21,069 nt of DNA, taken from the NCBI GenBank assembly GCA_039208735.1, contig JBCCQY010000169.1, positions 1-21,069 of the forward strand, in the 5' to 3' direction. This stretch comes from Myxococcota bacterium. Lineage in GTDB: Bacteria; Myxococcota_A; UBA796; GCA-2862545. Below are positions 1 to 21,069 of the stretch, one piece after another. The translations under genes and the position numbers were made by a program. The stretch's first letter is position 1. The number at the start of each line of letters is the position of its first letter. The notes beneath the pieces were generated by a model. That model did not search any database. It saw nothing but the letters and a program-made list of their open reading frames with translations, and was not told the DNA's origin.

Positions 1-345
1 ATCACGTCGGAGGATGGGGTTCGTTGCGACATCGATCAAATGGCGAATCCTGACAACATCGCGTACTTGCCGGGCCATGGCCTGTTGATGGTGGCTGAAG
101 ACACGTCGCGCCACGAACTCAATGTGCTTTGGGCGTTCGACGTCGAAAAGCCAGACACCAACCCCATTCGCGTGCTCACAGTGCCTCCAGGGGCAGAGGT
201 CAGTGGCATCCACTGGTACCGTGATGTGGGCGGTCACGGCTACCTTACGGTGGCGGCGCAGCATCCCTATCTAGGCCTCGAGGGCGCGACTACCGACGAA
301 CGACGGTCGGTTGCAGGCGTTTTGGGACCCTTCCCGCCGCTTTAG
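1..345 (+). CDS. 3' end of PhoX/DUF839-family alkaline phosphatase-like beta-propeller protein (5' part outside window)
   Basis: Frame 1 is open from base 1 to TAG at 345. Motifs NPDN, AED, GAEVSG and AQHP match the C-terminal motifs of PhoX/DUF839. Confidence 0.75.
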   Translation: MTSEDGVRCDIDQMANPDNIAYLPGHGLLMVAEDTSRHELNVLWAFDVEKPDTNPIRVLTVPPGAEVSGIHWYRDVGGHGYLTVAAQHPYLGLEGATTDERRSVAGVLGPFPPL

Positions 346-355
346 TCCGGATTGC

Positions 356-376
356 TATCGCAATCGGGTTGCAGTA
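356..376. promoter_or_regulatory. Putative Fur/Zur-family operator upstream of tldD
   Basis: TATCGCAAT-CGG-GTTGCAGTA, an imperfect palindrome with the same GCAAY-N3-RTTGC core as 5413-5431 and 7364-7386; about 45 bp upstream of ATG 421. Confidence 0.5.
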
Positions 377-420
377 CCGTGGCGGAACTGCGAGTTCCAC
401 TTTCCCATAGGAGAACCTGC

Positions 421-1965
421 ATGTCCGAACCCACTCGCCGCCGCGTACTCCAAGTTACTGCGGGTGGCTTTGCGGCCCTCTCGATGCCGGGCTTTCTCGC
501 CGCGTGTGCGAAAGACGGGCCCATCTCCTCTGCCAACGGTCCTCTGCCGACCGACCCTTTCCTCGCCTGGTTCGGCATTGACGCCGATATGATCCGCCGC
601 GTGCTCGCAGAACTTGGCTCTCGAGGTGCGGATCACGGTGAGTTGTTCTTCCAGCACTCCCGGTCCTCATCGCTCTCCATGGAAGACGGGCGCATCGGTC
701 GCGCCTTCACTTCCATCGATCAAGGGGTCGGCCTTCGAGTCGTGGTGGGAGATCAGGTTGGCTACGCCTACACCGAGGACTTGACGGAAGGCGCGATGCG
801 CGAGGCGGCACGCACCGCTGCAGCCATTGCCCAAGGCGCGGCGCGCTCGGCCCCCACCGACCTCACGCCGCACGCGCTTGGCAACCGGTATCAGCTCGAT
901 GTGCCGTGGTCCGAGGTGGCCATCGCCGACAAGCTCGATCTCGTCCGGCGTACCGAGGCGGCAGCTCGTGCGAAGGACCCGTCGATCGAGAAGGTCAGCG
1001 TCTACTTGAGCGACGGTGAGGAGCGTGTGCTCGTCGCCGACATGCGTGGCAACCTTGTGATCGATGAGCGGCCAAGCTCCCGCCTCGGCGTTCGCATTAC
1101 GGCTCGCCGCGGCGAGGACGTACAGTCCAACGGAAGTACCCTCGCGGGACGCCGTGGCATCCAGTGGTTCGACGACAGCCGGGTGGACCAGGTGTGTCAG
1201 GAAGCCTGCGACCGGACGATGGTGCTGTTTGAAGCGGTGCGGCCCAAGGCCGGTGAATGGCCTGTCGTGCTGGCCGCAGGCGCCAGCGGAATTCTGCTGC
1301 ACGAGGCCATTGGGCACGGCATGGAGGCCGACTTCAACCGCAAGGGAATCTCGATCTATGCCGACATGATCGGCAAGAAGGTCGCTCCGGATTTCGTCAC
1401 CGTGGTGGACGAAGGGACCCAGCCGGGTGAGCGCGGCGCCTTGAACGTCGACGATGAAGGCACGCCGGCCGGTCGCACCTTGCTCGTCGAAGACGGCGTG
1501 TTGCGTTCCTTCCTACACGACCGCATTAGTGCGAAGCATTACGGCGTTTCCCCCACCGGCTCAGGACGCCGCCAGTCGTTCCGACATGTGCCGATGCCGC
1601 GCATGCGGTCGACCTACATGGAAAATGGTCCGCACACCGTCGACGAGATGATCGCGACGGTGGAGTACGGCATCGTCGCCGAGACCTTTACCAACGGGCA
1701 GGTCAACATCGGCGCCGGGGACTTCACCTTCTTCATCAAGAACGGGTGGCTCATCGAAGGCGGCAAGAAGACCGCCCCCATCAAGGACGTCAACATCATC
1801 GGGAACGGTCCCGAAGCCCTTCGCAACGTCTCGATGGTCGCGAGTGACCTCAAGCTCGACACCGGTGGTTGGACCTGCGGCAAGAACGGCCAGGGGGTTC
1901 CCGTCAGTCAAGGCATGCCCAGCGTGCTGGTTTCCAAGTTGAATGTAGGGGGCAGCGATGCATGA
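421..1965 (+). CDS. tldD: TldD-family metalloprotease (catalytic subunit) with twin-arginine/lipoprotein-like signal
   Basis: SD AGGAGA before ATG 421. Motifs GVGLRV, LLHEAIGH (HExxxH), DDEG, GSGRRQ, PMPRM and CGKNGQ. N-terminus TRRRVL...LAAC. Confidence 0.93.
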   Translation: MSEPTRRRVLQVTAGGFAALSMPGFLAACAKDGPISSANGPLPTDPFLAWFGIDADMIRRVLAELGSRGADHGELFFQHSRSSSLSMEDGRIGRAFTSIDQGVGLRVVVGDQVGYAYTEDLTEGAMREAARTAAAIAQGAARSAPTDLTPHALGNRYQLDVPWSEVAIADKLDLVRRTEAAARAKDPSIEKVSVYLSDGEERVLVADMRGNLVIDERPSSRLGVRITARRGEDVQSNGSTLAGRRGIQWFDDSRVDQVCQEACDRTMVLFEAVRPKAGEWPVVLAAGASGILLHEAIGHGMEADFNRKGISIYADMIGKKVAPDFVTVVDEGTQPGERGALNVDDEGTPAGRTLLVEDGVLRSFLHDRISAKHYGVSPTGSGRRQSFRHVPMPRMRSTYMENGPHTVDEMIATVEYGIVAETFTNGQVNIGAGDFTFFIKNGWLIEGGKKTAPIKDVNIIGNGPEALRNVSMVASDLKLDTGGWTCGKNGQGVPVSQGMPSVLVSKLNVGGSDA

Positions 1966-3292
1966 CAAGGAAGGCGCCGCCTGGCTCAACGACCGTGCTC
2001 AACAGGCCCTGCAGTTCGCTCTCAACGCCGGCGCAGCCGACGTCTGGGTTTCGGCCACCCGCCAGCGCGAGGTCGATCTGGAGATGCGTGAGGGCACGCT
2101 CGAGAAGGTTCAGGAGGCCACAAGCCGAGGCCTCTCGCTCCGGGTTTGGGTTGGGGGCCGCTATGGGGCTCACAACACCACCGATCTCCGTGCCGACCGT
2201 CTCGAATCCTTCGTGCGCAGCGCCGTTGAGCTGACCGGAGCCTTGGAGCCCGACCCCGACCGACAGATTCCCGACCCCTCACTGTTTGAAGGGCGTTCGG
2301 ACGTCGATTTGGAGCTGCTCGATCCGCGCGTCTCGGAACTGACGCCAGAACAACGCGTGGCCTGGCTCCGTGCGATGCAGGAGGAGGTCCAAGGGACCCC
2401 CAAACTCATCAGCGCGAACAGCAGTGTCTCGTCGGGACAAGGCATGTCGGTCGCCGTGAGCAGCAACGGGTTTTCCGGCAGCACAGAGTCGAGTTCGATT
2501 TGGCTTAGCACTTCGCTGACACTTCAGGATGAAGGTGACAAACGCCCCGAAGGTGGATTCTGGGCCGGGGGCCGCCACGTCTCGGACCTCCCGGAGGCCG
2601 CAGCCGTCGCCAAGCAGGCGGTCCAGTGGGCATCGGAACGCGTGGGCTCCGGCAAAGGCAAGACGGCCAACACCACCATGATCGTCCATCCCCGCGCCGG
2701 GGGCCGGCTCGTGAGAGGACTCCTCCGGCCTGCCCAGGGTGGAAGCGTGCACCAAGGCCGCTCCATGTGGAGAGACCGCCTCGGTAAAGCTGTGATCAGT
2801 CCTCGACTCGAGGTCATCGACGATCCGCTCGTGGTCCGTGGGCTTTCCTCGAGGCCCTACGACAACGAAGGCATTGCGGCCAAGCCTCTGCCGTTGCTTC
2901 GCGACGGCGCCCTCCACAACCTCTACCTGTCCACGACCTACGCCAAGAAGCTCAGCATGACGCCCACCACGGGGAGTCCAAGCAACCAGGTCATCACGCC
3001 AGGCAAGCGCGATCTGGAAGCCCTCATCGGCGCGACATCCCGTGGCTACCTGGTCACGGGCTGGCTGGGCGGCAACATGGACCCCACGACGGGCGACTTC
3101 TCTTATGGGGTACGCGGGTTTGCCATCGAGAATGGTCGACGCGCCGGCTCCGTCGGCGAGATGAACATCACCGGCAACCTCCTTTCCATCTTCGAACGGC
3201 TGGCCGAGGTCGGTAGTGATCCGTGGCCCTACGGTTCGCTGCGCTCGCCCTCGCTCGTCTTCGAGAACGTTCAGTTCAGCGGCGTCGGCTGA
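1958..3292 (+). CDS. pmbA: TldE/PmbA-family protein (non-catalytic partner)
   Basis: Overlaps the tldD stop. Motifs DDP, YDNEG, TGDFSYG and EMNITGN; no HExxxH. Confidence 0.9.
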   Translation: MHDKEGAAWLNDRAQQALQFALNAGAADVWVSATRQREVDLEMREGTLEKVQEATSRGLSLRVWVGGRYGAHNTTDLRADRLESFVRSAVELTGALEPDPDRQIPDPSLFEGRSDVDLELLDPRVSELTPEQRVAWLRAMQEEVQGTPKLISANSSVSSGQGMSVAVSSNGFSGSTESSSIWLSTSLTLQDEGDKRPEGGFWAGGRHVSDLPEAAAVAKQAVQWASERVGSGKGKTANTTMIVHPRAGGRLVRGLLRPAQGGSVHQGRSMWRDRLGKAVISPRLEVIDDPLVVRGLSSRPYDNEGIAAKPLPLLRDGALHNLYLSTTYAKKLSMTPTTGSPSNQVITPGKRDLEALIGATSRGYLVTGWLGGNMDPTTGDFSYGVRGFAIENGRRAGSVGEMNITGNLLSIFERLAEVGSDPWPYGSLRSPSLVFENVQFSGVG

Positions 3293-3322
3293 CGCTACCG
3301 ACGGGGGGGCGCTTCCATGGCC

Positions 3323-3655
3323 TCACGGCTTGCTGGAAGGGACCAGCAGCTCGAGGGCCATCCCCCACGTAAAGACCAACGCCGCATACGCCAGGGTCAA
3401 CGACCAGGCTTCGATGTGAGAACCCGGGTCGACGAAAGGCGCGAGCAGCTGGTGGACCGAATCGAGTGGGTGCAACGCAAGGTCCCAGCTGTTGAGCCGG
3501 TGTACCCACGCGGGGCGGCCCTGGAACACGCAGCGCAAGACCCAGCATGCCGAAATGGCACCGGCGAACAGCCCGCTCGCAGCGAGGCTCCCGAGCAGGG
3601 CGGCATCGAAACCACCGGGGAAGCCCGGGTCGACTGCGTCACTCTCGGCGCACAA
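3323..3655 (-). CDS. Small hypothetical membrane protein (start uncertain)
   Basis: Fills the gap downstream of the CobW gene on the same strand and has two hydrophobic segments. No clear RBS or family. Confidence 0.3.
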   Translation of the reverse strand: MCAESDAVDPGFPGGFDAALLGSLAASGLFAGAISACWVLRCVFQGRPAWVHRLNSWDLALHPLDSVHQLLAPFVDPGSHIEAWSLTLAYAALVFTWGMALELLVPSSKP

Positions 3656-3693
3656 GCTGTGCAGAGTTCGTGCAATGGGCGCTCAGGGGCGCG

Positions 3694-5283
3694 TCAGTTT
3701 GCGATGGCGAACTCGGCCTGAAACGCAGTCCGTTCCTCACCCGTCTGCGCCATTTCGATGACCCGTTGGGCGGCGCTTAGAATGCCTTGCCGAGCCGAGT
3801 CTTCGTAGCTGCGCAAACGGAAGCGGAGCGCCCGAAGCAGCTCCAGGCCCTGCCAGTAGCGCCAGAACCCATCGGACCGTAGCGCTGCGACGTCACGCAG
3901 TCCGGCCTCGACCAGCGCGGCGGGCTGAACGGCAATAACCCGCTCCACCAACTCCTCTGGGAGCTGGTCGGCAAACTCGATCGTCCACCAGGCAAGGGAG
4001 ACCCCGAGCTCGCGCTGGTGCGTGGGCAAGTGGCCAGGGTCGACCGATGACGCGTTCTCGATGACCCACCCGGCGCACTTCACCCAGTACTCCAGGCAAG
4101 CCTCCATGGTCGGCGCAAACCAGTCGGCCTTCACCGAAGGACGTCGTGCCATCTCCTTCCAAATCTGAAGTTGCTCTGGATGGGTGACCAGCTGTTTGCC
4201 GCTTGCCGCTAAGCCACCAATGCGTGGCTCCCAAGATCGAACCGTCTCAATTCCCTTCTGGAGTGCGGAGACCGTCGCCTCAACGTTGGTGTCAACCCGC
4301 AAAAGCTGGTGGCTGCGACTCGCTTCCGGGCGTGAGTTGACCAAGCCAAGGAGTTCGGTTGGCCACTCGGTGTCGGGAGCCAAGTAGCAAATCACTAGAT
4401 CACCAGGCTCCGTTGCGGTCTTGGTCTGCCAATTGGTAGCACCGGGAGCCACGTTGAACGAATTGCCCTTGAGACGCCCTTTCAAGCGTAGTTTACCGGC
4501 AGAAACCAGATCCTGAGCAACGCTCTTCAGTCGAACCAACGTTGCCTGCGACGTGAGGTCGAGCACCTGGGGCTGCCAGTCGTGGGTGTTGTGGTGGTGG
4601 TGGTGGTGATCATGGTCGTGGTCGTGATGGTGGTCGTCGTCATCATGCTGGTGATCATGGTCATGATGGTCGTGGTTGTGGTGCCCGCTTGGCTCGTGGG
4701 GTGAATGCTGTGCCTCCAGCGCAACGGCCATCGCTGGCCAGAGCGTCGCCGGAAACGCATCGATGGGGCCTCGGGTCACCGTTGCATGGACGTGGTGGTC
4801 CTCGAGAAACGCCTGAATGTCGGCTGGCAAGACGTCTTCACTCTGCTTGGTCGCCACAATCACATCCGCCACCCGGAGGTGGGTCGGAAGAAGCTCGCCG
4901 TAGTTCACGAGGTTCTGCGACCAGTTCGCCACATCGAGGATGCCCACGATGAGGTGGGGATACGGGACCTTGCGCAAAAAAGCCTTGGTCTCATCTCCAG
5001 AGACGATCCCAAACCCTTCCATCAGGACGACCTGGGTGCCGTTCTCGGCAAGTTCCTGGAGCGCTTGCTGCAGGACCGCCTCATCCTGGCAGGTAAAGCA
5101 GCCGTTGGGCAGGGAGAAGACCTTTGAATGCGGAGTCGTAATCTCGGTCGATCCGCCGGCCTCATTGACCACGATCGCCATCTGATCGGGCGCTTGCCCT
5201 TGCTTGGCCAACCAAGCCGCCAGGTTCATAGCCACAGTCGATTTACCGGCGCCAAACGGGCCGACAAGGGCGATGATCTTCAT
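3694..5283 (-). CDS. COG0523/CobW-like G3E GTPase (metallochaperone) with His-rich linker and extra C-terminal domain
   Basis: Begins MKIIALVGPFGAGKST (Walker A). Also VVNEAG, LPNGCFTC (GCxCC-like), VLMEGFG (Walker B), ADVIVATK, a His/Asp tract and RLKG (CobW_C motif). Confidence 0.85.
   Translation of the reverse strand: MKIIALVGPFGAGKSTVAMNLAAWLAKQGQAPDQMAIVVNEAGGSTEITTPHSKVFSLPNGCFTCQDEAVLQQALQELAENGTQVVLMEGFGIVSGDETKAFLRKVPYPHLIVGILDVANWSQNLVNYGELLPTHLRVADVIVATKQSEDVLPADIQAFLEDHHVHATVTRGPIDAFPATLWPAMAVALEAQHSPHEPSGHHNHDHHDHDHQHDDDDHHHDHDHDHHHHHHNTHDWQPQVLDLTSQATLVRLKSVAQDLVSAGKLRLKGRLKGNSFNVAPGATNWQTKTATEPGDLVICYLAPDTEWPTELLGLVNSRPEASRSHQLLRVDTNVEATVSALQKGIETVRSWEPRIGGLAASGKQLVTHPEQLQIWKEMARRPSVKADWFAPTMEACLEYWVKCAGWVIENASSVDPGHLPTHQRELGVSLAWWTIEFADQLPEELVERVIAVQPAALVEAGLRDVAALRSDGFWRYWQGLELLRALRFRLRSYEDSARQGILSAAQRVIEMAQTGEERTAFQAEFAIAN
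4591..4683 (-). repeat. Low-complexity His/Asp codon tract within the CobW-like gene
   Basis: Encodes HHNHDHHDHDHQHDDDDHHHDHDHDHHHHHH (19 His in 31 residues). Confidence 0.9.
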
Positions 5284-5412
5284 GCGTTCTCCGAGGAAGC
5301 TCGGGCGAGTCCGGAAACGAGCCATTTGCCCAAGGAGCATACATGGGCCCTCGGAGAAACACGAGCCCCCCACCCGCTCCATGCCTCAACCACAGGCTCA
5401 TCAGCACGGTGC

Positions 5413-5431
5413 TATTGCAACCCAGTTGCTA
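5413..5431. promoter_or_regulatory. Putative Fur/Zur-family operator in the divergent CobW/permease promoter
   Basis: TATTGCAAC-CCA-GTTGCTA, with a perfect GCAAC-N3-GTTGC core, between divergent metal-homeostasis genes. Confidence 0.65.
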
Positions 5432-5470
5432 GAAGACTCGAGCCTTTGACATCCAACGGTCGGGAGACCC

Positions 5471-7231
5471 GTGGAGAATTCCGTCTTTGCCTTGATCTTG
5501 GCCGTGGGAGCGTTGTTCGCAGCCCCGGTGCTCCTTTGGATGACTCGCGGCAATGCCTGGCTTCGCGCATCCCTTGACGGCTTCGTCTTGGTGGTGGTGT
5601 CCGGAATCGTATTGCTTCACCTGGGGCCCCATGCCGTGGTCGAGGGCGGACTTCCTGGACTCATCGGAATCATTCTTGGCATGGCGGTGCCCTTGTGGCT
5701 TCATCGGACGGGCCGACGAGGTTTATGGGCGGGCTCCGCGGTGGTGTTGCTCGCGGGCCACGCATTCATCGATGGGGCAGCTTTGGGACTGCTCGATGCA
5801 GGATTGGCCACCGCCGTAGGGGCGGCGGTCATCGCCCATCGCCTGCCTGTCGCCCTCGCTGTGGTGACTGCAGCGCGCCGCCCGTGGCACGGAGCCGTGG
5901 CGCTGGCCGGGTTGGCGGCCCTCACGGTGGTCGGCTTCAATGTGGGCGTTGAGATCGACCCACCGCGCTTTGTTCACGCGCTCACCGAAGGCTTGATCGT
6001 CGGCGGACTGTTTCACGTCGTCATCGCGCACCGAATCGACGCTCCGGCAACGCATGCTCACGACCACGCAGGGCATGCTCACCATGACTGTGGTGGCCAC
6101 GACAAAGAGGAGCGGTGGAATCGGAGGGCCAGCGCAGTGGGAGCGGTGGCGGGCGTCCTCACCGTAACGGGCCTCGCCATGCTGTCTGGAGATTCCGACC
6201 TGCTTGCCCATCTCCAGGCGTCGTGTCGGACCTTCCTATCGCTGACCTTGACGAGCGCTCCCGCATTGATCGTGGGGTTTGTCCTGGCGGGTCTCGTCTC
6301 CGTGTTCCTCAACCCCGCCCGCGCGAGCTGGCTGTCGGGAAGCGTAGGCACCCAGGCCCTTCGAGGGGTTGCGTTTGGGCTCCCCCTCCCCGTCTGCTCC
6401 TGTGGGGTGGTTCCGATGTACCAATCCTTGATTCGAAAGGGTGTACCCATCACCGCAGGATTGGCCTTCCTCGTTGCAACCCCCGAACTCGGAATCGACG
6501 CGGTGCTCCTGTCCGTACCGCTCCTCGGAATTCCCATGACGATTGCGCGTGTCGTTGCTGCGTTCGTCGTCGCGGTCGTGGTCGCCGTCGTCGTAAGTCG
6601 TGGGTTGCCCACCCCTGCGAGTCAGCCCATCGACGCCGACATCATGCTGCAACGTGGGTTTGGGGTGCGCATCCGAGAAGGCCTACGCTACGGTCTCGTC
6701 GAACTCGTCGATCACACCCTGCCTTGGATCTTAGTGGGATTGGTGCTCGCCGCACTGGCAGAGCCGCTACTCGACCACGAGGTTCTTGCCGCGTTGCCTT
6801 CGGTGGCGCAGGTTCCGTTGGCCGCCATGATCGGCGTACCCATCTACGTGTGCGCGTCCGGTGCGACCCCGCTGGCTGCGTTGGCTACGCAGAAGGGTCT
6901 GTCGGCAGGAGCCGCCTTGGCGTTCTTGCTCGCAGGACCGGCCACGAACGTCACGACGTTCGGGATTCTGGCCTCGCTTCACGGACGCCAACTCGCGTTC
7001 CGGTTCGGAATCACGCTCACCATCGCCGCCATCGTGGTGGGATGGACCACCGATGCGATCGGCATCTCGGTACCGGCTCTGACGACGCTCGACGCCCCTC
7101 ACGGGCATCGCTGGGGAGTCCTCGGTGCCGTGTCCGCCGTGGGCCTCGCCGCCCTGACGTTTGGCTCCTTGTGGCGACAAGGCGTACGCGGAATGGTCCG
7201 ACAGCTGACGAACCCCATCCACGTGCATTGA
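5471..7231 (+). CDS. Permease: N-terminal ZIP-like domain + His-rich linker + DUF318 (ArsP/SO_0444-type) domain
   Basis: GTG start after GGGAG; many TM segments. ZIP-like motifs LHLGPHA, GHAFIDG and AHRLP; linker HAHDHAGHAHHD; DUF318 motifs PLPVCSCGVVP, FLVATPE, PIYVCASGATP and AGPATN. Confidence 0.85.
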   Translation: MENSVFALILAVGALFAAPVLLWMTRGNAWLRASLDGFVLVVVSGIVLLHLGPHAVVEGGLPGLIGIILGMAVPLWLHRTGRRGLWAGSAVVLLAGHAFIDGAALGLLDAGLATAVGAAVIAHRLPVALAVVTAARRPWHGAVALAGLAALTVVGFNVGVEIDPPRFVHALTEGLIVGGLFHVVIAHRIDAPATHAHDHAGHAHHDCGGHDKEERWNRRASAVGAVAGVLTVTGLAMLSGDSDLLAHLQASCRTFLSLTLTSAPALIVGFVLAGLVSVFLNPARASWLSGSVGTQALRGVAFGLPLPVCSCGVVPMYQSLIRKGVPITAGLAFLVATPELGIDAVLLSVPLLGIPMTIARVVAAFVVAVVVAVVVSRGLPTPASQPIDADIMLQRGFGVRIREGLRYGLVELVDHTLPWILVGLVLAALAEPLLDHEVLAALPSVAQVPLAAMIGVPIYVCASGATPLAALATQKGLSAGAALAFLLAGPATNVTTFGILASLHGRQLAFRFGITLTIAAIVVGWTTDAIGISVPALTTLDAPHGHRWGVLGAVSAVGLAALTFGSLWRQGVRGMVRQLTNPIHVH

Positions 7232-7363
7232 CGGCCGCTGATGGCGGCATCCCTACCTCCTGACGGGCAGAGTGGTCGCCTCGCGGCCGCCCTCGTCGAC
7301 CCGTCGTATACGACGTAGGTACGGTGAGGTCTTTCGCCTGCGCTAGGGCGGCGCGACACAAGC

Positions 7364-7386
7364 TAAATGCAATTGAATTGCATTTA
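7364..7386. promoter_or_regulatory. Putative Fur/Zur-family operator upstream of the TonB-dependent receptor
   Basis: Perfect 10-3-10 inverted repeat TAAATGCAAT-TGA-ATTGCATTTA, AT-rich in a GC-rich background, immediately before the gene. Confidence 0.8.
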
Positions 7387-7394
7387 CATTTGCG

Positions 7395-9845
7395 ATGCAG
7401 AAAGCTACAGCAGCTTCCATGTTCTTGGGGCTGACAATTGCGTGGTGGTCCATTGTGGCCAGCGGGGCTCCTCCATCGGGCGAAGCGGTGGAGGATGACG
7501 TCACGGACGTGCCCCCGCAGCTGCGCTCCGCCGTCGAACTGCGCTACCCAGCTGAGGCGTCCGACCTGCACGGCGATGTCGAAGTCCATGTGGCGGTGGA
7601 CTCGACGGGTCGGGTGACCGCAGCGGAGGTCGTGTCGGGCGACCCGGTTTTCCATGCGGAAGCAACCCGAGCCGTATCAGAGCTTTTGTTCAGCCCCGCC
7701 ACTCACGGAGGGATTCCCGTGTCGGGGGTGGCGCTCGTCCGACTCCACTTCGCCCCGCCCTTTGACGACGACGACGATGCCATCGAGCGAATCCTGGTCA
7801 TTGGGAACGACGACCGGGACGACACCAAGGCCCGAACCACCCTCGACGAGACGGACCTTGAGCGGGCCGCAGGCGACGACCTCGCCCAAACCGTGGCCCA
7901 GGTGCCCGGCGTGGTGGTGAGCCGCGCCAACGCCGACACGAGCAAGCCCATCATTCGGGGGCAAACCGAACGACGCCTCCTCCTCCTGAACGACGGCATC
8001 CGGCACGAGTCCCAGAAGTGGGGCCCTGACCACGCGCCCGAGATCGACCCGTTTTCCGCGGGCCGTATCAGCGTGGTCAAGGGGGCTGCGGGCACGCGCT
8101 ACGGTCCCGATGCGATCGGTGGCGTCTTGCTCGTGGAGCCTCCACCGATGCGCCGCCAAGCGGGTGTCGGGGGGAAGGTGTTGCTCCAAGGCGCCACGAA
8201 CGGCTTGCGAGGCTACGCTGCCCTGCGTCTCGACGCCGTACCGTCCGATACCAGCCCGTGGTCTTTCCGACTCGAAGGCAACGTGGCCAACGGGGCTACC
8301 CAGCGGTCCCCCTTGTATCTCCTCGGCAATACGGCAAGCCGGAGCTACAACCTCGGGGCGGCGATTCAGCATCAGGCGAACCGCACGACCCTTCGTCTCA
8401 CCTACCGCCGCTACGACCTGCGGTCCGGCGTCTTCTTTGGCGTGGTGGTAGGCACTCCAGACGAGTTCCGCGCGCGTCTCGAGGCCGATCGACCTCCCAC
8501 GGCAGACGCCTGGGTGGTGACGCGGGATTTCCAACGCCCCTACCAGCAGGTGGCACATGACGTTGCTGCCTTGCACCTCGAGCATGAACTCGCGGGGGGT
8601 GGCACGTTCTCAGCCACCTACGCCTTCCAGAACAATCGACGCCTCGAATTCGACTCCGTGCGTCAGAGCATCGATGGCCCGCAATACGACTTCCTGCTGC
8701 GCACCCACTCCATTGACGCGTCGATTGAGCCAGAGCCCCACGACCTACTGGGCGCGGCAGCGCAAACGATGTTCGGCGTACAGGGAATCATTCAGGAAAA
8801 CATCTTCCGCGGCATCGAGCTGCTGCCTAACTACCTCGGTTTTGGGGCCAGCGCGTTCGCAAACGAACGCCTCAATTACGGTCGGTTCGAACTCGATGTA
8901 GGGGCTCGACTCGACCACCTCACGCGTACGGGCTTCCTGTCCGAACTGAGTCTCGAACGAGCCGTACGCGAAGGTGTGGTTGAAGCAGAGGATTGCCCAC
9001 AACCGGTGCTGCGCTTCCGGTGCCCTGGAGCCTGGACTACGGGGTCGGTCTCTCTCGGTGCGATTTGGCGCGCTGTGCCCGACGCCGTCGACGTAAAACT
9101 CGACCTTTCCCAAGCCAACCGCTTCCCCGCCGCCGACGAACTCTACCTGATCGGTTCGGCCCCTTCCTTTCCGGTCTATGCCGTTGGGAATCAGCAACTC
9201 GGTGTGGAGACCACGTGGAATGCCTCTGGCACGCTGGGCCTTCGCCTTCCTGCCATCGAAGGCGAGGTGTCGGGTTGGGGTAGCCTCGTCCAGGACTACA
9301 TCTACTTCGCACCTGCGTTGAATGACAATGGGGAAGTGCGTTTCGACGTCACCCGGCAAGGTACGTTCCCCCGCTACACGTACGCGGCCATCCCCGCCGC
9401 CTTCTGGGGCACCGACGGTCGGCTCTTGCTCGGTCCGACCGGCCAGGTGGGCTTAGAACTTGGCGGGTCCATCGTGCGGTCCCTCGATCGCAGCACCGGG
9501 GCGTTTCTCATTGGCACCCCCCCCGACCGCGGCTTCGTCCAGCTGATCACCCGTCCGTACCTCGGCCCTGGCATGCGCGATGTGCGCCTCGCCGTGCGCG
9601 TGGACGGCGTGGCACGGCAGACCCGCACCGACCTCAACGCCGACTTCGCGCCCCCCCCACCGGCCTACGCATTGCTTGGCGCGTCCGCCGAGATTGCGGT
9701 GAAGCTCGGCTCTCGCCAGGTCCGCATCGGGATGGAAGGCCACAATTTGCTGAACGCCCGCTACCGCGACTATACGAGCTTACTCCGCTACTACGCCGAC
9801 TTTCCTGGTCGTGACGTGCGGGTGCGGCTCGGTTTCGATCTCTGA
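7395..9845 (+). CDS. TonB-dependent receptor with N-terminal TonB_C domain (alternative start 7419)
   Basis: Signal peptide; TonB_C-like segment YPAEA..GDVEV.VAVDSTGRV; plug motifs KPIIRG, WGPDHAPEIDP and KG..RYGPDAIGG; barrel end NLLNARY...PGR. Confidence 0.92.
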   Translation: MQKATAASMFLGLTIAWWSIVASGAPPSGEAVEDDVTDVPPQLRSAVELRYPAEASDLHGDVEVHVAVDSTGRVTAAEVVSGDPVFHAEATRAVSELLFSPATHGGIPVSGVALVRLHFAPPFDDDDDAIERILVIGNDDRDDTKARTTLDETDLERAAGDDLAQTVAQVPGVVVSRANADTSKPIIRGQTERRLLLLNDGIRHESQKWGPDHAPEIDPFSAGRISVVKGAAGTRYGPDAIGGVLLVEPPPMRRQAGVGGKVLLQGATNGLRGYAALRLDAVPSDTSPWSFRLEGNVANGATQRSPLYLLGNTASRSYNLGAAIQHQANRTTLRLTYRRYDLRSGVFFGVVVGTPDEFRARLEADRPPTADAWVVTRDFQRPYQQVAHDVAALHLEHELAGGGTFSATYAFQNNRRLEFDSVRQSIDGPQYDFLLRTHSIDASIEPEPHDLLGAAAQTMFGVQGIIQENIFRGIELLPNYLGFGASAFANERLNYGRFELDVGARLDHLTRTGFLSELSLERAVREGVVEAEDCPQPVLRFRCPGAWTTGSVSLGAIWRAVPDAVDVKLDLSQANRFPAADELYLIGSAPSFPVYAVGNQQLGVETTWNASGTLGLRLPAIEGEVSGWGSLVQDYIYFAPALNDNGEVRFDVTRQGTFPRYTYAAIPAAFWGTDGRLLLGPTGQVGLELGGSIVRSLDRSTGAFLIGTPPDRGFVQLITRPYLGPGMRDVRLAVRVDGVARQTRTDLNADFAPPPPAYALLGASAEIAVKLGSRQVRIGMEGHNLLNARYRDYTSLLRYYADFPGRDVRVRLGFDL

Positions 9846-9868
9846 CCAGAGAAGAGGAGAATGTACCA

Positions 9869-10432
9869 ATGATGCGATTCACTTGGCTTCCCGTGGCGAT
9901 GCTCGCGATCGGTTGCGTCGAGACCGCTCCTGAAGAGAATGTCCAGGAAGTCTTCACGACCGTGGCCCTGACCTTCACTCCCCAGAGTGGTGGTGCCGCC
10001 ATCATGGCGGACTTCCTGGATCTGAACGGCGAAGTCACCATCGACGATATTGCGTTGACCAACGGTGAGACCTACGACCTCGGCGTCGAGTTCTTCAACG
10101 AGCTCGAAGATCCCATTGAGGACGTCACGCTCGAGATCATGGACGAAGATGATGAGCACCAGGTGTTCTTCACCGGCGGCGCCATCGACTCCATCGTGAC
10201 CCACACCTACTCCGACATGGACGGGGGCGGGCTCCCGATCGGTCTCGACAACGAAATTGCGGCCACCAACACCGGCAGCGATACGTTTACGGTTACGCTT
10301 CGCCACCTGCCGCCTGAAGACGGAACCGTCGTGAAGGTTGCCGGCCTCGAAGACACCGTGGCCGCCTCGGGCATCGGCGCCATCGCGGGTGACACCGACA
10401 TCACGGCTGACTTCGACCTGACGGTCGAGTAG
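9869..10432 (+). CDS. Acidic lipoprotein, putative TBDR-associated metal-binding partner
   Basis: SD GAGGAG; lipobox IGC; motifs EVFTTV, EDDEHQVFF, PIGL and TLRH; starts 23 bp after the TBDR stop. Confidence 0.85.
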   Translation: MMRFTWLPVAMLAIGCVETAPEENVQEVFTTVALTFTPQSGGAAIMADFLDLNGEVTIDDIALTNGETYDLGVEFFNELEDPIEDVTLEIMDEDDEHQVFFTGGAIDSIVTHTYSDMDGGGLPIGLDNEIAATNTGSDTFTVTLRHLPPEDGTVVKVAGLEDTVAASGIGAIAGDTDITADFDLTVE

Positions 10433-10443
10433 TCACCAAACTC

Positions 10444-10488
10444 CAGCCCTGCTGCCGTTCCGCTACGTATGCGGCTCGGCAAGGGCTG
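10444..10488 (+). terminator. Long bulged hairpin after the TBDR-lipoprotein operon
   Basis: CAGCCCT/AGGGCTG, TGCCG/CGGCA and CCGC/GCGG nested stems; no U-tract. Confidence 0.4.
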
Positions 10489-10607
10489 CGAGTGCAGAGG
10501 GGTTCCGTTCTTGCGACCCCCCGTCCGTCTGCAGCGACTACCGGCGCGAGAGTGCCGTGGGTACCGTGATGGGCACGAGCCGTTGTCAAACGGTTGAGGA
10601 GGAGCCC

Positions 10608-11135
10608 ATGCATCGCATTCCTGCGACCTTCGTTGCCCTTGCCTTGGTTGCCTGTGCCACGCCCGAGCCCGAAGAGACGCCACTGGAGGGCCCCGGCTTT
10701 GACGCCGAGACCGGCGAACTCGTTGCGAAAGGCGAAACCTTTATCGTTGGGCTCACCCACCTGCAGGTCCGCAACCTGCCGGGCCCCGGAGGGCGCTTCG
10801 GCGACCATGCCAACGCCGTGGGCGACCACCTCTTCGAAAACGAGCCAGAAGGTTGGTTGGGTGCGGCCTTCCGCAACGTGGGCCGCCTGAACTGGTGGAC
10901 GATGACGGTTTGGGAGAGCGAAGAAGCCATGCTCCGATTCGTCGTCTCCGAACCGCATGCCCAGGCCGTAGCGGACTTCTGGGACATCACCGTCGGTGGC
11001 GAACACCAGGCTTACGAGGCGACTCGCGAAGAGCTGCCGGTGCAATGGAGCCGTGGCATGGAGCTCCTGCTGGAATCCAACGACACCGTGGTGCTTGGCG
11101 ATAGCAAGTGGTTCGCAAACGGGGGGGAACTGTGA
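10608..11135 (+). CDS. Lipoprotein with ABM/DUF3291-like dimeric alpha-beta barrel domain
   Basis: SD GAGGAGGAG; lipobox LVAC; motif WTMTVWESEEAMLRFVVSEPHAQA is typical of the ABM monooxygenase-like fold. Confidence 0.7.
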   Translation: MHRIPATFVALALVACATPEPEETPLEGPGFDAETGELVAKGETFIVGLTHLQVRNLPGPGGRFGDHANAVGDHLFENEPEGWLGAAFRNVGRLNWWTMTVWESEEAMLRFVVSEPHAQAVADFWDITVGGEHQAYEATREELPVQWSRGMELLLESNDTVVLGDSKWFANGGEL

Positions 11136-11518
11136 TCAGTCTGATCAGCGGCAAGCGGAGCTTGCGCGAAATCAGAACAGCAGCAAGCAAAGCTTGCGCG
11201 AGTCTGATCATCGGACTGTTGGTCGCCTGTGGATTGACCCCTGCGGACGTCGTTGAACCCGTGATGAACCCGTTTCTCAACATCGACCGAAGCGACCAAG
11301 CCCCCTTCGAAGGCACGGTCACCGCACTACGTCCTGCGGGCGGGTACGTGTATGTGGCGGTGGATGAAACCTGGGTGGTGGGGTTCGACAAAGCACTCGC
11401 GCTCGGCGACAGTGTGATCGTCAAGCCATTTGGACGTTCCCGCGATTTCACATCGAAACGCACTGGTGACCATTACGACGAGCTTGTGTTTGGGATTGTA
11501 TCGAAAGCGACGCCGTAG
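11132..11518 (+). CDS. Small lipoprotein, NrfJ-like/OB-fold-like
   Basis: GTG overlaps the upstream TGA; lipobox LVAC; pattern GTV...AGGYVY...WV...GD.V...DFTSKRTG..YDELVF. Confidence 0.6.
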   Translation: MISLISGKRSLREIRTAASKACASLIIGLLVACGLTPADVVEPVMNPFLNIDRSDQAPFEGTVTALRPAGGYVYVAVDETWVVGFDKALALGDSVIVKPFGRSRDFTSKRTGDHYDELVFGIVSKATP

Positions 11519-11539
11519 GCCCTCGGCAAGCCGAGGGCC
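11518..11539 (+). terminator. GC-rich hairpin, putative terminator or stabilising stem
   Basis: GGCCCTCGGC-AA-GCCGAGGGCC, a perfect inverted repeat directly at the stop codon; no U-tract. Confidence 0.5.
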
Positions 11540-11661
11540 GGCCCGTATGGCCACCACCCCACACAGTTTCCTCCCCTCGTAGGTTCGACACCTCCCACGA
11601 TCCACGCCTCTCCGGTGACACCTTGAAGCCTCGGCGGGGTCCTGGAGGCTGGGAGGTGTTC

Positions 11662-12387
11662 ATGTGGATCGCGATGAGTTCGCTGGCCGTCGCCGCAGAG
11701 TTGACGGTGGGATTGAGCTATCAAAACCTACAGTTGCTGGATCAACACCAGTCTCCGCTGCCTTACGCGGGACACGCCCCGGGAGGGCGCCTTCGCTATG
11801 ACAGTGGCGCGCCGGTCGTTCGACCGTTCGCCGACGGTGAACTGGGGGTGGGATCGAGCTTTGCCCCAAGTGCGACAGACCGGGGAACCCTCTTCGTTCG
11901 GGCGCGACTCGAAGGCGGTGCCCTTGGGCGGCTTGCCTCGATCGGAGCAACGTCGCTGTGGGTCGGTGGAGCGGCCCATGCACGCTTCGACTACATCGAT
12001 GGCATCGCCTACCACCCCTGGGGACTGGGCCAAACCTCACTCGATGCGGCCTTCCGCCTCGAAGGTCCCCCTCGCCCGTGGCGATGGTGGGTCGAAGCAA
12101 GCCTTCCCGTCGTCGGGAGTCTCAGTCGGCACAACTATAGTTTAGACCCCGTCGATCCCAATCTGGCTGACCTGCCTGCTTTCTTCGACCAGGGAACGCG
12201 ACTTGTCACCGTGGCCCGCGCCCCGTCGGCTCGGGCCCGGTTTGCGCTGTTTCACGATACGGACAAACTGGATTGGATGCTGGGGCTTCGCTCCGAGTGG
12301 CTGACCTATGGCCTACCGAATCGACTGACAGCCCTTTCTTGGACCCTCGATGCGGGGCTCCGCTTCGGACGGGGAGGTGATGCATGA
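11662..12387 (+). CDS. Putative outer-membrane beta-barrel protein
   Basis: SD GGAGGT; short signal peptide (AVA-A); amphipathic strands; ends LDAGLRF plus a short tail. Confidence 0.65.
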   Translation: MWIAMSSLAVAAELTVGLSYQNLQLLDQHQSPLPYAGHAPGGRLRYDSGAPVVRPFADGELGVGSSFAPSATDRGTLFVRARLEGGALGRLASIGATSLWVGGAAHARFDYIDGIAYHPWGLGQTSLDAAFRLEGPPRPWRWWVEASLPVVGSLSRHNYSLDPVDPNLADLPAFFDQGTRLVTVARAPSARARFALFHDTDKLDWMLGLRSEWLTYGLPNRLTALSWTLDAGLRFGRGGDA

Positions 12388-13358
12388 TCGCCCTGCTTCA
12401 GCTCGTCGGATGCACGGTTTTCCCAGCGCCAGACGCTTCGCCAACCGCTTCCTTCGACGCACTCTGGGCGGACTTTGATGCCCACTACGGAGGGTTTGTG
12501 GTTCGGCCGGACCTGGATTGGGATGAGGCCTACGATACGCTTCGCCCCGAGGTTCGCGACGACATGACAGATGCGGAACTCCTCGCTGTGATGCAAGATC
12601 TGCTCCGGCCCCTGAACGACGACCACGTCTTTCTATTCGATTTCAAAGGCGACTTTTGGTCCTCGTATACGCCGGCCCGCGAAGAAGAGGAACTCGACCT
12701 CCCCTTCATTCGCGACACCCTGCTGCGCGATCCGGTCGATGAGCGCTCCCTTGTGTGGGGATGGCTCGAAGAAGGCATCGGCTACATTTTCATTCGGGAC
12801 TTCTCCACCTTAGGTTCGGTCGGTGAATTAAGTCAGGCGCTCGAAACGTTCGCCAATGCCGACGGCGTGGTGGTGGATATTCGAGATAGCCCAGGCGGCA
12901 CAGACAGTATCGCGGCCGAGCTGGCGGGTTGCTTCGCCACCGAACCCCAGCCCTTCCTGACCATCCGAATCCGCAACGGCCCGGCCCGCGATGACTTTTC
13001 AGAGCCCATTCGGTGGTCGCTTGAGCCCGCAGACTGTGGGTACACCGGTCCGGTGGCCCTCGTGACCAACACCCGAACGGTGAGCGCCGGCGAGTCCTTT
13101 ACGTTGGCGATGACCGAATTGCCCCAGGTGGTCCACGTGGGCGAGACGACGACAGGTTCGTTTTCGGATGTGGTGACCCGCGACCTACCAAACGGCTGGC
13201 TCTACTCCCTGTCGATCGGCGATTGGCGAGACGCCCGCGACGTCAGTCATGAAGGGATTGGCATCATTCCCACCATCGAGGCGATCAATACGCTTGAGGC
13301 GTTGAGTGAAGGCCGGGACCTCGCGCTGGAAGGCGCGGTGAACGCTCTTCTTCGCTGA
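12384..13358 (+). CDS. S41-family peptidase lipoprotein (tricorn C1 + S41 domain)
   Basis: ATGA overlap with the upstream gene; LVGC lipobox; motifs LNDDH, IGYI, DIRDSPGG, TVSAGE (catalytic Ser), GETTTG, LPNGW and EGIGIIP. Confidence 0.9.
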   Translation: MIALLQLVGCTVFPAPDASPTASFDALWADFDAHYGGFVVRPDLDWDEAYDTLRPEVRDDMTDAELLAVMQDLLRPLNDDHVFLFDFKGDFWSSYTPAREEEELDLPFIRDTLLRDPVDERSLVWGWLEEGIGYIFIRDFSTLGSVGELSQALETFANADGVVVDIRDSPGGTDSIAAELAGCFATEPQPFLTIRIRNGPARDDFSEPIRWSLEPADCGYTGPVALVTNTRTVSAGESFTLAMTELPQVVHVGETTTGSFSDVVTRDLPNGWLYSLSIGDWRDARDVSHEGIGIIPTIEAINTLEALSEGRDLALEGAVNALLR

Positions 13359-14331
13359 AGTGGTCCACAAGGGCCGCCCGGTCCGCAGCTTCATCCTTCG
13401 CGTTGAAGCTCCACGGCATGGCACCCGCGTACCCAAGGGCCTCGTACGTTTCGAGGCGGATCTGCAAGTCCAACGGATCGGTGGGAAACTCTCCGACCAA
13501 AATCGGCAAATCCGTTGGATATTCATCCACCAATGGCAACTCACCCACGTCATAGTGGTGAACCTGGAGCAGATCGAGTGGGGCGTCCAACCAGATGGCC
13601 GCGAGGTCTTCTGCACTCGCACTCCCCACCGTGAGCGGACGTCCGCCCCGCAGCGGAAGGGCCACGTCGAACAGAAAGTCCCACATCTCCTGCAGGGTCA
13701 CGGGGTCTGCCACCAGCGGCGCATGCAGCCCGTCCAGCAGAGCCCATTCGGGTTCGTTTATGAGGTCGAACGCGAAGATGCGAGGATCGTGGTCGTAGCG
13801 CTGCAAAGGGACGATCCACGTCTCGATGAGGTCACGGCGAAGCACGGGATCTAAGGCCATCTCACGACGGCCAAACAGCTGCACGTCGTTGACGATTTTC
13901 GCTTGATCAAACCAGTAGAAGTCGAAAAGGACAGGCATGAGTTGGATGCCTCTGGCATCCGCAACCTCGAGCGCGGCATCAAAGTCCGCAAGGACCTCAT
14001 CGGGCGTGCTCTGCCCAAGTGCCCGACCGTCCGCGAAGAGGAACCAGCGCACCACCTCAACCCCGACCAACGCGTCAAAGTCGGCCTCGAGCTGCTCTCG
14101 GGAGTCCGGCGTTCGGATGCCACGATTGCCCCACGCCCGCCCGAAGTCGTGTCCGTAGCGCAGCCAGGGGAGATTCACGCCAGCAACGAAGCGTTCTAGC
14201 CGATCTTCGACTTCGACGGGCAAGAAGTCAAGGGGGTCTGTGGTTCGTTCCTCAATCGGTTCGGCCTTGACACAACCGCCAAGCCCCATGGCCCAAAGGA
14301 ACAACCCGCCCACCTTCGTCAGAAACGCCAC
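13285..14331 (-). CDS. Glycoside hydrolase family 5 (clan A) lipoprotein, possibly mannanase-like
   Basis: LGGC lipobox; GVNLPW..YGHDFG, VRWFLFADG, DLINEPE (acid/base), QVHHY and LVGEFP (nucleophile). Confidence 0.85.
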   Translation of the reverse strand: MAFLTKVGGLFLWAMGLGGCVKAEPIEERTTDPLDFLPVEVEDRLERFVAGVNLPWLRYGHDFGRAWGNRGIRTPDSREQLEADFDALVGVEVVRWFLFADGRALGQSTPDEVLADFDAALEVADARGIQLMPVLFDFYWFDQAKIVNDVQLFGRREMALDPVLRRDLIETWIVPLQRYDHDPRIFAFDLINEPEWALLDGLHAPLVADPVTLQEMWDFLFDVALPLRGGRPLTVGSASAEDLAAIWLDAPLDLLQVHHYDVGELPLVDEYPTDLPILVGEFPTDPLDLQIRLETYEALGYAGAMPWSFNAKDEAADRAALVDHFSEEERSPRLPARGPGLHSTPQAY

Positions 14332-14384
14332 GGGGTCCGGTACCCCAACCCCGCCGAGATGAACACTCGGGATCGCGCAGCGCT

Positions 14385-15215
14385 TCAGCGCAGTTCAACC
14401 CCGAGGGACAGGGTCCCCAGGTACAGCCAGTTGAAGAGGAACCCATCCCCAGCGAACGGATCGGGTTGGTCCGAAGTGCCCGTGGACCCGCCGCCGATGA
14501 ACCGAAGCGCGGCGTACACATCAGGACCACGCGTCCGCAGACCGATCTTCCCACTTGCATCGACCACCGCGCCGACGATCGGCAGATCTGAGCCATTGAG
14601 CACAGAAACCGGTGCATAGAACCCCGTGACCTCGCCGGCCCACCACAACCGATCGGACACCGGACCCCGAAAGCGCCCCGCAAGTAGCGGGACCGGACCC
14701 ACGTCGCGGCTCGCGAGTGCCTGTGAGCCGTCGAGCGAGGCGTACTGGATGCTCACATTGCGAATCTGGAGGGCTACGCCAAACGCCACTTCGCGCTCGG
14801 TCGAGGCCGCCAGGTCGTACATCCACGTCAGCCGGTAGAACGGAAAACTGTACCGGAACTGCAGCGCATCGCCAGCCGGAAACACCAGATCCCCGACGGT
14901 CAAGTCGTTGGCCGGAGCCACCACGGATTGAAAGTTCAAAGGTTGGTAGAGGAACGAGACCGTGTGACGGTGGGCCCGTCCAAGGTCGAGGTCCGCTTGA
15001 AGCCTCACGAAGGGGTACAACAGATCCTGTCCGAGATCGCCCGGCACCCGTACTTCGGTGCCGTCGTTGCCGAACTGGAGCCGGTGCGACAACTGGCCCG
15101 TCGCTCCAAGATCCGCGAACAGGCGCAGCGCAACGGGTGCATCGGCCTCTTGAATGAGGGAATCGGACCGGTCGGGGGTACCCGCCAGGGCGGCAAACGA
15201 AAGCCATGTAATCAT
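14385..15215 (-). CDS. Putative outer-membrane beta-barrel protein
   Basis: SD AAGGAGA before ATG 15215; short signal peptide; alternating hydrophobic strands; ends LSLGVELR. Confidence 0.7.
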   Translation of the reverse strand: MITWLSFAALAGTPDRSDSLIQEADAPVALRLFADLGATGQLSHRLQFGNDGTEVRVPGDLGQDLLYPFVRLQADLDLGRAHRHTVSFLYQPLNFQSVVAPANDLTVGDLVFPAGDALQFRYSFPFYRLTWMYDLAASTEREVAFGVALQIRNVSIQYASLDGSQALASRDVGPVPLLAGRFRGPVSDRLWWAGEVTGFYAPVSVLNGSDLPIVGAVVDASGKIGLRTRGPDVYAALRFIGGGSTGTSDQPDPFAGDGFLFNWLYLGTLSLGVELR

Positions 15216-15321
15216 GGGTGGTCTCCTTCGCGGCCCAGGTATTCTGCCGTAGAAGACCACGAACCCCAATCGGAGTCACCCTCACTTTCGTGGCCCGTTG
15301 GGGCGGACGATCGTGCTGATT

Positions 15322-15642
15322 CTAAAGCTCGTAGAAGAGAAAGTGCTGTACTCGGCCGCGAATGGTCTCGGTTCGCTCCACTTCAAAGCCCAGCGCAAGA
15401 TTCAATGCCAAGATGCCAGGCCGGAGTTCGGCATTCTGGGTCACAACGCGCCGAAAGCCCGCTTGTCTTGCCCATGTTAGACGCATGGCGATCAACTGGC
15501 CCTCGTGCTCCGATTCGAACGCCTGAAAGGCCCGCTTGGTAGGAAGCTGCGCGAGCCACTGCGGCGGCGCTTCGCCCCAGCCCACTCGATACAGTTCATG
15601 CCAACGAGTTAAATCCGTCGTCCTCATCATCATCCGTTCCAC
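15322..15642 (-). pseudogene. GNAT acetyltransferase-like remnant or short protein lacking motif A
   Basis: C-terminus WARQAGFRRVVTQN...ILALNLALGF resembles GNAT motif B. There is no R/QxxGxG/A motif and the start is unclear. Confidence 0.45.
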
Positions 15643-15937
15643 CGAAGGCCCAAAGTCCTGCTGCGGCCAGTATCGAGGCGGATCCTACGATCACCACGAA
15701 CACTCCGACAAGATCCCAAGGAACATCGGGAAGCGACTGTTCAAATCCGACCTTCTCGAGGTTGGACACCAGGCCAAGCACCAAGGACAGAAACGATTGC
15801 AGAACAAACCCAATGATTGCACCTGGGAGGTAGTCGCGGCGCGAAAACACCATGGCAATCACGATTCCACAACAGCCGCAGAACGTGCCAAGCAATAGCC
15901 CAATAATGAGCGACAGAGGGTCAAAGCCTTGATTCAC
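15596..15937 (-). CDS. Small membrane protein (3 TM, CGCC motif, acidic tail)
   Basis: GTG start after GGGAG; three hydrophobic helices. Confidence 0.65.
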   Translation of the reverse strand: MNQGFDPLSLIIGLLLGTFCGCCGIVIAMVFSRRDYLPGAIIGFVLQSFLSLVLGLVSNLEKVGFEQSLPDVPWDLVGVFVVIVGSASILAAAGLWAFGGTDDDEDDGFNSLA

Positions 15938-16070
15938 GCGTTCACTCCCACGACTGGCTTAACGCAGCCCTCTGGCCGCATGACTTTCCACATCGGCTGC
16001 CACGCCGAGCGGAGCGAGCGGCTCACACCATGGAGCGGCAACTACCCGAAGCCCTTCGACCTTGATTCCG

Positions 16071-17159
16071 TCAGCAAGCCGGGACGTCCTGCGACACGGT
16101 TGTGGCAAGCGCAAACAGCTCGGCAAGGGAGGCCTTCTCAATGCGCCGCGCCGAACGAAGGCCCTCAAGCCACGTGGGCTTCGCCTGAATGGCATTGGCA
16201 AGAGGCCCGCGGAGGGCCAACCCTGTCTTCGTGTCGAGATCGAGTTTAAGGAGCGCCAAGAAGACGAGCAACGCCACCAGGGGGTCAAGGTACCTCCCAG
16301 GTTGTGCGTCGGCGCAGAGCCATTGCTGGACCCTTGCTGCGTCCGTGGTCATTTGGGCGGCGCGGAACATCGCGTGCCCCAGGCGTCCCATGGCCTCCAA
16401 CTTCCGAACTGGCCGGCAGAACGTCCCCAATACCGGGGCGCGGCCGAGGTACAACGGGGTGAGTGCCAGCCGATGGTCGATGCCCGGAGCCCGACCGACT
16501 CCGCAGACGAACAGCGTCACAGAACCCCGCCCCACCCGTCCCGCCTCCCCAACGAACCACTCCCAGAGCGTGGGGAACGAACCGAGTTCAGGCTGTCGAG
16601 CCACCGCGTGCCGCCACACTTGCGCATTGGGGAGCACCACCACCACATCTCGTCCGGTTGCGGCGGCGCGTAGTCCAAGCGAGACAGCCGCGAACGGGGT
16701 GAGCGCCGCCGCGCCATCCGTCTCTCCCCACACCACCACCCACTCCGGTGAGACGCGATGCCACACCGCGTGGCGATGGCCCGCGACGATGATGGTTCGA
16801 CCCATGGACCGCTGCCGCTCGGCGAGATCCGTCCAGGGCGCATCCACCGCGTACACCCGTCCCTTGCGGAGCTGCATTTGCAGATCTGGCCAGAGCATGC
16901 CGAGCAGGAGCCTCGGGTTTTCGGGCCCTTCGTCATCACGAACCACGGATCGACGGGGAGGCCATACCCCCACCCGTTCCTCTCCAGGGCCCGCGATCTG
17001 GACCACCCCTTGAAACGGTTCGGGCATGGGCACGCTAAGCGTGGCGGAATGGGGACCTGGTGGGGCGCCGAGGTCAACGGTGCGGGGTCCGTTCGGCGTC
17101 AGTCCCACCACCCAATGCTGCCGTCCGTCGCCCGTGGCGATCACGTCTCCTTGTTGCAT
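16071..17159 (-). CDS. Hypothetical protein resembling a degenerate F1-ATPase alpha/FliI-type subunit lacking Walker A
   Basis: Strong SD AAGGAGG before ATG 17159. Colinear segments [27 protein letters not shown]...[19 protein letters not shown] and RVQQWL...[16 protein letters not shown]. Confidence 0.6.
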   Translation of the reverse strand: [362 protein letters not shown]

Positions 17160-17185
17160 CGACCCTCCTTTGTGGCGGATCTTGC

Positions 17186-18620
17186 TCAATACAGGTAGCG
17201 ATCCGGCGGGGCGCAGCTCGGCGCGGGCGCCTCGACCAACGTAGCAAGGTCGGAAAGGAGCTGAGCCTCGACCTCCAAACCTGGGTCCTCGAGCTGCATC
17301 GCCGCCGTCGAGGCCCGCGTCTGCGCCGCTCCTACGACCGTGAGGGCTTCCTCGGCCGACTGGCCCCCCTCACACATGGCGGCCGCTGCATCGAGGGCGA
17401 GGATTTCGTCACGGAGGATGGCCATCTTGAAGACCCCAAGGTCGTCCGCCATCACGCCGTCGATCTGGTGCGCGGTACCGAGCTGGTACTCAAGCGGAGC
17501 GCGGTCTTCGATTCGCTTATTGCCTGGCGTCGTATAGGCAAGCCGAAGCACCGCGGCCTCCGAAATCCGCTCCTCTCCAAAGGCCAGAGGCTCGAGAGGT
17601 TCAAAGAGTGCACCAATCCCACCGTTGTTGCGGGAAGCGAACAGCGCACTCGCCCCCAAGGAAATGCGATCTCCGTCGAGGGGCACGGCGAAGGGCTCGA
17701 TGAGGGTCCAGTCCGAGGCAGCCTCAGCGTCAGCGACGAAGTCGTACGCGAGAGGGGTCGTAATGAGGGAGAAGTCCCGACCGAACACCCGATCGACGTC
17801 CTCCTCGTCGAAGAGGGTGAAGGCATGGCCACCGCGCACCTTCGCGATGGCATCGAGGAGTTCGGAGCCCATGTCCGCTTCCCACCCCTACCACCGTGAT
17901 GCCGTGGCCGACCTCTGCGCCCTGACGGGCGAGGCCAAGAAAGGACTCTCGCGAAGTTTCTCCGGTGTTGGGTTGAACGTCGGTCATCAAGAATACGCGG
18001 CCGGGGTTCGCAGCCCGATCGAGCAAGCCGTAGGCCTTCCGCATGCCCGACTCCATGTCGGTGCTACCACCCGTATCCAAACCACGGAGAATCCTCAGGG
18101 CATCATCACGACCGCGCCGATCCATTGCTTTGAGGCGCATCCGGGTCTTGGCAGAAGAACCATACGTGACGATGCCCAGCTCGTCGAGCTCATCAAGCTG
18201 GGGCACCATCGCTTCGGCGGCAGCAACGACCCGTGCGAGGCGCCCTCCCATCGACCCACTGATGTCGATGGTGAACACAAACGACAGAGGCGGCCGCTCG
18301 ATGTCCGTAAGGGCGGTCGTAAACCCGATGTGCGCCAGTAAGGCTGGCTCCGATCCGTCGACCGGACGAACGAACGCGGCTCGAACTTCAGGACAGAGGG
18401 TTTGTGCGCAGGATGTCCCAGTAAACGGCAAATCGTGTTCCGAAAGAAGACCCTCGGCAGCATAGTGCTCGGTGCTGGGGATTTCCCCCGCTCGAATCAG
18501 TTCTGGAACAAGGTTGGCGTCCTGCAGCCCGCCTGGATTCACGCCGAGCGAGCCCGAATAGAGAACCGAGCTTTAGCAACCCACCAAGCTTAAGGCCCAC
18601 AAGACGAGATTTGGTGCCAT
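17186..18620 (-). pseudogene. VWA-domain (YfbK-like) lipoprotein with in-frame stop and frameshift
   Basis: Reads MAPNLVLWALSLVGC*SSVL... with TAA at 18575-18573. MIDAS DISGSM, GGSTD and MTDVQPN are present. A +1 frameshift near 17879-17880 joins VGVG to ADMGSELL. Confidence 0.85.
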
Positions 18621-18695
18621 GGCATGCTCCTCGCACCATCATGGCCTACCGCGGATGAGGTCGCGCCTTCTTTCAAGATTGTGAATGCGGTTTCG

Positions 18696-19469
18696 CTAGG
18701 GTGTTGTGGAAGCCGAGGCCGTCGCCTGTTGCCAGTTCTGCACAGGATGCAACTGCCCGCGGATATCGCCATAAAACGTCTGACTCGCCGTGTGGATGTT
18801 GTAGTAGAGCTGTCCTTCCCCCGCGACAACCGCCATGCCAGCAATCGTGCGAACGCGATCGTTGGGGATGGCCCAGTTGATCGGACAGCCGCCCGTGAAC
18901 GCCCCTACGACCCCCGAACTGTCTTCGATGACGCGCTCGAGGTCTCGGTTCGTGATCTCGTAGCTTAGAACGCCATCGGCAAAATACTCGCTGACGTCAC
19001 CGGTCTTGCCGAAGTCCACGATGATGGGGCCGAGCATCCCTGGCTTTCCACAGTGGATGTGTGCCATCACGATTTCTTTGGGATCGATGTCCGTCACCGC
19101 GAGGTGGGCGTAGGCTCGCGAGAAGTCCTTGGTGAAGGCGACCGTGCCATGACCTCGTCCAGGACGTTCTTCGCGAGGTGTAGGAGGTTTAGTCGACTTA
19201 AAGACACTCGGTGCGGCGGCCGGCGTGTCCGACTCTTCATCGGCTTCCTGCTGGGGACTAAGGTACGCCTCAAAGACAAGTCCAATCTGGGTTCCGGCTT
19301 TGGGGTTCAGCGGGTAGTCGATCAGGGGTGCAACCTCGGCCCGAGGCTCAACGACCGCCCCATGGGCGTGACCATGGGCTTCATCGGGGTTGGCATCGGC
19401 CGGCGAAGCGGCACATCCCGTGACGAGTCCAAGGCAAACAGCAACGATCAAAGGCAGCGTTCGGCTCAC
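18696..19469 (-). CDS. CHRD-domain lipoprotein with His-rich N-terminal patch
   Basis: SD GGAGGT before GTG 19469; VTGC lipobox; HGHAHG; CHRD motifs LSPQQE, AHIHCG..G..GPI, YYNIHT and GDIRGQL. Confidence 0.85.
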   Translation of the reverse strand: MSRTLPLIVAVCLGLVTGCAASPADANPDEAHGHAHGAVVEPRAEVAPLIDYPLNPKAGTQIGLVFEAYLSPQQEADEESDTPAAAPSVFKSTKPPTPREERPGRGHGTVAFTKDFSRAYAHLAVTDIDPKEIVMAHIHCGKPGMLGPIIVDFGKTGDVSEYFADGVLSYEITNRDLERVIEDSSGVVGAFTGGCPINWAIPNDRVRTIAGMAVVAGEGQLYYNIHTASQTFYGDIRGQLHPVQNWQQATASASTTP

Positions 19470-19526
19470 GTAGACCTCCGAGGTCTCAAAAGGGGGTTCG
19501 CAGGGCACGCCTCCTGCATACCCAGT

Positions 19527-19562
19527 AATGACAACTACGTCAATATTGATATAATCGTCATT
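19527..19562. promoter_or_regulatory. AT-rich 36-bp imperfect palindrome (two TGAY-N6-GTCA units) upstream of the CHRD gene
   Basis: AATGACAACTACGTCAAT|ATTGATATAATCGTCATT, with 14 of 18 positions paired across the centre. Confidence 0.6.
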
Positions 19563-19892
19563 TATAGAGCCGCATGCCGCCGCTCCCTTGGGGTTTTGCT
19601 CGAGAGGGACTACGAGACCGTTGGACCTAAGAACCCCAACAGCAATGTCGACGCGACGCTGCGCAGCTGCTCCGGACGCCCTCTCGAATGGCGAAAGACT
19701 CGGTCGCAAGGTGTGGCTTCGTCGAGGAGTTCCCGTGATACGGCGCGCCTTCCCTCCGACCAAGTCCACGCCGGTAGGCAACCTTCGCTCGCACTCAGCC
19801 CAGCCACTCGACGTTCCTGATTGAACGCTCCGGATCAGAGCCTCCCGTTCAGATTTCCGCCCCGTCGAGGAGTAGCAAGGTACTTCGCGGGC

Positions 19893-20927
19893 ATGTCCTC
19901 TCCAGAGATTCCCGCCGCCGATTATGCAGCGTTGCTCAACGTGCTCAAGCAGCGAGTTCGCCAAGCGCAGATCAAGGCCGTGCTGTCGGCGAATCGAGAG
20001 CTTGTGCTGCTTTACTGGACCATTGGCCGCGAGATTGTGGCTCGGCAGGAGACGCAAGGCTGGGGAGCCAAGGTCATCGATCGGCTTTCCGGCGATCTGC
20101 GAAAGGCGTTTCCCGAGATGAAGGGATTTTCCACCCGAAATCTCAAGTACATGCGAAAACTCGCGATGGCGTGGCCCGAGGAGGACTTTGTGCAACAGGC
20201 CGTTGCACAACTTCCGTGGGGACACAACGTCCGCCTCCTTGAAAAGGTCAAAGAGCCCACAGTCCGCAAGTTCTACGTCGAGCAAACTGCCCTGAACGGA
20301 TGGTCTCGAGACATGCTTGTCCTGAACATTGAACGGCGACTCCACGAGCGCCAGGGCGTCGCTCCCAACAACTTCCAGGCGACCTTGCCACCCGCTCAGT
20401 CCGATCTGGCCGAGCACATCATCAAAGATCCCTATGTCTTTGACTTTCTCACCCTGGCTGACGATGCCAGAGAGCGCGATCTAGAGTCCGGGCTCGTCGC
20501 CCACATCCGAGATTTTCTCATCGAACTGGGCCTCGGTTTCGCCTTCGTAGGACGTCAGATCCATCTCGATGTCGGTGGCGAAGATTTCTACCTCGACCTG
20601 CTCTTCTACCATTTGCACCTGCGCTGCTTCGTGGTGGTCGAGTTGAAGGTCGGAGAATTCACTCCAGAACATGTTGGAAAGCTGAACTTCTATCTGTCTG
20701 CCGTCGACGACCTCATGCGGCACGAAACGGACCAGCCCACCATCGGGCTTCTGCTCTGCAAGTCGCGAAGCGACGTTGTGGTGGAGTACGCCCTCCGCGA
20801 TCTGATGAAGCCCATCAGCATCGCCAATTGGGAGACGAGGCTTATGGAGTCTCTCCCTGCCGAGCTGGAGGGCCGACTCCCCACCATCGAACAACTCGAA
20901 GCAGAACTTCGAGAGACCGAGGAGTGA
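19893..20927 (+). CDS. yhcG: YhcG/DUF1016-family PD-(D/E)XK nuclease
   Basis: Motifs VLLYWTIG, WGAKVI, GFSTRNLKYM, LPWGH, KDPYVFDFL, ELGLGFAFVGRQ, DLLFYH..LRC..VVELK and GKLNFY. Confidence 0.92.
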   Translation: MSSPEIPAADYAALLNVLKQRVRQAQIKAVLSANRELVLLYWTIGREIVARQETQGWGAKVIDRLSGDLRKAFPEMKGFSTRNLKYMRKLAMAWPEEDFVQQAVAQLPWGHNVRLLEKVKEPTVRKFYVEQTALNGWSRDMLVLNIERRLHERQGVAPNNFQATLPPAQSDLAEHIIKDPYVFDFLTLADDARERDLESGLVAHIRDFLIELGLGFAFVGRQIHLDVGGEDFYLDLLFYHLHLRCFVVVELKVGEFTPEHVGKLNFYLSAVDDLMRHETDQPTIGLLLCKSRSDVVVEYALRDLMKPISIANWETRLMESLPAELEGRLPTIEQLEAELRETEE

Positions 20928-21069
20928 CCAGCTTGCAGGAGCGAAGCGACGAAAGCTGGCTGCGTAGGCCTGCAGGCGTGGCGCCGAAGGCCAGCAGGAA
21001 CCAGCTTGCAGGAGCGGAGCGACGAAAGCTGGCTGCGTAGGCCTGCAGATGTAGCGCCGAAGGCCAGCA
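20928..21069. repeat. 73-bp tandem repeat with internal hairpins (REP/BIME-like); second copy cut by the window end
   Basis: Copies start at 20928 and 21001 and differ at 4 positions. Stems CCAGCTT/AAGCTGG and GGCCT/AGGCC. Confidence 0.85.

Follow-up and report, generated by a model that had tools for sequence, protein, structure and literature searches.

The alpha subunit of F1 is among the most conserved proteins and normally occurs only in a ring with beta. Loss of nucleotide binding has been described in the V/A-type ATPases, where the truncated loop of the B subunit prevents ATP binding according to the available part of a preprint (bioRxiv 10.64898/2026.10.01.756066), and the available part of a second study (PMC7159879) proposes that, in multicellular bacteria, cellular enzymes have inactive copies serving as decoys. 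Here we describe P0001, an open reading frame in the window (the whole stretch of DNA that was analysed, 21,069 nt), which an earlier note had read as an orphan, degenerate F1-alpha homologue. Relatives and structure bear this out, and place it in a conserved family rather than as a one-off relic. P0001 almost certainly belongs to a small F1-alpha-derived family of single origin that has kept the three-domain fold and lost the nucleotide site, and whose members are solitary accessory genes present in at most a few percent of the Myxococcota genomes searched, always with an intact F1 present.

Table 1 Features of P0001 and its surroundings in the window, and direct neighbours of family members in the seven hosts
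Feature	Position	Strand	Remarks
ORF P0001, degenerate F1-alpha homologue (pseudo-ATPase), stand-alone	16071..17159	minus	362 aa, stop-free; coding score, family HMM, fold
Shine-Dalgarno-like AAAGGAGG (AAGGAGG)	17164..17171	minus	4 nt 5' of ATG 17159
Alternative in-frame start, TTG 17189	17160..17189	minus	+10 residues; overlaps VWA stop codon
N-terminal beta-barrel remnant	16980..17159	minus	begins near alpha residue 48; no N-terminal helices or first strands
Truncated P-loop	16836..16856	minus	strand 102-105, DAP (three residues) and helix 109-118 replace GDRQTGKT
Walker B strand DVVVVL	16626..16649	minus	ends Pro-Asn, not Asp-Asp; profile alignment and residue counts
Alpha-type C-terminal helical bundle, residues ~258-357	16089..16388	minus	best-modelled part, block pLDDT 80-96
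VWA lipoprotein gene, broken here	17186..18620	minus	upstream; local neighbour, not conserved partner
Direct neighbour, G000 (host of P0001)			VWA lipoprotein gene
Direct neighbour, G002			DUF4419
Direct neighbours, L017			Gly-rich protein and PrcB_C protein
Direct neighbours, G687			integrase-like and ferritin-like genes
Direct neighbours, G718			two proteins without Pfam match
Direct neighbours, G771			CAP and AMP-binding genes
Direct neighbours, G784 halves			ECF sigma factor and hybrid kinase

The reading frame and its kinship with F1-alpha

The intact frame and strong ribosome-binding site claimed for P0001 both hold. Under a codon model trained on the host genome its score (0.065) is the top of the six frames, the other five ranging from -0.018 to -0.319, and lies toward the bottom of the host-gene range (training genes: mean 0.13, 5th percentile 0.046). 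AAGGAGG at the same distance precedes 212 of the 248,201 ATGs in the host genome, and ATG 17159 is preferred over TTG 17189 because no Shine-Dalgarno-like motif was seen 5' of the TTG. The window shows no differences from sequencing run X1, its possible source. In source records, family members are labelled 'hypothetical protein' or are nameless.

On its own, the P0001 sequence has no match in Pfam, PDB or NCBIfam and scores a non-significant 2.5 bits against an alpha HMM (best of 100 shuffles, 2.2), hence the link to alpha is made through relatives and structure. A family HMM from which P0001 and P0002 were withheld recovers P0001 at 141.6 bits (shuffles <=3.9), and the leave-out family HMM gives alphas 66-102 bits, FliI 53 and betas 37-38. 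By hhalign, the family profile matches the host alpha (probability 75.5, E 2.4e-5, 360 columns), against a probability of only 19.7 for the host beta, and its top 56 rows in the PDB are all alpha or alpha-derived. The six peptides quoted earlier as alpha-like are all present and colinear (residues 82-101, 140-162, 168-176, 205-217, 275-281 and 294-309), and the profile alignment puts them on the alpha segments named. The structure model of P0001 aligns over residues 1-359 to 1fx0_A 48-501 with all three domains present, so the profile and structure comparison that had been suggested finds the F1/V1/FliI superfamily fold (beta-barrel, RecA-like core, helical C-domain), with alpha closer than beta, FliI or V-type and a C-terminal domain of alpha type. 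The exception is P0026, whose best NCBIfam match is FliI. P0001 shares only about 13-17% identity with alpha.

In a quick 39-row tree, a branch with SH-aLRT 99 separates the 12 family rows from the rest, and family plus alpha split from beta plus FliI (SH-aLRT 96). With six rows removed (P0001, P0008, the G718 copy and three near-duplicate references), the family branch receives 100 and the family plus alpha split 95, and a grouping of the family with FliI is rejected (p-AU 0.017). The family is placed outside all alphas sampled, which may be caused by long-branch attraction; the P0001 branch is the longest in the 39-row tree (2.24). The best family score against curated cut-offs of 484-554 bits is 86, and against TIGR00962 (cut-off 484 bits) the best member reaches 75 bits while P0001 has no match. 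The family fails functional-AtpA tests, yet descends from alpha.

Residues were counted, in host alpha numbering, across 13 near-full-length members aligned to five alphas, leaving aside the fragments P0002, P0004 and P0009 and the G784 halves. G174, K175, T176, Q206 and K207 are kept in none of the 13, confirming the reported loss of Walker A: GDRQTGKT with its Lys and Thr is absent throughout the family, and the predicted model of P0001 has just three residues between the strand and helix flanking the P-loop. The reported loss of the acidic Walker B residues is correct for P0001, which lacks both, but does not extend to the whole family, where D267 is kept in 8/13 members and D268 in 2/13. 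S342 is kept in a single member. Judging by these residues, the family is presumably unable to bind ATP at the alpha site.

Gaps are concentrated in alpha residues 1-19 (87%), which we take to be the delta-binding N-terminus, 200-219 (60%), presumably the non-catalytic interface helix, 280-299 (45%), assumed here to be the central PGRE loop, 360-379 (65%), presumably the arginine-finger segment, and 400-419 (53%), which we take to be the gamma-facing hairpin; residues 60-79, 240-259 and 420-499 are only 0-14% gapped. A protein with this pattern would be expected to fit the alpha3beta3 ring poorly. The arginine-finger segment (SVSRVG) is gapped in 13/13 members, a result that depends on the alignment, as another alignment has Arg at the arginine-finger column in 3/10, namely P0001 and two of nine others. 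Alpha-invariant positions kept in all 13 members (G112, G149, D154, G162, P245, G259, G317 and S318) are mostly fold-shaping residues, largely Gly and Pro. In the structure model, residues 33-61 have pLDDT <50, and PF00306 is matched by the relatives P0007, P0009 and P0023.

Distribution, neighbourhoods and rate of change

In genome samples that overlap and include many incomplete genomes, true members were found in 2/182 genomes of the class of P0001 (four other matches there are alternate alphas or FliI, not members), 1/401 genomes of a phylum sample in a stricter first look, 2/301 genomes of a second class, 3/91 of one genus and 1/73 of one family, with none in two further samples (0/113 and 0/89). 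Six host genomes are 8.8-12.8 Mb in size; five have an atpA above the curated cut-off and the other (G718) has an alpha with canonical motifs. The host of P0001 carries an intact atpA-G-D cluster on a separate contig (C164), in line with the claim that the gene stands outside any atp operon, and no atp genes occur in the flanks of the seven hosts (at most about 8-10 kb read, shorter at contig ends). Alternate-type F1Fo operons were seen in relatives, namely G016 (L015 3374-10162), G140 (L016) and G718 (L051, L053, L056 and L058), the last with two extra alpha/beta pairs on top of the ordinary pair.

Family neighbours differ in 7/7 hosts, hence the proposed check for neighbourhood conservation returned none. 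TIGR02996 genes lie near two of the seven loci, no defence island is evident at the seven, and PADLOC, whose models cover systems described by 2023, matched none of 13 proteins (seven members, six neighbours). The G687 member is divergent from an Arm-DNA-binding integrase-like gene (L046 10552-11934, plus strand), hinting at mobile insertion. The G784 member is split over two contigs (L073 487-1200 and L074 9374-9895, both minus), its N-half continuing into an unrelated tail that includes an Arg run and a hydrophobic segment; this is either a misassembly or a real disruption.

The placement of P0001 directly downstream of a VWA lipoprotein gene is right as to position, as the two share a strand and the VWA gene ends 26 nt before P0001, but the VWA gene is not intact. 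It has a Pfam VWA match (E 2e-11) and a lipoprotein-like signal at its start, with a TAA (18575-18573) immediately following the lipobox Cys and a shift of frame near 17878. In run X2, one contig of a near relative is a base short at 17878, and a second crosses the junction between VWA gene and ORF with gene order kept. Elsewhere in the window, a metal-handling cluster (3694-10432) holds a His-rich CobW-type GTPase, an ArsP_1 permease with a His-rich linker, a TonB-dependent receptor bearing a TonB_C domain at its N-terminus, and a small acidic ORF resembling a lipoprotein gene. Ordinary genes at 352-3292 (plus), 12384-13358 (plus), 18696-19820 (minus) and 19821-20927 (plus) are a TldD/PmbA pair, an S41 peptidase, a CHRD-domain protein and a YhcG/DUF1016 nuclease.

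The host genome also encodes a fusion protein in which an ECF sigma factor is joined to ankyrin repeats and to a shortened F1-beta-like domain (G000 contig C9 42491-44593, plus; L019 6708-8597), the last of which retains the Walker A motif GGPFVGKT. This domain occurs in 8/182 class genomes, the full architecture having been read in one of the eight, and a literature search found no description of the fusion, which is possibly an ATP-sensing sigma factor. Taken with the P0001 family, it may hint that both F1 subunits have been recruited as non-motor modules in Myxococcota.

The family evolves far faster than atpA of the same genomes: the congeners G000 and G002 share 29% identity in the family protein vs 87% in atpA, and G687 and G784 share 51-65% vs 86%. 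The suggested ortholog and dN/dS comparison found orthologs, and was read in pairs of genus g161, pairs with P0001 being too distant. Crude Nei-Gojobori counts gave dN (0.29-0.47) below dS (0.88-1.38) in all five g161 comparisons, figures which are rough bounds because dS is near saturation; second codon positions are 67-80% identical and third positions 43-50%. Constraint is therefore shown in the closest pairs.

Possible uses of a solitary alpha

We tentatively entertain the idea that members are horizontally spread F1-alpha mimics that act where the rotary ATPase is a surface of conflict: they would draw off a phage or competitor factor as decoys, or cap beta in a dominant-negative way. The most likely single use, put forward more tentatively still, is a decoy for an F1-directed factor. 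A member would show the outer shape of alpha (barrel and C-terminal bundle), a phage protein, toxin or inhibitor that otherwise targets the real ATP synthase would bind it, and the member would neither join the alpha3beta3 ring nor turn over ATP. We draw this from the accessory-gene pattern taken with the decoy proposal in the available part of PMC7159879. The dead site (K175, T176, Q206 and K207 in 0/13 members), the poor ring fit (five alpha segments 45-87% gapped), fast change under constraint and accessory-gene behaviour (rarity, different neighbours in every host, an integrase-like gene beside one) are consistent with a decoy. Its binding partner is however purely putative, with no PADLOC match and no evident defence island, and the literature searched yielded no report of F1Fo inhibition by a phage protein. 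A decoy should also preserve the target surface, yet P0001 is barely alike to alpha in sequence (about 13-17%), and patchiness and fast change also fit other accessory roles or weak selection. Alternatively, the protein may have become a scaffold for a new ligand or partner that has nothing to do with ATP synthase, the F1 fold being history only; this is unlikely but deserves weight given the eroded interfaces and family-specific residues such as Arg at alpha P145 (13/13) and Trp at alpha Y292 (11/13). It is countered by the lack of a conserved neighbour in seven hosts, of a fused form among longer proteins (weak evidence) and of a new catalytic-looking motif, the alpha-invariant positions kept in 13/13 being mostly Gly/Pro.

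We also consider it rather unlikely that the family is a dominant-negative F1 regulator, binding free beta or an assembly intermediate through barrel and core and blocking assembly or wasteful ATP hydrolysis under stress. Retention of all three domains, barrel residues L66, G85 and G92 in 11-12/13 members, an ordinary alpha in all six host genomes and the Arg at the arginine-finger column in one alignment speak for it, but the AVGQK helix, RRPPGRE loop, SVSRVG segment and gamma-facing hairpin are mostly deleted. An F1 assembly mimic or inhibitor, as raised previously, is weakened since beta- and gamma-contact loops are among the most deleted parts, and presence in about 1-3% of genomes, unlinked to atp operons, would be unlike a housekeeping regulator. 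That at least this copy is a functionless relic in slow decay, left by an atpA duplication or by an alternate ATPase operon since lost, is improbable: one clade extends over two classes with deletions common to its members, frames stay open at about 20-45% identity between subgroups, second codon positions outlast third positions in the closest pairs, and P0001 has a strong Shine-Dalgarno motif and a confident fold. These outweigh its longest branch (2.24), the two lesions in its upstream neighbour, a run X2 contig (depth 4.3) lacking a base at 16136 where another X2 contig is gap-free, and the two-contig G784 copy with its N-half running into unrelated sequence. Very improbable is a part in the VWA-linked system proposed in the earlier note, or a partnership with the ECF sigma-ankyrin-degenerate-beta fusion, a candidate largely refuted by neighbourhoods. 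The VWA gene is close, on the same strand and in retained order in a near relative, and the eight genomes with the fusion's domain include both P0001-family carriers; but none of the six other hosts has a VWA direct neighbour (a VWA-looking ORF, judged by eye, lies about 7 kb from the G784 member), the VWA gene is broken here, and its product has a lipoprotein signal vs no signal peptide by eye in P0001. Six genomes with the fusion's domain have no family member, G687 and G718 have a member and no fusion by the query used, and co-occurrence in G000 and G002 is not independent because they are congeners.

If a solitary alpha lacking a nucleotide site is under selection, this subunit would be able to fold and to be retained in a different role; on the mimic reading, an ATP synthase subunit would have a pseudo-enzyme copy that stands alone. 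As a decoy, the family could serve as bait for natural antagonists of bacterial ATP synthase, with F1 as a bacterial conflict target; as a beta cap, it would be a new class of F1 inhibitor. Either reading provides natural deletion variants for the study of F1 assembly and an annotation for an unnamed protein cluster.

Comparison with described ATPases and conflict systems

We regard these proteins as a solid and so far undescribed group of pseudo-enzymes derived from a textbook protein, putative in role; no stand-alone dead F1-alpha is described in the literature found, which was covered by titles and the starts of abstracts and mostly excludes subscription papers. AtpA (TIGR00962, PRK13343; PF00006, PF00306) is about 500 aa long, whereas the family is about 360-460 aa, with a truncated P-loop, a deleted N-terminal region and ring-facing loops, and a solitary position in the genome. 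Alternate (N-type) F1Fo operons carry beta and other subunits, as seen in L015, and the family has none; the alternate alphas here keep a GxxxxGK[ST]-type loop, which the family lacks. The F1-like G1 ATPase of Mycoplasma presumably likewise has beta and other subunits in its operon, unlike the family.

The non-catalytic B subunits of V/A-type ATPases are conserved operon members of the A3B3 ring, and the family is not; it also scores far better to F1-alpha and has a C-terminal bundle of alpha type. Its P-loop resembles the truncated loop of these B subunits as given in the available part of the preprint, although the truncation looks like an independent loss. In the available part of Kaur et al. 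2020 (PMC7159879), the effectors either form a fusion with a vWA-MoxR core or are encoded alongside one. The family has no such conserved core, with no MoxR-type Pfam match among 20 window proteins and no VWA direct neighbour in six other hosts, and the main text of that paper as available contains no occurrence of 'F0F1', 'ATP synthase' or 'RecA'. The family is nevertheless like the inactive-enzyme effectors and iSTAND of the vWA-MoxR ternary conflict systems presented there, in which dead copies of cellular enzymes, including ATPases, are proposed to act as decoys.
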